Source: an uncultured Candidatus Saccharibacteria bacterium (GTDB lineage: Bacteria; Patescibacteriota; Minisyncoccia; CAIUEV01; JAHKAQ01). From it: DNA of 54,939 nt. The stretch spans positions 1 through 54,939 of the forward strand of contig CAZTZK010000019.1 of assembly GCA_964618065.1 (NCBI GenBank). The letters are read 5' to 3'. Both the position numbers and the translations under genes were made by a program. Every line of letters starts with the position of its first letter. Position 1 is the first letter of the stretch. This document shows, in pieces, positions 1-54,939 of this stretch. The notes under the pieces are model-generated. The model saw only the letters and a program-made list of their open reading frames with translations, had not been told where the DNA came from and ran no database searches.

Positions 1-261
1 TTCTAGCTTTAGATTGTTTTTGCTTGGGTACAGCCACAATTATAAAGATTATTTTTTAGTATTGGCAATGATAGTCTAAGTAGCATAAAATTTCAAGGGC
101 TTAGGGCTAAATTATTATTTTATGGAGAAGATGTTTTTTCCAATAGATTTTTCGTTGGAGCTTATTTGTAGGAGAATTTTGTTTAGTAGATAATTTAAAA
201 ATAATTGATCCGAATAAATTCAAAAAGCGATCTATAGATAAATTAAACTTTTAATTCTTTC

Positions 262-837
262 TCAAAAATTCTCTACATAAAATCTTAATAGTCTGTTTCT
301 CCATTTTTCTCCAGCGTAATCTATCCCAATACGCTTGGTTTTTTTAATTTGTCTTGTTGGAATAAAGATACCCCAATCTTCAAGGTAAAGTTTTGATCTT
401 TGACTATTTGCTTTTTTAGCATTTAAACTTTGATTTATTTTCAGGGCGCGACAAAGTTTCCCTGGTCCATTAGTTTTAGTACCAGTTTCCAAACCGTTGA
501 GAGGTTTTAAAGATCTAATTAGAACAGCGCAAGGATTTCCCTTAGGCTCAGTCACTAAATTCAAACAATAATACATTCCGTAAACAAGATAAATATACCA
601 ATATCCTGGTGGCCCAAACATGATTTTGGTACGTGGAGTTAATCCCTTACTTGAATGGCAGGCTTTATCATTAATTCCTAGATAAGCCTCTGTTTCGGTT
701 ATCACTCCGGAAATTTTTCTTCCGCCCGTTTCTCTAGTCATTACTTTTCCTAAGAGTTCTTTAGCCGTTTCTTCAGTTTTCTGTAAGAAAAATTTTTGTT
801 CTAACAATTTTGATCTAAAGACCATTTTTTTCTGCAA
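262..837 (-). CDS. mpg: DNA-3-methyladenine (alkyladenine) glycosylase, MPG/AAG family
   Basis: 191-aa ORF. Blocks ITETEAYLG, DKACHSSKG, MFGPPGYWYIYLVYGMYYCLN and NGPGKLCRAL match the methylpurine glycosylase family. Its start overlaps the 3' end of rnhB by 23 nt on the same strand. Confidence 0.8.
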   Translation of the reverse strand: MQKKMVFRSKLLEQKFFLQKTEETAKELLGKVMTRETGGRKISGVITETEAYLGINDKACHSSKGLTPRTKIMFGPPGYWYIYLVYGMYYCLNLVTEPKGNPCAVLIRSLKPLNGLETGTKTNGPGKLCRALKINQSLNAKKANSQRSKLYLEDWGIFIPTRQIKKTKRIGIDYAGEKWRNRLLRFYVENF

Positions 838-1444
838 TCATTTTCTTTATTGGTTGAAAACTTTTTCTATGAATTGGACAAGGACCGTATTTTTTTAGAG
901 CAACTAAATGTCGCTGAGTACCGTATCCTTTATGCTGCTGAAAGCCGTATTGGGGATATTTTTTGGCCAGCTTGCAGATAATTTTATCCCGGGTCACTTT
1001 TGCTATAATGGAAGCAGCGGAAACTAAAGGAATTAGCTCATCCGCTTTGGGTTCCGCTTTTTGAATAATTGATAGATTAGGAATTTCAAAATTTCCGTCA
1101 ACTAATAAGTAATCCGGTCTTTCTTTTAAATCTGTTAGAGCTCTTTTCATCGCTAAAAAAGTGCCTTGGAGAATGTTAATCCTATCAATTGTTTCTTCCG
1201 GGCAGATTCCAATCCCTACAAATAAATTTTCCTTTATTTTTTTATACAGAATATCTCTTTTTTGAGAATTTAATTTCTTTGAGTCTTTTACTCCAAGTTT
1301 TTTAAGAAAGGGTAGATTTTCTTTTTTTATAGCTACCACTCCGGCTACTACCGGACCAGCCAAGGGGCCTCTCCCTGCTTCATCAATCCCAGCCACCAAA
1401 GAATTTTTTCGAAATAATTTTTCTAACAGCGAGTAGCTGTTCAT
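815..1444 (-). CDS. rnhB: Ribonuclease HII
   Basis: 209-aa ORF with the N-terminal GIDEAGRGPLAGPVV catalytic motif, plus LLVDGN and SAASIIAKVTRD blocks typical of RNase HII. Confidence 0.9.
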   Translation of the reverse strand: MNSYSLLEKLFRKNSLVAGIDEAGRGPLAGPVVAGVVAIKKENLPFLKKLGVKDSKKLNSQKRDILYKKIKENLFVGIGICPEETIDRINILQGTFLAMKRALTDLKERPDYLLVDGNFEIPNLSIIQKAEPKADELIPLVSAASIIAKVTRDKIICKLAKKYPQYGFQQHKGYGTQRHLVALKKYGPCPIHRKSFQPIKKMIAEKNGL

Positions 1445-1794
1445 TTTAGAATGCAGTCTCGGTTTATAAAAAAAACAAGGGGAATTACCAAAGCTGCAAC
1501 TAAAGCGTTAACAATTCCGTGAGGCATTAGAGCTACAAAAATTAGAAGAGCAACAACGATTAACAAAATTTTAACTAGTTTTTGAGAGCCAGAAAATTTT
1601 TTAGCTGAAGATTTTTTACTTAGGAGAGCTAGAACGGAAGCTAATGTCAGAGCACCTATTAGCAGAAAACTTATAGGGAAGAAACGGCTGGCGATTCCCT
1701 TTAAAAGAAGATCTAAGACTAGAAAAATAAAATAATAAATGATTAAAATTATTATTAAGTGATATAAAATAAAAAGATATTTTTTTTGAAACAT
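1441..1794 (-). CDS. Small hydrophobic membrane protein, unknown function
   Basis: 117-aa ORF, almost entirely hydrophobic (about 3 TM helices by eye). It overlaps the rnhB start by 4 nt. No family recognised. Confidence 0.5.
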   Translation of the reverse strand: MFQKKYLFILYHLIIILIIYYFIFLVLDLLLKGIASRFFPISFLLIGALTLASVLALLSKKSSAKKFSGSQKLVKILLIVVALLIFVALMPHGIVNALVAALVIPLVFFINRDCILK

Positions 1795-1806
1795 TCTATT
1801 GTTTTA

Positions 1807-2817
1807 TTATTTAAATTTTCTTGCTGTAATTTTTAAATTTTCCCAGGAGATATTTCTTAAAAATTTTACTTTTATTTTTGAGACTTGGATTACTTCGGGA
1901 AGCTCAAAGTGGTAAGCGTTTCCTTCTTCTGCTTTTAGAAGATCAGATAATTCTATTAAACAATTACCCTTTTGATTTAAACTGAAAGTTATTTTTTCTT
2001 TTGGATCAATTCTATCTAATTCTATAGGCTCAATTGCTGAGTAACTTTGATTATATTCTTCATAATCTAAAATTTTAAGTTCCCCATTTTTTACAAGATA
2101 GTAATTTTCTGAAAGATTGTCTTTAAAGATTGTTCCGTTTGGGTGAGATGCCGTTAAAGTAAGAGGGAAAGGAGAGTTGGAATGAATTCTGGCTTCTTTT
2201 TTCTCCACTCTAACGACTTTTTCCCAGTTATATTTTAATTGATCAAATATTTCAGGAGAGGGGATAATTATTTTTTTCCCATCTGATATTATGAAAATAC
2301 TTTCTTGATCTTGAATTAATGTCCCATCTAAGAAGCCTGCTAGTTCTTTGCTCAAAGTTAATTTTTCAAATTTTGTTTTTGTCATTGTTTTTGCCTTTGT
2401 TTCTCCTCCATAACTTTGTAAGATATTTAAGGTAGGGATTAGTTTTTTTTCAGTCTCGGTTAATAGATAAAATTTAGCGGCATATTTGCCTAATTCTATC
2501 TTGTCTTTAGCCGTGTTTTTTTTCTGAGGGTAAAAAGAAGCAGCAAATCCCTTTTTTAAAATTATCTCATCAGAAACTTCTATCTCTTTGGAGCTAGGCT
2601 CGTATTCAATTTCTATTTTTATTTTTTTGGGATCTAATTGAGGAGTAATCGTAAAAGAGTTATCTTTAGTTAAAATTATCGTTGCTTTATCTAGTTTTTT
2701 TGATTCAAAAGAATAAGTTTCTGAGGGGAAAATTTTATTTAATCCTATAAAAGCAACTAAAAGAGCTGGAAACGAATAGAGGCAATAGAGAATGATTTTT
2801 TTATTTTTCATCAGCAT
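1807..2817 (-). CDS. Signal-anchored/secreted hypothetical protein
   Basis: 336-aa ORF with an N-terminal hydrophobic segment (IILYCLYSFPALLVAFIGL) and a Lys/Glu-rich soluble body. It is packed tightly between neighbours on the same strand. No family recognised. Confidence 0.5.
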   Translation of the reverse strand: MLMKNKKIILYCLYSFPALLVAFIGLNKIFPSETYSFESKKLDKATIILTKDNSFTITPQLDPKKIKIEIEYEPSSKEIEVSDEIILKKGFAASFYPQKKNTAKDKIELGKYAAKFYLLTETEKKLIPTLNILQSYGGETKAKTMTKTKFEKLTLSKELAGFLDGTLIQDQESIFIISDGKKIIIPSPEIFDQLKYNWEKVVRVEKKEARIHSNSPFPLTLTASHPNGTIFKDNLSENYYLVKNGELKILDYEEYNQSYSAIEPIELDRIDPKEKITFSLNQKGNCLIELSDLLKAEEGNAYHFELPEVIQVSKIKVKFLRNISWENLKITARKFK

Positions 2818-2834
2818 AATTTAGATCTTTTAAT

Positions 2835-4634
2835 TTATTGGTTATCCAAATCTAATTTAACCAGATAAAACATTTTTTTCTCATTTAAAAGGGGAGGTAA
2901 TTTAATTGGTTTAGTATAATCTGTCTTTTTGTCAAACTTATCAACTTTTAATTGTTTAAAATTCAAAAATATCTTTTTAGAGTTGCTGTTTGAATCAATA
3001 AAATTTTCATAACGGTTTAATTCATCGGCTCCTGAAAAAAGATATATTTTATTAAAGTCTTGTTGGGAAATTTTCTCTATATCTTGTGGGTTATAAATAT
3101 AAACAGCATTTTTTTCAAAAAGATAACGCATGGGTTCGGAGATTAAACTCCAATTATCAGGGGAGCTACTTTTATCTACAAGGATTAAGTCATTTTCTTC
3201 AAAAGTTCTGGTTAAATTTTCTATTTCTTTTATTAAAAGAGGATTTTTTTTGGCAAAACCGTATTCTAGAAATAAATTAGCCTGAAAAATTGTCATCAAA
3301 GCTAAAATAACAAAAGCCAGCTGTTTATTTTTAAAAGTTTTGGATATTAATAAAACTGAATAAATTATCAAAAGAGGAATTACGGCGAACATAAAACGTC
3401 TTAAGACCCAAGGGTGATCTAGAGAAATTGTTGGTTTTATGAAATAGATTAAGAAGACTCCACCTAGGATTAAAGGCAAAAAGCTTTTGGAGATTAATTT
3501 TATTCTGCCAAAGATCAATTTAGCTCCAGTTATTATTATATTAAACAATCCCAGTAAAACAATGAGAGAAAGGCCATATTTAAATAAAACGGAAAAGATG
3601 TAATTAGTCCTTAGAAAATTTTCCTTTAAGCTGGAAAATTGAAAAGAGAGTGCTTCTTTTTCTCTTTGATATCCGACAATGTCTTTAATCATTTTTTTAT
3701 AAAAAGGTAGAATGGAAAAAGAATAAGCAATGAAAAGTGTCGCTCCCAAGAGAAGAAGAAAAATCATTTGTTTATTAAAAAAAGCAACCTTCTTTTCCCG
3801 GGCTATTTTATAGATCACTAATAAAGCTAGAGCAATAACTATGATTCCTTCAATGCGAATTAGGCTAAAGCAAAAAAGAGAAAATAGTGACAGAAAGCCA
3901 CTAAATTTTTTATTTTTAGGGTTTTGGTAAAAATTTATAAGACAATAAATAGCAGTAAAAAGAAAACTGAAAGCCATAATCTCAGCTAGATTTTGTTTGG
4001 AGTACCAAAAAAAAGGAAAACTTAAGAAAAGGAGGGCTAAAGAAGCTAGCCCTGTTACAGCGTTTTTGGAAATTTTTTTAACTATTAGAAAAATAGCTAA
4101 GAATCCTAGAAAAACACCAAATAAATTAGCTATTTTTAGACCTGTCTCGCCTAGCAAGGAATACCAAAAAGCCAAATAAGATACATAACCAATATTGAAT
4201 TGTGTTTTTAGGGAGTTATTTTCGGTAATGATAAAACCTGGATAGTTTAAAGCCAAATCGTCTGATCCTTTATTATTAAAAATAGATAAAGTCGGATGAT
4301 TAAATTCCAATTGATGATTTTTAGCTAGCATTACAGCTGCTTCCACCATAGCACCTTGGTCTCTTCCACCTAGGTAAGAGGGAGAAAATTGTAAGAAAGT
4401 AAAAAGGCAAATTAGAGAAACAGCAAACAGAGCTAAAAAATTCCAACGGTCAATTTCTTTTTTAGCGAATAAACTAGGAAGAGTTTTTTTCTTTAATAAA
4501 ATAAGAATTGCTCCAAGAGTTAAGGCCAGGATTAAAGGTGCATAAAAAAACCCAACCCAAGCGAATAAAAAAGCCGCTAGGAATAAAAAATTAACTGAGA
4601 AAATCAAGCTAAGATATAATTTATTAAATTCCAT
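2835..4634 (-). CDS. Large polytopic membrane protein, possible GT-C (ArnT/PMT-like) glycosyltransferase
   Basis: 599-aa ORF with more than 10 hydrophobic helices and a soluble C-terminal domain of about 130 aa. The function is inferred from topology only. Confidence 0.45.
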   Translation of the reverse strand: MEFNKLYLSLIFSVNFLFLAAFLFAWVGFFYAPLILALTLGAILILLKKKTLPSLFAKKEIDRWNFLALFAVSLICLFTFLQFSPSYLGGRDQGAMVEAAVMLAKNHQLEFNHPTLSIFNNKGSDDLALNYPGFIITENNSLKTQFNIGYVSYLAFWYSLLGETGLKIANLFGVFLGFLAIFLIVKKISKNAVTGLASLALLFLSFPFFWYSKQNLAEIMAFSFLFTAIYCLINFYQNPKNKKFSGFLSLFSLFCFSLIRIEGIIVIALALLVIYKIAREKKVAFFNKQMIFLLLLGATLFIAYSFSILPFYKKMIKDIVGYQREKEALSFQFSSLKENFLRTNYIFSVLFKYGLSLIVLLGLFNIIITGAKLIFGRIKLISKSFLPLILGGVFLIYFIKPTISLDHPWVLRRFMFAVIPLLIIYSVLLISKTFKNKQLAFVILALMTIFQANLFLEYGFAKKNPLLIKEIENLTRTFEENDLILVDKSSSPDNWSLISEPMRYLFEKNAVYIYNPQDIEKISQQDFNKIYLFSGADELNRYENFIDSNSNSKKIFLNFKQLKVDKFDKKTDYTKPIKLPPLLNEKKMFYLVKLDLDNQ

Positions 4635-4739
4635 AATTTTTTGATTTTTAAACAGTTTATTTCCTCTAATTTATTTAGAATAAAAATATAAAATAAAAAT
4701 AAAATTTACTTTATTTTAGTCTAACTAAATTTTAGAAGT

Positions 4740-4768
4740 TTGGAAATAGATATTTTCTGTGATAAAAT
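4740..4768 (+). promoter_or_regulatory. Candidate sigma70-type promoter with extended -10 (TTGGAA-N17-TAAAAT, TG at -15/-14)
   Basis: TTGGAA at 4740-4745, a 17-nt spacer ending in TGa, and TAAAAT at 4763-4768. The -10 element ends 6 nt before the ATG at 4775. In AT-rich DNA such matches can arise by chance. Confidence 0.35.
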
Positions 4769-4774
4769 AAATTT

Positions 4775-5215
4775 ATGACTATTCAAAAAATATTATTATC
4801 TTTTAGACCCAAAAAGGAGAATCTACTTCCTCTTCTTCATCAAGTTAATTCTTGCTTTGGCTATATTTCAAAAGAGGATACTTATAGGATAGCAGATTAT
4901 TTTGGGATTATGCCGGCTAAAATCTACGGAATTATTACCGCTTCCGGAAATCTTAATTACAGAAAACCCTCTCGGGTTGAAATAGCTGTTTGTTCTGGAC
5001 AGAATTGTAAATTGAAAGGCTCTGCTGAGATTCTAAGAGAAATAGAAAATTATCTTTCAGTTAAAGCTGACCGTCAACCGACAGAAGAAATAAATCTTAG
5101 GACAATTAGTGGCGGAGGGCATTGCTTGATGGGTCCAACCTTGATTGTAAATGGTAATTTTTACGAAAATGTCAAACCCTTTGAAGTAGATGATATTTTA
5201 AAAAATTATTTCTAG
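4775..5215 (+). CDS. NuoE/HydC-like thioredoxin-fold [2Fe-2S] subunit (incomplete Cys set)
   Basis: 146-aa ORF. It has VCSGQNCKLKG (C-x4-C) and HCLMGPTLIVNG blocks in the NuoE/24-kDa subunit arrangement and sits directly upstream of a NuoF-like gene. Only 3 of the 4 usual cluster Cys are present. Confidence 0.7.
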   Translation: MTIQKILLSFRPKKENLLPLLHQVNSCFGYISKEDTYRIADYFGIMPAKIYGIITASGNLNYRKPSRVEIAVCSGQNCKLKGSAEILREIENYLSVKADRQPTEEINLRTISGGGHCLMGPTLIVNGNFYENVKPFEVDDILKNYF

Positions 5216-5246
5216 ATTTTAAAGGTTTTTAGAAACAAAAATTAAA

Positions 5247-6533
5247 ATGGAAGAGAAAAAAAATATTACCAAGCTTTGGAATAAAATTAACCCTTTTTTG
5301 ATTGAGAGTTATATTAGTGAAGGAGGATATCAAGTACTTTCAGATTTTTTAAAAACTCCAAAAACAAAGAAGGAAGCACACAAAGCTCGGGAAAAAATTA
5401 TGAGAACTCTTGAAGCATCAGGCTTAAGAGGGAGAGGCGGGGCTGGTTTTCTTACGAGTAAAAAATGGAAAATGGCGCTGGACAACTCTTTAGAAAAAAA
5501 GAAGCCACTTTATTTAGTGGTGAATGGGAACGAAGCTCAGCCAGGTTCTTTCAAGGATAGTTTCTTAATGAAAAAAAATCCTCATTTAATAATTGAAAGT
5601 ATAGCTTTAGCTGCTTATGCTCTAGGTAGCAAGAAAGCCATTTTATATCTTAATGGAAATTTTAGAGAGGAGCTTGCTATTATGAAGCAAGCCTTGATGT
5701 CCGCTCGTGAGCATGATTTTCTAAAAGGAGAATTTTTAAAAAGTGGCAAAGAAATTAAAATTGAAATTTTCCAAGGTGTTGAAGGGTATGTTTACGGAGA
5801 AGAAACTGCTCTTATTAATGTTTTAGAAGGAAACTTAGAGGGACCCCAAGCTAAACCTCCTTTTCCTACGCAGAAAGGTTACCGAGGATGCCCAACTGTT
5901 GTTAATAATTTAGAAACAATAGTTAATCTTGTTTCTCTTCTGGAAATGGGGCCCAAGGCTTATAAAAATTTAGGGGAGGATAATTCTAGTGGAACTAAAC
6001 TTTTTTCTGTTTCTGGCTCAGTTAAAAATCCAGGCGTATTTGAATTTCCTCTAGGAGTTACCTTGAAAGAAATAATATATGGAGTTTGTGGCGGGCCCGA
6101 AAAAGGGAAAAAAATAGCTTTTGTGCAAGCCGGTAGATTTAATAATTTTTTTTCCGAAAAAGAATTAAACTACCGTTTAGTTTATGAAGAAGGAAAAGGG
6201 AAAATTCCTGTAGGTACAGGTGATATTTTTGTAGTGGATAAAAACGCTGCTTTAGAGGATTTACTGCTTTCTTGGGCACAATTTTATCAACGGGAATCTT
6301 GCGGAAAGTGTACTCCTTGTAGAGAGGGAACTTATCAGCTTTTAAAAATTGCCGAGAGATCAAAAGATAAAAATATGCTGGAGAAAGACTATGAAAACTT
6401 AAAAGATATTTTAGAAGTTATGGAGAAAACTTCTTTGTGTCCTTTGGGTAATTTTGCGGCTCAACCCTGGAGAGGAATTATTAAATTTTATGGAGAAAAC
6501 TTTTTTTTAGAGAGGAAGAAAAATAAAAGATAA
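5247..6533 (+). CDS. NuoF/HydB-like NAD(H)- and FMN-binding subunit with a 4Fe-4S site
   Basis: 428-aa ORF. It carries GLRGRGGAGFLTSKKW (FMN site), GEETALINVLEG, and ESCGKCTPCREG...C (the N3-type 4Fe-4S motif). Confidence 0.85.
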   Translation: MEEKKNITKLWNKINPFLIESYISEGGYQVLSDFLKTPKTKKEAHKAREKIMRTLEASGLRGRGGAGFLTSKKWKMALDNSLEKKKPLYLVVNGNEAQPGSFKDSFLMKKNPHLIIESIALAAYALGSKKAILYLNGNFREELAIMKQALMSAREHDFLKGEFLKSGKEIKIEIFQGVEGYVYGEETALINVLEGNLEGPQAKPPFPTQKGYRGCPTVVNNLETIVNLVSLLEMGPKAYKNLGEDNSSGTKLFSVSGSVKNPGVFEFPLGVTLKEIIYGVCGGPEKGKKIAFVQAGRFNNFFSEKELNYRLVYEEGKGKIPVGTGDIFVVDKNAALEDLLLSWAQFYQRESCGKCTPCREGTYQLLKIAERSKDKNMLEKDYENLKDILEVMEKTSLCPLGNFAAQPWRGIIKFYGENFFLERKKNKR

Positions 6534-6535
6534 AA

Positions 6536-8350
6536 ATGATAGAAATAAAAATTAATCATAAAAAATACAAAGTTCAAGAAGGCAAAACTATATTGGAAAT
6601 TTGTCGTCAAAATGGTATTGATGTTGCTTCTCTTTGTAGTCATCCTGACCTTTCTAAAATTCAGAAAAATAAAAAAGAAAAATATTTTGGAGAAGCGGTT
6701 TGCCGACTTTGCTTAGTAAAAGTTAGAAAAAAAGGTGAAAAAAAATATCAGTTACAACCTTCTTGTAAATTAAAAGCGGAAACAGGCTTAGAAGTTATTA
6801 GTGAAGATGCTGAAATTATTAGGCTAAGGAGGACTAATTTAGAATTACTCTTTGCTAATCATGCCGGTCTGTGTTCACATTGCTCAAAAAATATGGATTG
6901 CGAGTTACAAGATTTAGCAATTAAATATGATATTGATGAATTTCGTTTTGTTCCTCGGCTAAGTGAGATAGAAAGTAGTGAAGAGCTTGAATTTCTTTAT
7001 GAAAAAATGTCTCGTCGCCTCATAGATGATAAGAATCCTTGTATTGCTAGAGATTCCGAGAAATGTATTAATTGTGGACGTTGTGTAAGAGTCTGCGAAG
7101 AAATTCAAAAAGTAGGAGCTTTATCTTCAACTGGAAAAAATAACAAAGCAGTCCCGGGAACAGAATATAATGTACCTTTAGAATGTAGCTATTGTGGCCA
7201 ATGTACTACTCTTTGTCCCACTGGAGCTCTTACTGAAAAGAGTGAAATAGGTAAATTTATAAAAGCTGTTAACGATTCTTCTAAAACGGTAATAGCTCAA
7301 GTAGCTCCTTCTCTAGCAGTTTCTTTAGGAGAAGAATTTGGAATGGTCCCCGGAGCAGTAATCTCTTTTAAATTAACTGCAGCTTTAAAAAAGATTGGAG
7401 TTGATTTAATTCTTGATACTGGTTTTGGAGCTGATCTTGCCTTAGTTGAAGAGAGCTCTGAACTACTAGAAAAAATTAGAGGCAAAAAAGAATCTCTTCC
7501 TCTTTTTTCTAGTTTTTGCCCATCTTGGGTTTTATTTTTGGAACAAAATTATCCTGAATTTTTGGAAAATCTTTCAACTGCCCGTTCTCCTTTTATGGCA
7601 TTAGCTTCATTAACAAAAAGTTATTATGCTCGTCAAAATAAACTAAATCCCAAAAGTATTTTTTCAGTTTCTATTACGCCTTGCATCGCAGAGAAATATG
7701 AGGCTACTAAGCCGGAGTTTAAGAAGAAAGGTTTTAGGAATATTGATTGCGTGCTTACCCCCAGAGAATTAGGTAGAATAATGAGAGGCAAGAAATTAAA
7801 AATTACTGAAGTTGAAGATTCTGATTTTAATCAACCATTGGGAAGGGGTAGCAAGTCAGGATTTGTTTTTGAAAATTCCGGAAGTGTTACCGAAGCTGTT
7901 TTAAAAACAACCTGTCAATTAACTTCTAAGAAAAATCAGCAAGAATTTAAATTTGTAAAAACTAAAGTTTCTCCAGGTATTGAGGATGCAGAATTAAAGT
8001 GTGGTTTTCTAAAATTAAAAGCTAAAATTGTTTCTGGTTTGGGGAATGCCAGAAAAGTTTTAGAAAGTATAAAAAAAGGTAAAAGCGATTTTGATTTTTT
8101 AGAAGTAATGGCTTGTCCTTATGGATGTATAGGAGGCGGAGGGCAACCTATTCCTACTGATTCTAAAATTAAAAAAGCTAGAAGAAAATCTCTTAATGCT
8201 CAAAGCAAACAATTTTCTCCAGATTTACCCTTGGAAAATCCTGCAGTTGCAAAAATTTATAATGAATTTTTAATTTCTTCCGGAAGCCGAAAAGCTAAAA
8301 GATATTTACATACAGGATATAAGCAGTATCATTATAAGTGGAGAAAATAA
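6536..8350 (+). CDS. [FeFe]-hydrogenase-like large subunit (HydA-like) with NuoG-type N-terminal Fe-S domains
   Basis: 604-aa ORF. N-terminal 2Fe-2S ferredoxin Cys pattern, H-x3-C-x2-C-x5-C (HAGLCSHCSKNMDC), and two ferredoxin motifs (CINCGRCVRVC, CSYCGQCTTLCP). H-domain motifs are FSSFCPSW, ITPCIAEKYE and EVMACPYGCIGGGGQP. Confidence 0.8.
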   Translation: MIEIKINHKKYKVQEGKTILEICRQNGIDVASLCSHPDLSKIQKNKKEKYFGEAVCRLCLVKVRKKGEKKYQLQPSCKLKAETGLEVISEDAEIIRLRRTNLELLFANHAGLCSHCSKNMDCELQDLAIKYDIDEFRFVPRLSEIESSEELEFLYEKMSRRLIDDKNPCIARDSEKCINCGRCVRVCEEIQKVGALSSTGKNNKAVPGTEYNVPLECSYCGQCTTLCPTGALTEKSEIGKFIKAVNDSSKTVIAQVAPSLAVSLGEEFGMVPGAVISFKLTAALKKIGVDLILDTGFGADLALVEESSELLEKIRGKKESLPLFSSFCPSWVLFLEQNYPEFLENLSTARSPFMALASLTKSYYARQNKLNPKSIFSVSITPCIAEKYEATKPEFKKKGFRNIDCVLTPRELGRIMRGKKLKITEVEDSDFNQPLGRGSKSGFVFENSGSVTEAVLKTTCQLTSKKNQQEFKFVKTKVSPGIEDAELKCGFLKLKAKIVSGLGNARKVLESIKKGKSDFDFLEVMACPYGCIGGGGQPIPTDSKIKKARRKSLNAQSKQFSPDLPLENPAVAKIYNEFLISSGSRKAKRYLHTGYKQYHYKWRK

Positions 8351-8382
8351 TATTTCTATTTTTATAAATTGATCTTAAAAAA

Positions 8383-9390
8383 ATGGTAAAAATTGCTATC
8401 AATGGTTTTGGCAGAATTGGCAGAGCCAGTTTCAAAGCAGCTTTTAAACGTAAGGATCTAGAAATTGTAGCGGTAAACGACTTGGCTAATATTGAAATAT
8501 TAGCGTATTTACTCGCTCATGATTCTGTTTTTGGAAATTACGATAAAGAAGTAAAAGTTAAAGGAACCAGTCTTTTTATAGATGGCAAAGAAGTTCCTAT
8601 TTTTTCACAGCCTGACCCCAGTCAACTTCCTTGGGGTAAACTAAAAGTAGATGTCGTTTTGGAATGTACAGGAGTTTTTCAAGATTCAAACAAGAGTAAA
8701 GCTCATCTTGAAGCTGGAGCTAAAAGGGTTATTATTTCAGCTCCCCCGAAAGATAAAACTAAAATTCTTTGTCTGGGCTGTAATGAAGAAGAATATAAAC
8801 CCAAAAAAGACTTTATTGTTTCTAACGGATCTTGCACGACTAATTGTTTAGCTCCGCTTGCCAAAATTCTTAACGACGAAATAGGGATTGAAAAAGGTTT
8901 GATGACTACTATCCATAGTTATACCTCTACTCAGAATCTAGTTGATGGACCCAACAAAGACTTTAGAAGATCTCGGTCGGGTAGTTTAAATATTGTTCCA
9001 ACTACCACAGGAGCAGCTATCGCTGTTACCAGAGTTATTCCTGCTCTAGAAGGTAAATTTAACGGAATGGCGGTTAGGGTACCTTCCCCTTGTGTCTCCT
9101 TAGTGGATTTAGTTGCTAAATTAAAACAAAATGTTACCTTAGAAAAAGTAAACAGTCTTTTTATTGGAGCTTCTCAAGGATCCTTGAAAGGAATTTTAGC
9201 AGTAGAAAAAGAACCTTTGGTATCATCTGATTTCCGCGGTAACCAATATTCTTCAATTGTTGATCTTGGCCAAACGATGGTGGTTGGTGATCTGGTTAAA
9301 GTTATTGCCTGGTACGATAATGAATGGGGCTATTCTGAAAGATTGATAGACTTGGCAATTTATATGACGCAGGAGGAAGAAAAAAAATAA
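8383..9390 (+). CDS. gap: Glyceraldehyde-3-phosphate dehydrogenase
   Basis: 335 aa. INGFGRIGR N-terminus, catalytic SNGSCTTNCLAP, and WYDNEWGYS near the C-terminus. Confidence 0.95.
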   Translation: MVKIAINGFGRIGRASFKAAFKRKDLEIVAVNDLANIEILAYLLAHDSVFGNYDKEVKVKGTSLFIDGKEVPIFSQPDPSQLPWGKLKVDVVLECTGVFQDSNKSKAHLEAGAKRVIISAPPKDKTKILCLGCNEEEYKPKKDFIVSNGSCTTNCLAPLAKILNDEIGIEKGLMTTIHSYTSTQNLVDGPNKDFRRSRSGSLNIVPTTTGAAIAVTRVIPALEGKFNGMAVRVPSPCVSLVDLVAKLKQNVTLEKVNSLFIGASQGSLKGILAVEKEPLVSSDFRGNQYSSIVDLGQTMVVGDLVKVIAWYDNEWGYSERLIDLAIYMTQEEEKK

Positions 9391-9426
9391 GCTTTTCATA
9401 AATTTTTAAAAAATAAGTAAATAAAA

Positions 9427-9813
9427 ATGAAAATGAAAAATAACAAGCAAGGATTTACTATTGTTGAGGTTTTGATTGTAGTGGCAATTATAGGAATTTT
9501 GGCAACTTTTATGATAGTTAGCTATGATCGTTCTCTTAAAAAAGGCCGTGATGCAAAGAGAGAATCAGATCTGGAATCGGTCAAGTTAGCTTGTAATATG
9601 TACGCTGATAAAAATGGGGCATATCCTGACGATACGGGAGGATTTAGTGGCTTAGCTATCCCATTAGCAGATTATATGGATATTAGCGGAATAGAAGATC
9701 CTCAAGATCCTGATTATGCTTATAGTTATGTAGAAGATGGAACTCGGGGTTGTATTCTTACCTATTACTCTGAAATAGACGAAGAGAATAAAGAGATCTA
9801 TTGCAAAGATTAG
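9427..9813 (+). CDS. Type IV pilin / pseudopilin-like protein (prepilin-type N-terminal cleavage/methylation domain)
   Basis: 128 aa. A short basic leader is followed by KQGFTIVEVLIVVAIIGILA (the G|FT-x-x-E class III signal), then a small globular domain with two Cys near the C-terminus. Confidence 0.8.
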   Translation: MKMKNNKQGFTIVEVLIVVAIIGILATFMIVSYDRSLKKGRDAKRESDLESVKLACNMYADKNGAYPDDTGGFSGLAIPLADYMDISGIEDPQDPDYAYSYVEDGTRGCILTYYSEIDEENKEIYCKD

Positions 9814-9842
9814 TTTCTTATTTAAAACTTTGGAGATAAAAA

Positions 9843-9932
9843 ATGATTATTTTTTATTTCTCTATTTTTTACATTTTTATTATTCTATTATCCTTGTTTT
9901 TATTTTTAAAGAGCAGAAAGCATGAAACTTAA
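9843..9932 (+). CDS. Possible 29-aa single-TM peptide (MIIFYFSIFYIFIILLSLFLFLKSRKHET)
   Basis: Not in the ORF track because it is too short. GGAG at 9832-9835 lies 7 nt upstream of the ATG at 9843, which is one of very few canonical SD sites in the window. It has a hydrophobic helix plus a basic tail, and its stop overlaps the murD start. Low-complexity AT-rich sequence can produce this by chance. Confidence 0.3.
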   Translation: MIIFYFSIFYIFIILLSLFLFLKSRKHET

Positions 9933-11337
9933 TTATAAGAAAAAAAGAGTAACCATCATGGGCTTGGGTCTGCAGGGGAGTGGAATTTCAGCGGCAGCTT
10001 TTTTTTCTAAAGCGGGGGCTAAAGTTACGGTAACTGACATAAAGACTAAAGAAAAATTAGAAAGCTCTTTGGAGAAATTAAAAGGTTATAAAAATATTAA
10101 ATATTTTTTAGGGCAACATCGCCCTGAAGATTTTTCTAAAGCTGATTTGGTTATAAAGGGACCGGGAGTTCCCGGAGATTCTAAGTATTTGGAGATAGCC
10201 AGGAAAAATAAGGTGCCCATTGAGACAGAAGCCGGAATCTTTTTTGAATTGGTTGAAAGTACTGTTATCGGTGTTACCGGAACTAGAGGAAAAAGTACTA
10301 CCGTGCAATTAATTTACGAAATTTTACAACAGACAAATAAAAAAGTATCACTTGGAGGTAACATTGCCAACAGGCCACTTTTAGGGCTTTTAAAAAATGA
10401 CAAAAAGGGAAATTTCATGGTTTTAGAACTTTCCAGTTTTCAACTTGAAGGAATTAAACCTCATCAGAAAAGTCCTCATATTGCTGTTATTACAAATTTA
10501 ATGGCTGATCATCTTGATCGCTACAAAAGCCTAGATGATTATTATAAATCCAAAGAGACTATAATTAGATATCAAAAAGAAGAAGACTTTGCTGTTTTAA
10601 ATTATGATGATGAGGAAGTAAAAAAAATGGCTTCCGCTTTAAAATCAAAAATTTGGTTTTTCTCAGTAGGAAAGATGGGAGGAGAAAAAATAGTCTTTGT
10701 TTTTGAAAATAAAATTTTTGTTAAGAAAAATGAAGAAAATGAACCGGAAGAAATTGCCAATCTGGAGAGATTAAATCTAATTGGTAAACATAGAATCTCT
10801 AATGTTTTAGCAGCGGTAGCGGTAGCTGTTATTTTAAAAATTCCTGCTAAAAAAATTAGGAAAGCGCTAGATAATTTCAGAGGAATAGAGCATCGTTTAG
10901 AAGTAGTAAGAGAATTAGAGGGAGTTCTCTATGTTAATGACACCTCAGCTACTATTCCTCAAGCTACTTCAATGGCAATTCAATCTTTTCAGGGTCCTAT
11001 CGTTCTTATTGCGGGTGGTTCTGATAAAGGCCTTAATTTTGAATCTTTGGTTAAAAATATTCTTGATAGAATTGAACATTTAATTTTGTTGCCCGGGAAA
11101 GGAACTGAACGTATGCTTAAAATTTTAAAAGAAAATTTACCAGCAGAGAATAACTCTCAATCCAGTTTTAACTTTCAACTAGCTAACGATCTTAAAGATG
11201 CAGTTTATTTAGCTCGCCAAAAAGCAAAGAATGGAAGTGTGGTTTTATTATCTCCCGGCTGTACCAGCTTTGGTAGTTTCTCAAATGAATTTGAAAGAGG
11301 GGATGAATTTAAAAGCATAGTTGAAAATCTTGGATAA
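9922..11337 (+). CDS. murD: UDP-N-acetylmuramoylalanine--D-glutamate ligase
   Basis: 471 aa. GLGLQGSG N-domain, Mur-ligase P-loop GVTGTRGKSTT, and Mur C-terminal domain blocks (GIEHRLE, LLSPGCTSFGSF). Confidence 0.9.
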   Translation: MKLNYKKKRVTIMGLGLQGSGISAAAFFSKAGAKVTVTDIKTKEKLESSLEKLKGYKNIKYFLGQHRPEDFSKADLVIKGPGVPGDSKYLEIARKNKVPIETEAGIFFELVESTVIGVTGTRGKSTTVQLIYEILQQTNKKVSLGGNIANRPLLGLLKNDKKGNFMVLELSSFQLEGIKPHQKSPHIAVITNLMADHLDRYKSLDDYYKSKETIIRYQKEEDFAVLNYDDEEVKKMASALKSKIWFFSVGKMGGEKIVFVFENKIFVKKNEENEPEEIANLERLNLIGKHRISNVLAAVAVAVILKIPAKKIRKALDNFRGIEHRLEVVRELEGVLYVNDTSATIPQATSMAIQSFQGPIVLIAGGSDKGLNFESLVKNILDRIEHLILLPGKGTERMLKILKENLPAENNSQSSFNFQLANDLKDAVYLARQKAKNGSVVLLSPGCTSFGSFSNEFERGDEFKSIVENLG

Positions 11338-11424
11338 ATTTAAAATTATATCTTTTTCTCTTTTTTAAAATTTTTTTTCTCTTTTTTAATGATTGGCTTG
11401 TTATCTTAGAACTGATGTTAGAAA

Positions 11425-12966
11425 TTGTTTTTTATTATGCCAAGAATTAATAGAGGAAAGATTTTTCTTTTTGCCAATCTATTTTTCATTGGAGGTATCT
11501 TAGCTGGCTACTTGTTTTCATTTAAACTTACTTTTTTGTGGCTGTCTTTTTTTCTATTTTCCTTTCTATTTTATAAAAGAGGAAGGCTAAAAAGAATTCT
11601 ACTGCCTGTATTTTTTATCTTGCTAGCCTTCACTTTAGGGTTCTCTCGTGTCCTTATTGAAAAAAATATTTTGGCAGAAAATAATATTTCTGAATTAAGT
11701 GGAAATAAGATAACCGGTTTTGGTGAATTTAGGAAATGTCAGCTTAGGGATAAGGGAGAGCTAAAATGCCAATTAGATAATCTAAGAATACAAACTGATG
11801 AAGGGTTAAAGTTCTATCAGGGGAAATTATTAGTTTTTTGTTCTGCTGATTTATCAAAAGACTATCAATTTGGTAACCAGCTTAGTTTTTCTGGATTGCT
11901 AGAAGAAGCAGAAAATTTTAACGGTTTTAATTATCAAGGCTATCTCTTAAAGGATGGAATTTATGCTATTTTGAGAAATCAAGAGATTAATCTTTTGGTC
12001 CAAGGAAAATCGGCAGAAAGGCATTTATCTCCTGTTATGAGGCTACAACGTTCTATTTCAGGATTTAGAGTAATAGTTGAAAAGAAAATTGCCGGTCTTT
12101 GGCAGGGAGAAATTTTAGGAATTATGAAAGCACTTTTGCTAGGAGATAAAAGTTTTTTATCTGAAGAATTAACAGAAAATTTTCAAAAGGTAGGGATTTC
12201 TCATTTAGTGGCAATTTCTGGAATGCATATTACTATTATTACTGATCTCTTATTAAATTTTTTCTTTTTCTTGGGATTACATCGTCGGATTGCTTTTGGA
12301 GGAGTTATAATGGTTCTATTTCTTTTTGTTATTCTTATTGGAATGCCAGCTTCAGCTGTTAGAGCTTTGATAATGGGGTCTTTAGGCTTTTTAGCCAAAC
12401 TTTTAGGGAGAAAAATTCAAGCTAATATTTTACTTTTTTTCACTGCCTCTTTGTTATTAACCTTTAATCCTTTACTTATTTTTTACGATGTAGGCTTCCA
12501 GCTTTCTTTTTGTGCCGTTTGGGGAATATTTAATTTGATGCCTTTTCTAGAAAATTTTTTCAATCTATTTGTGAAGTGGAAAAGAATTAGGCAGGTAATT
12601 AGTCTGACTATTTCGGCTCAGTTAGCTACCTTTCCGGTTATTATTTATCATTTTCATTATCTTTCTATTATTTCTATTTTAGCCAATCTCTTAATTTTTT
12701 GGTCTGTTTTTCCCATAATTTTTGCAGGAATTATTTCTTTGGGATTAGCTTTTCTTAACTTAGAACTAGCTAACTTTTTTGCTCTGCTAGCTCATTTAGG
12801 AATTTTGTATCTCATAAAAGTAACTGAAAATTTAGGAGCATACCAATATGCGGGAATTGAAATTAATGGGATTAAATGGGGCTGGATCGGTCTCTTGATT
12901 CTAATTTTTGGATTATTCCTCTTTAAGGATAAAAAAGCAGAGAGGGTAAGCTTAAGCCCCACTTAA
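11425..12966 (+). CDS. comEC: ComEC/Rec2 DNA-uptake channel protein (OB/DUF4131-like plus competence domains, no MBL domain)
   Basis: 513-aa polytopic ORF with the ISHLVAISGMHITII competence-domain signature. The track start is TTG at 11425, and ATG at 11437 (MPRINRG...) is an equally plausible start. Confidence 0.85.
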   Translation: MFFIMPRINRGKIFLFANLFFIGGILAGYLFSFKLTFLWLSFFLFSFLFYKRGRLKRILLPVFFILLAFTLGFSRVLIEKNILAENNISELSGNKITGFGEFRKCQLRDKGELKCQLDNLRIQTDEGLKFYQGKLLVFCSADLSKDYQFGNQLSFSGLLEEAENFNGFNYQGYLLKDGIYAILRNQEINLLVQGKSAERHLSPVMRLQRSISGFRVIVEKKIAGLWQGEILGIMKALLLGDKSFLSEELTENFQKVGISHLVAISGMHITIITDLLLNFFFFLGLHRRIAFGGVIMVLFLFVILIGMPASAVRALIMGSLGFLAKLLGRKIQANILLFFTASLLLTFNPLLIFYDVGFQLSFCAVWGIFNLMPFLENFFNLFVKWKRIRQVISLTISAQLATFPVIIYHFHYLSIISILANLLIFWSVFPIIFAGIISLGLAFLNLELANFFALLAHLGILYLIKVTENLGAYQYAGIEINGIKWGWIGLLILIFGLFLFKDKKAERVSLSPT

Positions 12967-12976
12967 ATTTTATTTT

Positions 12977-13822
12977 ATGAAAAGAGTTTTAATAATTTTA
13001 AATGCTCTAGCCATTTTGTTTATTCTCAAGTATCTTTCTCTTTTTTCTCTTTGGAAACTTCCGCTAAATTTTGAATTTAGAGCATTGGATATTGGTCAAG
13101 GAGATGCTTTATTGTTATCTATCCCTCATTCTTCTATTCAAATTCTTATTGATGGAGGACCTGATGAGAAAATAGTAGAGAAACTTAAAAATTATCTTCC
13201 TTTTGGAGATGATTTTATTGATATAGTTATTCTTACTCACGGGCACGATGATCATGTGGGGGGAATCCCCGCTGTTTTAGAGAATTTTGAGGTAGGACTC
13301 GTTATAGATTCAGGAGCGCTCTGTGATAATAAAAATTATCAAAGGATGGCAGAACAAATTGAGGCCTTAAAAATACCCAAACTTTATGCTCTTAGAGGAG
13401 AGAAGATAAAAATAGGATCGGATTTTTATCTAGAAATTATTCATCCGTTTTTTTCTCAGGGGATTGAATACAAAAATTTAAATGATGCTTCAATTACGGC
13501 TATTGCCAGCTATAAAGAGCAGAAGATTGTTTTGACTGGAGATTTGGAATTTGAAGGAGAAAAAGAAATATTAAAATATCTAGAAAGGAAAAATGACCTA
13601 GCCGAATTAGAAGCTGACATTTTGAAGGTTGGTCATCATGGAAGTAAAACAGCTACTTCTTCTGAATTTTTGGATTTAATAAATCCTAAAAAAGCTATTA
13701 TTTCCTGTGGAAAAAATAATAACTTTCAACATCCTCATTTAGAAGTTATTTCAAAACTTGAGGATAAAGAGGTTGAAATTCTAAGAACCGATCAAGGGAA
13801 AGATATCCTTGTTGAATTTTAG
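12977..13822 (+). CDS. Membrane-anchored metallo-beta-lactamase-fold hydrolase (ComEC C-terminal domain as a separate ORF)
   Basis: 281 aa. N-terminal TM helix, ALDIGQGDALLL, ILTHGHDDHVGG (HxHxDH) and KVGHHGSKTATS blocks, as in the ComEC/ComA MBL domain. It starts 10 nt after the comEC stop in a different frame. Confidence 0.8.
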   Translation: MKRVLIILNALAILFILKYLSLFSLWKLPLNFEFRALDIGQGDALLLSIPHSSIQILIDGGPDEKIVEKLKNYLPFGDDFIDIVILTHGHDDHVGGIPAVLENFEVGLVIDSGALCDNKNYQRMAEQIEALKIPKLYALRGEKIKIGSDFYLEIIHPFFSQGIEYKNLNDASITAIASYKEQKIVLTGDLEFEGEKEILKYLERKNDLAELEADILKVGHHGSKTATSSEFLDLINPKKAIISCGKNNNFQHPHLEVISKLEDKEVEILRTDQGKDILVEF

Positions 13823-13826
13823 TTTT

Positions 13827-14087
13827 TTAGTATTTCTTTTCTTCAAACCTTGTCCCAGAATCTCTGTTTATCTTTCTCATCTCTCCCGGTTTGAAATCAG
13901 CTATTTCTTTGGCAGATAAAGGTTTCTTTTCTTCCCTCATCTGATTTCTGCTGTAGTCTCGGTATTCTCTTGCCTCTTTTCGAGCCAATTTACTGATTTC
14001 TGAATTTGACATTCTAGACTCGGGATCTAGTTTTTTATTTGTCTCTTCAATTTTTTTCTTGAAGTTGTATTCTGCTCCTGATGACAT
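13827..14087 (-). CDS. Small highly charged hypothetical protein
   Basis: 86-aa Lys/Glu/Arg-rich ORF, convergent with the MBL gene. No family recognised. Coding status rests only on ORF length in AT-rich DNA. Confidence 0.4.
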   Translation of the reverse strand: MSSGAEYNFKKKIEETNKKLDPESRMSNSEISKLARKEAREYRDYSRNQMREEKKPLSAKEIADFKPGEMRKINRDSGTRFEEKKY

Positions 14088-14265
14088 TTTTTATTTATTA
14101 AACTTTTTAATTAAAAAGTTATTTTATTTCTTAAATAATAACATAGGCTTGAGAATAATGGAACAGCATAAATTTATTTTTTGTTGCAGAAAAATATAGA
14201 AATGATAACATAACAATAATAATTATTTTTTTATTCTTTTTAATTATTATTAATTAAGAAATTTT

Positions 14266-14733
14266 ATGGAAAGAACTTTAGTTTTAATAAAGCCCGATGG
14301 GCTTCAAAGAAATTTAATTGGAGAAATAATTCATCGTTTCGAAAGAAAAGGCTTGAAAATAATTGGCATGAAAATGATTTCCATAGATGATTTAAACGTG
14401 GAAGAACATTATAAGAAATATGTTAATAAACCTTTTTTTAAAAGCCTTAAAGATTTTATGCAAAGTTCTCCTGTTATCGCTTTAGCTTTGGAAGGACTAG
14501 AAGCTGTTTCAGCGGTTCGTCTTATTACAGGAGATACAAAAGGAAGGGATGCAGATGCTGGAACTATTAGAGGAGATCTTGCAATGGGAGGACAAACTAA
14601 TTTAGTTCATGTCTCTGATCCTAATGAAGACCCTGCTAGTGAAATAAAACGTTTTTTTAAAGATAAAGAACTTTTCCAGTATAAAAAAGTTGATATGCGG
14701 TATCTTTATTCGCCGGATGAGTTAGAGAAATAA
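14266..14733 (+). CDS. ndk: Nucleoside diphosphate kinase
   Basis: 155 aa. ERTLVLIKPDG, the GDTKGRDADAGTIRGD block, and the NLVHVSD active-site His block. Confidence 0.93.
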   Translation: MERTLVLIKPDGLQRNLIGEIIHRFERKGLKIIGMKMISIDDLNVEEHYKKYVNKPFFKSLKDFMQSSPVIALALEGLEAVSAVRLITGDTKGRDADAGTIRGDLAMGGQTNLVHVSDPNEDPASEIKRFFKDKELFQYKKVDMRYLYSPDELEK

Positions 14734-14751
14734 AACTTTTATATCTTTTGT

Positions 14752-14780
14752 TTGACAGTTAGTTTTCTCTTTGGTAACTT
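14752..14780 (+). promoter_or_regulatory. Candidate promoter of the str operon (TTGACA-N17-TAACTT)
   Basis: A perfect -35 TTGACA at 14752-14757, a 17-nt spacer, and TAACTT at 14775-14780, about 65 nt upstream of rpsL. Confidence 0.35.
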
Positions 14781-14846
14781 TATAAGTACTTTTATTAAGA
14801 AGCTTCGAGAGAAGTTATTTTTTTCTTTTATTTATTTATTTATTTT

Positions 14847-15275
14847 ATGCCAACAATCAACCAACTTATAAAAAGGAAAAAGAGGAAAAGAAAAGTTAGG
14901 AAATCTAAATCTCCAGCTTTGCAACGTTTTTTTAATACTTTGAAACATAAGCCTGTTAAATATTCTAAAGGGAGTCCTTTTAAAAGAGGAGTTTGTGTTA
15001 AGGTCGCCACAACTACACCTAAAAAACCAAACTCAGCTTTGAGAAAAATCGCTCGTGTTAAACTTACCAATAAAATGGAAGTTACTGCCTATATCCCCGG
15101 AATTGGCCATAATTTGCAAGAGCACTCTATTGTTACTATTAGAGGGGGTAGAGTTAAAGATTTGCCAGGAGTACGTTATCATGTAGTTAGGGGAGTTTTA
15201 GACACTGCGGGAGTTAGTGAAAGAAAAAGAGGAAGAAGCAAATATGGCGCTAAAAAACCTAAAGATAAAAAATAG
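14847..15275 (+). CDS. rpsL: 30S ribosomal protein S12
   Basis: 142 aa. [16 protein letters not shown], and VRYHVVRG blocks. Confidence 0.97.
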
Positions 15276-15299
15276 ACTATTAAACAATTTATTATTTAA

Positions 15300-15746
15300 A
15301 TGGTAAAAAAATATTTTTCTGATCCTAAATTTAATAATGTGTTAGTTGGTCGTTTGGTAGGTCAGCTTATGAAGAAAGGCAAAAAACAAAAAGCCCAAAA
15401 GATTATTTATGATTGCTTTGATATTATAAAAGAAAAAAGTAAACGTGATCCTTTAGATGTTTTTGATGAAGCGGTAAGAAATGTTACTCCTTCATTAGAA
15501 ATTAGAGCAAAGAGAATAGGAGGAGCTAATTATCAAGTGCCGGTTCCGGTAATGGGTGAAAGAAAAATAACTTTAGCTTTGCGTTGGATTTTAACAGCAG
15601 TTAGAAATAAAAAAGGAAAAATTATGGCGGAAAAATTAGCTTTGGAAATTATGGACGCTTCTAAAAAACAGGGATCCGCAATGAAAAAAAGGGAAGATAC
15701 TCACCGAATGGCAGAAGCTAACAAAGCATTTGCTCATTTTGCTTAA
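15300..15746 (+). CDS. rpsG: 30S ribosomal protein S7
   Basis: 148 aa. [32 protein letters not shown], and the [13 protein letters not shown] tail. Confidence 0.95.
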
Positions 15747-15793
15747 AAATATTTTTTTTTAAAAAAAATCATTACTCTTTTTATAAAAACTTT

Positions 15794-17938
15794 ATGGCTC
15801 GTAAAATTCCTTTAGAAAAAACTAGAAATATTGGAATCATTGCTCATATTGATGCCGGAAAAACAACTGTTACAGAAAGAATTCTTTTTTATACCGGGAT
15901 TTCTCATAAAATTGGGGAAGTACATGAAGGAGAAGCAATTATGGATTGGATGGAACAAGAAAGAGAAAGAGGTATTACTATTACTTCAGCGGCTACAACT
16001 TGTTTTTGGTCTCCTTCAGTTTTTGGAGATAAGGGTATGATGGAGTCAGGTTTAAAAGATCATGTCATTAATATCATTGATACTCCCGGACATGTTGATT
16101 TTACGGTAGAAGTTGAACGTTCTCTCAGAGTTTTAGACGGAGGAGTGGTTGTTTTTGATGGAAAAATGGGAGTAGAACCACAATCAGAAACAGTTTGGAG
16201 ACAGGCAGACAAGTATAAAGTTCCTCGAATTTGTTTTGTTAATAAAATAAATCAAACAGGAGGAGATTTTTATATGAGCTTAGAATCTATTAAAAACAGA
16301 TTAAGCCCTAAAGCAGTAGCGATTACTTTGCCTATTGGAAGTGAGCAAAATTTAGAAGGTCTTGTTGATTTAATTGAAATGAAAGCTTTTGTTTATGCTG
16401 ACGCTGAACATACTCAATTGAAAAGAGTTGAAATTAGTGAAGAGATGAAAACCAAAGCTCAAGAGTATCGGGATCAATTAGTAGAGAAAGTAGCTGAGAC
16501 TGATGATAAATTATTAGAAGTTTTTCTAGAAGATGGAAAAATTTCTCAAAAGGAACTTAAGTACGCTATTCGAAAAGCTACTTTAGCCGGAAAACTTTTT
16601 CCGGTTGTGGGAGGTGATGGACGATCAGTCATTGTTTCAAAAATTTTAGATTACGTTCTTGATTATCTACCCAGTCCTTTGGATGTTCCTCCTATTGAAG
16701 GAGATGATCCCAAAACAGGAGATAAAATTATTCGAGAAACTAGCGATGAAGAGAGTTTTTCTGCACTAGCTTTTAAAATTGCCTCGGATCCTTTTGTAGG
16801 TAATCTTTGCTTTTTTAGAGTTTATTCAGGGGTTTTAAAAGTAGGGAGCTATATTCTAAATTCCAATAAAGATGAAAAAGAAAGAGTAGGTAGAATTGTT
16901 CGGATGCATTCCAATAAAAGAGAAGAAGTAGAAGAAATATCCGCTGGAGAAATAGCTGCCGTGGTTGGTTTAAAAAATACGACTACGGGTGACACTCTTT
17001 GTGATACAAATAATCCTATAATTTTAGAGAACATTACTTTTCCTGAACCAGTTATTTCAGTAGCAGTTGAGCCAAAGACCAAAGCTGATCAAGAAAAAAT
17101 GGGTATCGCCTTAAGAAAACTAGCTCAAGAAGATCCTACCTTTAAAATTAAAACAGACGAAGAAACTCTGGAGACAATAATTGCAGGAATGGGAGAATTG
17201 CATTTAGAAGTTTTGGTAGAAAGGATGAAGAGGGAGTTTAAAGTAGGTGCCAATATTGGAAAACCCCGAGTTGCTTATAGAGAGACAATTGAGCAAGAGG
17301 CAGAAGCTGAAGAAAAATATGTTCGTCAATCAGGAGGTCATGGTCAGTACGGACATGTTTTATTGAAACTAGAACCTCAAGAGGCGGGTAAAGGCTATGA
17401 ATTCGTTAATGCAATAAAAGGAGGAAAAATTCCCCAAGAATTTATTCCTGCCGTAGAAAAAGGAGTTAAAGAAGCCATGGAAAACGGAGTAATTGCTGGA
17501 TATCCAGTAGTTGATACTAAGGTGACTTTATTTGATGGATCTTTTCATGAAGTTGATTCTTCCGAAGCAGCTTTTAAAATTGCTGGCTCAAAAGCTTTTA
17601 AAAAAGGATTTAAAAATGCCAAACCTTATTTATTGGAACCTATTATGAAGGTAGAAGTAGTAACTCCGGAACAGTTTATGGGAGATGTTATTGGAGATTT
17701 AAATTCTAGACGGGGAATTATTGAAAATATGGAAGATCGAGGAGAAGGTAATGCTTTAGTGAAAATTATTTCAGCCAAAGTTCCTTTGGCTACTATGTTT
17801 GGTTATGCTACTGCTCTTAGGTCTTTAAGCCAAGGAAGATCTAATTATTCAATGGAATTTAGTCATTACGAAAAAATTCCTCATAATGTTACCGAGGAAA
17901 TTATAGGTAAAGAAGAAGACAAGGGAGTAAAAAATTAG
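15794..17938 (+). CDS. fusA: Elongation factor G
   Basis: 714 aa. [25 protein letters not shown] and NKID-type (VNKIN) GTPase motifs, with domains II-V conserved. Confidence 0.97.
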
Positions 17939-18010
17939 AAAAATTCTGAAATTTTAAGTTAAGAAGCTTTTTTGTTCATAAATTTGAAGTTTATAAGTTA
18001 AATTTTATCT

Positions 18011-18580
18011 GTGAATCCGTTTAAAATCATAAATAAATACTACAATCCTCAATCAACTGAGTACCAAGTGTTAATTATCCATTCTACTTTAGTAGCAAAG
18101 AAGTCATTAGAAATTGCTGATTTATTTTCTCAGAGAACAAAAGAAAATATTTCTAAGAGTTTTATTTATGAAGCAGCTCTTCTTCATGATCTCGGGTTTA
18201 ATTTTCCCGGGGAATTAAAAAACAGGGAAAAATTTGTTGGTTGTTATATAACTCATGGATATTATGGAGCTGAGATTTTGCGAAAAGAAAAATTACCGAA
18301 GCATGCGCAAGTAGCCGAAAATCATGTGGGCCTGGGTCTAAGTAGAGAGGAAATTATCAATAACAAATGGCCACTTCCTCTTAAAGACTATTATCCCGAA
18401 ACAATTGCAGAAAAAATTATTGCTTACGCTGATTTGTTTTATTCTAAAGGAGTTAAAAAAACAGAAGATCTTTTTAGAGAAAGAAGCCATGAAGAAGTTA
18501 TGAAAAAGATTAAAAGTTATCAGAACTTTAAAGATAAGATTAAAATTTTTTTAGAATGGGAGAAATTACTTCTTGGGTGA
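18011..18580 (+). CDS. HD-domain metal-dependent phosphohydrolase
   Basis: 189 aa with a GTG start. It carries the H...HD signature (IIHSTLVA ... AALLHDLG) and a later AYADLFYS block. It is inserted between fusA and tuf. Confidence 0.7.
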   Translation: MNPFKIINKYYNPQSTEYQVLIIHSTLVAKKSLEIADLFSQRTKENISKSFIYEAALLHDLGFNFPGELKNREKFVGCYITHGYYGAEILRKEKLPKHAQVAENHVGLGLSREEIINNKWPLPLKDYYPETIAEKIIAYADLFYSKGVKKTEDLFRERSHEEVMKKIKSYQNFKDKIKIFLEWEKLLLG

Positions 18581-18710
18581 AAAGGTGAAGGGTAAATCTC
18601 TATAAATTATGGATCTAAATTTTAGAAATAGGTATTATCGCATTCTTAGTATAATCCAATTTAGATATTTTTAATGGAACCTTAATTAAATAAATGGTAG
18701 GGTACAATTA

Positions 18711-18774
18711 CGAGAGAACAAGGAGATAAAGCATCTGTGTTAATTAGTAAAACATTATCTCTCTGTTTATCTCG
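18711..18774 (+). repeat. Imperfect inverted repeat / long hairpin in the HD-tuf spacer
   Basis: CGAGA...GGAGATAA at the 5' side pairs with TTATCTCT...TCTCG at the 3' side. The inner stem is 8 bp including one G-U, the outer stem is 5 bp plus scattered pairs, and the loop is about 25 nt. Confidence 0.4.
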
Positions 18775-18783
18775 CACATTAAC

Positions 18784-18813
18784 TTGACTTAAAGTTGATT
18801 TTCCGCTAATTAT
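18784..18813 (+). promoter_or_regulatory. Candidate tuf promoter (TTGACT-N17/18-TAATTAT)
   Basis: TTGACT at 18784-18789 with an AT-rich -10 candidate 17-18 nt downstream, about 120 nt upstream of the tuf ATG. Confidence 0.3.
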
Positions 18814-18858
18814 TAACTAATACTTTCTAATAATTATCATTAAGTTTAATAAATTAAT

Positions 18859-18913
18859 AAGACCGATTGGGTAAAACTCAATTTTCAGATTTAGAACAAT
18901 TGAGATTGGTCTT
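18859..18913 (+). promoter_or_regulatory. Bipartite hairpin in the tuf 5' leader
   Basis: AAGACCGAT (18859-18867) pairs with ATTGGTCTT (18905-18913). CTCAATT (18877-18883) pairs with AATTGAG (18898-18904). The loop is 14 nt, and the structure ends 8 nt before the GGAG SD of tuf. Confidence 0.4.
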
Positions 18914-18931
18914 TCAAAAGGAGTTTTAAAA

Positions 18932-20134
18932 ATGTCAGAAAAATTTGATCGCAGCAAACCTCATGTAAATGTAGGAACCATTGGTCATGTTGACCATGGG
19001 AAAACAACCTTAACTGCTGCTATGCTTCACGCTTTAAAATTATCCGGCAAACAAGCTAGTGAGAAAGATGTAAGCCAAATTGATTCAGCGCCAGAAGAAA
19101 AAGAAAGAGGGATTACTATTGCAACCGCTCATGTTGAATATGAAACTGATAAGAGGCATTATGCTCACGTAGATTGTCCGGGACATGCTGATTATATCAA
19201 AAACATGATCACTGGAGCTGCCCAGATGGATGGAGCAATTTTAGTAGTTTCTGCAACAGATGGTCCCATGCCTCAAACAAGAGAACATATTCTTCTAGCT
19301 CGTCAGGTAGGAGTTCCTAATATAGTTGTCTTTCTAAACAAGGTAGATCAACTTGATAGTTCTGACGCTTCTGAAATGCTAGATTTGGTAGAAAGTGAAG
19401 TTAGAGAACTTTTGAATAAATATGAATTTGATGGTGATAATATTGCTGTAATAAAAGGATCTGCCCTTAAAGCTTTAGAGAGCAAAGATAAAGACGACGA
19501 AAATATCAAACCTATTTTAGATTTAGTAGCAGCCCTTGATGAAAAAATTCCTGAGCCGGAAAGAGATATTGATAAACCTTTATTAATGCCCATTGAGGAT
19601 GTTTTTTCTATTGAAGGTAGAGGAACAGTGGCTACTGGTAGAATTGAGAGAGGCGAGGTAAATATTAATGATAAAGTTGAAATTGTAGGGATTAAAGATA
19701 CGACGGAAACAGTTGTTACCGGAATTGAAATGTTTAATAAAGAATTAGATAAAGGACAAGCCGGAGATAATGCTGGAATACTTTTGAGAGGTTTAAAGAA
19801 AGAGGACGTAGAAAGAGGCCAAGTTTTAGCAAAACCTGGTTCAATTAATCCTCACAAGGAGTTTGAAGCAGAAGTTTATATTTTGACTAAGGAAGAAGGC
19901 GGCCGTCATACACCTTTCTTTACCGGATATAAGCCTCAGTTTTATGTTAGAACTACTGATATTACTGGAGATGTAACTTTACCGGAAGGTACTGAAATGG
20001 TTATGCCAGGAGATACAGTAAGTCTAAAAGCCAAATTAATTGGGAAAGTAGCAATGGAAGAAGGAATGAGGTTTGCAATTAGAGAAGGAGGCAAAACAGT
20101 AGGTGCGGGAGTAGTAACTAAAATTATTGCTTAA
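18932..20134 (+). CDS. tuf: Elongation factor Tu
   Basis: 400 aa. [21 protein letters not shown] and NKVD GTPase motifs. It has a canonical GGAG SD. Confidence 0.98.
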
Positions 20135-20145
20135 ATAATTTAGCT

Positions 20146-20170
20146 AAGCAGGGAAAATTTATCCCTGCTT
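20146..20170 (+). terminator. Hairpin after tuf (possible weak intrinsic terminator)
   Basis: AAGCAGGGA (20146-20154) pairs with TCCCTGCTT (20162-20170) around a 7-nt loop. Only a short T run follows, so termination may be partial. Confidence 0.45.
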
Positions 20171-20197
20171 TAAGCTTAATAGATCATTAATAAATAG

Positions 20198-20533
20198 ATG
20201 AAAAAGAAGAAAGAGAAAAAGCCAGAAGAAAAAACTAGAATTAGAATTAAAATTAAGGCTTTTGACCATCGGGTTATCGATCAATCAGCTAAACAAATTA
20301 TGGATACCGCTGAAAGAACAGGAGCTAAGGTTATTGGACCGGTTCCTCTTCCTACAGCCATAAATCGCTTTACGGTTAATAGATCTACTTTTGTTAATAA
20401 AGATGCTCGTGACCAATATGAAATGAGAACTCACAAGCGCCTTTTAGACATTGAGAATTTTACTCCTCAAACAATTGATTCTTTAATCAATCTTGATTTG
20501 CCAACCGGAGTAAATGTAGAAATTAAAATGTAA
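20198..20533 (+). CDS. rpsJ: 30S ribosomal protein S10
   Basis: 111 aa. [24 protein letters not shown], and THKRLLDI blocks. Confidence 0.95.
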
Positions 20534-20603
20534 AGGGATGTTTTTTAGTCAGTTGATTAGAAAATAGAAATTTGTTAATTTCATAAATTTCAGATTTTTA
20601 AAT

Positions 20604-20640
20604 AAAAACAGGGGCCAAGAGTTCCGTTTTTATTTTTTGT
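20604..20640 (+). terminator. Weak terminator-like hairpin plus T-tract in the rpsJ-rplC spacer
   Basis: AAAAAC(a)GG ... CCGTTTTT, followed by ATTTTTTG. The stem is mostly A-U, so this is low confidence. Confidence 0.25.
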
Positions 20641-20668
20641 TTTCAAATAAGAGATTGAAGAAATTTTT

Positions 20669-21217
20669 ATGTTTGCAATTGGTAAAAAATTAAATATGTC
20701 GCAGATTTGGGATGATAAAAATAATGTTATTCCGGTAACTACTGTAAAGTATTTGCCGAGTGAGATTATTAGCTTTAAAACGGAGCAGAAAAACGGGTAC
20801 AAAGCTGTAGTTATTAAAAGTGGAAAAATAATCAAGGAATTTAGATTCCTAAATCTAAAGGATGATTTAAAAGAAGGCGACAAAATAACGATAGATAATT
20901 TTTCTGCCGGAGATAAAATAGAACTTATTGGAAGAAGTAAAGGGAAGGGATTTCAAGGTGTCGTTAAGAGACATGGATTTAGTGGGGGCGGTTCTTCTCA
21001 TGGTCATCGTCACGATCTTAGGCGTGGAGGTTCAATTGGTTCAGCTTTTCCTCAACATGTTATGAAAGGCAAAAAAATGGCTGGGCGTATGGGTAATTGT
21101 AGAATTTCAATTAAAAAAGCTTTGGTAGCTAAGGTAGATAAAGAAAATAATGTTTTAATGATTAAAGGATCTTTACCGGGGAAAAGGGGAAATTTAGTTT
21201 TTATTCGGAAAAAATAA
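20669..21217 (+). CDS. rplC: 50S ribosomal protein L3
   Basis: 182 aa. GKKLNMSQIWD..VIPVT, SKGKGFQGVVKRHGF, and KGKKMAGRMG blocks. It is shorter than E. coli L3 because of an internal deletion. Confidence 0.9.
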   Translation: MFAIGKKLNMSQIWDDKNNVIPVTTVKYLPSEIISFKTEQKNGYKAVVIKSGKIIKEFRFLNLKDDLKEGDKITIDNFSAGDKIELIGRSKGKGFQGVVKRHGFSGGGSSHGHRHDLRRGGSIGSAFPQHVMKGKKMAGRMGNCRISIKKALVAKVDKENNVLMIKGSLPGKRGNLVFIRKK

Positions 21218-21236
21218 CTTGATTAGTTTTTATTAA

Positions 21237-21890
21237 ATGAAACAGCCAATTTACAATTTAGAAGGAGAAAAAATAAAGGAAATAGAAATATCTCCTATAA
21301 TTTTTGATATGCCTTTTGACTCTGAATTAGTTTTTAGAACTGCAACTTCTCTAGCTTCTAATAAAAGAAGACCTTTGGCTCATACTAAAACTAGAGGCGA
21401 AGTTAGAGGAGGAGGCAAAAAGCCTTGGAGCCAAAAAGGAACGGGTAATGCAAGAGCTGGTTCAATTAGGAGTCCTATCTTCAAAGGAGGAGGAGTTACT
21501 TTTGGCCCTCGTAACAAAGTCAATTTTAAGAAAAAAATTAACAAAAAGGAACGCCGAAAAACTTTTTTGGAGGTATTTTCTTGCAAATTAAGAGACGGAG
21601 AGTTGAAAATCATTGATAGCTTTAAGCTAGAAAAGCCAAACACTAAGAAGTTATCCTCTTTATTGAAAAAAATTGGAGGTTGGGAAAAATCAGGCCTAGT
21701 GGTTACTTCTAGTAAAAATGAGAATCTGGGGAAATCCGTAAAGAATTTAGAGAGAATTGATTTTTTGCAAGCGACAAATGTTTCATCCTTAGATTTGCTT
21801 AATCATAAGTTTTTTTATTTAGATAAAGAATCTTTTAGTTATTATGAAAATAAGTATAAAGGTGTAAAGATTAAGAAGAATAAAAAATAA
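21237..21890 (+). CDS. rplD: 50S ribosomal protein L4
   Basis: 217 aa. The TKTRGEVRGGGKKPWSQKGTGNARAGSIRSPIFKGGG block is diagnostic. Confidence 0.92.
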   Translation: MKQPIYNLEGEKIKEIEISPIIFDMPFDSELVFRTATSLASNKRRPLAHTKTRGEVRGGGKKPWSQKGTGNARAGSIRSPIFKGGGVTFGPRNKVNFKKKINKKERRKTFLEVFSCKLRDGELKIIDSFKLEKPNTKKLSSLLKKIGGWEKSGLVVTSSKNENLGKSVKNLERIDFLQATNVSSLDLLNHKFFYLDKESFSYYENKYKGVKIKKNKK

Positions 21891-21898
21891 TTTTTTAT

Positions 21899-22393
21899 AT
21901 GGCTAGCTTCTTAGAAAAAATTGGATTAAAGAAAAAAAAGAGGATTGGGAAAAAAGCAGTTGAGATAAAAAATGTTGAAAAAGATACGAAAGAAAATCGC
22001 AAGAAGAAAGAAGGGAATGTTAAACAAGTGGAGACCGATGCTAAAGTAGTGGAAAAAAAAGTAGCTCTTAAGCAGAAAGAGGTTGATTCAAAAAGGAGAA
22101 AAACTCAAAAGAGAAATAATTTTGATAATGCTTATCAGGTTCTTTTAGGGCTTTTAGATACGGAGAAATCCAGCAGGGAGGCTTCGTGGGGAAAATATTA
22201 TTTTAGAGTGCATCCAAAATCAAGTAAAAATAGAATAAAACAGGCCGTAGAAGAATATTATAAAGTAGAAGTAACTAGTGTTAATATAATGAATTATAAG
22301 CCTAAAAAGAAGAAGTTTCGCTTGATTGAAGGATCTAGAAGTGCTTATAAGAAAGCAGTAGTTACCCTTAAAGAAGGGGAAGTTATCAAATAG
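21899..22393 (+). CDS. rplW: 50S ribosomal protein L23 with a Lys-rich N-terminal extension of about 75 aa
   Basis: 164 aa. The L23 core begins near AYQVLLGLLDTEKS and ends at KKAVVTLKEGE. There is no internal Met before the core, so the extension must be translated. Confidence 0.85.
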   Translation: MASFLEKIGLKKKKRIGKKAVEIKNVEKDTKENRKKKEGNVKQVETDAKVVEKKVALKQKEVDSKRRKTQKRNNFDNAYQVLLGLLDTEKSSREASWGKYYFRVHPKSSKNRIKQAVEEYYKVEVTSVNIMNYKPKKKKFRLIEGSRSAYKKAVVTLKEGEVIK

Positions 22394-22405
22394 GATAAAA
22401 TTATT

Positions 22406-23239
22406 ATGTTAAAAGTTAAAAAAATTAAAAATAGAGGTAAACGAGTAGTTTCATATATTTGGGGAGCTAACGTTGATCGTTCCTCACGTCCTTACAAGCC
22501 TCTTACTCGTATTTGGAAAAAGAAATCAGGCAGGATGAGATCGGGGAAAATTTCTGTTAGACATAGAGGTGGTGGTTCACGTCGTAGATATCGTTTGATT
22601 GAATTCAAGAGAAATAAAGGAGATTTCAAAGTGGAAAGAATAGAAAAAGATCCGAATCGAAGTAATTTTATTGCTCTTGTTTCTGATAAAAAAGGTTCTA
22701 AGTTTTATATGCCGGCAATTATTGGGATGAAAGTAGGAGATACTTTTCAAATAGGAGATAAGGTCAGTATAAAGAAAGGGAATAGGACTTGTCTGTCTAG
22801 AATATTGGCCGGTTCTTTTGTTTCTAACGTAGAGCTTTTCCCAGGATCAAAAGGACAATTAGCTAGAGCAGCCGGAACTTATGCAGTTGTAATGGGACAA
22901 GAGAATGGAATGAGCCAGCTCAAAATGCCTTCGGGAGAAATCCGCCAAGTTAATGAAAAATGCTATGCTACTATTGGTCAATCATCTAATCCAGAAAATA
23001 ATATGGTAAGAATAGGTAAAGCCGGAAGAACACGTTTGTTAGGAATACGTCCTAAGGTAAGAGGAAAAGCGATGAATCCGGTTGATCATCCCCATGGTGG
23101 AGGCGAAGGGAATGAGTCAATTGGGATGAAACATCCTAAAAATGTTTGGGGTAAGATTGCTTTGGGTGTAAAGACTAGAAAAAAGAAAAAGAAGAGCAAT
23201 CGTTATATTATTAGAAGAAGAGTTCATAAGCGGAAATAA
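22406..23239 (+). CDS. rplB: 50S ribosomal protein L2
   Basis: 277 aa. [16 protein letters not shown] and [13 protein letters not shown] blocks. Confidence 0.97.
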
Positions 23240-23262
23240 AGATTAATTATTTTTTTGGAAAT

Positions 23263-23604
23263 ATGTCTAGGAGTTTGAAAAAAGGTCCTTATGTGGATCT
23301 TAAGATATTAAAAAAGATAAAGGATTTAAAGCCGGGAGATAAAACAGTGATTAAAACTTGGTCACGTGATTGCATTATTACTCCAGAGATGATAGGCTTT
23401 GTTTTTGGTGTTTATAATGGGAAAAAACACATTGAAGTTTTAGCAAGCGAAGAAATGGTTGGTCATAAGTTGGGAGAGTTTTCTCCAACTAGAAAATTCC
23501 AAAGACATGGTGGAAGAATTCAGAAAGAAATGGAGCAAGAAGCTCTGAAAAGTAACGGAAGTACTCAGAATGAAGAAGCTGAGAAAGAAGGGAAGGAAAA
23601 ATAG
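23263..23604 (+). CDS. rpsS: 30S ribosomal protein S19 (acidic C-terminal tail of about 20 aa)
   Basis: 113 aa. [18 protein letters not shown], and [13 protein letters not shown] blocks. Confidence 0.95.
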
Positions 23605-23632
23605 TTTTAATTAGTATTTTAAGTTAAGTTTT

Positions 23633-24175
23633 ATGCAAGTTAAGGCAAGTTTAAAAAATTTTAGAATGTCTCCCCGAAAAGTTCGTTTAGCGGCTGATTT
23701 AGTTAGAGGCAAAACCTATTTTGAAGCTAAGGTCCAATTGCAATTTATTAAAGGAAAAACAGGAACACCTATTTTGGATTTACTTGAATCTTGTGTTGCT
23801 AATGGGGTTCATAATTTTGGTTTAGAAAAAAGTAATTTATATATTGAAAACATTGAAGTTGATGAAGGGCCAGTTATGAAAAGATGGCGTCCTAGAGCTC
23901 ACGGAAGGGCTTACTCAATTTTGAAAAGAACTTCTCATTTAGGTATTATTTTAAATGAGATAGAAGAAGGCAAGGGGAGAACTAAAGTAGAGAGGAAAGA
24001 AGCTAAGACGTTAACCTATGAAGAATTAAAGAAGATTACTAAGCAGGCTGATAAGATTTTGAATAAACAGCAGGAAAGGAAGGAAAAAGATCAAAAAGAT
24101 CAAAAATTAGGAAAAGATAAAAAGAGTAGCTCAAGTAGAGCAATCTCTAAAATTTTTAGAAGAAAAAGTATTTAA
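23633..24175 (+). CDS. rplV: 50S ribosomal protein L22 with a Lys-rich C-terminal extension of about 65 aa
   Basis: 180 aa. SPRKVRLAADLVRGK and RWRPRAHGRAYSILKRTSH mark the core, which is followed by a K/E/Q-rich tail. Confidence 0.9.
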   Translation: MQVKASLKNFRMSPRKVRLAADLVRGKTYFEAKVQLQFIKGKTGTPILDLLESCVANGVHNFGLEKSNLYIENIEVDEGPVMKRWRPRAHGRAYSILKRTSHLGIILNEIEEGKGRTKVERKEAKTLTYEELKKITKQADKILNKQQERKEKDQKDQKLGKDKKSSSSRAISKIFRRKSI

Positions 24176-24180
24176 TTTAT

Positions 24181-24876
24181 ATGGGTAAAAAAGTTAATCC
24201 AACTAGTTTAAGACTAGGAATTGTCACTGATTGGTCTTCAAAGTGGTTTGCTGAAAAGGGATATTCTAAATTTTTAGAAGTGGACTTAGCAATTGAAGAT
24301 TATTTAAAGGATAAATTAAAAAATAGTGCGATCAAAGATATTAGGATTGAGAGATCAGAAAATTCTTTGAAGATTAAAATTTTATCAGGTCGTCCAGGAG
24401 TTATTATTGGAAGAGGTGGGTCCGGGATTGAAGAAATTAAAAATGGGATTACTGCTTTGTGGATGTCTTTAAATAGTAAGCAAAAGAGAGGGAAGAAAGG
24501 AAATAAGAAAAATAAGTTGGAAATTGAAATAGAAGTGGAAGAAGTCAAAAATTTTGAAGAAAGTGCTTCTTTAGTTGCTCAAAATGTTGCCGAACAACTT
24601 GAAAAAAGAGTTTCTTTTAGAAGAGTTTTAAAAACTACTCTAGATTCAGTTGCTAAGCAAAAAAATGTCAAAGGAGTTAAAATAATGGTAGCCGGTCGTT
24701 TAAATGGAGCTGAAATGAAATCTAGAGAATGGGTCATTTGGGGAGGGATTCCATTGCATACTTTAAGAGCAGTTATTGATTTTGCAAGACGTCCTGCTTA
24801 TACTAATTGCGGAATAGTAGGTGTTAAGGTTTGGATTTACAAAGGAGAAGTTTTTAAGAAAAATAACAAGAATTAG
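24181..24876 (+). CDS. rpsC: 30S ribosomal protein S3 (basic insertion after the KH domain)
   Basis: 231 aa. GKKVNPTSLRLG, GRPGVIIGRGGSGIEEIK (KH domain), and VAGRLNGAEMKSREW blocks. The inserted segment is NSKQKRGKKGNKKNK. Confidence 0.93.
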   Translation: MGKKVNPTSLRLGIVTDWSSKWFAEKGYSKFLEVDLAIEDYLKDKLKNSAIKDIRIERSENSLKIKILSGRPGVIIGRGGSGIEEIKNGITALWMSLNSKQKRGKKGNKKNKLEIEIEVEEVKNFEESASLVAQNVAEQLEKRVSFRRVLKTTLDSVAKQKNVKGVKIMVAGRLNGAEMKSREWVIWGGIPLHTLRAVIDFARRPAYTNCGIVGVKVWIYKGEVFKKNNKN

Positions 24877-24878
24877 CT

Positions 24879-25283
24879 ATGCTTTTACCTAAAAAAATTA
24901 AGCATCGCAAGCAGCATCAAAGGAAATTTAAGCCTATTACAAAAAGAGGAAGCAGTTTAAAATTTGGAAATTTTGGCTTAAAAGTATTGGAACCAACTTG
25001 GATATCTTCTCGACAGTTAGAAGCTGCTCGTCGGGCTATGACTCGTTATGTTCAAAGGCAAGGAAAGATTTGGATTCGGATTTTTCCCGATTCTCCGGTT
25101 ACTCAAAAAGGAGCAGAAACTCCAATGGGGAAAGGAAAAGGTAGTGTGGATCATTTTGTAGCTTCAGTAGATCCTGGAAGAATTATTTTTGAAATAGATG
25201 GGATTGAAGAAGAAATTGCCAAGATTGCTCTTAAGAGAGCAGGAGATAAAATATCAGCTAAGACTAAAATAATAGGAAGATAA
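24879..25283 (+). CDS. rplP: 50S ribosomal protein L16
   Basis: 134 aa. MLLPKKIKHRKQH, ISSRQLEAARRAMTR, and ETPMGKGKGS blocks. Confidence 0.95.
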   Translation: MLLPKKIKHRKQHQRKFKPITKRGSSLKFGNFGLKVLEPTWISSRQLEAARRAMTRYVQRQGKIWIRIFPDSPVTQKGAETPMGKGKGSVDHFVASVDPGRIIFEIDGIEEEIAKIALKRAGDKISAKTKIIGR

Positions 25284-25286
25284 GCT

Positions 25287-25487
25287 ATGCATAAAAAAGA
25301 TTTTAAAAAAATGAGTATCAAAAGTTTGCAAGAATTTATTGCTCTTAGAAAGGGCGAACTTTTGAAATCGAGGCTTAATTTATCTAAGAATCAAAATGAA
25401 GGTAATGTAAAAAATGTAAAGAGAATAAGGAAAGAGATAGCTCAATTTTTAACAATTATCAAGGAAAAAGAAAACCATGCCAAATAA
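25287..25487 (+). CDS. rpmC: 50S ribosomal protein L29
   Basis: 66 aa. Position between L16 and S17, plus L29-like helical blocks (SIKSLQEFIALRKGELLKSRLNLS and RIRKEIAQ). Confidence 0.8.
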   Translation: MHKKDFKKMSIKSLQEFIALRKGELLKSRLNLSKNQNEGNVKNVKRIRKEIAQFLTIIKEKENHAK

Positions 25488-25923
25488 AAGTGAGAAAAAA
25501 ATACCAGAGAAAAATTCTGGAGAGGAGAAATCTATCTCTAAGTTAGAAAAGAAGAAAAAAGAGATGCCAAAAGGTGAAGAGAAAAAAACTCCTCAGATTA
25601 ATAAGCTAAGAGATAAAAAGATTGCTTCAAATTATAAGAAGCCTCAATTAAAATTTGAAAGAATTGCTATAGAGAATAAAGGAAAAAAATTGAAGATGAG
25701 AAATAAGTTGCAAGGTATAGTTGTCTCTGACAAGATGGATAAGACTCTAGTTGTTTCGGTTTCTACAATAAAGATACATTCTAAATATCATAAAAGATAT
25801 TATCGCAATAAAAAGTATAAAGTCCATGATCCGAATAATAAATATAAGCTTGGAGACGAAGTAACTTTTTCTCCTTGCCGACCTTTCAGTAAGGAGAAGA
25901 AATGGATAGTAACTAAAAGTTAA
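25477..25923 (+). CDS. rpsQ: 30S ribosomal protein S17 with a K/E-rich N-terminal extension of about 73 aa
   Basis: 148 aa. The core LQGIVVSDKMDKTLVV...HDPNNKYKLGDEV..CRPFSKEKKW begins at M74 (nt 25696). The 73 upstream codons are stop-free in AT-rich DNA and overlap the rpmC stop, which favours the long form. Confidence 0.85.
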   Translation: MPNKSEKKIPEKNSGEEKSISKLEKKKKEMPKGEEKKTPQINKLRDKKIASNYKKPQLKFERIAIENKGKKLKMRNKLQGIVVSDKMDKTLVVSVSTIKIHSKYHKRYYRNKKYKVHDPNNKYKLGDEVTFSPCRPFSKEKKWIVTKS

Positions 25924-25956
25924 AGATTATCAATTTTTTATTTATAGTATATTAAG

Positions 25957-26322
25957 ATGATTCAACCAGAAACAAAATTGAATGTAGCTGATAATAGCGG
26001 AGCTAAGATGATTAAATGTTTTCGTATTCCCGGTGGGACTAGAAAACGTTATGCTAGATTGGGAGAAATTATTATAGCCTCTGTTAAAGAAGCTGAGCCA
26101 AGATCTTCAGTAAAGAAAAAAGAGATAGTTAAGGCTGTTATTGTAAGACAGAAATACCCTTATCGTAGGAAAGATGGAACCTACATTCGTTTTGATGATA
26201 ATGCAGCGATTATTTTAGACGGGAAAGAAATGAAAGCTACTCGTGTTTCTGGTCCTATTGCTAGAGAAGTTAGAGAAAAGGGCTTTAAAAAGATTATTTC
26301 GTTAGCCCCGGAAGTTTTATAA
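25957..26322 (+). CDS. rplN: 50S ribosomal protein L14
   Basis: 121 aa. [17 protein letters not shown] and FDDNAAIIL blocks. Confidence 0.97.
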
Positions 26323-26331
26323 AATTATTTT

Positions 26332-26640
26332 ATGAAGATTAAAAAAGATGATAATATCATAATTATTTCTGGAAAAGATAAGGGTTATAGAGGAAAAGTA
26401 ACCGATGTTGACATAAAAAAGGATAGAGTGGTAGTTGATGGAGCTAATTTAATTAAGAAACATATTAAATCTTCTAAAAAAGGTGAAAAAGGACAACGGA
26501 TTGAAATGCCGGCACCTATTCATGTTTCAAATGTTCAACTTTATTGTGAGAATTGTAAAAGAGGAGTAAAAGTTAGTTTTGTAAAAAAAGAAGATGGCTC
26601 TAAAAAAAGAATATGTAAAAGATGTAAAAATGAAATCTAA
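26332..26640 (+). CDS. rplX: 50S ribosomal protein L24 (C-terminal CxxC...CxxC)
   Basis: 102 aa. The KOW motif GKDKGYRGKV and APIHVSNVQL are present, followed by CENC-x18-CKRC. Confidence 0.9.
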   Translation: MKIKKDDNIIIISGKDKGYRGKVTDVDIKKDRVVVDGANLIKKHIKSSKKGEKGQRIEMPAPIHVSNVQLYCENCKRGVKVSFVKKEDGSKKRICKRCKNEI

Positions 26641-27388
26641 TTCTAAAAAGAAGAAAAATTTGGGTCAGAAAAGAAATTCTAAGGATAAAAGGGTTTCTGC
26701 TAAAAATGGAAACTTTGTAAAAGAAGTAAAAGGACAAGATAAAAGCAAGAAACAAGGCTTAAAAACAAGTGGGCTTTACCTTAAATATATTTCTGAAGTT
26801 GTTCCTGAAATGATGAAAAAATTTAAGTACAAAAGTCCCATGGCTGTTCCCAAACTTGAAAAAATTGTAGTGAATACAGGGATAGGTCCTTGGCTAGATA
26901 AAGGGAAAGAAATAAAAGAAGATATTAAAAAAGATTTAGGAATTATCTGTGGTCAAAAGCCAGCTCCCACTAGAGCAAGGAAAGCTATTGCAGGCTTTAA
27001 GATAAAAATTGGACAAGAAATTGGAGCAAAGGTTGTTTTAAGAAAAATTAAAATGTATGATTTTCTAGAAAGACTCATCGTAGAAGCTCTTCCTCGGGTT
27101 AAAGATTTTAGAGGTATACCCGAAAGTAATTTTGGAGAAAGAGGAGAAGTAAGTTTTGGCATTAAAGAACATGTTGCCTTTGCTGAGATTAATAGTGAAG
27201 AAGTCAATAATGTCTTTAGTCTTGAAGTAAGCATTGTAAATTCAGGAAATACTAAAAAAGAGGGATTGGAACTGATGAAGTTGCTTGGTTTTCCTATTTC
27301 TTTTGAAAGTGAAATGAAAGAAATGAACAACAATAAGTTACAAGTGGAAAAACATAAAAAAGCGGTAGCAATGAAAAATGATAAATAA
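26594..27388 (+). CDS. rplE: 50S ribosomal protein L5 with basic N-terminal and C-terminal extensions
   Basis: The L5 core (LKYISEVVPEMMKKFKYKSPMAVPKLEKIVVNTGIG ... FGIKEHVAFAEI) starts about 60 aa into the 264-aa ORF. The start is uncertain. ATG 26594 overlaps rplX by 47 nt, and ATG 26630 overlaps it by 11 nt. Confidence 0.88.
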   Translation: MALKKEYVKDVKMKSNSKKKKNLGQKRNSKDKRVSAKNGNFVKEVKGQDKSKKQGLKTSGLYLKYISEVVPEMMKKFKYKSPMAVPKLEKIVVNTGIGPWLDKGKEIKEDIKKDLGIICGQKPAPTRARKAIAGFKIKIGQEIGAKVVLRKIKMYDFLERLIVEALPRVKDFRGIPESNFGERGEVSFGIKEHVAFAEINSEEVNNVFSLEVSIVNSGNTKKEGLELMKLLGFPISFESEMKEMNNNKLQVEKHKKAVAMKNDK

Positions 27389-27500
27389 AAGAATTTTGTG
27401 TTTTTCTCTATTTAGATTTGCCTTTCTCTTTTTAAAATAGTAAGGTTTAAGGTTAAAAATAGATATAAGTATAAATTAAGTATTATTTTTAGATATTTTT

Positions 27501-27686
27501 ATGGCAAGAAAAGCTTTGGTTGAAAAAGCAAAAAGACCTCCTAAATTTAGCACTAGAAAAGTCAGACGTTGTTTTAGGTGTGGAAGGAACAGAGGATATT
27601 TAAGAAAATTCGGTCTCTGTCGTATTTGTTTCAGGGAATTGGCTGAGAAAGGAAAAATTCCCGGAGTTAAAAAAGCTTCTTGGTAA
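27501..27686 (+). CDS. rpsN: 30S ribosomal protein S14, zinc-binding type Z
   Basis: 61 aa. [20 protein letters not shown] (CxxC-x12-CxxC) and a KASW C-terminus. Confidence 0.92.
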
Positions 27687-27706
27687 TTATTAAATATTTT
27701 TGAAAA

Positions 27707-28093
27707 ATGGATCCGATTGCTAACATGCTGAGCGGAATCAAAAATGCTCAAAGTAGAAAAAAGAATGAAATTATTTCACCTTACTCAAATTTAAAATTTG
27801 GGATAGCTAAGCTTTTAAAGAAGGAAGGCTATCTAAAAGATGTTGTAAAAATTAAGGAAGGGAATAAATCTGATTTAAAAATTACCCTAGCCTATGAAAA
27901 TGGAGAACCTAAAATAAGTGGGATTGAAAGAATTTCTAAGCCGGGTTGCCGTATTTACAGAAATCATCAACACATTAGAAAGGTTTTAAACGGAATGGGG
28001 ATTGCTATTATATCAACTTCCCAAGGAGTTTTAACTGGTGAACAAGCCAGGAAGAAAAAAATTGGTGGAGAAATAATTTGTGAAATTTATTAA
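27707..28093 (+). CDS. rpsH: 30S ribosomal protein S8
   Basis: 128 aa. DPIANMLSGIKNAQ, ISKPGCRIY, and GIAIISTSQGVLT blocks. Confidence 0.94.
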   Translation: MDPIANMLSGIKNAQSRKKNEIISPYSNLKFGIAKLLKKEGYLKDVVKIKEGNKSDLKITLAYENGEPKISGIERISKPGCRIYRNHQHIRKVLNGMGIAIISTSQGVLTGEQARKKKIGGEIICEIY

Positions 28094-28103
28094 TTTAATT
28101 TCT

Positions 28104-28652
28104 ATGTCTAGGATTGGAAGAAAAAAAATTAAGATTCCTGATACGGTAACACTAAAACTGGAAAATGATAAAATCGGGGTTAAAGGACCCAAAGGAGAAT
28201 TATTTTTTAATTTTTCCAAGAAAATTGAAGTTAATCAAGAAGAACAATCTATTCTAGTTAAACCTAAAGATATAAATAAGTTAGGGAGCAAAGCTCTTTG
28301 GGGAACAACTAGAATGTTGATAGCCAATATGATAAAGGGGGTAACAAAAGGCTATACAAAGAAATTAGAAATTAACGGGACAGGATACAAGGCAGCAGTT
28401 TCAGGGAAAAAATTAGTAATGGAATTAGGTTTTTCTCATCCGGTTGAAATTGAAGCTCCTGAAGGAATTGAATTTTCAGTTGATAAAAATATTATTACTG
28501 TTTCAGGCATCGATAAGCAGTTAGTAGGGGAGATAGCAGCTAGAATTAGATCTAAAAGAAAACCAGAGCCTTATAAAGGAAAAGGAGTTAGATATAAAGA
28601 TGAATATGTTCGTCGTAAGACTGGTAAAAAAGCAGTTGGAGAAGATGAATAA
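28104..28652 (+). CDS. rplF: 50S ribosomal protein L6
   Basis: The canonical MSRIGRKKIKIP start is the ATG at 28104. The track ORF begins at an upstream GTG (28080) that overlaps rpsH. PEPYKGKGVRY lies near the C-terminus. Confidence 0.92.
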   Translation: MSRIGRKKIKIPDTVTLKLENDKIGVKGPKGELFFNFSKKIEVNQEEQSILVKPKDINKLGSKALWGTTRMLIANMIKGVTKGYTKKLEINGTGYKAAVSGKKLVMELGFSHPVEIEAPEGIEFSVDKNIITVSGIDKQLVGEIAARIRSKRKPEPYKGKGVRYKDEYVRRKTGKKAVGEDE

Positions 28653-28664
28653 TAAATTATATTT

Positions 28665-29030
28665 ATGAATTTAATAAGTAGAGAAAATTTAAGACAAAAA
28701 AGAAAGAAGCGAGTTAGGATAAAAGGTAGCAAAAGAATTCCCCGACTTTCTATTTTTAAGAGCAATAAAAGAATTTATTTGCAGTTAATAGATGATAAAG
28801 AGAAAAAAACTCTTGGAGGAGTGAGAAGCGATCTTTATTCGAAAGGAAAAAATGGAGTAGATATTTCTTTCCAAACAGGTGAGAAAATTGGAAAAATTGC
28901 CAAAAAGATGGGGATAAAACAGGCTGTTTTTGATAGAAGTGGTTATAAATTTCATGGTAAAGTAAAAGCAGTTTATGAAGGAGCTTTTAAAGCAGGGCTT
29001 GTTTTCTCAAAGGCAAAGAAGAAAAAATAA
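28665..29030 (+). CDS. rplR: 50S ribosomal protein L18
   Basis: 121 aa. RLSIFKSNKRIYLQLIDD, VFDRSGYKFHGKVKA, and GAFKAGL blocks. Confidence 0.9.
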   Translation: MNLISRENLRQKRKKRVRIKGSKRIPRLSIFKSNKRIYLQLIDDKEKKTLGGVRSDLYSKGKNGVDISFQTGEKIGKIAKKMGIKQAVFDRSGYKFHGKVKAVYEGAFKAGLVFSKAKKKK

Positions 29031-29046
29031 TTTCTATAGTTAATTT

Positions 29047-29550
29047 ATGAGAGGAAAACATAGGAACCAAAAACGTGAATTTGAACAAAAACTTTTAGAT
29101 CTAGCTAGGGTAACTAGAGTTGTTAGAGGAGGGCGTCGTTTTCGTTTTAGAGCAACGGTGGCGATTGGCAATAAAAGAGGCAAAGTAGGGATAGGTATGG
29201 CAAAAGGCGCTGATGTAAGTAGCGCTATTTCTAAAGCTTTTAATAAAGCTAGAAAATCTGTTGTTCAAATAAAAATTTATCGAGGGACTATTCCTCATGC
29301 TGTAAAGTGTAAATATAAAAGCGCACGAGTTCTCATGCGTCCTGCTAGAAAAGGAAGGGGAATTATAGTTGGAGGAGCAGTAAGATCTATAGTTGAATTA
29401 GCTGGAATTAGTGATATGTCAGCTAAAATTGTTGGTAAAGGTAATAAGGTCAACAATGCTTTTGCGGCTTTAAAAGGTCTGGCTTCCTTGAAAGAATTTA
29501 AGAAAGAAGAAAATCCTAAAATTTTAAAAAATCAAGATGCAATTTCATAA
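29047..29550 (+). CDS. rpsE: 30S ribosomal protein S5
   Basis: 167 aa. RVTRVVRGGRRFRFRATVAIGNKRGKVGIGMAKG and GRGIIVGGAVR blocks. Confidence 0.95.
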   Translation: MRGKHRNQKREFEQKLLDLARVTRVVRGGRRFRFRATVAIGNKRGKVGIGMAKGADVSSAISKAFNKARKSVVQIKIYRGTIPHAVKCKYKSARVLMRPARKGRGIIVGGAVRSIVELAGISDMSAKIVGKGNKVNNAFAALKGLASLKEFKKEENPKILKNQDAIS

Positions 29551-30043
29551 TTTACAATCTAAAAATATATCCCGAAGCAAAAAGAGAATAGGCCGGGGAG
29601 GCAAACGAGGGACTTATAGTGGGAAAGGTATGAAAGGACAAAAATCTAGAAGTGGTACGGGAGGAACTAATATTCCTGAGAAAGGGCGTTCTTCCTGGGT
29701 GAAGAGATTTCCAAAACTCGGAGGGTTTAATTCTGTTTATCGTAGAAATTTAATTGTCCAAAGTAAAGATCTTGCTAAATTCTTTAAAGATGGAGATACT
29801 ATTACCCTTCAATCTTTAATTGAAAAAAAACTTCTAAAAAATCCTAAAAGAGGTTTTTCTGGAAAAATGCAATCAGTAAAAATTCTAAATAATGGTCTAA
29901 TTGACAAGAAGCTTTCTATAAAAGGGTGTCTTGTTTCAAAAGAGGTAAAGAAAATGGTTGAAAAAGCGGGAGGAAGTGTTGAGAATTTTAAGGGAAATAG
30001 AAAAAAAGCTCTTCCTAAAATTAAAAACAAAAAAATCTCTTAA
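29537..30043 (+). CDS. rplO: 50S ribosomal protein L15
   Basis: 168 aa. RIGRGGKRGTYSGKGMKGQKSRSG block. It overlaps the rpsE stop by 14 nt, so no rpmD lies in between. Confidence 0.9.
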   Translation: MQFHNLQSKNISRSKKRIGRGGKRGTYSGKGMKGQKSRSGTGGTNIPEKGRSSWVKRFPKLGGFNSVYRRNLIVQSKDLAKFFKDGDTITLQSLIEKKLLKNPKRGFSGKMQSVKILNNGLIDKKLSIKGCLVSKEVKKMVEKAGGSVENFKGNRKKALPKIKNKKIS

Positions 30044-30073
30044 TTTTAAATTAAAAGATTAATTATTTTTCTT

Positions 30074-30910
30074 GTGAATTATTGCTATTTCAACCAAGAA
30101 ATTATTTCTGAAGAAAAAGCTGGGATTTCTTTGAGAGACTTAGGGCTCCTGCGTGGTTATGGAGCCTTTGAAGTTTTAACTGTATATCAAGGAAAAACTT
30201 TCCTTTTTGAGGAACATTTTAAACGTTTGGAAAACTCTGCTAAAAAATTGCATCTAAAAATTCCTGTTTCGAAGAAAAAACTAGAAACAATTATTAAAAA
30301 ATTAGTTTCAAAGAATAAATTCCAAAGTGCTAGTGTAAGAATTGTCTTAACGGGAGGTTTTTCTGAGGATGGCATTACTCTTGGTAAAAAAGCTACCTTT
30401 TTTATTTTGGTAAATAAAATAAAAGAATTTAAAAAGAGAAATTATCTTCAAGGAGTCAAACTAATAACTACTGAATACCAAAGAGAAATTCCGCGGGCAA
30501 AAATTTCTAACTATATCCACGCGATTCAACTTCAAAAGAAAAGAGAAAAAAGCAAAGCCTTAGAAGTTCTTTATGTTAGCCAAGGCCTTGTCTTGGAAGC
30601 CTCAACAAGCAATTTTTTTATTTTTAAAAAAAATGTTCTGATTACTCCTAGGAGAAATGTTCTTTTGGGCACTATAAGAACATTTATACTGAAAATAGCT
30701 AGAAAAAAATTTAAAGTTTATGAAAGGGATATTCGTTTTCAAGAACTAAAAGAAGCTGATGAAGCTTTTTTAACAGCCACTATTAAAGGAGTGCTTCCTG
30801 TTGTTAGAATAGATAATTTTAAAATTGGTAATGGGAAAGTTGGAGATAATACTCAATGGTTAATGAAAGAATACAAAAGGGATAAACTATCTAAGTTGGC
30901 TAGTATTTAA
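30074..30910 (+). CDS. Class IV (fold-type IV) PLP aminotransferase: branched-chain or D-amino-acid aminotransferase
   Basis: 278 aa with a GTG start. RDLGLLRGYGAFEVL, VRIVLTGG, the AKISNY region, EASTSNFFIFKKNVLITP, and EAFLTAT blocks. Substrate class cannot be told from motifs alone. Confidence 0.7.
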   Translation: MNYCYFNQEIISEEKAGISLRDLGLLRGYGAFEVLTVYQGKTFLFEEHFKRLENSAKKLHLKIPVSKKKLETIIKKLVSKNKFQSASVRIVLTGGFSEDGITLGKKATFFILVNKIKEFKKRNYLQGVKLITTEYQREIPRAKISNYIHAIQLQKKREKSKALEVLYVSQGLVLEASTSNFFIFKKNVLITPRRNVLLGTIRTFILKIARKKFKVYERDIRFQELKEADEAFLTATIKGVLPVVRIDNFKIGNGKVGDNTQWLMKEYKRDKLSKLASI

Positions 30911-30960
30911 TATAGAAAAACCTAGCGGATAGAGAAAATACAATCAAAACACAAAGCTAC

Positions 30961-31812
30961 TTAAAATGTAGTTTTTTCTTTTTGCACTTTTATAATAGTT
31001 TTTTCTCCTTCTAAAATTTTATCTTTTTCTCCTGGAAAATCGTGAATACTATCTAATAAGTTTTCATAAGAATATTGAAAATTTTCTCCTCTTCTAGTTC
31101 CAGGATCATTTGTGATAAAGTATTGTTTCTCCTCATTGTAACCGGTAATTACAAGAGCATGATAAAGAGGTCCTGGTTGCCTGAAATAGGGGTTATTAAG
31201 AACCCTGCCAGCTACAGGAGCAATGATTATAGATCCTTCAGCTAAATACCCTTTGAGCTTTTCCAAAGAATATTTTTTAATTATTTGATGATGGTCTCCA
31301 TAGAAGTCTTCGGCAAGCTTAACTATTTCTTGAGCGTTTAAATCAGTATGGGTTCCGTATTTTGCTTCTTGATATTTTACCATTTTTAAGATCTCTTCTT
31401 CTCCTTTTTCTTTGTGTATTTTTTCAATACCCAATGAATAATAATGAGCAATTATGAGGGCAGCCTCCTCACAAGCTTCATTATGAAGATCATCCCAGTT
31501 AGCAAAAGGTGCTTGAGGGAGGAAAGGGGCCGAATTATTTATTTGAACAGGGATCGCTGTTTCTTTTTCCCCCAATTCTTCTAAATTATTTTGTTCTTCT
31601 GATTTGTTATCTTTTTCTATCCCTGCTTCTTCTTGTTCATCATTTGTTTTTTCTGAAAACTGATAAACTTCTTCGGAATTTTTTTTGAAGGAGGCAAAAT
31701 TATCTTGCTCCTCTTTTTCAGAAGCTAGTTTTTGTGAGAAATAATAAAAACAAATACCTATTACAATAATCCAGAAACTTATTTTAAGTAAACTAATTTT
31801 AATTTTTCTCAT
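30961..31812 (-). CDS. Membrane-anchored C39-like (papain-fold) cysteine peptidase domain protein
   Basis: 283 aa. N-terminal TM helix, acidic linker, then QAPFANWDDLHNEACEEAALIIAHYY (candidate catalytic Cys) and LYHALVITGYNEEKQYFITNDPG (candidate His). This arrangement matches Peptidase_C39_2 / YvpB-like proteins. Confidence 0.55.
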   Translation of the reverse strand: MRKIKISLLKISFWIIVIGICFYYFSQKLASEKEEQDNFASFKKNSEEVYQFSEKTNDEQEEAGIEKDNKSEEQNNLEELGEKETAIPVQINNSAPFLPQAPFANWDDLHNEACEEAALIIAHYYSLGIEKIHKEKGEEEILKMVKYQEAKYGTHTDLNAQEIVKLAEDFYGDHHQIIKKYSLEKLKGYLAEGSIIIAPVAGRVLNNPYFRQPGPLYHALVITGYNEEKQYFITNDPGTRRGENFQYSYENLLDSIHDFPGEKDKILEGEKTIIKVQKEKTTF

Positions 31813-31950
31813 AGAATAATTTTATTCTTTTATTTTATTTTTTCTTTTCTCTCACGTCAAAGAATAAGCTAATAATTTTAATTTATTTTTTTGTTTTTTT
31901 TAATGATCAATTTGTTAAGTTTCTACTAAGCTTTTTAAAATTTAAACTTT

Positions 31951-34182
31951 ATGTTAGTTAGAAGAATTTTATTTTTATTTTTTTTATTAGCCTTTCCCTT
32001 TTTTCAAGTTAAAGCAGCTTCCATTGATATTTTGGAGGATGTTATTTGGGAAGACGATCAAATAGTAGAAGGAAGAGTAACGGTCGGAAGAGGGGCGAAG
32101 CTTACTATAAATCCGGGGGTTCAAGTGGAATTTAGAGAAGGAGGGAACTTAAGAATTTATGGAGAATTATTCGCAGAAGGAGAGAAAAATAATCCAATAG
32201 TTTTTTTTAAAAAGAAACGCACTCCTGAAGGACCAAACTGGATTTATTATTTTTTATTTGGAGCTGATTCTAATTCTACTATTAAAAATGCAGTTGTAAA
32301 AGAAGCTGGTGGTTATTCCGAAAGCGGATCTTGGATGCCGGGTTTGAAAGTTGAAGGGAATCTAGAGATTTATGATAGCTTAATTACTCAAAATTATTGG
32401 GCGATCCAAGTAAGGAAAGAAGGGACTTTGAAAATAAGAAATTCAGACATTTATGACAACTATCAGACTTCAGGATTAGAAGTTTTAGGAAATTCGGCTC
32501 AAGCCGATGCTATTGATAATTATTGGGGAGATAATTCGGGCCCTTTTCATTCTTCTTTTAATAAAACAGGCAAAGGCGGAGAGATCAAGGGAGGGAATCT
32601 TCAATTTGTGCCCTGGGAAGAAAGAGATAAAAAACCGATCATTCTAGTGCCTGGTTTTGGTGAATCTATTAATTTAGGAAAGTTTATTAAAGAACAAACA
32701 GGGGAATGGTGGCTTTTCCCTTTTGGAAAATCAATTGCAGCCTTAAAAAGAGTTTTTGAGAATTCTGGATACGAGGAAAATAAAAATTTATTTGTCAGTT
32801 TTTACGATTGGCGAGAACCTTTTCGCCAAAGCGCTATCAATTATTTAAAACCGACTATTGATCTAGCTAAAGAAAAATCAGGCTTTAAAGAAGTGGATAT
32901 TATTGCTTTTAGTTTTGGAGGTCTTGTTTCTAGAGGATATATTCAAGAAAACTGTTTCGATTTTGATGTAGATAAGCTGATAACTTTAGGAACGCCTCAT
33001 AGAGGAGTTTCTAAAATTTATACTTTTGCAGAAGGAGGGAAAATACCTGCTGACTGGAGTCCTTTACTCTATATTTATCTTTGGTATAAGCAAATAAGTG
33101 AAGATCAAAATCTTTTGGATTATATCCAAAATTATTTACCTGCGATTTACGAAATAATGCCTACTTATGATTTTCTTGAGGTTTCAGGAAATTTAGTTGA
33201 TCACCAGACAATGTCTTTTTCTAACAGTTCTTTAATTAGTCTTAATAATGAGGCAGAATGTTTAAAAGAAAGAGTCCAACCATTTTTTATCGGAGGTACC
33301 GGTTTTTTAACCTTGGATAATATCCCCATAAAATCTTATTCCCCGAACGGCAATAATTTATGGTTAGACGGTATTCCTGATCCCTTTCCCCCTGTTTCTG
33401 AAAGTATTGAGGGAGATACGACCGTTTTAACTAAAAGTTCTACCTGGGAGCTGGAAGGTGTAGAAAAACGCGTGCTAGAATCAAAACATGGCAGTCTTCC
33501 TTTTGAATCGCAACAGGAAATTGAGGATCTTTTAGATATCAATTTAACAGAACCTCTTTTTGACTTAGAACTTAATGAGAATTATTTGATTTTTTGTATT
33601 GCTTCACCCATAGAAATAGAAATTAAAAACTCCGAAGGTCTTAAACTTTCTCAAGAATTAATTGAGATTGAGAACTCTTATTTTTATGAAAACGATCCCC
33701 TTGGAGAAAAAATGATCTTAATTTATAATCCAGATATTGAATATTCTGTCAAAATTAAAGGATTAGCCAGTGGCACATATAAAATATTAACAGTTTTAAA
33801 AGAAGAAAATGAAAAAATAGTCTCCTCTGAATTATCTGGCGAAATTAATTTAGGCAAAGATGTTGATTATAGAGTAGATATAATCAAAGAGGAAGATTTT
33901 GAAACGGAGATTAGAATTTATGAAAAAATTGATTCAGATTATAAAATTATTATTGGACAGGTAATAAATTTTTACGAGGAAGACTTTCTAAAAAAATGGT
34001 CGGTGAGACAAGAAATTTTAGAATTTTTATTAAATAGTTATAATTTTTCTAAAAAAAACGAAACGGAAAAGGAAAAATTAGAGATCAGCAGACTAAAAGA
34101 TAAAATTGGAGTGTTTGTAGCTGAAGATTCTATTGATTTTTCTAAAGCGCAATTATTACTGGAATCTTTAGATGGCTTTTAA
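31951..34182 (+). CDS. Secreted fusion of parallel beta-helix (PbH1) repeats, a PGAP1/LCAT-like alpha/beta-hydrolase (lipase/esterase), and a C-terminal beta-rich domain
   Basis: 743 aa. Signal peptide (LFLFFLLAFPFFQVKA), PbH1-like repeats (IKNAVVKEAGG, LITQNYWAIQV, IRNSDIYDNYQTSGLEV, DNYWGDNSGP), then IILVPGFGES, the nucleophile elbow IIAFSFGGLVSRGY, and LITLGTPHRG. Confidence 0.6.
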   Translation: MLVRRILFLFFLLAFPFFQVKAASIDILEDVIWEDDQIVEGRVTVGRGAKLTINPGVQVEFREGGNLRIYGELFAEGEKNNPIVFFKKKRTPEGPNWIYYFLFGADSNSTIKNAVVKEAGGYSESGSWMPGLKVEGNLEIYDSLITQNYWAIQVRKEGTLKIRNSDIYDNYQTSGLEVLGNSAQADAIDNYWGDNSGPFHSSFNKTGKGGEIKGGNLQFVPWEERDKKPIILVPGFGESINLGKFIKEQTGEWWLFPFGKSIAALKRVFENSGYEENKNLFVSFYDWREPFRQSAINYLKPTIDLAKEKSGFKEVDIIAFSFGGLVSRGYIQENCFDFDVDKLITLGTPHRGVSKIYTFAEGGKIPADWSPLLYIYLWYKQISEDQNLLDYIQNYLPAIYEIMPTYDFLEVSGNLVDHQTMSFSNSSLISLNNEAECLKERVQPFFIGGTGFLTLDNIPIKSYSPNGNNLWLDGIPDPFPPVSESIEGDTTVLTKSSTWELEGVEKRVLESKHGSLPFESQQEIEDLLDINLTEPLFDLELNENYLIFCIASPIEIEIKNSEGLKLSQELIEIENSYFYENDPLGEKMILIYNPDIEYSVKIKGLASGTYKILTVLKEENEKIVSSELSGEINLGKDVDYRVDIIKEEDFETEIRIYEKIDSDYKIIIGQVINFYEEDFLKKWSVRQEILEFLLNSYNFSKKNETEKEKLEISRLKDKIGVFVAEDSIDFSKAQLLLESLDGF

Positions 34183-34312
34183 TAAAAAATAGCCTATAAT
34201 AAAAATAAAGCGCAACAATAAAAGTTTTCATAGATTCTAAATTTTTGTATTTTTAAAGAAAAAAAGAGTTTTTAATTCATCTAAACTTAGTTGACTCCAG
34301 TAAAAATAAAAA

Positions 34313-35608
34313 ATGGCAAAAGAAAAAGAAAAAAGAGCAAAAAACAATTTTATATCTTTTCCCCAAGATTTTTTTTGGGGGAGTGCTACTTCTTCCTATC
34401 AAGTAGAAGGTGGGAATGTAAATGATTGGAGCCAATGGGAGGTTAAAAATGCGCAATTATTAGCCGAGTCTGCTAAAAAAACATACAAGGTTTGGCAAGG
34501 GCAGAAATTTCCGCAAATGTTTAAAGCGTCTAATTATATTTGTGGCAAAGCCTGTAATCACTATAATCGTTTTAGAGAAGATTTTGATTTGGCTAAATCT
34601 CTGAATCAAAACGCTCATCGTTTTTCTTTAGAATGGTCCCGGGTAGAACCAGAAGAAGGGAAATTTAATAAAAAAGAAATTAAGCATTACAAAAGAGTGC
34701 TGATAGCTTTAAGAAAAAGAGGAATTGAACCTTTTGTAACTCTGAAACATTTTACAAATCCTCTTTGGCTTACAGAAAAAGGAGGAACAGCTAGCTCTAA
34801 CTATCCTTATTTTTTTGCTCGTTATGTTAAAAAAGTAATTCAAGAGTTGGGTAAGTTTTGTCAGTACTGGATTACGGTAAATGAACCAACGGTCATTATT
34901 TCAAAAGCTTATTTTAATTCATCTTGGCCTGGAGATAAAAGTTTTTATAAAGCCTTTAAATACTTTTATATGACAGTTAAAGCGCATAGTTTAGCTTATG
35001 ATTGTATAAAAAAAGAATTGCCTCAAGCTAAAGTTGGTGTTTCTCATTTGTTTAGCTTTTGGAGCCCAGCAAAAGAGAACTCCTTTTTAGATAAAATGGC
35101 CGCTAAGTTAACCCGTTATTTTGCTAATGAGAAATTTATCAATAAAATAAAGTCCAAACTGGATTTTATAGGAGTAAATTATTATTTCCATACCCGAGTA
35201 AAATTTTTTTCTCAATCATTAGGAGCAGATAAGAAAAAAAATAAATTTTCTGACTTGAATTGGGAAATTTACCCCAAAGGTATTTATGAAGTCTTAAAAG
35301 AAATAAAAAAATATAATCTTCCGATTTATATAACTGAGAACGGAGTTGCTGATGCTGATGATAAATTTAGAGATAATTTTATTAAAGAGCATCTTTTTTG
35401 GATAAAAAAAGCCATGCAAGAAAAAATCTTAGTTAAAGGTTATTTCCATTGGTCCCTAATGGATAATTTTGAATGGGACAAGGGTTTTTGGCCTCGTTTT
35501 GGTCTTATAGAAATAGATTACAAAACATTAGAAAGAAAAATTCGGGCCAGTGGCAAGGAGTATGCTAAAATTTGTGCTACCAATAAATTTAAAATCAATA
35601 GCCAATGA
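34313..35608 (+). CDS. Glycoside hydrolase family 1 (beta-glucosidase/beta-galactosidase)
   Basis: 431 aa with no signal peptide. FFWGSATSSYQVEGG, HRFSLEWSRVEPEEG, acid/base ITVNEPTV, nucleophile IYITENGVAD, and HWSLMDNFEW blocks. Confidence 0.9.
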   Translation: MAKEKEKRAKNNFISFPQDFFWGSATSSYQVEGGNVNDWSQWEVKNAQLLAESAKKTYKVWQGQKFPQMFKASNYICGKACNHYNRFREDFDLAKSLNQNAHRFSLEWSRVEPEEGKFNKKEIKHYKRVLIALRKRGIEPFVTLKHFTNPLWLTEKGGTASSNYPYFFARYVKKVIQELGKFCQYWITVNEPTVIISKAYFNSSWPGDKSFYKAFKYFYMTVKAHSLAYDCIKKELPQAKVGVSHLFSFWSPAKENSFLDKMAAKLTRYFANEKFINKIKSKLDFIGVNYYFHTRVKFFSQSLGADKKKNKFSDLNWEIYPKGIYEVLKEIKKYNLPIYITENGVADADDKFRDNFIKEHLFWIKKAMQEKILVKGYFHWSLMDNFEWDKGFWPRFGLIEIDYKTLERKIRASGKEYAKICATNKFKINSQ

Positions 35609-36522
35609 TATTAGGATTATTTGTTGCTATTTTAGCCTATTTTATAAATGCTGTTACGACAATAATTGATAAATATTTACTCCAAGGATCTGTTCCTAAT
35701 CCTTTAATTTATTGTTTCTACGTAGGGATTTTAAGTATTTTTGCTTTTCCGCTTGTTTTTTTGCAATTTGAATATCCCGGTTTTGTTTTATTACTGATTG
35801 ATTTTTTGGCCGGTTTTGTTTTTTTAATCTCTATTTTGTTGATGTATTTTGCCTTAAAAAAAGGTGAGGCTTCTAGGGTTATCCCTATAATTGGAGGGTT
35901 AACTCCTAGTTTTATTTATCTTTACAATTTTTTAATTGTTGGCGATCGTATTAGCAAAGAACAGCTAATAGCTATTTTCTTTTTAGTCGCAGGGAGCGTT
36001 TTAATTTCAGCAAGGATAAAGTATACCAAAAATCAATCTAAAAAGAAGATTTGTTTTGAAAGCTTAGGCTTTGCTTTTTCTTCCGCATTTTTGTTAGCTG
36101 TTTATTTTATTTTAGCGGATTATATTTTTCAAACCCAGCTTTTTATATCCGCTTTTGCCTGGACTAGAGTTGGTAGTTTTTTAGGAGCTTTGCTATTTCT
36201 TTTATTCCAAAAAAATAGAAAAAAAATATTCTCTGCTACAAGAAAAATAAAAATAAAAGCTACAAGTATTGTAATATTTAACAAAGTTTTAGGAGGAGTG
36301 GCCTTTATTTTATTAAACTTAGCCATAGCCAGATCTTCCGGATTGCTAGTTAATTCTTTAAGTGGAACACAGTATGCATTCTTATTCTTGCTTATTATTG
36401 TTTTATCTTATAAATATCCTAAAATAATTAAAGAAAAATTCAATAAATTTATAATTGGGCAGAAATCTTTAGCACTTGCTCTAATTGGAGTAGGATTAAT
36501 TTTTCTTTTCACTTTTTCTTAA
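35605..36522 (+). CDS. DMT/EamA-like 10-TM transporter
   Basis: 305-aa polytopic ORF with two similar 5-TM halves. It overlaps the GH1 stop by 4 nt (ATGA). The family call is based on topology and weak motif similarity. Confidence 0.6.
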   Translation: MILGLFVAILAYFINAVTTIIDKYLLQGSVPNPLIYCFYVGILSIFAFPLVFLQFEYPGFVLLLIDFLAGFVFLISILLMYFALKKGEASRVIPIIGGLTPSFIYLYNFLIVGDRISKEQLIAIFFLVAGSVLISARIKYTKNQSKKKICFESLGFAFSSAFLLAVYFILADYIFQTQLFISAFAWTRVGSFLGALLFLLFQKNRKKIFSATRKIKIKATSIVIFNKVLGGVAFILLNLAIARSSGLLVNSLSGTQYAFLFLLIIVLSYKYPKIIKEKFNKFIIGQKSLALALIGVGLIFLFTFS

Positions 36523-36543
36523 AATTTTAAATTATTTATCAGT

Positions 36544-37548
36544 ATGCTATCTAAAATAATAAAATTTTTAATTCTGATTCTAGTTTTAATTTTTGGGGGA
36601 TTAATTTTTTTGGCATTACATAAACCTCAAAATTATACGGAAGATATTGAATGGGGGGTTACTTATTCTAAGTTTTTTGCAGAAAAATCAGGGCTTGATT
36701 GGAAACAGGTCTATCTAGCCATTCTAGAAGATCTTGGCAGTAAGAGAATAAGAATTCCAGTTTATTGGCAATTTGTAGAACCGGAAGAAGGAAAATATTT
36801 TTTTGAGGATTTAGATTGGATGATGGAAGAAGCAGAAAAACATCAAACAGAAGTTATTTTGGTTGTTGGAAGGAAGGTGCCTCGTTGGCCCGAATGCCAT
36901 ATTCCTGAATGGGCTGCAGAGCTAAGTGAATCCGAGCAACAATCAAAGATCCTCGATTTAATTGAAAAAGTTGTTAAGCGTTATCATAAATCTAGAAGTC
37001 TTTCTGTTTGGCAAATTGAGAATGAACCCTTCTTAGCTTTTGGAGAATGTCCAAAGCTTGATGTTGATTTTCTAGATCAAGAAATAGCAAAAACTAAAAA
37101 TTTAGATCCTAAACATCCAATTTTAATAACGGATAGTGGGGAAATTAGTATTTGGCTTAGAGCGGCTAAAAGAGGAGATATATTTGGGACAACAATGTAT
37201 AGAATAATTTGGGATGAGCGTCTTAAGTATTTTAAGTATCCTCTTCCTCCCCATTTTTTTTGGGCAAAGGCTAATCTTGTAAATTTTTTCTTTAAGAATA
37301 AACCGATAATCGTTTGTGAGCTCCAAGGAGAATATTGGGGTCCCAAGCAATCCTATGAAACTCCAATAGAGCTTGAAATGGAACACTATTCTCTGGATGA
37401 ATTTAAAAAAAGTATGAATTATGCGGAGGCAGTAGGATTTGGCGAGGTTTATCTCTGGGGAGTTGAATGGTGGTATTGGCTTAAAGAAAAACATGGTAAT
37501 TCTGATTATTGGGAAGAAGCTAAAAAAGTATTGCAAGAATCAAATTAA
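36544..37548 (+). CDS. Membrane-anchored TIM-barrel glycoside hydrolase (clan GH-A; GH42/GH5-like)
   Basis: 334 aa. N-terminal TM anchor, IRIPVYWQFVEPEEGKYFFEDLDWMMEEA, and WQIENEPF (candidate acid/base NEP). The exact GH family is not determinable by eye. Confidence 0.55.
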   Translation: MLSKIIKFLILILVLIFGGLIFLALHKPQNYTEDIEWGVTYSKFFAEKSGLDWKQVYLAILEDLGSKRIRIPVYWQFVEPEEGKYFFEDLDWMMEEAEKHQTEVILVVGRKVPRWPECHIPEWAAELSESEQQSKILDLIEKVVKRYHKSRSLSVWQIENEPFLAFGECPKLDVDFLDQEIAKTKNLDPKHPILITDSGEISIWLRAAKRGDIFGTTMYRIIWDERLKYFKYPLPPHFFWAKANLVNFFFKNKPIIVCELQGEYWGPKQSYETPIELEMEHYSLDEFKKSMNYAEAVGFGEVYLWGVEWWYWLKEKHGNSDYWEEAKKVLQESN

Positions 37549-37566
37549 ATAATAATATTTATTATT

Positions 37567-38454
37567 ATGAAAACTACAATTGGTTTTGACATTGGAGGAT
37601 CTAGTATTAAAAGTGTTATTTACAATGATGGTAAAATAATCTTTAGATATTCTGAAAATATTCAAGGAATCAACGAAGCTTCCAAGCTGGCTAAATTAGT
37701 GGCTAAAATATTAAGCAGAATGGTTCAAGAAAAAAAAGCAGGGAGAAAAGATTCAGTGGGAATAGCTATTGCCGGAATTTTTGACAAAAAAAGAGAAATT
37801 ATGCTTAGGAGTCCTAATATTTCTTATTTAAATGGCTTAAATTTAAAGACAATATTTAAAGAACATCTAGAGCATGATTTTTTCTTAGAGAATGACGCCA
37901 ATTGTTTTTTGTTGAGAGAAAAAATTAACGGTTTAGCTAAAAATTTAGAAAATGTTTTTTGTTTAACTCTAGGAACTGGGATCGGAGGAGCAAGGCTTTT
38001 AGACAATAAGATTTATATGGGGTTCAATGGATCAGCTGGAGAGGCTGGTCATATGCTTATTGATAAAAAAGGAGAGCTTGATTTTGAAGACTTAGCTTCA
38101 GAAAAATTATTAAAAAAAGAATTAAATATTGATGCTCAAGAGGCAAAAAAATTAGCGGACTCTGGTGATCAGCAGACTTTAGCTTTATTAAAAGTCTTTG
38201 GGAGGAACTTAGGGATAGGAGTTGCCAATATTGTAAATATTTGCGATCCTCAAATTGTGATTATCGGAGGAGGATGTTCTCAGCTTAAAAACTATCTTTT
38301 ACCAGCAGTTAGAAAAGTAATGTCAGAAAAAGTTATTTCTAATTTAGCTAAAAATACGAAAGTGGCATTTGCTTGGGAGAATGAAAAATCTATTTTTTTT
38401 GGAGCAGAAGGAGCAGCTATTATGGCTCAAGAAGCAAAAAAATTCTTTAGCTAA
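37567..38454 (+). CDS. ROK-family sugar kinase (glucokinase-like)
   Basis: 295 aa. GFDIGGSSIK, ENDANC, LGTGIGGA, and GSAGEAGHM blocks. The CxCGxxGCxE zinc motif usual in ROK kinases is absent. Confidence 0.8.
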   Translation: MKTTIGFDIGGSSIKSVIYNDGKIIFRYSENIQGINEASKLAKLVAKILSRMVQEKKAGRKDSVGIAIAGIFDKKREIMLRSPNISYLNGLNLKTIFKEHLEHDFFLENDANCFLLREKINGLAKNLENVFCLTLGTGIGGARLLDNKIYMGFNGSAGEAGHMLIDKKGELDFEDLASEKLLKKELNIDAQEAKKLADSGDQQTLALLKVFGRNLGIGVANIVNICDPQIVIIGGGCSQLKNYLLPAVRKVMSEKVISNLAKNTKVAFAWENEKSIFFGAEGAAIMAQEAKKFFS

Positions 38455-38540
38455 AATAATTTAGGGAATAAAGGATTTTTAAAGATATAAAAAAATTATT
38501 TATAGGTATAATTGTCAATAGTTTTGTAAGATAAAACAAA

Positions 38541-40847
38541 ATGTCTAATAAAAAAATATTTCTTTTTATTTTAACTTATACTTTGGTATTCACCTTGCCT
38601 ATTATTGTTTTTATTTTTTCCAGAATACCCGGAGAATATGCTGATACTTATCAAGTTTGGGGTAAAACTTTAGAATTTAGAAATTTAATAGACGACGAAG
38701 GAATCCTCGGCGCAATTAATTGGCAAATTAAAAATTTTCGTTGTACTCCGATTGAAACAATAGGCTGGGTTCAAGAGATTACCAATCCTTTCATGGGATA
38801 TAATTTAGTCTGGTTGTTTTCATTTTTCTTAGCAGCTTGGGGGATGTATAAACTGGCTTATTATTTAATTAAAAGTCGTTTTGCTGCCTTAGTTGCTGGA
38901 ATAATTTTTTCTTTTTCTCCCTTTCATTTTTCTCAAGGAGTTTCTACTAATATCGGTACCATGCATTACGAGTGGATACCTTTCTTTATCTTGTATCTTT
39001 TTAAATTTCTAAGAAATTATAAACTAAAAGATTTTTTGCTTACTATTTTATTCCTAGTTTTAATTGCTCTTGCCGAGCATCAATTATTAGCTTTTACTTT
39101 AGTCCTAACTGTTATTTTAATAATAACCTTTATCTTTAAAAATTTTCGCACTCTTTTCCGGTTTAAATTTTGGTTATATGGAGTAGGAGGAATTTTTGTT
39201 TTATTGTTAGCTATAAAATTTATTTTTGGAGGACTTTTAACTGTTACCAAGTCAGGAGATAACTATCTTGATCCTGGCTCTGACCAAGTAAGGCGCTATT
39301 CAACAGATGCTATTGATTTCTTTATTCCTTCTCTGCTTAATCCTTTTTGGGGAGAAAAATTTAATTATTTGCGTGCAGATACCGAAGCTAATGAAGCAGG
39401 AAGACAATCCAATTATATTGGCTATACAGTAATGTTCTTAGCTTTGCTCTCTTTAGTGGAAGTTTTATTTACCAGAAAAAGATGGGCTATTAAGACATTT
39501 TTCTTATTTGGAGGAGTTTTCTTCGCCATATTGAGCATGGGTCCTTATTTACATTGGAAAGGAGAAGTGAATAAAGAACTTTGGATGCCTTACAGTTTTT
39601 TGTATGATCATCTTCCCTTTTGGTATATTATTCGTACGGTTAATCGTCTTTACGTGATTTCTTTGCTAGGTTTTGCTTTATCAGCTGGCTTTGGCTTAAA
39701 TTACGTTTTAAAAATGTTCAGTAACAAAAATAAAAAAGCTTTCAGGAGGAAAAAAGAATTTAGAGGAACAAATTTAGAATCTGATTCTTTAGAGCAAGGA
39801 AATAGTTTTACCCCTTCAGATAAAAATATTACGAAAGGTAGCGAGATTAATAAAAAAAGAAATTTACAATTTTATAGGGAGCAACCTCATGGCATTTTAG
39901 AAAACAAACCTCGTTTCTTCATAACAGCTATTTTTGTTTTATTGATTTCTTTAGAATATCTCTCTCTTCCTGTTCCTTCTTTTTCTCTAAATTATAGTAG
40001 TTTTTATGATAATCTGGCAGAAGAGGAAGGAAATTTTTCTATTCTAGATATTCCAGGGGCTACCAGCTATGATTATAGCTCAAAATTGATGTTCTATAAT
40101 CAGATCCATCGTAAAAATAATTTAGCGGGAATGGATTTTGCCCGAGTAGTTGAAGGAAAGTGGGATTTTCAGAAGCAAACTCCCATTTTAAATGATTTAC
40201 TCTATAGTCTTTCAACTGGGGGAACACCACCCAAAAAGGAAATTATTAATGATTACTATTACAATCTTGCAACTAAAATTTTAAATTTTTACGATATTAA
40301 ATATATTATTGTTTCTAAAGGGTATCTTGAAGATGAGAAAAAATTTGACGAAGAAGCTTATAAGAATACTCTTAATTTTATAGAAGAGGAGTTAGATGCC
40401 GATTCAGTTTATGAAGACAGCTTTCTAGTGGCTTTTAAAATTAACCCCAGCGAACATTTAGATGGTTGGTTTTTAGCTATGGATCTTAAAAATGGTAGTT
40501 GGGATATTAAAGAAGGTAAATTAGGGTCTGTTGCCCGCTGGGCTAAAGATGGAGCCAGTTTGAAATTAGTTAATATGGGAGCAGAAACTCAGAATTTAAC
40601 TTTATCTTTTCAAACCCGAATCAAAAATTTACTAAAAGTAGAAGTTTTCTTGAATGGAGTTAAACAAGACAGCCTAAAAATAAAGAAAGAGAAAGAAGAA
40701 CATTCTGTTTTGTTGGAAGAAGTTAAGCCTGGTGATAATCAAATAGTTTTTAGAATCTTTGATTTAGAAGGGAATCCTATTGAAAATTATGAATTGAAAA
40801 GAGGAGTAAAATTTTCTAATTTGAGAACTACCAGCTCAAGTAAATAA
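38541..40847 (+). CDS. Giant polytopic membrane protein with a large C-terminal extracytoplasmic domain (possible GT-C/YfhO-like glycosyltransferase)
   Basis: 768 aa. About 12 hydrophobic helices in the first 400 aa or so, a charged linker, one more TM helix, then a soluble domain of about 300 aa. Function inferred from architecture only. Confidence 0.4.
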   Translation: MSNKKIFLFILTYTLVFTLPIIVFIFSRIPGEYADTYQVWGKTLEFRNLIDDEGILGAINWQIKNFRCTPIETIGWVQEITNPFMGYNLVWLFSFFLAAWGMYKLAYYLIKSRFAALVAGIIFSFSPFHFSQGVSTNIGTMHYEWIPFFILYLFKFLRNYKLKDFLLTILFLVLIALAEHQLLAFTLVLTVILIITFIFKNFRTLFRFKFWLYGVGGIFVLLLAIKFIFGGLLTVTKSGDNYLDPGSDQVRRYSTDAIDFFIPSLLNPFWGEKFNYLRADTEANEAGRQSNYIGYTVMFLALLSLVEVLFTRKRWAIKTFFLFGGVFFAILSMGPYLHWKGEVNKELWMPYSFLYDHLPFWYIIRTVNRLYVISLLGFALSAGFGLNYVLKMFSNKNKKAFRRKKEFRGTNLESDSLEQGNSFTPSDKNITKGSEINKKRNLQFYREQPHGILENKPRFFITAIFVLLISLEYLSLPVPSFSLNYSSFYDNLAEEEGNFSILDIPGATSYDYSSKLMFYNQIHRKNNLAGMDFARVVEGKWDFQKQTPILNDLLYSLSTGGTPPKKEIINDYYYNLATKILNFYDIKYIIVSKGYLEDEKKFDEEAYKNTLNFIEEELDADSVYEDSFLVAFKINPSEHLDGWFLAMDLKNGSWDIKEGKLGSVARWAKDGASLKLVNMGAETQNLTLSFQTRIKNLLKVEVFLNGVKQDSLKIKKEKEEHSVLLEEVKPGDNQIVFRIFDLEGNPIENYELKRGVKFSNLRTTSSSK

Positions 40848-40864
40848 AATAATTTAAATTCTTC

Positions 40865-42748
40865 ATGAATTTTAAGAATAAAAAAAAGTTAATTGTTTTT
40901 ATTGTTTTATCATTCTTTGTTTTTTTAGGCGGGTATCTTAGAATTTATCGTCACGATGATTTACTTCATTTTGAATTGGACCAATCAAGAGATGCTATAG
41001 TTATTAGTGAGGCAATAGAAAAGGGGCCGGGTGAACTTCCTCTTTTAGGTCCTAGGGCAGCCGGGACTAAATTAAGACTGGGGCCTATTTTTTATTATTG
41101 TGAATATCTAAGTGCTAAATTATTTGGTAATTCTCCTGCAGGCATGAATGGCATAAGTGTTCTTCTCTCAATTCTATCCATTCCTCTTATTTACTTTTTA
41201 TCTCGGCGTTATTTTTCTTATTTAATAAGCTTTTCAATAACGGCGCTGTATTCTACTTCCTTATTTACAGTTTTTTATTCTCGCTTTGCCTGGAACCCAA
41301 ACATGCTTCTTTTCTTTATTCCCGCTTTTTTGTTTAGTTTGCTTCTTTTAGTTGACAAAAGGAAGGAAAAAATTAAACCTGTTTTTATTTATTTAGCAGC
41401 TCTTTTTTTGGGGGTTATTACCCAATTACATTTTTTGGCCTTTATAACTTTTCCAATTTTACTAATAAGTTTTTTTATTTATCGAAAACTATTACAAAAA
41501 TTTTTTCCAACTATTTGCGAAAAAGTTGGATCTTCCAAGAAAACCTTTAAAAAAGTTTTACCCCATTATTTTTTAGCAGGTTTACTTTTTTTGTCTCTCA
41601 ATGTACCTATCTTTATAAATGAGTATTTAACTAGGGGAGAAAATGCTCAGGAATTTTTTAAAGCATTTGAAAACAGAGACGAAAGAGGGAAAAAGAAACA
41701 TAATTCGTTAGATAAGCTGGTTAGAAATTCCTTAGAATATTCTCGTGGCTATCTTTTATTAATATCAGGATCCGAGGAGGCTGAAGTCCCAAAAATTAAT
41801 TTTTTTGGAAAAAAGGGAGCTTTTGATACGGCATGTGATAGGTATTGTAGAGAAAGGCTTCCTTACACTGCTATTGGGGTAATTTTTTTCTCAGGGGGAT
41901 TATTCTTTCTAATTAACAACGTTGTCAAATTATTAAAGATAAAAAAGAAAAAGCGTTCTGTTTTAAAAAAGATTGATTTTCTGGCAGTGCATTTTCTTCT
42001 TTTGGGAATTACTTTTTTTGCTTTTCTTTCGTCCGCCTATAAATTTCCTCCCCGTTTTTTGCTGATTACTTATCCAGTAGCTTTTGTCTTGTTGGGCTTA
42101 TGGCTAAAAGAAATTAGCAATCTTATTGGGAAAACAGCAAAAGGGATGAAAATGAATTTTGTTAACAAAAGAAAAGATTTCTTTAAAATAAGTTCAATTA
42201 TTTCTATAATTTTAATTCTAATTTCCCTTAATCTGTTTTTTGTGATTAAAAGATTAACTTCTCAGATAGCGGCTCACACAGAGAATCCTATTTATTTTAA
42301 AAAAGACAGAGTGTTAAAAGAAGATATCCGCTTTACTTTAATTCAGCAGAATCTAATTGTTGATTGGATTTTAGCGAATTCGGATACTGATCCTATTTTT
42401 GTTTGGGCTTCTCCTAAATATTATCGTCCTTTTATTTATCATTTAAGATATCAGAGGGATAAAAAAGAAAGCCGAATTTTTTTAGGATATAGCGCGTCTT
42501 GCAAGCAGGCGGATTATTTTGCGGTCATACAAGCCACATCTCCGAATATTTTTTTTGAGAATGGAGGAGAAAAAGCTTTTATTTCCGAAAAGAGCCAGAA
42601 ATTTGGTACTTTTACCGTTCACAAGCTTGCTATTAAAGATCCTAGCTTAATTGATGAGGAATTTTGTGATCCTTTAGAGGAGGGCCCTCCTGATGTATAC
42701 GCCAGAAGATACACTTGGGGAGAATTCTTTGATCCCAGCTCTAGATAA
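40865..42748 (+). CDS. Polytopic membrane protein, ArnT/PMT (GT39/GT83)-like GT-C glycosyltransferase candidate
   Basis: 627 aa. The first loop after TM1 carries acidic residues (HFELDQSRDA), where GT-C enzymes place their catalytic Asp/Glu. It has many TM helices and a soluble C-terminal domain. Confidence 0.45.
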   Translation: MNFKNKKKLIVFIVLSFFVFLGGYLRIYRHDDLLHFELDQSRDAIVISEAIEKGPGELPLLGPRAAGTKLRLGPIFYYCEYLSAKLFGNSPAGMNGISVLLSILSIPLIYFLSRRYFSYLISFSITALYSTSLFTVFYSRFAWNPNMLLFFIPAFLFSLLLLVDKRKEKIKPVFIYLAALFLGVITQLHFLAFITFPILLISFFIYRKLLQKFFPTICEKVGSSKKTFKKVLPHYFLAGLLFLSLNVPIFINEYLTRGENAQEFFKAFENRDERGKKKHNSLDKLVRNSLEYSRGYLLLISGSEEAEVPKINFFGKKGAFDTACDRYCRERLPYTAIGVIFFSGGLFFLINNVVKLLKIKKKKRSVLKKIDFLAVHFLLLGITFFAFLSSAYKFPPRFLLITYPVAFVLLGLWLKEISNLIGKTAKGMKMNFVNKRKDFFKISSIISIILILISLNLFFVIKRLTSQIAAHTENPIYFKKDRVLKEDIRFTLIQQNLIVDWILANSDTDPIFVWASPKYYRPFIYHLRYQRDKKESRIFLGYSASCKQADYFAVIQATSPNIFFENGGEKAFISEKSQKFGTFTVHKLAIKDPSLIDEEFCDPLEEGPPDVYARRYTWGEFFDPSSR

Positions 42749-42861
42749 TCTTGCTTGCTAATATCTCTTTCATTGTATAGAGTTAACGGATTAGATTTTT
42801 GGCTAAATTTGGAATTAGTTTTTTTTAATTCAATCAAAGATAATTTTTTAATTTAATTTTT

Positions 42862-43797
42862 ATGACTGTTAAACAAATATATCAATTGGCTATTAAGGAA
42901 GGAATTAAAAACGATTTTCGTAATTTGGATATTATTAATGAACATCTAAGAATAGCAAAGGAAAAATTTAAAAAACTTTCTAAAAACAGAAAAGCATTTT
43001 TTGATAAAGAACGTTTAAATAATCCTTTTTCAGATAGTAGAATTCATTTTGATTCAAAAAAACCGGTAAAAAAAGTTTTGGTGGGGATTGATATTACTAG
43101 CGGAGAAGTAATATTAGCAAAAGAACTAAAGGTTGATTTAATTATCGGTCATCATCCCGTCGGTTTGTCTCTACAAGGATTAGATGACGTAATGAGTCTT
43201 CAGGCAGATATTTTAGAATCTTATGGGATTCCTATTAATATTGCTGAAGGAATTTTGAAGAAAAGAATCTCTGAGGTTGCTAGAGGTATTCATTCTTCCA
43301 ACTCTTTTATCCCAGTAGACGTTGCTCGTAATTTAAAAATTAGTTTTATGAATTTACATACCCCAGCTGATAATATGGTAGCTACTTTTCTTAAAAAAAG
43401 ATTAGGCAGAGAAAAACCTTTCTATGTTAAAGATATTTTAGATTCACTAGATAAAATTCCTGAGTACCAAGAGTCTATGAGAAGAGGCTCTGCTCCTACT
43501 CTTTACTCAGGGATTCCTGAAAACAGAGTTGGAAAAATTGCGGTGACCGAAATAACGGGAGGAACAGAAGGGGATCCAAGTATTTATGAAAAAATGGCTA
43601 ATGCTGGGGTTGGAACTATAATTGCCATGCATCAATCTGAAAAACATTCATTAAAAGCCAGAAAAGCCCATATTAATGTTGTAGTAGTTCCTCATATTGC
43701 TTCTGATTCAATAGGTATGAACTTAATTTTGGATAAGATTGAGAAAAGAGGAATAAAAATATTATCCGCAGGAGGGTTTATTAGAGTAAAAAGATAA
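42862..43797 (+). CDS. NIF3-family (GTP cyclohydrolase 1 type 2-like) dinuclear-metal protein
   Basis: 311 aa. DLIIGHHPVG, MNLHTPADN, and VVPHIASDSIGMN blocks resemble the conserved His/Asp metal-ligand blocks of NIF3/YbgI. This is a moderate-confidence call. Confidence 0.5.
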   Translation: MTVKQIYQLAIKEGIKNDFRNLDIINEHLRIAKEKFKKLSKNRKAFFDKERLNNPFSDSRIHFDSKKPVKKVLVGIDITSGEVILAKELKVDLIIGHHPVGLSLQGLDDVMSLQADILESYGIPINIAEGILKKRISEVARGIHSSNSFIPVDVARNLKISFMNLHTPADNMVATFLKKRLGREKPFYVKDILDSLDKIPEYQESMRRGSAPTLYSGIPENRVGKIAVTEITGGTEGDPSIYEKMANAGVGTIIAMHQSEKHSLKARKAHINVVVVPHIASDSIGMNLILDKIEKRGIKILSAGGFIRVKR

Positions 43798-43842
43798 TAT
43801 TTTGGAAGCTTTCTATTTAAACTAAATTTAAGTTTTATTTTT

Positions 43843-45114
43843 ATGTATCAAACGAAGAAAAATAAATTAGGTCCTATTGTCATTGCCTCCCCAATTAAAG
43901 GCATAAAAACGGTAACTATTTTAGTTCTTTTTGGAATTGGTTCTAAATATGAGAATAAAGGCAATAATGGAGCGGCTCACTTTGTGGAACATATGCTATT
44001 TAAAGGAACGATTAAAAGACCCAATGCTAAAATTATTTCTGAGGATTTAGATAAAATTGGAGGTGAATATAATGCTTTTACCAGTAAAGAATATACGGGT
44101 TATTATGTAAAAGTTAATACTGATTATTTTAATTTAGCTCTGGATTGGATTTCAGATATTGTTCTTAATTCTCAATTTGACGAGGAAGAAATGAACAAAG
44201 AGAGAGGAGTAATTTTAGAGGAAATGAACATGTGTCAGGATAACCCCATGGAATATGTTGGAGAAGTTTTTGAATCGTTAGTTTATGGAAACCAACCGGC
44301 AGGTTGGGAAATTTTAGGGACTAAAAAGAACATTAAAAGTATTTCTAGAAATAAACTGTTTAATTTTAAAAAGAGGAACTATCTGCGCTCTAATTGTGTT
44401 ATTTGCTTAGCTGGAAATTTTGAAAAAGATGCTTTGGAAAAAACAATGCAGAAGTTCTCTAAATTACCTTTGGGGGAAAAACCAAGTAGATCAAAAGTCA
44501 GAGATAACCAAAAAACGCCTCGTTTTAAAATCCAGTATAAAAAAACTGATCAAAGCCATTGTATACTGGGCTTCCAAACAGTCAATCTTTTTGATAAAAG
44601 ACGTTATCCTTTAAACTTATTGGCAGTTATTCTTGGCAAAGGCATGAGCTCACGTCTTTTTTCAGAAGTTCGTGAAAAAAGAGGATTAGCCTATCATATA
44701 AGTGCTGATTCAAATATATATACTGATTCTGGGTATCTAGCTGTTCAGGCCGGTTTAGATAGTGCCAGATTTGAAGAAGCTCTTAAAGTGATTCTTCAAG
44801 AATTTTACAAGATAGCTAAAGAGAAAGTTGAGGAGGAAGAGCTAAAGAAGGCAAAAGAGTATTTGAAAGGAATGACTTCTATCTCAATGGAGTCTTCCAA
44901 TAATCAAGCTTCATATTATGGGAATCAGCAACTTCTTAAAGGAAAGATTGAAACCTTAGAGGAAAAATTTAAAATTTTAAATGAAGTAACTTCAACTGAT
45001 ATTTTAAAAGTAGCAAAAGAATTCTTGGTGCCTTCAAAATTTAACTTAGCTGTTATAAGTTCTAATAAGGATAAGAAAAAAATAGAGAAAATTATTAAAA
45101 ATTGGTATAAATAA
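43843..45114 (+). CDS. M16 (pitrilysin-family) zinc peptidase
   Basis: 423 aa. GAAHFVEHMLFKGT (the inverted HxxEH zinc motif) and a downstream E in the NKERGVILEE block. Confidence 0.85.
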   Translation: MYQTKKNKLGPIVIASPIKGIKTVTILVLFGIGSKYENKGNNGAAHFVEHMLFKGTIKRPNAKIISEDLDKIGGEYNAFTSKEYTGYYVKVNTDYFNLALDWISDIVLNSQFDEEEMNKERGVILEEMNMCQDNPMEYVGEVFESLVYGNQPAGWEILGTKKNIKSISRNKLFNFKKRNYLRSNCVICLAGNFEKDALEKTMQKFSKLPLGEKPSRSKVRDNQKTPRFKIQYKKTDQSHCILGFQTVNLFDKRRYPLNLLAVILGKGMSSRLFSEVREKRGLAYHISADSNIYTDSGYLAVQAGLDSARFEEALKVILQEFYKIAKEKVEEEELKKAKEYLKGMTSISMESSNNQASYYGNQQLLKGKIETLEEKFKILNEVTSTDILKVAKEFLVPSKFNLAVISSNKDKKKIEKIIKNWYK

Positions 45115-45122
45115 TTAGCTTA

Positions 45123-46157
45123 ATGGCAAAGACAACTCTTAATATTTCAGTAAGCAGTATTTATAGAATATTTTTTATTATTTTAGTTTTGATTTTCTTG
45201 TATTATGTAGCAGATATTTTACTGCTTATTTTTACTTCTTTTATAATTGTTTCCGCTATTTCTCCTCTAGTTGATAAATTAGAAACTAAAAAAATACCTC
45301 GTCCGGTTAGCACTATTTTTATTTATTTGAGCGTTCTTTTTGGTATTGGTTATTTATTAACACTCCTGGTTCCTCCAATAATAAGCCAAGGCCAATCTCT
45401 TTTGGAAAATTTACCTCGTTATTGGAATGAAATTGCTTCTAATCTTTGGGTAAAAAGATTTTTTAACATTGGAATAGATGCTGAATTATCCGGCGATAAA
45501 ATATTGGAAATGTTTGGAGGAGATTTTTCTTTTTCCCAAGGCTTTTTTTCTAAAGCAAGTTCTTTGATGGTCCACTTAGTCTATTTCGCAGTTATTTTCT
45601 CCCTTTCTTTTTATATGACTATTCAAAAAAATGCTTTGAAGAGAGGAATTAGTATGCTAGTTCCTAAAAAAAATAAAGAATACACAATTTACTTAGTTTC
45701 TAGGATCCAAGAAAAAATGGGACACTGGCTCCAAGGGCAGCTTTTTTTAAATGTCATTATTGGAGTTTTAACTTATTTAGCTCTTTCTTTATTAGGAGTT
45801 CCTTATGCCTTAATTCTGGCTTTAACTGCCGGATTTTTAGAATTTATTCCAAATATTGGTCCGATAATTGCAACTATTTTTACAACTATAGTAGCTTTGA
45901 CCGTCAGTCCTTTCATTGCTATTCTAGTAATAGTGATTTTTATAGTTATCCAACAATTAGAAAATCATTTTATTGTTCCTCTGGTAATGAAGAAAGCGGT
46001 TGGTTTAAATCCGGTGGTTATTATTGCGGTAATTCTTGCGGGTTTTAAATTAGGAGGACCTCTAGGAGCATTATTAGCGGTTCCTATCACTACAGCTTTT
46101 TCTGTTTTTCTTAAAGATTTTCTCAACAAAGAAAATAAAAAGTTTAATCCTTTTTAA
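45123..46157 (+). CDS. AI-2E family transporter (PerM/UPF0118)
   Basis: 344-aa polytopic ORF with the LEFIPNIGPIIA signature region. Confidence 0.75.
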   Translation: MAKTTLNISVSSIYRIFFIILVLIFLYYVADILLLIFTSFIIVSAISPLVDKLETKKIPRPVSTIFIYLSVLFGIGYLLTLLVPPIISQGQSLLENLPRYWNEIASNLWVKRFFNIGIDAELSGDKILEMFGGDFSFSQGFFSKASSLMVHLVYFAVIFSLSFYMTIQKNALKRGISMLVPKKNKEYTIYLVSRIQEKMGHWLQGQLFLNVIIGVLTYLALSLLGVPYALILALTAGFLEFIPNIGPIIATIFTTIVALTVSPFIAILVIVIFIVIQQLENHFIVPLVMKKAVGLNPVVIIAVILAGFKLGGPLGALLAVPITTAFSVFLKDFLNKENKKFNPF

Positions 46158-46160
46158 TCC

Positions 46161-47573
46161 ATGAAATATTTCATTACTACTCCTATTTTTTATGCGAATG
46201 CTAAACTGCACATAGCTCATGTTTATACAGGAGTTGTTGCCGACATTCTTGCTCGTTTTCATCGTCAAAAAAAAGACGATGTCTTTTTTTTGACAGGAAT
46301 GGATGAGCATGGAGATAAGATTTATAAAAAAGCCTTAGCAGAAGGTGGAGATCCTCAAAATTTTTGTGACCGAATTGCTCGAGAGGCTAAAAAAACCTGG
46401 AAAAGTCTAGATATTAGTTACGATAAGTTTATTCGGACTACCGATAAAGAACATGAAGAAGGTGTTCAATTTATTTTGAATAATTTATATAAAAAAGATT
46501 ATATCTATCAAAGGGATTATGAGGGACTTTATTGTGAGGGATGTGAAAAATTTATTACAAAAAAAGAATTGGTAAATGGCAAATGCCCCGAACATGACAA
46601 AAAACCGACTCTTGTGAAAGAAAAAAATTATTTTTTTAGATTAGCTAATTATTTACCTCAAATAAAAAAAAGCATAGATAGAGGGGAGCTTCTAATAAAA
46701 CCAGAAGCGAGAAAAAATGAAATTCTAAAAATTTTGGATCAGGGTCTAGAAGATTTTTCAGTATCGCGTGAATCTGCTAAATGGGGGATTGACTTACCTT
46801 TTGATAAAAAGGAAAAAATTTATGTTTGGGTTGACGCTCTAGCTAATTATATTACGGCCTTAAATTATGGTAAGGAAGAGAGGGAACAAGACCTTTTCGC
46901 CCGATATTGGCCAGCAGATCTTCATTTAGTTGGCAAAGATATCCTTAAATTTCATGCTATTTATTGGCCAGCTATACTTTTAGCCTTAAAACTCCCTCTG
47001 CCCAAACAGATTTACGCTCATGGTTTTTTAACCATTTCCGGAAAGAAAATGAGCAAAACCCTTGGCAATGTAATAGATCCTGATGATTTAGTCCGAAGAT
47101 GGGGGAGCGATGCTGTCCGTTATTTGTTAATTTCTCAATTTCCATTAGGAAAAGATGGAGATATTTCTCTAGCTAAGATGGAAGCTTCTTATAAAGCAGA
47201 TCTGGCCAATGATTTAGGTAACTTACTTCAAAGAACTTTAATCATGCTTAAAAAATATAAGATCAAACCGACAATTAATGATTTTGCTTTTAATGAAAAA
47301 AAATTTGTAAAGCATATGAATGATCTCGAGATCAATAAAGCGTTAGAAATGATTAAAACTATTATTAGTAGTAGCAATGTTTATATTGAAGAAAAAAAGC
47401 CTTGGAAATTATTCAAAGAAGACTCTCAAGCTGCTGGAGAAATTTTAAATAATTTATATTCTCGTTTAAAGATTATAAGTCGTTTGATCTATCCGTTTAT
47501 GCCAAAAACTTCTTTAGAAATAGCTAGACAGTTAAAAACGATGGATCCCGAACCAATCTTTAAGAAGAATTGA
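46161..47573 (+). CDS. metG: Methionine--tRNA ligase (short form, no C-terminal tRNA-binding appendix)
   Basis: 470 aa. TTPIFYANAKLHIAHVYT (HIGH-type motif), KMSKT, and a zinc knuckle read as CEGC-x13-CPEH (Cys3-His). Confidence 0.92.
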   Translation: MKYFITTPIFYANAKLHIAHVYTGVVADILARFHRQKKDDVFFLTGMDEHGDKIYKKALAEGGDPQNFCDRIAREAKKTWKSLDISYDKFIRTTDKEHEEGVQFILNNLYKKDYIYQRDYEGLYCEGCEKFITKKELVNGKCPEHDKKPTLVKEKNYFFRLANYLPQIKKSIDRGELLIKPEARKNEILKILDQGLEDFSVSRESAKWGIDLPFDKKEKIYVWVDALANYITALNYGKEEREQDLFARYWPADLHLVGKDILKFHAIYWPAILLALKLPLPKQIYAHGFLTISGKKMSKTLGNVIDPDDLVRRWGSDAVRYLLISQFPLGKDGDISLAKMEASYKADLANDLGNLLQRTLIMLKKYKIKPTINDFAFNEKKFVKHMNDLEINKALEMIKTIISSSNVYIEEKKPWKLFKEDSQAAGEILNNLYSRLKIISRLIYPFMPKTSLEIARQLKTMDPEPIFKKN

Positions 47574-47629
47574 TAATTTTAATTTATTTTTTAAAGAATT
47601 TCTAAAAAAATCTTTATTTTTTATTTTGT

Positions 47630-48511
47630 ATGCGTATTGCTTTTCCAAAAATTATTGATTCTCATGCTCATTTAAATCTACCTGAGTTTAACGAAGATAG
47701 AGAAAAGGTTCTAGACCAAACTCTAGATTCGGGAACTTGGGTTATTAATGTAGGCACTAATTTTGAAACTAGTCGTCAAGCGATTGAAATTGCTCAGCGT
47801 TATTCGCAAGGAGTCTATGCCTCTGTTGGAATTCATCCCATTTATGTTGAGGATGAAACATACAGCCAAAAGTGCATGTTAGATTTGATTCAAAACAATG
47901 AAAACGTAGTAGCTGTTGGAGAAATTGGATTAGACTATTTCCATATTAAAGATAAAAGGGGGAAAATAAAAAATTCAAATTCTTCTTCAGAAATTTCTAG
48001 AAGCGGTAAATCTCTTGAAGAAAAACAACAGGATCTTCTTCTGAAGCAATTAAATTTGGCAAGAATTTCAGGACTGCCTGTAATTTTTCACTGCCGCCAT
48101 TACAAAAATTACGATGCTCATTATGATTTATTAAAAACTTTGGAAAAATTTGCTACTCTCTATAAAGATTTTGTGTTACGTGGAGTAGTCCATTGTTATA
48201 CAGGGGATGCTCAATTAGCAAAAATTTATTTGAAACTGGGGCTTTATCTTGGTTTTACTGGGATAATAACTTTTTCTGATAATTACGATAAAATTATTGA
48301 AGAAACTCCCTTAGAAAGAATTCTTATTGAAACGGATTCTCCCTATTTATCTCCTGAGCCTAAAAGGGGGAAGAGAAATATCCCTGAGAATGTTAAATTT
48401 GTTGCAGAGAAAATCGCTAAGTTAAAAAAAATGAAAATTTCAAAAATAAAAAAGAAAACGCTAGGAAATGCTCAAAAACTTTTTTCTTTTAATGGAAATC
48501 ATCTTTTCTAA
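47630..48511 (+). CDS. tatD: TatD-family metal-dependent DNase/hydrolase
   Basis: 293 aa. IDSHAHL, GEIGLDY, VIFHCR, VVHCYTG, and IETDSPYL blocks. A Ser/Lys-rich insertion of about 20 aa follows GEIGLDY. Confidence 0.85.
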   Translation: MRIAFPKIIDSHAHLNLPEFNEDREKVLDQTLDSGTWVINVGTNFETSRQAIEIAQRYSQGVYASVGIHPIYVEDETYSQKCMLDLIQNNENVVAVGEIGLDYFHIKDKRGKIKNSNSSSEISRSGKSLEEKQQDLLLKQLNLARISGLPVIFHCRHYKNYDAHYDLLKTLEKFATLYKDFVLRGVVHCYTGDAQLAKIYLKLGLYLGFTGIITFSDNYDKIIEETPLERILIETDSPYLSPEPKRGKRNIPENVKFVAEKIAKLKKMKISKIKKKTLGNAQKLFSFNGNHLF

Positions 48512-48597
48512 ATATTTTTTCTCTCTTTAATTTTTTTAAATTATTTCCTCTCAAGCTATCCTCCTATTTGATTTATCGGAAATTTAGAGTTAATCTT

Positions 48598-48628
48598 TTG
48601 AATAACTGAGATCTTTATTTTTTAAAGT
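48598..48628 (+). promoter_or_regulatory. Candidate promoter for tRNA-Leu (TTGAAT-N17-TTTAAA / TAAAGT)
   Basis: TTGAAT at 48598-48603 with AT-rich -10 candidates at 48621-48628, a few nt upstream of the mature tRNA 5' end. Confidence 0.3.
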
Positions 48629-48631
48629 AGA

Positions 48632-48715
48632 GCCGCGGTGGCGAAATTGGTAGACGCGCCAGCTTTAGGAGCTGGTAGGATTTATCTTATGGGAGTTCGA
48701 GTCTCCCCCGCGGCA
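48632..48715 (+). tRNA. tRNA-Leu (anticodon UAG), class II with long variable arm, CCA not encoded
   Basis: The acceptor stem GCCGCGG pairs with CCGCGGC. The anticodon stem-loop is CCAGC-TTTAGGA-GCTGG (anticodon TAG). The variable arm is long and the T arm is GGGAG-TTCGAGT-CTCCC. The discriminator is A at 48715. Confidence 0.93.
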
Positions 48716-48744
48716 CTTTTAAAAGTTTTATGGATTATTAATAG

Positions 48745-51700
48745 ATGTCTGTTTTTTTAAAGCACTATAAAAAATTAAATCTCTCACAAAAGAAAGCTGT
48801 TGATTATCTTGACGGTCCAATTTTAGTGGCAGCCGGTCCCGGAACCGGAAAAACAGAAATTTTAGCCTTAAGAATAGCTAATCTAATCAGACGAAAAAAA
48901 GCTAAACCAGAAGAAATCCTGGCGCTTACTTTTAGTAATAGCGCTGTAGCATCCATGAGAAAAAGGACTGTTCAGTTTTTAGGGCTGCAAGCTTATAATA
49001 TTGAAATAAAAACTTTTCATGGTTTTTGCAATGAAGTGATAAATGATTATCCGGAAAAATTTACTTCTTTCAAAAATTTAGAACATTTGGACGAACTGGA
49101 ATCATTAAAAATAATTAAGGGAATTTTAAAACGAAAAAGTTTCAAACAAATAAAACCTTTTTATAATCCTTATCTTTATCAGAAAGAGATTCTTAGCACT
49201 CTGGGCGAGCTTAAAAGAGAAGGAGTTTCCCCGGAAGAACTTAGAGAAGCTTTAAAAAAGGAAAAAGAAAAACTTATTAGCTCTAAAAAGATAAATTCTA
49301 AAACGGGCAAACCAATTGGTAAATGGCAGGCTGCTTTTAAACGATGGGAAAGGTTAAAAGATCTTCTAGAAATTTATAAAGAATATTTAGCAAAAGGAGC
49401 CGAAAAAGACCGCTATGATTTTAGCGATATGATAATTTGGGTCACCGAACAGTTCAAGAAAGACTATGAATTAAAAAGTTCTTATCGTGATCGTTTTAAA
49501 TATATTTTAAGTGATGAATACCAAGATACTAACATTCCTCAAAATGAAGTAATTGAAATTTTGGGAAAGCCTGCTCAAAAACCTAATATTTTTGTGGTAG
49601 GAGATGACGATCAATCAATCTATCGTTTCCAGGGAGCTAGCTTAGACAATATTATTTCTTTTGAGAAAAAACATCCTGAAGCTAAAATTATCCCTCTAAA
49701 TATCAATTACCGTTCTCAACAAAAAATCGTGGCAGGTGCCAAAAGTTTGATCGAGAAGAATAAAGAGAGACTGGCCAATTTTACTCATCAGCAACTTGAT
49801 AAAAATATTAAATCATTTGCAGAGAAATCTAAAAAGGGGGAAATAACCCTCTATGAATTTCATGATGAGTTGGTGGAGAATTATTTTATCTCCCAAAAAA
49901 TTAAAGAATTGCATAAAAAAGGGATACCATTTAAAGAAATGGCTATTATAAATCGTACCAACAAAGACATTTCTCAAATAGCAGATTATCTTATTAAAGC
50001 CGGTATTCCAGTGGAAACTTCTAATGCTAATTCCATACTTGATGAAAAAGAGATAAGAGACATTCTAAGCATCTTATCAGCAGTTGTTAATCCTCAGGAT
50101 AATATTGCTATCTATGAAGCTATGAGTGTGGGAATTTGGAAAATTGATTCAATTGATTTTTTAAAATTTACCGTTCAAGCCAGCAGAGCGAGAAAAAAAT
50201 ATATTGATTTTTGGGAACAAAAAAATATCGAGAAAGGAAAAGAAAAAATCGCCTGGAAGGATTTTAAAAAAATAGACATTTTTTTTCAAAAGATTATTCA
50301 ATGGCATAAGGAGAGTATTCATTCTCCGGCAATTTTAGTATTAGAAAAAATTATTAATGAAGCTGGCTTAATTGAAGCTTGCTTGAAAGAAAAAAACATT
50401 AGGGAACTTAATAGAATATTTTCTCTATTCTCTTTTGTAAAGAAAAATAACCGGAAAAATATTTCTTTAAAATTAAAGGTCTTGTTAAAAGATTTGAAAA
50501 TTATGCAAGAAGATGAATTATCTATAAAAGAGAAAACGCTCTCTATGGCAGAAGATGACGTTCAAGTTATTACTGCCCATGCGGCTAAGGGTTTGGAATT
50601 TGAAGTAGTTTTTATCCCCCGCCTTTATCAAGGAAATTGGAGCGGCAAAAGAGAACATAATACCCTCAAGATTCCTTGGGAGAGTCTTTCTTTGTCTAAA
50701 AGAAACAGAAATGAGTCGGTAAAAGATGATGATGAAAGAAGATCTTTCTTTGTTGCAATGACTAGAGCTAAAAGCCAACTTTTTTTGAGTAGAGCAGATT
50801 ATTACGATTTTGCCGATAGTTTTGCCGATAGTAGCATAAAAGCTCCTTCCAGACTTTTAGAGGAGATAGAAGAAAATTTTTTTGAGAGGGGAAAAACTGA
50901 AAAATATGAAGATACATCCCTAGAGAGAATAAAAATAGAATTAAAAGAAAAACCGATTATCAATTCTAAAAAACGTTTAGAACAAGAAAATAATTTTTTA
51001 AGCCAACAAGTAGAAAATTTGGTCTTAAGTCCCACCAGCTTAAATCTTTATTTGCACTGTCCTCTTAAGTATAAATACGAGAAACTCTTAATGATTCCTA
51101 GTGCTAAAAATAAAACAGCTTCACTGGGGACATCTATTCATGCGGCTCTAGAAAGATTTTTTAGAGACTTTAAAGAAGGAAAGCCGGTCGGTAAATCTTC
51201 TCTGCTTACTTTTTTTAAAGAAGCTATTGCGCAGGAAATTTTTACAGCGGATGAATTAAAAGATGCCTTGAGAGAAGGGAAAAAAATGCTAGGCAATTAT
51301 TTTCAAGAATATAATAAAAGTTTTGTAAAACCGTTGGCTTTAGAGATGGATTTTGAAAAAGTTTATCTTCAAAAAATACCAACTTTAGATGTTGGTTCAG
51401 TAATGCTTACCGGGAAAATAGATAAAATTGAAGCGCTTAATCAAAAGATAAAAAATAAAAAGATCAAAACTCCCGTGAAAGTTATTGACTATAAAACAGG
51501 TAAATCTCAAACAAGAAATGAAATTTTAGGAAAAACAAAAAATTCTTCAGGAGATATTTATCGGCAATTAGTTTTTTATAAATTGCTTTCTCTCTTGGAT
51601 AAAAAATTTCCTTACTCCGTAGAAGAAGCCGAAGTGGATTTTGTTAAATCAGAAAATGGACGTTTTAGAAAAGAAAGCTTTCCGATAACTAAAGAAGAAA

Positions 51701-51825
51701 CAGCTAAATTGAAAGAAGAAATAGAATTGGTGGCTCAGAAAATAAAAAAATTAGATTTTAAACCTACTCAAGATAAAAGAAAATGTCAGCGTTGTGACTT
51801 TAAAAATATCTGCTCTCGTTTTTAA
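48745..51825 (+). CDS. UvrD/PcrA-type SF1 helicase fused to a C-terminal Cas4/AddB-like PD-(D/E)XK nuclease with Fe-S cluster cysteines
   Basis: 1026 aa. Helicase motifs are AGPGTGKT, SDEYQDT, VGDDDQSIYRFQGA, NYRS, ITAHAAKGLEFEVVFIP, and FFVAMTRAK. The C-terminal domain has LHCPLKY, GKIDKIE, VIDYKTGK, QLVFYKLL, and CQRCDFKNIC (1+3 Cys). Confidence 0.85.
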   Translation: MSVFLKHYKKLNLSQKKAVDYLDGPILVAAGPGTGKTEILALRIANLIRRKKAKPEEILALTFSNSAVASMRKRTVQFLGLQAYNIEIKTFHGFCNEVINDYPEKFTSFKNLEHLDELESLKIIKGILKRKSFKQIKPFYNPYLYQKEILSTLGELKREGVSPEELREALKKEKEKLISSKKINSKTGKPIGKWQAAFKRWERLKDLLEIYKEYLAKGAEKDRYDFSDMIIWVTEQFKKDYELKSSYRDRFKYILSDEYQDTNIPQNEVIEILGKPAQKPNIFVVGDDDQSIYRFQGASLDNIISFEKKHPEAKIIPLNINYRSQQKIVAGAKSLIEKNKERLANFTHQQLDKNIKSFAEKSKKGEITLYEFHDELVENYFISQKIKELHKKGIPFKEMAIINRTNKDISQIADYLIKAGIPVETSNANSILDEKEIRDILSILSAVVNPQDNIAIYEAMSVGIWKIDSIDFLKFTVQASRARKKYIDFWEQKNIEKGKEKIAWKDFKKIDIFFQKIIQWHKESIHSPAILVLEKIINEAGLIEACLKEKNIRELNRIFSLFSFVKKNNRKNISLKLKVLLKDLKIMQEDELSIKEKTLSMAEDDVQVITAHAAKGLEFEVVFIPRLYQGNWSGKREHNTLKIPWESLSLSKRNRNESVKDDDERRSFFVAMTRAKSQLFLSRADYYDFADSFADSSIKAPSRLLEEIEENFFERGKTEKYEDTSLERIKIELKEKPIINSKKRLEQENNFLSQQVENLVLSPTSLNLYLHCPLKYKYEKLLMIPSAKNKTASLGTSIHAALERFFRDFKEGKPVGKSSLLTFFKEAIAQEIFTADELKDALREGKKMLGNYFQEYNKSFVKPLALEMDFEKVYLQKIPTLDVGSVMLTGKIDKIEALNQKIKNKKIKTPVKVIDYKTGKSQTRNEILGKTKNSSGDIYRQLVFYKLLSLLDKKFPYSVEEAEVDFVKSENGRFRKESFPITKEETAKLKEEIELVAQKIKKLDFKPTQDKRKCQRCDFKNICSRF

Positions 51826-51912
51826 AGTTTTTTTAAATTGTTTTGCGAGTTTTTTTAACAGTATTTTTTTATACTGGGCTATAAGAATTTTTTAAAGAGA
51901 GGAGGTGATAAT

Positions 51913-52560
51913 ATGAAAAGTAAAAAATTTATAGCTTACTCCCCACATTTCTTTTCAAAGTTTTTTTCCTTTCTCAGGAGTAATAAAAGCAAATTCTTTT
52001 TGTTCGCTTTAGTAATGGTGGCTCTTGTCTTTGCTCTAAGTGTACGTTCCTATTTTTCTACCGAGGAAGGATCTTCTGGGAATAAAGTTTCTTTAGCAAC
52101 CTTGGATTTAGAAGTATCCGAAGAGGATGGATCTGTTTTAGCCCCTTTTGATTTTGGGAATATTTATCCCGGGTGGGATCATGAAATGAGAGGAAAAATT
52201 AGTAGTCTTAATTCAAGCGAAATGATTTTCAGAATAATGGTTAAAAATGGTAGTTTTGATTTCACGAGTTTAGCGAATGTCATTCTTTATGAGTTAAAGA
52301 TTGAGAACGATTTAGCTGTGCCAATTTATTCAAAGAATGGTTATTTAAAAGACTTGAATGAGGATAATAATTTTATGAATATTGTGATTGGTCCGGAAGA
52401 TTCTTTTGTCTATTCACTGAATTTAAAAGTTCCTTCAGATATTGATGATTGCACTACTCCGGAGAATGAAGACGATAATCAATACCAAGGAAAAAGTGCT
52501 CAATTTGATTTTATGATTCAATCAACTCAAACAGAGAATAGTTTCTGGCAAGGGTTTTAG
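51913..52560 (+). CDS. TasA/camelysin (peptidase M73)-like secreted fibre-type protein
   Basis: 215 aa. A hydrophobic anchor is followed by SYFSTEEGSSGNKVSLATLDLEV, a SipW-cognate-type N-terminal motif. FGNIYPGW and the C-terminal NQYQGKSAQFDFMIQSTQ parallel TasA blocks as I remember them. It has a strong SD (GGAGGTGA). Confidence 0.65.
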   Translation: MKSKKFIAYSPHFFSKFFSFLRSNKSKFFLFALVMVALVFALSVRSYFSTEEGSSGNKVSLATLDLEVSEEDGSVLAPFDFGNIYPGWDHEMRGKISSLNSSEMIFRIMVKNGSFDFTSLANVILYELKIENDLAVPIYSKNGYLKDLNEDNNFMNIVIGPEDSFVYSLNLKVPSDIDDCTTPENEDDNQYQGKSAQFDFMIQSTQTENSFWQGF

Positions 52561-52589
52561 TTATTTAATAAATTAATTAATAGGTAGAG

Positions 52590-53864
52590 ATGATAAGAAT
52601 TTTTGGGGCTTTTACTTCTCTTATGATGTTAGGAATTTTTTGTTTCGGCTTGAAATTTACTGAAGCTTATTTTTCTCAGAGTTGTTTGCTTGAAAATAAT
52701 AAAATTACTTTAGGAGACTGGACAGGTCCTGTTCTAGAGATTGTTCAAGCCCCTCAAGGAGATGTAGCTTATAGCAATTTAAGAATTAAAGTTAGGGGAG
52801 TTGATTCTTTTTCAACTTTAAAGAACTTTGAGTATCTTCTTTTTTCCCATAATCCAGAGAGTTTTTCTTCGGATCAAGTCAGCGAATTAAACTCCATTTA
52901 TTTTGAAGATGTTGAAAATAATATTTTGACCAGAGAAGTAGAAATATTTTTGCCCTTGGATAAAATAGAAAATTCAAGCCATAAACTTTGTGCTAGCGAT
53001 GAAATGTGGTGTGAAAATAAACCTTTACCGTCCGGAGAATATTATTTAATTGTTAGAGCTTATGATACAAGCGAAACTTTAGATTCTTCAGGTAATAGGA
53101 GCGAGGATTTAATTTACCAGTTTACTAAAAAAGACGCTCAAATTATTTGTGGATTGGCCTCTCTCAAAGCGAAAGCGGGGGAGGGAATTAATTTTCCAGA
53201 TATTGCTTGCTTAGCAGAACCAGAACTTAAAGAGATAAAATGGGATTTAGATAATTCAGACGGAATAAATTTAGATGATCCTGATTTAGTAGGCAACGCC
53301 CCTTTTTTGGAAGGAGGTATTTTAATCCCAGGGACTTACTCGGCTTTTGTAGAAGCTAAAAGTGTAGAAGGGAAGACAAAAAGTCAGTCATTTGAAATAA
53401 ATATTGGCAATCCCTCTCTCTTTTTTGGAGATCTAATTATTAATGAGTTTCTCCCTGATCCAATCGGAGATGATAAAGCGTTAGCTCCAGGAGGAGAGTG
53501 GATAGAAATTTATAATAGCTTAGAAACCGGTGTAGATCTTTTGGGGTTTATGCTTTACGACGATTATGACAACCATGATCTTCCTATTGTTAAAAATAAC
53601 TGCCAAGATTACTCAAGCGTTATCTTTCCCCATTCTTATAAATTAATTTATCGAAATGGTGATGCTGATTTTTCGCTTAATAATAGTGGTCCGGAAAGAG
53701 TTAGGCTTTTTAGTGGATTTATTGAAAATGAGAGTGTCCTTTTAGATAGTTGTGAATATTCAGAGAAAGTTCTAGAAGGTAATTCTTTGGCTAGAATCCC
53801 TGACTTAGGAGAGGAGTTTTATCAAATTAATCCTACTCCAGGTGAAATCAATAAAACCCCCTGA
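52590..53864 (+). CDS. Secreted/anchored protein with a TasA/TapA-type N-terminal motif, a PKD-like middle domain and a C-terminal lamin-tail domain (LTD)
   Basis: 424 aa. Anchor plus AYFSQSCLLENNKITLGDWTGP, then IKWDLDNSDG...PGTYSAFVEAKSVEG (PKD-like). The LTD blocks are LIINEFLPDPIGDD, GEWIEIYNS, VDLLGFMLYDD, and RVRLFSG. Confidence 0.7.
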   Translation: MIRIFGAFTSLMMLGIFCFGLKFTEAYFSQSCLLENNKITLGDWTGPVLEIVQAPQGDVAYSNLRIKVRGVDSFSTLKNFEYLLFSHNPESFSSDQVSELNSIYFEDVENNILTREVEIFLPLDKIENSSHKLCASDEMWCENKPLPSGEYYLIVRAYDTSETLDSSGNRSEDLIYQFTKKDAQIICGLASLKAKAGEGINFPDIACLAEPELKEIKWDLDNSDGINLDDPDLVGNAPFLEGGILIPGTYSAFVEAKSVEGKTKSQSFEINIGNPSLFFGDLIINEFLPDPIGDDKALAPGGEWIEIYNSLETGVDLLGFMLYDDYDNHDLPIVKNNCQDYSSVIFPHSYKLIYRNGDADFSLNNSGPERVRLFSGFIENESVLLDSCEYSEKVLEGNSLARIPDLGEEFYQINPTPGEINKTP

Positions 53865-53883
53865 CATTGCAGGGGGTTTTATT
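53853..53883 (+). terminator. Rho-independent terminator
   Basis: AAAACCCCCTG (53853-53863) pairs with CAGGGGGTTTT (53870-53880) around a 6-nt loop. The stem is GC-rich and runs into a T tract. It overlaps the TGA stop of the LTD gene. Confidence 0.8.
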
Positions 53884-53986
53884 AACTGAGTTTATGTTTA
53901 AACTGAGTAGCTTTTTAAAAAGGTGCGATGAAGAACATGCCTCGGAAATCTTTTATTTTTGTTCATTTTTGTTCTATCTATAATAA

Positions 53987-54006
53987 TGTAAATTAATTAA
54001 TTTACA
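53987..54006. repeat. Perfect 20-bp palindrome TGTAAATTAATTAATTTACA
   Basis: Read directly from the sequence. It spans the stop codon of the minus-strand gene ending at 54002. It may be a weak AU-rich terminator for that gene. Confidence 0.6.
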
Positions 54007-54655
54007 GACCCGGTACCTGCTGACTGAAAACTTTCAAGTTTTCTAGCTGATTTGAGGTCAATGTTTTAGCATCTTTTAGAGCTAACTCGATATCATTTTC
54101 GGAGAATGTTTTCTTCTCTCCTATATTTAGCTGAGAAGAATATCCCATTTTCTTTGCTAAATAGTCTTCCATGTATACTTTATGCTCTGCTGTTATAGAA
54201 GGATCATTATGATTATCTAGATACTGCTTGATTGCTGAACGGGCTAAAGTTGTTAAACTATCACCCTTAGCTGCTGTTACTTCATAAGATCCACCATCTT
54301 GGGAAATTATGGTTTCTTCTTGCTGAGGGGTTGTTTCCGTCGCTACCTCTTCCGTCGCTACCTCTTCTTCAGTAAATTCTTCTATTTCAGTAATTTCTTC
54401 TGAATCTGCCTCTTCTTCATCAGTTTTTCCCTCAATTATTTCTTCAATATTTACTTCTTCAGAAGTTTCTTCTGCTAAATTCTCTTCTGTTTCTTCAGCT
54501 CCTCTCTTTGAATAAGAATAAACACCCAAAGCAATTGCTAAAACAATAACTATTGATAGAACTATTCGAACATTGTCGTGTATCCAATTTTTGATTTCCG
54601 AAGGCCAGCCTTCTGAAGGTTCAGGGGCTTCGCCTTCATTCTTCATCTTATTCAC
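54002..54655 (-). CDS. Membrane-anchored protein with an acidic linker and a small C-terminal domain, unknown function
   Basis: 217 aa. Short N-terminus, one TM helix (IVLSIVIVLAIALGVYSY), a Glu-rich linker of about 70 aa, then a domain beginning YEVTAAKGDSLTTLARSAI, which is weakly LysM-like. Confidence 0.45.
   Translation of the reverse strand: MNKMKNEGEAPEPSEGWPSEIKNWIHDNVRIVLSIVIVLAIALGVYSYSKRGAEETEENLAEETSEEVNIEEIIEGKTDEEEADSEEITEIEEFTEEEVATEEVATETTPQQEETIISQDGGSYEVTAAKGDSLTTLARSAIKQYLDNHNDPSITAEHKVYMEDYLAKKMGYSSQLNIGEKKTFSENDIELALKDAKTLTSNQLENLKVFSQQVPGL
54337..54366. repeat. Perfect 15-bp tandem duplication (CCGTCGCTACCTCTT x2) inside the acidic-linker coding region
   Basis: Read directly from the sequence. 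It encodes the EEVAT-EEVAT repeat of the minus-strand protein. Confidence 0.85.
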
Positions 54656-54855
54656 CCCCTTTCATTTGTTTTTGTAGCATAATTTTAGTTCAGATAAATC
54701 TAAACCTCGACCGTTAGGCAATCCTAACAATGAAGCCTTGAAGTGTCAAGAAAATGTAAAAACAATTGCTTTTAATCAAAATTTATGATAAAAATTACTT
54801 TTCTTAAATTAGATTAAAAAATATTAGTCAGTTCTTTAAAAATGTCAAGGCAAAG

Positions 54856-54894
54856 TAGAAATGTCCTACCCTCCAGCAATATAGAAATGTCCTA
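54856..54894. repeat. Two exact 13-nt direct repeats TAGAAATGTCCTA spaced 26 bp apart
   Basis: The copies lie at 54856-54868 and 54882-54894. A related AAATGTCAAGG occurs at 54840-54850 and GTGTCAAG at 54743-54750. All lie in the noncoding region upstream of the minus-strand gene, at the window edge. Confidence 0.6.
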
Positions 54895-54939
54895 GTAGAC
54901 CATTTCGTTAGGTTAATTAAATATTTAAACTTGTTGTTT

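Follow-up and report, generated by a model that had tools for sequence, protein, structure and literature searches.

An [FeFe] hydrogenase-like HydABC complex of a Patescibacteria bacterium which has most likely lost its hydrogen chemistry and is probably retained for electron transfer

We will start with the genes found at the locus. The window which we have analysed is a stretch of 54,939 nt from a Moranbacteria-like Patescibacteria bacterium, whose genome (G000) has 715 kb, is 92% complete and has 32% GC. Four consecutive genes lie on the forward (+) strand, and their ORFs, with matching Pfam and NCBIfam domains, agree with the set hydC-hydB-hydA-gap proposed in the first-pass annotation. 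The first one, hydC (4775..5215), codes for a NuoE/HydC-like subunit of 146 aa with a thioredoxin fold and a [2Fe-2S] site (PF01257, E 1e-25). It is followed by hydB (5247..6533), which codes for a NuoF-only flavoprotein of 428 aa with the FMN/NADH site, SLBB and an N3-type [4Fe-4S] cluster (Pfam Complex1_51K, SLBB and NADH_4Fe-4S). The hydA-like gene (6536-8350) has three parts. Residues 1-245 form an N-terminal NuoG-type Fe-S relay (6536..7270; Fer2_4, NADH-G_4Fe-4S_3 and Fer4_Nqo3), residues 250-535 are the H-domain (7283..8140; Fe_hyd_lg_C, PF02906, E 6e-76, 258 bits) and a C-terminal tail similar to the small subunit wraps the H-domain (8141..8350; Fe_hyd_SSU, PF02256). This protein is the only HydA of the genome. 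The last gene is gap (8383..9390), a type I GAPDH (TIGR01534, 419 bits against a cut-off of 367).

The ORF coordinates agree with a distance of 32 nt between hydA and gap. The link which had been proposed between the trio and the production of NADH by Gap is borne out, since the order hydCBA-gap is kept in four other genomes (G007, G008, G009 and G010); the hydCBA locus is fully syntenic with that of the canonical congener G010. The short gaps of 2-32 nt and the synteny suggest that hydCBA-gap forms an operon. A promoter scan of the locus gave 23 candidates, not clearly above the 16.8 +/- 4.0 found in shuffled sequences, and a terminator scan gave four terminator-like matches, with 3.8 expected, all of them inside ORFs. 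The gap gene itself is well conserved, with 86% identity between G000 and its congener species G009 and a dN/dS of 0.06.

From its gene order the trio had been taken as electron-bifurcating, which its HydB does not support. The subunit is NuoF-only and carries no additional ferredoxin or [2Fe-2S] domains. Among solved structures it matches Aquifex NuoF best (294 bits), followed by T. maritima HydB (269 bits), and its score for NF040763, the model of the bifurcating type (group A3, 'A6' in NCBIfam), is 580.8, with a cut-off of 765. Non-bifurcating subunits have Thr or Ser together with Lys in the motif EPG-x-F-x-D and Tyr in GxGxY (Losey et al. 2020, PMC7311640); our HydB reads NEAQPGSFKD and GVEGY, that is Ser, Lys and Tyr. 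The bifurcating pattern is instead Ala/Glu and Met near the NADH site and Phe near FMN (PMC7311640). The solved bifurcating complexes of T. kivui (8A6T), A. woodii (7Q4V) and T. maritima (7P5H) do share the gene order and the HydA Fe-S relay with our locus, and they are the best solved matches of the HydA-like protein (414 bits; TM 0.87-0.92). However, HydB lacks their N-terminal [2Fe-2S] domain and their C-terminal 2x[4Fe-4S] domain, scores higher to NuoF of complex I and has the non-bifurcating residues.

Both partner subunits have changes at otherwise invariant positions. In HydB these are DESQPG to NEAQPG, GFPTG to GFLTS and G[AS]GGY to GVEGY, while the N3 cysteines are kept in G000 and in G009. 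In HydC only three of the four cysteines of the [2Fe-2S] site remain: the third one, C113, is now Gly113 (codon 5111-5113, GGC). In an alignment with six orthologues, the five canonical ones have the motif SCxGxCxxGP, the protein of G000 has SGGGHCLMGP and that of G009 has SCAGHFLAGP, so that each of these two species has lost a different cluster cysteine. The loss of the HydC ligands and the changes in HydB (D to N, GAGGY to GVEGY) could represent a general weakening of the redox function, which would speak against a role in electron transfer.

The peculiarity of this locus is found in the active-site pocket of the HydA-like protein. We have set the register with phmmer alignments to the solved T. 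kivui HydA1 and to CpI, and it coincides with the one used in the first-pass annotation: F327, T381 and E386 correspond to CpI C299, M353 and K358, and the cluster cysteines C328, C383, C527 and C531, correctly numbered there, align to C300, C355, C499 and C503. Loop L1 reads SSFCPSW instead of TSCCPxW, so that Phe occupies the place of the proton-relay cysteine (F327, codon 7514-7516). Loop L2 reads ITPCIAEKYE instead of MPCxxKxxE, with Glu in the place of the lysine at the distal cyanide (E386, codon 7691-7693). These two replacements had been recognized from the sequence. It had also been claimed that both conserved methionines are now Thr. This is the case for M353 (T381, codon 7676-7678), but M497 is kept as M525 (EVMAC) in loop L3, where the motif ExMxCxxGCxxGGGQP is present as EVMACPYGCIGGGGQP. 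In GSVTEAV the Thr corresponds to CpI M424, where canonical relatives may have M, T, A, L or V. Further changes in or near the pocket had been overlooked: Q325F, G418E, G422S, R234A, T275A, N269G and R286K. Among the residues concerned are F353, S450 and E446 (codon 7871-7873), the second Glu (G418E), which sits beside Phe417. In the C-terminal tail the nearly invariant R563, H566 and P582 are replaced.

The rest of the iron-sulfur equipment is complete. All 20 Fe-S ligands are present, four cysteines in the H-domain and 16 ligands in the relay, which has a [2Fe-2S], a His-ligated [4Fe-4S] and two [4Fe-4S] clusters; the relay ligand columns are invariant in an alignment of 50 sequences. In the H-domain the four H-cluster cysteines, the APS motif, P324, F417, M497 and the relay residues E279, E282 and S319 are unchanged. 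The AF2 model has a pLDDT of 86.9 and a TM of 0.87-0.92 to 8A6T_A. The domain scores are lower than usual: 258 bits for PF02906, with 285-326 bits in canonical members of the class, and 394.5 bits for the group A model TIGR02512, under its cut-off of 405.95, with 478-500 bits in the canonical G010, G007, G012 and G003.

The distribution of these changes is very narrow. We have compared 47 HydA-like sequences from 44 genomes of the class: 42 of them are canonical at TSCCP and MPCxxKK, and the combination of Phe at C299 and Glu at K358 is found only in G000 and G009. In a wider set 117 of the 121 aligned homologues have Cys at C299, the only deviating ones being our protein with P0001, P0019 and P0026, and Lys is found at K358 in every canonical homologue aligned. 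A search of representative proteins gave no closer relatives; the cluster is represented there at 52% identity. The protein of G009 is 70% identical to ours and has the same F327, E386 and E446. It differs by Val instead of Thr at M353, Ser instead of Phe at Q325, Asn instead of Ser at G422 and Leu instead of Met at M497; E279 has also become Thr and GGGGQP has become GGGGQS. Assembly error or contamination can be discarded, since the same changes are shared by G009 and by P0001, a 99%-identical protein found on three other contigs.

A phylogenetic tree places our protein within the Patescibacteria clade of group-A-type HydA, with the topology (G010,(G000,G009)) and SH-aLRT values of 99-100. 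From the node of the genus the branch to G010 has a length of 0.15, the other two 0.41 and 0.43. This difference is due to part of the protein: relaxed selection is confined to the H-domain and the tail, and the N-terminal domain is no less conserved than that of canonical relatives. When compared with five canonical outgroups, the N-terminal domains of G000 and G009 have identities of 0.63 and 0.62 (0.61 in G010), the H-domains 0.50 and 0.51 (0.63 in G010) and the tails 0.43 and 0.47 (0.60 in G010). The patristic distance to the outgroups is 0.93 in the N-terminal domain against 0.94 in G010, and 1.35 in the H-domain against 0.92. On both terminal branches the H-domain has a rate about 4-4.6 times that of the N-terminal domain, and dN between G000 and G009 is 0.262 in the former and 0.076 in the latter; the canonical pair G011-G012 has the opposite pattern, with a slower H-domain. 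There are 47 columns which are invariant in canonical relatives and changed here, and 46 of them lie at or after residue 247. The pocket itself is not clearly enriched in changes, with about three of about 14 pocket sites against 44 of about 178 other conserved sites of the H-domain. Since the pocket residues are not preferentially altered, what we claim is a relaxation of the whole domain together with some decisive single changes, not a targeted remodelling.

A non-hydrogen redox role had been suggested from the unusual pocket, and it is the reading which best accounts for our results: we consider it probable that a former hydrogenase has been retained for electron transfer through its Fe-S clusters and FMN, probably between ferredoxin and NAD+, its H2 chemistry being most likely lost. 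The ancestor would have been an NADH-linked, non-bifurcating [FeFe] hydrogenase with three subunits, of the kind of Syntrophomonas wolfei Hyd1ABC. Complexes of this type also have a NuoE-like subunit, a NuoF-only beta subunit without extra Fe-S domains and an M3-type HydA; they have the same Thr/Ser and Lys in EPG-x-F-x-D and Tyr in GxGxY, and they are tied to a metabolism which produces NADH. In contrast with them, our pocket is not intact (C299F, K358E, M353T, G418E), the gamma subunit HydC is short of one cluster cysteine, the genome has no maturases and the host is a Patescibacterium, not a syntroph. In the sublineage formed by G000 and G009 the [2Fe]H pocket has been released from selection: the relay Cys has been replaced by Phe, the distal-cyanide Lys by Glu and Met353 by Thr (Val in G009), with a second Glu placed by Phe417. 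The H-domain and the tail have come to evolve about four times faster, and afterwards HydC has lost one cysteine of its [2Fe-2S] site in each species, not the same one in both. The N-terminal relay of HydA, the four cubane cysteines of the H-domain and HydB with its FMN and [4Fe-4S] have stayed under strong purifying selection.

Without a working [2Fe] subcluster the complex would now neither make nor oxidise H2, and electron transfer between ferredoxin and NAD(H) would keep it in use, with direction and partners as candidates. The genome encodes PorABDG, the alpha and beta subunits of OAFO with an adjacent ferredoxin of 61 aa, and a 2x[4Fe-4S] ferredoxin of 62 aa. Reduced ferredoxin could be supplied by PorABDG and by the second 2-oxoacid:ferredoxin oxidoreductase; its electrons would enter the HydA Fe-S wire, if ferredoxin docks as in CpI-type enzymes, and would leave as NADH through the FMN of HydB. 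The NADH from the complex and from Gap might be re-oxidised by a flavoprotein of the CoA-disulfide-reductase/NADH-oxidase family (Nox/CoADR), which among the genomes studied has an orthologue only in this genus (g1). This gene does not by itself account for the loss of the pocket, since it is also present in G010, whose pocket is canonical; at most it may have permitted the loss.

The H-domain is still constrained, with a dN/dS of 0.2-0.3, and F327, E386 and E446 are common to both species, an observation which runs against the electron-transfer reading. These three residues may have been kept by selection as part of a new site instead of arising by decay. In a clade without maturases there may also be an unconventional cofactor with other requirements for its pocket.

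It might be thought that the complex is a functionless relic which is being lost, the decay of the pocket, of the HydC cluster and of the HydB site being stages of a single process. We find this improbable. Otherwise invariant positions are indeed altered in all three subunits, different HydC cysteines have been lost in parallel in two species and the genome is strongly reduced (715 kb). However, at a dS above 1.3 neutrality would leave many stops in 3.5 kb of three ORFs with 32% GC, and the hydCBA frames are free of them in both G000 and G009. Between these genomes dN/dS is 0.15 for hydA, 0.11 for hydB and 0.10 for hydC, rough values as dS is saturated. Within hydA it is 0.04-0.07 in the N-terminal domain, which has no rise in rate, and 0.2-0.3 in the H-domain, values which are also rough because of the saturation. 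Furthermore the 16 relay ligands, the four cubane cysteines and the N3 cysteines of HydB are kept in both species.

A hydrogenase which still works, slowly or with a bias, would hold its [2Fe] cluster in a remodelled pocket, as the sensory groups C and D do. The conserved residues of the H-domain listed above favour it, and group D HydS, which do bind the H-cluster, typically have a hydroxyl residue at M353 (PMC8163306). The metabolism of the order also favours it: none of the order's 14 genomes has L-LDH/MDH and G012 alone has Fe-ADH, so that H2 looks like the main electron sink. We nevertheless judge it quite improbable. K358 contacts the distal CN ligand (PMC10147833) and K358E reverses the charge at this contact; G418E brings a second acidic residue. 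Phe at C299 is bulky and non-ionisable; when the equivalent Cys of CaHydA was subjected to saturation mutagenesis, Asp was the only replacement which still gave efficient turnover (PMC3485046), so that the substitutions found here are not common ones among active hydrogenases. In G009, E279, M497 and the GGGGQP motif have been altered as well, and a rise in rate throughout the H-domain fits a lost constraint, not fine tuning. Variants K358N, M353L and M497L have reportedly been described by Knörzer in 2012.

There is also little chance that the H-domain has acquired a new function, in which the freed [4Fe-4S]H and an acidic and aromatic pocket (F327, E386, E446, T381) would bind another metal or a small substrate, as in an NADH-dependent reductase which does not act on protons. 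F327, E386 and E446 are identical in two species which differ at 37% of the positions of the H-domain, and this domain retains some constraint, its four cysteines and a confidently predicted fold. But common ancestry alone predicts shared states, and the pairs T/V at M353, F/S at Q325, S/N at G422 and M/L at M497 look like drift. The locus, which matches that of the canonical G010, has gained neither a conserved motif nor a neighbour gene.

Sensory HydS proteins keep the Lys at the distal cyanide. They lose C299, M353 and M497 (Met353 being Ser, Thr or Gly in groups C and D), their architecture is M2e/M2f with the C-terminal motif Cx2Cx4Cx16C and an optional PAS domain, and they usually stand beside a catalytic HydA (PMC8163306). 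The loss of the relay Cys and the small or hydroxyl residue at Met353 recall groups C and D (TmHydS, TamHydS), but the sensory-like role once proposed is discarded by the M3 architecture with a Fe_hyd_SSU tail, without PAS or the extra C-terminal Cys motif, by the position of a sole HydA within a structural operon and a group-A-type clade, and by Glu at K358.

The lack of maturase genes in the window extends to the whole genome: a search for hydEFG gave no match for HydE or HydG in its 715 kb (92% complete), and for HydF it gave matches to the GTPase domain alone (18-46 bits, with a cut-off of 325). HydE, HydF and HydG are absent from all 14 genomes of the order, the set in which HydE and HydF were searched, and HydG was not found in any of the 44 HydA-bearing genomes sampled in the class (those 14 and 30 others). 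Since the canonical genomes are included and 42 of the 47 pockets are canonical, the absence of maturases does not discriminate and is no argument against this particular HydA. In archaea and some protists, [FeFe] hydrogenases without maturases are still a puzzle (PMC11216029), which here extends to a whole class of Patescibacteria; we found no literature specifically on their [FeFe] hydrogenases and maturases. The maturase-less HydA of DPANN and Asgard archaea (Greening et al. 2024, PMC11216029), Giardia and Entamoeba are also found in small genomes without HydE/F/G, but their pocket is preserved and they show activity once matured artificially, while our protein has lost the pocket.

Where the protein is canonical, its pocket is maintained by selection, which offers a comparative handle on this puzzle. 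The lineage of G000 and G009 might be a natural negative control, in which the pocket, the H-domain and the HydC cluster decayed rapidly after selection on the [2Fe] site had ended: the approximately 40 maturase-less Patescibacteria HydA with perfectly conserved pockets would really carry an H-cluster, made or scavenged without HydEFG by a route not yet described, perhaps with a host as its source, and either the route or the need for it would have been lost here, with the cubane perhaps re-used for another reaction. We put this forward as a speculation, rather unlikely as a whole. G010, when compared with G000 and G009, provides a natural set of variants for tests of cofactor binding.

If the complex is indeed used for electron transfer, it is a bacterial case of a hydrogenase scaffold kept after the loss of H2 chemistry. 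Nar1/NARFL (IOP1) proteins are also descendants of [FeFe] hydrogenases; they have kept the cluster cysteines, lost the residues of the [2Fe] site and been reused in an Fe-S role, and we know of no hydrogenase activity in them. They work as monomers in cytosolic Fe-S assembly, have neither a NuoG-type domain nor NuoEF partners, and represent an independent and far older event. Caution is also advisable in annotation: the Pfam match alone would score the genome of G000 as a producer of H2.

The locus is made up of four ORFs on the same strand, hydC, hydB, hydA and gap, separated by spacers of 31, 2 and 32 nt. Its genome (G000) has 715,539 bp in 48 contigs, with about 32% GC and an estimated completeness of 92%; the window is contig C19. 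The NuoE-like hydC (4775–5215, + strand) codes for 146 aa and matches PF01257. It is followed by the NuoF-like hydB (5247–6533, +; 428 aa), with domains Complex1_51K, SLBB and NADH_4Fe-4S, and by the hydA-like gene (6536–8350, +; 604 aa), with Fer2_4, NADH-G_4Fe-4S_3, Fer4_Nqo3, Fe_hyd_lg_C and Fe_hyd_SSU. The last one, gap (8383–9390, +), matches the profile of a type I GAPDH. The coordinates and Pfam domains bear out the HydABC-like order, with gap 32 nt downstream, proposed in the first-pass annotation. The MAGs of close relatives bear the database label Candidatus Moraniibacteriota or "Patescibacteria group". Synteny is complete with the loci of G010, the third species of the genus, and G007, both canonical: a membrane glycosyltransferase-like gene, hydC, hydB, hydA, gap, pilin, murD and comEC. 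In the sister family (G001–G006) hydA is found alone, in another conserved gene string. This string (L028–L033, in G001–G006, and L067–L069) has six genes with a lone M3-type hydA; its neighbours (592, about 227, 182, 39 and 277 aa) have no Pfam match and several are membrane-protein-like.

The register of the HydA-like protein was set by phmmer alignments to solved structures, T. kivui HydA1 (8A6T_A, 7e-123) and then A. woodii, T. maritima and the Clostridium pasteurianum enzyme CpI. It is unambiguous and agrees with the motif register of the first-pass annotation; the numbering is that of CpI plus 28, after one single-residue loop insertion. The four cluster-ligating Cys are present as C328, C383, C527 and C531 (CpI C300, C355, C499 and C503). 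The four accessory clusters likewise have their full 16 ligands, and the A230-P231-S232 motif is intact, as are P324, F417 and, in the relay, E279, E282 and S319. As had been claimed, the proton-relay Cys is Phe (C299 to F327) and the Lys at the distal cyanide is Glu (K358 to E386). Of the two conserved Met said to be Thr, one is indeed replaced (M353 to T381), but CpI M497 is kept as M525 in E-V-M-A-C. The Thr of GSVTEAV aligns with CpI M424, a site which has M, T, A, L, V or I in otherwise canonical relatives. Other changes are Q325 to F353, G418 to E446, G422 to S450, R234 and T275 to Ala, N269 to Gly and R286 to Lys. A sequencing artefact is ruled out as the source of these substitutions: the 99%-identical protein P0001 on three other contigs carries them, and a second species the key ones. 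The AlphaFold2 model is confident (pLDDT 86.9, pTM 0.88), with TM values of 0.87–0.92 on solved HydA, and on this prediction the HydA fold is retained. With the curated group-A model TIGR02512 the protein scores 394.5 bits, under the 405.95 cut-off; four canonical relatives score 478–500.

Each of the 14 species genomes of the GTDB order has one HydA homologue, and a homologue is found in 44 of 401 sampled genomes of the class. About 29 of the 121 aligned homologues form a Patescibacteria clade at 40–65% identity; next come ordinary "group A6" (HydDB A3) enzymes, with about 38%. In the IQ-TREE phylogeny this clade is sister to canonical A3-type sequences, and inside it we find (G010,(G000,G009)) with SH-aLRT 99–100. 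The motifs TSCCP and MPCxxKK are canonical in 42 of the 47 H-domains matched in the class sample. Phe at C299 with Glu at K358 and G418 is found only in G000 and its congener G009 (70% identical); the other three deviant domains are shorter paralogue types. G010 (64% identical) is canonical, with SSCCPAW and IMPCTAKK. The loss of the decisive pocket residues is specific to the G000/G009 lineage. P0019 and P0026, two proteins from metagenomes that belong to the sister family and its lone-hydA string, have long branches and pockets that decayed independently (GSCP/VSCTANK and SQCP/VPC).

Within the complex, decay is limited to a single part. Taking the N-terminal Fe-S domain as residues 92 to 240 or 245, its identity to five canonical family members is 0.63, 0.62 and 0.61 for G000, G009 and G010; the values are 0.50, 0.51 and 0.63 in the H-domain and 0.43, 0.47 and 0.60 in the C-terminal tail. 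In the same order, maximum likelihood patristic distances to 11 outgroups are 0.93, 0.93 and 0.94 for the N-terminal domain and 1.37, 1.33 and 0.92 for H-domain plus tail. On the terminal branches of G000 and G009 the rate of the H-domain is 4.0–4.6 times that of the N-terminal domain. The two rates are about equal in canonical lineages, and in the canonical pair G011–G012 the slower domain is the H-domain. Between G000 and G009, dN is 0.076 in the N-terminal domain, 0.262 in the H-domain and 0.265 in the tail, with dN/dS of about 0.04–0.07, 0.2–0.3 and 0.4. Six canonical family members share 192 invariant columns; G000 or G009 differs in 47 of these, all but one of them (46) at or past residue 247. 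Whole-gene dN/dS between the two species is low (hydA 0.15, hydB 0.11, hydC 0.10, gap 0.06), dS exceeds 1.3 and there are zero stops, so that hydCBA are not pseudogenes. Relaxed constraint is thus limited to the H-domain and tail, and selection still acts on HydB, the cubane Cys and the wiring domain.

The partner subunits also show changes. HydC orthologues of the family have C-x4-C ... S-C-x-G-x-C-x-x-G-P, and all four Cys are present in five canonical relatives. In G000 (SGGGHCLMGP) the third [2Fe-2S] Cys, C113, is Gly (codon 5111–5113), which leaves three; in G009 (SCAGHFLAGP) the fourth is Phe. The two losses are independent events that followed the species split. HydB retains its N3 cluster Cys, with changes in G000/G009 at sites invariant in relatives: DESQPG is NEAQPG/NESQPG, GFPTG is GFLTS/GFSTG and G[AS]GGY is GVEGY/GVAGY. 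The initial assignment to the electron-bifurcating type does not hold. The HydB of the window can be aligned over the full length with Aquifex NuoF (294 bits) and scores lower with bifurcating HydB (T. maritima 269, A. woodii 257, T. kivui 239 bits); the latter carry extra Fe-S domains, whereas ours is a bare NuoF. It also has the Thr/Ser plus Lys and Tyr pattern of non-bifurcating NADH-dependent enzymes (Losey et al. 2020, PMC7311640). These features point to an ancestor of the S. wolfei Hyd1ABC kind and not to a bifurcating HydABC.

No maturase genes had been noticed near the locus, and this extends to the whole genome: profile searches of G000 gave no match to HydG (TIGR03955) or HydE (TIGR03956), and for HydF (TIGR03918) only GTPase-domain matches of 18–46 bits, the cut-off being 325. 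In Thermotoga and Bacteroides, which served as controls, the same searches did find the maturases, with scores above cut-off. None of the three is found in the remaining 13 genomes of the order, one of which is 99% complete in 6 contigs, and HydG, the only one searched beyond the order, is absent from another 30 genomes of the class that carry HydA. Since maturases are missing throughout the clade, their absence is no mark of a decayed protein. There is a parallel in Archaea, where 125 of 130 HydA-bearing genomes have no full set, yet artificial maturation gives active enzymes (Greening et al. 2024, PMC11216029). G000 and G009 provide a decayed-pocket contrast to the maturase-less Patescibacteria HydA with intact pockets. 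In the literature searched we found no account of class-wide maturase absence in Patescibacteria HydA carriers, nor of a bacterial HydABC-type complex whose H-cluster pocket has decayed but whose subunits and wiring are retained. In G000 a cluster at C40:2011–8433 contains DUF134, a NifX-like Nitro_FeMo-Co protein, two MinD/CbiA-type P-loop NTPases with 4Fe-4S, a 2x[4Fe-4S] ferredoxin and a DUF59 FeS_assembly_P protein; it is a possible module for metal-cluster handling in a genome devoid of HydEFG.

What could such a pocket do? In apo-HydA the insertion channel is positively charged, and a K358N variant reportedly loses the [2Fe] unit. K358 touches the distal cyanide (PMC10147833), and for the relay Cys efficient turnover is kept with Asp as the sole replacement (PMC3485046). 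K358E together with G418E would make the pocket three charge units less favourable to the anionic cofactor, and F327 would fill its amine side. The protein thus most likely holds the cubane alone, with no H2 turnover. That H2 catalysis has been lost is probable; that the complex is an ex-hydrogenase which has also kept an electron-transfer role is somewhat favoured. Eukaryotic Nar1/NARFL are hydrogenase-like proteins without the [2Fe] site. A sensory role had also been suggested; sensory HydS does lack the relay Cys (PMC8163306), but the protein studied here has no PAS domain, is the single HydA of its genome and lies within the group-A-type Patescibacteria sequences, and the suggestion is not supported.

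For the ex-hydrogenase, the former input branches, ferredoxin at the HydA relay and NADH at the HydB FMN, would still be wired together, so that its default activity would be ferredoxin:NAD+ oxidoreduction; this specific prediction is tentative, at slightly less than an even chance. G000 has a four-subunit 2-oxoacid:ferredoxin oxidoreductase, PorGDAB (PorABDG; C18:520–3509), a two-subunit OAFO with its own adjoining 61-aa ferredoxin (C22:2170–4790), and a 62-aa 2x[4Fe-4S] ferredoxin. The 61-aa ferredoxin lies at C22:2170–2355 and the 62-aa ORF within C40:7890–8162. Two separate oxidoreductases of this kind are present despite the 0.7-Mb genome. An L-LDH/MDH-type gene (Ldh_1_C) has no match in the 14 genomes of the order and Fe-ADH is found only in G012; with HydA in all 14, the order seems to dispose of its reducing equivalents mainly through the hydrogenase. 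A plausible NADH sink in G000 would be a 453-aa flavoprotein of the CoA-disulfide-reductase/NADH-oxidase family (C33:9621–10982, − strand; TIGR03385 250 bits, under cut-off). Its orthologues (73–76% identity) are restricted to the three species of the genus among the 14 genomes. This is the weakest step, because G010 carries the same gene.

Elsewhere in the class there are shorter HydA-like paralogues, at G317:C3:72443–73267, G391:C7:8970–9671 and G229:C13:1182–1847 (frames of 539, 470 and 267 aa). Their relay-Cys site is occupied by His or Pro, and the L2 motif is altered (SHCP, NPCP). Among protein cluster representatives, the best-scoring match is P0121, a predicted protein of 4122 aa in which HydA-like sequence occurs in seven separate stretches; it is a giant protein with several H-domains or else a mis-call.

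Follow-up and report, generated by a model that had tools for sequence, protein, structure and literature searches.

The window, by which we mean the whole 54,939-nucleotide stretch of DNA analysed here, contains two adjacent genes that, with a probability of roughly 0.6, make up one operon for an extracellular fibre of the TasA type. Gene 1 encodes a protein homologous to the TasA superfamily, gene 2 encodes a protein that ends in a lamin-tail domain (LTD), and the two share an N-terminal motif. Other Patescibacteria repeatedly carry a three-gene cassette of which the pair is most likely a shortened version. Both ORFs are present as the original prediction described them (Table 1). The CPR-like origin proposed there is borne out by the nearest homologues, which are proteins of named Patescibacteria MAGs, and the G+C content of the window is 32%.

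Table 1 Features of the gene pair and its expression signals, in window coordinates.
Feature	Position	Strand	Description
Shine-Dalgarno (SD) GGAGGTGA	51901..51908	+	4 nt ahead of the ATG of gene 1
Gene 1	51913..52560	+	215 aa; proposed major fibre subunit, divergent TasA/camelysin-superfamily protein
Gene 1, aa 1-46	51913..52050	+	Long basic n-region, hydrophobic helix FFLFALVMVALVFALSV, putative cleavage VRS|YFS
Gene 1, aa 47-67, YFSTEEGSSGNKVSLATLDLE	52051..52113	+	Counterpart of the TasA N-terminal donor strand
Gene 1, aa 174-189, acidic insertion PSDIDDCTTPENEDDN	52432..52479	+	Subfamily-specific
Gene 1, aa 189-206, C-terminal strand block NQYQGKSAQFDFMIQSTQ	52477..52530	+	Aligns to TasA NKYQGNSIKLQFSFEATQ
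Gene 2	52590..53864	+	424 aa; secreted LTD protein with several domains, proposed as a minor, nucleating or tip subunit
Gene 2, aa 1-47	52590..52730	+	Signal peptide, putative cleavage TEA|YFS, donor-strand-like motif YFSQSCLLENNKITLGDWTGP
Gene 2 D1, aa 48-180	52731..53129	+	Beta-sandwich; conserved cysteines C134, C141; AF2 strands
Gene 2 D2, aa 185-275	53142..53414	+	Ig/PKD-like beta-sandwich
Gene 2 D3, aa 280-415, LTD	53427..53834	+	pLDDT about 90-94
G+C-rich hairpin	53850..53883		A-tract ahead, U-tract behind; overlaps the gene 2 stop codon

The relation of gene 1 to TasA emerges at the level of family profiles. The gene 1 family aligned with 15 distant TasA-like proteins in hhalign with 99.8% probability (E 9e-29, 167 columns), and an HMM built from these 15 proteins matched the full length of gene 1 with 93.5 bits (HMM positions 8-177). 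In a 20-sequence alignment of the gene 1 family (five members) and its distant matches, 15 sequences carry Pfam PF12389 (Peptidase_M73), 14 carry TIGR04088, and 8 carry the NCBIfam TasA model. A word-indexed homology search returned three gene 1 relatives only, and the wider set required an exhaustive HMMER search. Searches of the PDB sequences with gene 1 or its six-member family profile gave nothing relevant; TasA (chains 5of1/8aur, E ~2e-8) and AbpX (5e-6) surfaced only once the distant relatives had joined the profile. Against PF12389 itself, gene 1 scores 14.5 bits (E 0.032), below the gathering threshold of 22.5 bits, and the matching part is confined to aa 183-208; five of the six gene 1 orthologues match it (best E 7.7e-5), though less strongly than is usual for the family. 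The present annotation of gene 1 and its orthologues is 'hypothetical' because they lie below the Pfam threshold. The expected HMM similarity to TasA/camelysin is therefore significant for the profiles, but gene 1 stays under the PF12389 threshold when scored by itself. The two TasA blocks cited in the original prediction are real: PDB 5of1 reads ...SKDATFASGTLDLSA... and ...QNKYQGNSIKLQFSFEATQWN in the same profile columns, and the quoted gene 1 blocks SYFSTEEGSSGNKVSLATLDLEV and NQYQGKSAQFDFMIQSTQ were both found. Judged by these sequence profiles, gene 1 belongs to the TasA/camelysin superfamily as a divergent member.

The AF2 model of gene 1 is a beta-sandwich (pLDDT 76). Foldseek matched it to TasA 5of1 with E 2.6e-3, probability 1.00 and TM 0.43/0.45, the best TM of the list, and the score is lowered because the signal helix was part of the model. 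The best E-values (1e-4 to 4e-4) belong to other donor-strand filament subunits, and the matches comprise the archaeal thread subunit 7pnb, CfaB, CanA, TasA, and AbpA. Similarity to TasA is firm in the profile comparison but weaker in the structural one, where TM stays below 0.5. A camelysin-type metalloprotease role for gene 1 was considered and rejected, as the translation lacks HExxH and its sole His-Glu pair, H90-E91, is not conserved, the orthologues having Tyr where the pair would be.

In the orthologue alignment, conservation of gene 1 is highest in two places, the donor-strand block and the block of the C-terminal strand. The first aligned with TasA ...KSKDATFASGTLDLSA, and Y47, F48, S49, N57, A62, L64, and L66 are invariant among the orthologues. 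The donor strand of TasA comprises residues 28-38 and has the anchors F29, I32, and F39 (PMC9674648). In the monomer AF2 model of gene 1, helices cover aa 11-22 and aa 24-48, and the pLDDT of aa 45-63 is below 50; this segment is therefore not packed on its own domain. A strand that is conserved and left unpacked in the monomer model hints, indirectly, at N-terminal donor-strand exchange. The C-terminal strand block is the stretch that matches Peptidase_M73 positions 168-193. The acidic insertion is invariant or nearly so in the orthologues, corresponds to a gap in other TasA-like proteins, and has low pLDDT; one may speculate that it is a Ca2+ site. At the other end of the protein, aa 1-46 align with the signal peptides of TIGR04088-positive proteins, and the N-terminal extension is kept in the orthologues. 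Gene 1 would be cut at VRS|YFS by analogy with TasA, the mature form of which begins at A28.

The basic n-region before the hydrophobic helix of gene 1 is unusually long (~27 aa). Gene 1 might instead be a non-polymerising protein that is tethered to the membrane via an uncleaved signal-anchor, with gene 2 as a separate LTD adhesin or nuclease partner. Such an arrangement would also be in line with the missing peptidase gene nearby, with the acidic insertion, which shows divergence from the characterised fibre formers, and with the literature linking prokaryotic LTDs to membrane association and extracellular DNA enzymes. We nevertheless consider it unlikely. Long signal peptides are known in the superfamily, that of AbpX being predicted at 54 residues (AbpX preprint), and the residues at -3/-1 to YFS, V-R-S in gene 1 and T-E-A in gene 2, are compatible with a type I cleavage site. 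The conservation peaks in the donor-strand and C-terminal strand blocks also speak against a tethered gene 1, as does its very strong SD, which suggests an abundant structural product.

The SD of gene 1 is the strongest in the window, as had been claimed: its duplex with the canonical anti-SD reaches -22 kcal/mol, against -9.4 kcal/mol for the next best of 55 ORFs, and the 54 others are all at -9.4 kcal/mol or weaker. Three copies of the same octamer occur in the window, and only the one at gene 1 stands before a gene start. A strong SD is kept ahead of the gene 1 orthologues in four loci (L001, L002, L004, and L005). The SD of gene 2 is very weak (-4.5 kcal/mol). This contrast between a strong, conserved SD at gene 1 and almost none at gene 2 fits a major and a minor subunit. 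The pair was also said to end in a strong terminator, and indeed neither strand of the window has a stronger terminator-like hairpin than the one overlapping the end of gene 2 (-21.8 kcal/mol, z -4.6 in folding); a terminator scanner missed this hairpin, and it was confirmed by folding and a separate hairpin scan. It is probably a bidirectional intrinsic terminator between convergent operons. Downstream of the gene 2 orthologues in L001, L003, and L008 stands a corresponding hairpin whose stem bases have changed.

The N-terminus of gene 2 belongs to the same motif class as that of gene 1, in the way TapA resembles TasA. In the gene 2 motif AYFSQSCLLENNKITLGDW, the F-to-N and N-x-[VI] spacing is as in gene 1. 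The motif was taken as A-[YF]-F-[ST]-x(6-8)-N-x-[FIV]-x-x-[GA], placed straight after the hydrophobic region and in register with the family; a loose regular expression run over all six frames of the window matched in the gene 1 and gene 2 ORFs only. In gene 1, the motif falls inside the hhalign alignment with the TasA-like set, from column 32. The N-termini of the gene 2 family align in register with the same set (92% probability, P 5e-7), and the TasA-like HMM covers aa 9-42 of gene 2 only, at 12.4 bits. A26, F28, G42, D43, W44, and P47 are near-invariant in the gene 2 orthologues, and the post-signal segment aa 22-40 is unpacked in the model (pLDDT <50). The TapA N-terminus resembles the TasA donor strand and nucleates fibres (PMC9674648; PMC10151520). 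Past the N-terminal strand, gene 2 shows no homology to TapA, Pfam and NCBIfam finding the LTD alone, and its likeness to TapA is functional and architectural only. The assignment of both N-termini to the SipW-cognate class rather than to generic Sec signals is supported by the register of the motif with TIGR04088-positive proteins, but the TIGR04088 model itself gave no match to either protein at E up to 1.

The missing TIGR04088 match would suit two proteins that are secreted or sit on the surface independently of each other, have ordinary Sec signals, form no joint fibre, and are neighbours only by regional synteny in a narrow lineage. In all orthologous Patescibacteria loci examined, the two genes stay together, down to 38-40% identity, so the expected conservation as neighbours holds. 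The flanking genes (a UvrD/PDDEXK helicase, gene 3, PrmC, RF1, and L31) are conserved in these loci too, and because the whole neighbourhood is syntenic, adjacency in close orthologues is weak evidence by itself. Two independent proteins would also go with the lack of a dedicated peptidase nearby. No SipW-type peptidase was found in the 55 kb of the window by phmmer and a box-B motif search, as had been noted; none was found by phmmer within 6 kb of the gene 1/gene 2 orthologues, and the operon itself has no dedicated SipW/archaeal-type peptidase (TIGR02228). What makes independence improbable in our view is, besides the in-register motif that the window has in these two ORFs alone, the recurrence of the combination elsewhere. 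Distant LTD relatives lie in four cassettes (L010, L014, L015, and L016) that unite a TasA-like protein, a SipW-type peptidase, and an LTD protein, and the surrounding genes differ in each.

Two of the four cassettes are in named Patescibacteria/Paceibacterota MAGs. The peptidases of L010 and L014 score 97-117 bits against TIGR02228 (cut-off 51.85), and L015 and L016 also contain a SipW-type peptidase. All four cassettes have the same two protein classes as the pair in the same order, the LTDs of L010 and L014 are 41-45% identical to that of gene 2, and the LTD proteins have SipW-type N-termini. Unlike the pair, the cassettes have a peptidase gene and extra TasA-like paralogues or a protein with a TasA-like core. 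Their major subunits pass the Pfam threshold and are longer (328-359 aa in L014-L016), and the LTD proteins of L014, L015, and L016 have a fuller TasA-like N-terminal stretch than gene 2. We found no description or experimental characterisation of a TasA-like/peptidase/LTD cassette in the literature searched.

Gene 2 has ten full-length orthologues with 39-98% identity, the named ones being from Patescibacteria. Its AF2 model (pLDDT 83) consists of three beta-sandwich domains. Foldseek with the whole protein returned generic multi-Ig adhesin-type matches only, with very low TM scores, since the relative domain orientation dominates the score, and gave no assignment for D1. For D2, a PKD-like domain had been proposed. 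The gene 2 family profile weakly matches the SorCS2 chain 1wgo, which we take to be a PKD domain (E 0.007, aa 185-272), and three presumably PKD-like collagenase chains over aa 242-274 only (E 0.25-0.45), but Pfam gives no PKD match in gene 2. The LTD was recognised correctly: PF00932 matches aa 280-375 with 35.8 bits (E 1.1e-8; gathering threshold 34.3 bits) and is in the precomputed annotation of 28/28 gene 2 homologues. More distant homologues, the cassette proteins P0014 and P0016 among them, have LTDs that share 33-48% identity with D3. Two archaeal LTD homologues (L012 and L013) have no annotated TasA-like neighbour, and the association with TasA-like proteins is therefore not universal among LTD proteins. 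Pfam detected no enzymatic domain in gene 2. For prokaryotic LTDs in general, no function has been settled (PMC6085458).

Neither D1 nor D2 hides a TasA-like core (hhalign probability <1%). Their lack of TasA similarity is what would be expected if the fibre were real and gene 2 stood outside it, sharing the SipW-type export and processing route and acting as a free secreted binding protein. An NCBIfam search shows several SipW-dependent families, and TIGR04088-type signals occur on varied proteins. A free gene 2 product appears very unlikely to us, however, as its conserved motif continues far beyond the probable site of cleavage (N37 to W44, and P47); the motif therefore covers the donor-strand segment of TasA/TapA, which would be needless for a mere cleavage signal. 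Moreover, in every cassette seen, the LTD gene directly follows the peptidase gene or a TasA-like gene.

The tapA-sipW-tasA operon of B. subtilis is similar to the pair in several respects. The major subunits are homologous and share the signal, the donor-strand block, and the C-terminal N-x-YQG...TQ block; the adjoining accessory gene shares the N-terminal motif only and continues into Ig-like domains; and the two genes share one operon and one strand. On the other hand, the pair has no sipW in the operon or elsewhere in the window, and the gene for the major subunit comes first. Gene 2 is unrelated to TapA past the N-terminus and has the LTD at its end, and gene 1 is shorter than TasA, has the acidic insertion, and scores under the Pfam threshold. 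Donor-strand complementation is also used by the archaeal bundling pili AbpA/AbpB (Pyrobaculum) and by AbpX, which are likewise members of the TasA superfamily, and AbpA/AbpB have a downstream multi-beta-domain protein proposed as an initiator or adhesin. The archaeal AbpA operon is likewise without a dedicated signal peptidase (PMC9245690), and tip components differ in fold between lineages (AbpX preprint). The archaeal proteins are far more divergent, AbpX reaching only the above profile similarity of E 5e-6 to the gene 1 family, and their tip proteins have no reported LTD. Gene 2 also resembles the extracellular nuclease ExeM of Shewanella, a secreted protein with a PF00932 domain. In ExeM, in contrast to gene 2 with its lack of a detectable enzymatic domain, the LTD stands alongside nuclease domains and has been given no definite role (PMC6085458).

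We propose that gene 1 would be the abundant major subunit, whose signal-anchor would be cut directly before YFS once exported. The cut would leave a free N-terminal strand of ~20 residues (YFS...NKVSLATLDLE), which would enter the beta-sandwich of the next gene 1 subunit by donor-strand exchange of the kind known from B. subtilis TasA. Gene 2 would be a rare minor subunit with the same signal class and a donor-strand-like N-terminus and without the TasA-like core. It may donate its strand to one gene 1 subunit and so nucleate or cap the fibre, as proposed for TapA and AbpB, with its two Ig-like domains and C-terminal LTD on display as the binding end. Candidate ligands of this end are the host surface, a polymer, or DNA. 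The cleaving enzyme could be the general signal peptidase or one of the SipW/archaeal type whose gene lies elsewhere in the genome. No cell-wall or membrane anchor is obvious in the two proteins, save the signal-anchor of gene 1. Such a fibre may assemble and may serve host attachment or DNA binding, as the original prediction read it. That prediction had named three observations that would speak against it, namely no profile or structural similarity to TasA/camelysin, N-termini that are ordinary Sec signals, and loss of the neighbourhood in related genomes; all three were tested, and none was encountered.

Homologues of PF12389 in Patescibacteria were already noted by Wang et al. 2022 (PMC9245690). 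The claim of novelty stands insofar as the literature searched gave no earlier description, but the arrangement is not unique to the window, and the cassette lies unremarked in public Patescibacteria MAGs. We suggest only tentatively that these loci encode a widespread, undescribed organelle of Patescibacteria, a chaperone-free, donor-strand-exchanged TasA-type fibre with an LTD-adhesin tip, which here would be reduced to two genes without a dedicated peptidase. The gain for annotation is smaller, and concerns the gene 1 family that now goes under 'hypothetical'. If the organelle reading is true, prokaryotic LTDs would have a concrete setting at the distal end of a filament, and the rule of a major subunit with a strand-donating accessory, seen in Bacillus and archaea, would extend to a third large lineage. 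Host attachment and external scavenging in CPR/Patescibacteria are mostly credited to type IV pili. The fibre would be a second device for attachment or for the capture of extracellular polymers or DNA in these episymbionts, beside the type IV pili, and a simple surface structure of only two genes that could be tested with recombinant protein.

Both ORFs of the original prediction are present as described, separated by 29 bp, and gene 1 lies 87 bp 3' of a helicase-nuclease gene. The label CPR-like is justified by the 32% G+C content of the window, its housekeeping genes (including those for ribosomal proteins S12 and S7, NDK, RNase HII and TatD) and the closest named relatives of both proteins, which come from Patescibacteria MAGs. 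At its C-terminus, the helicase-nuclease carries a cysteine cluster, KCQRCDFKNIC. In the orthologous loci L003 and L005, genes for the large and small subunits of exonuclease VII separate it from the gene 1 orthologue; these are missing from that position in the window and in the orthologous locus L001. The convergent gene 3 is conserved as a neighbour; in relatives, it closes an L31-RF1-PrmC operon. Its product consists of a short N-terminal stretch, a single transmembrane helix, a variable acidic linker and, at the C-terminus, a conserved domain of ~95 aa; this domain opens with YEVTAAKGDSLTTLARSA, which resembles the beginning of a LysM domain. A Pfam search with gene 3 gave no match, and its product could be a wall-binding protein.

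Features of the gene 1/gene 2 locus and of related loci
Feature	Position	Strand	Description
UvrD/PD-(D/E)XK helicase-nuclease	48745-51825	+	1026 aa
Gene 1	51913-52560	+	215 aa
Acidic insertion of gene 1	52432-52479		aa 174-189
Gene 2	52590-53864	+	424 aa
D1 of gene 2	aa 48-180		conserved cysteines
D2 of gene 2	aa 185-275		weakly PKD-like
D3 of gene 2	aa 280-415		lamin-tail domain (LTD)
Terminator-like hairpin	53850-53883		-21.8 kcal/mol, z -4.6
Gene 3	54002-54655	-	217-aa ORF, convergent with gene 2
Gene 3 orthologues	L001 7431-8120; L003 6966-7670; L005 7570-8253
Exonuclease VII genes	L003 3186-4675; L005 3438-5087
Tandem TasA-like pair	L011 2597-6219
TasA-like-core genes	L010 7217-8206 and 3310-4422; L014 3323-4453; L015 8858-9955; L016 9391-10578
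Extra 5' codons of gene 1 orthologues	L001 5203-5223; L005 5230-5238		public gene calls

Profile comparisons place gene 1 in the TasA superfamily, as a divergent member. As a single sequence, it scored 14.5 bits against Pfam Peptidase_M73 (PF12389), below the cut-off of 22.5 and in a match confined to the C-terminal block, did not match the SipW-cognate signal model TIGR04088, and found nothing among PDB sequences. The gene 1 family is narrow: a word-indexed search returned three relatives and a scan of GTDB species representatives three loci, while an exhaustive HMMER search of 1.8 billion representatives gave 23 matches at E ≤1e-3, the distant ones being proteins of 168-205 aa. In a set of 20 sequences, 15 distant matches plus five gene 1 family members, PF12389 was found in 15 (best 4.9e-14), TIGR04088 in 14 and the NCBIfam TasA model in eight. 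The predicted similarity, missed by the single-protein searches, stands at the profile level: the gene 1 family aligned with the 15 distant proteins over 167 columns that span the signal peptide through the C-terminal strand, with 99.8% probability (E 9e-29), and an HMM built from those 15 alone scored gene 1 at 93.5 bits (HMM positions 8-177). Against the PDB, the joint profile matched TasA (5of1, 8aur) at ~2e-8 and archaeal AbpX at 5e-6, and its alignment with TasA bears out both TasA blocks of the original prediction. Among the distant relatives, P0034 is the closest to gene 1; it belongs to a tandem TasA-like pair at a contig end (L011), right behind a UvrD-type helicase gene, an order that echoes the window.

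Structural support is only moderate. The AF2 model of gene 1 (pLDDT 76) comprises a long N-terminal helix and a beta-sandwich, for which Foldseek gave the best E-values with the donor-strand filament subunits 7pnb (archaeal thread), CfaB and CanA and the top TM score with TasA (0.43/0.45); AbpA was also among the matches. Directly N-terminal to the NQYQGK strand is an acidic insertion, D-[IM]-DD-x-TTPEN-[ED]-DDN, which is invariant or nearly so among gene 1 orthologues and missing from other TasA-like proteins. In AbpX and CanA filaments, donor-strand complementation goes along with calcium coordination, so this insertion could be a metal site.

The AF2 model of gene 2 (pLDDT 83) shows three beta-sandwich domains. 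The predicted lamin-tail domain is recovered just above the Pfam threshold (35.8 vs 34.3 bits). The PKD-like domain fared less clearly: D2 matched the SorCS2 chain 1wgo weakly at the profile level (E 0.007), and Pfam gave no PKD match. We take 1wgo to be a PKD domain. No relatives of D1 were detectable. D1 and D2 were also considered as TasA-like domains and rejected. Neither D1 nor D2 is TasA-like. With complete Ig-like domains behind a strand-like N-terminus, gene 2 thus resembles TapA or AbpB in architecture but is not their homologue.

The sequence past the hydrophobic helix is VRS-YFSTEEGSSGNKVSLATLDLE in gene 1 and TEA-YFSQSCLLENNKITLGDWTGP in gene 2, with equal spacing from F to N-K-[VI] and with key positions that are at least nearly invariant among the orthologues of each gene. 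As expected from the predicted same-class motif, gene 2 family N-termini and the TasA-like set align in register (92% probability, P 5e-7); the TasA-like HMM matches gene 2 only at aa 9-42, and a permissive motif pattern, run as a regular expression on all six frames of the window, hit no ORF but these two. The segment that follows the signal has pLDDT <50 in the AF2 model of either protein and is therefore not packed on the domain of its own chain. The counterpart of this segment in B. subtilis TasA, residues 28-38, is the donor strand (PMC9674648), and the TapA N-terminus, which resembles it, has been proposed as the source of the first strand (PMC9674648; PMC10151520). By analogy with TasA and from the -3/-1 residues, both proteins would be exported and cleaved before YFS. 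Gene 1 would then polymerise through donor-strand exchange, and gene 2 would donate its strand to one end subunit, displaying D1, D2 and the LTD. A basal gene 1 subunit with an uncleaved signal-anchor might, speculatively, anchor the fibre. Published clues to the LTD ligand are limited to membrane association or a link with enzymes that act on extracellular DNA.

The Shine-Dalgarno (SD) sequence of gene 1 is, as predicted, the strongest among the 55 ORFs of ≥100 aa in the window, pairing at -22 kcal/mol with the canonical anti-SD, from which this organism's own 16S 3' end may differ; the best of the other 54 pairs at -9.4, and gene 2 at -4.5. It is kept 5' of gene 1 orthologues and missing 5' of gene 2 orthologues, a contrast that fits an abundant major and a rare minor subunit. 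A recognisable SD is nearly absent across the 55 ORFs, including ribosomal protein genes, which suggests a largely SD-independent genome with gene 1 singled out. Public calls of gene 1 orthologues in L001 and L005 seemingly start too far 5', their extra codons (MKNGGDK..., VKN...) being the translated conserved GGAGGTGA ribosome-binding site; the JGI call of gene 1 itself (P0001, 181 aa) errs the other way and begins at M35, too far 3'. No other terminator-like hairpin in the window is as strong as the predicted terminator, and equivalent hairpins with changed stem bases follow the orthologues. Because A and U tracts flank it between convergent operons, it may terminate both.

In every orthologous locus, the gene 1 orthologue (38-59% identity) is immediately 5' of the gene 2 orthologue (39-63%), so the expected neighbour conservation holds; since the wider neighbourhood of these close orthologues is also conserved, this adjacency alone is weak evidence. 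Four distant cassettes (L010, L014, L015 and L016), whose flanking genes differ, are stronger evidence of linkage. L010 and L014 encode, in order, a TasA-like protein (PF12389), a signal peptidase (97 and 117 bits against the archaeal/SipW-type model TIGR02228, cut-off 51.85) and an LTD protein. The nearest named relatives of the L014 peptidase come from Patescibacteria and Paceibacterota MAGs, and two of them sit in the same cassette type, in L015 and L016. The cassette LTD proteins carry canonical SipW-type N-terminal motifs, e.g. NAYFNDIENSIGNNFSAGILDI. HMM searches also found a TasA-like core (HMM positions ~60-166) in genes 3' of the LTD genes; annotated as Pur_ac_phosph_N or unannotated, these probably encode additional minor subunits. 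A CAP-domain gene adjoins them in L014 and L015. As predicted for the window, no peptidase gene was found there, nor within 6 kb of the orthologues.

Patescibacteria are already among the phyla with PF12389 homologues listed by Wang et al. 2022 (PMC9245690), and in the AbpX preprint, loci are described that combine a signal peptidase with minor components and with tip components that differ among lineages. In the literature searched, with partial coverage, we found no paper tying LTD proteins to TasA-like systems or describing such CPR fibres; TasA-family homologues in Patescibacteria are thus known, and we did not find the cassette type with an LTD partner described. Because TasA-like protein, peptidase and LTD protein recur together in four cassettes, the window pair is, by gene content, a reduced version of a recurrent Patescibacteria cassette.
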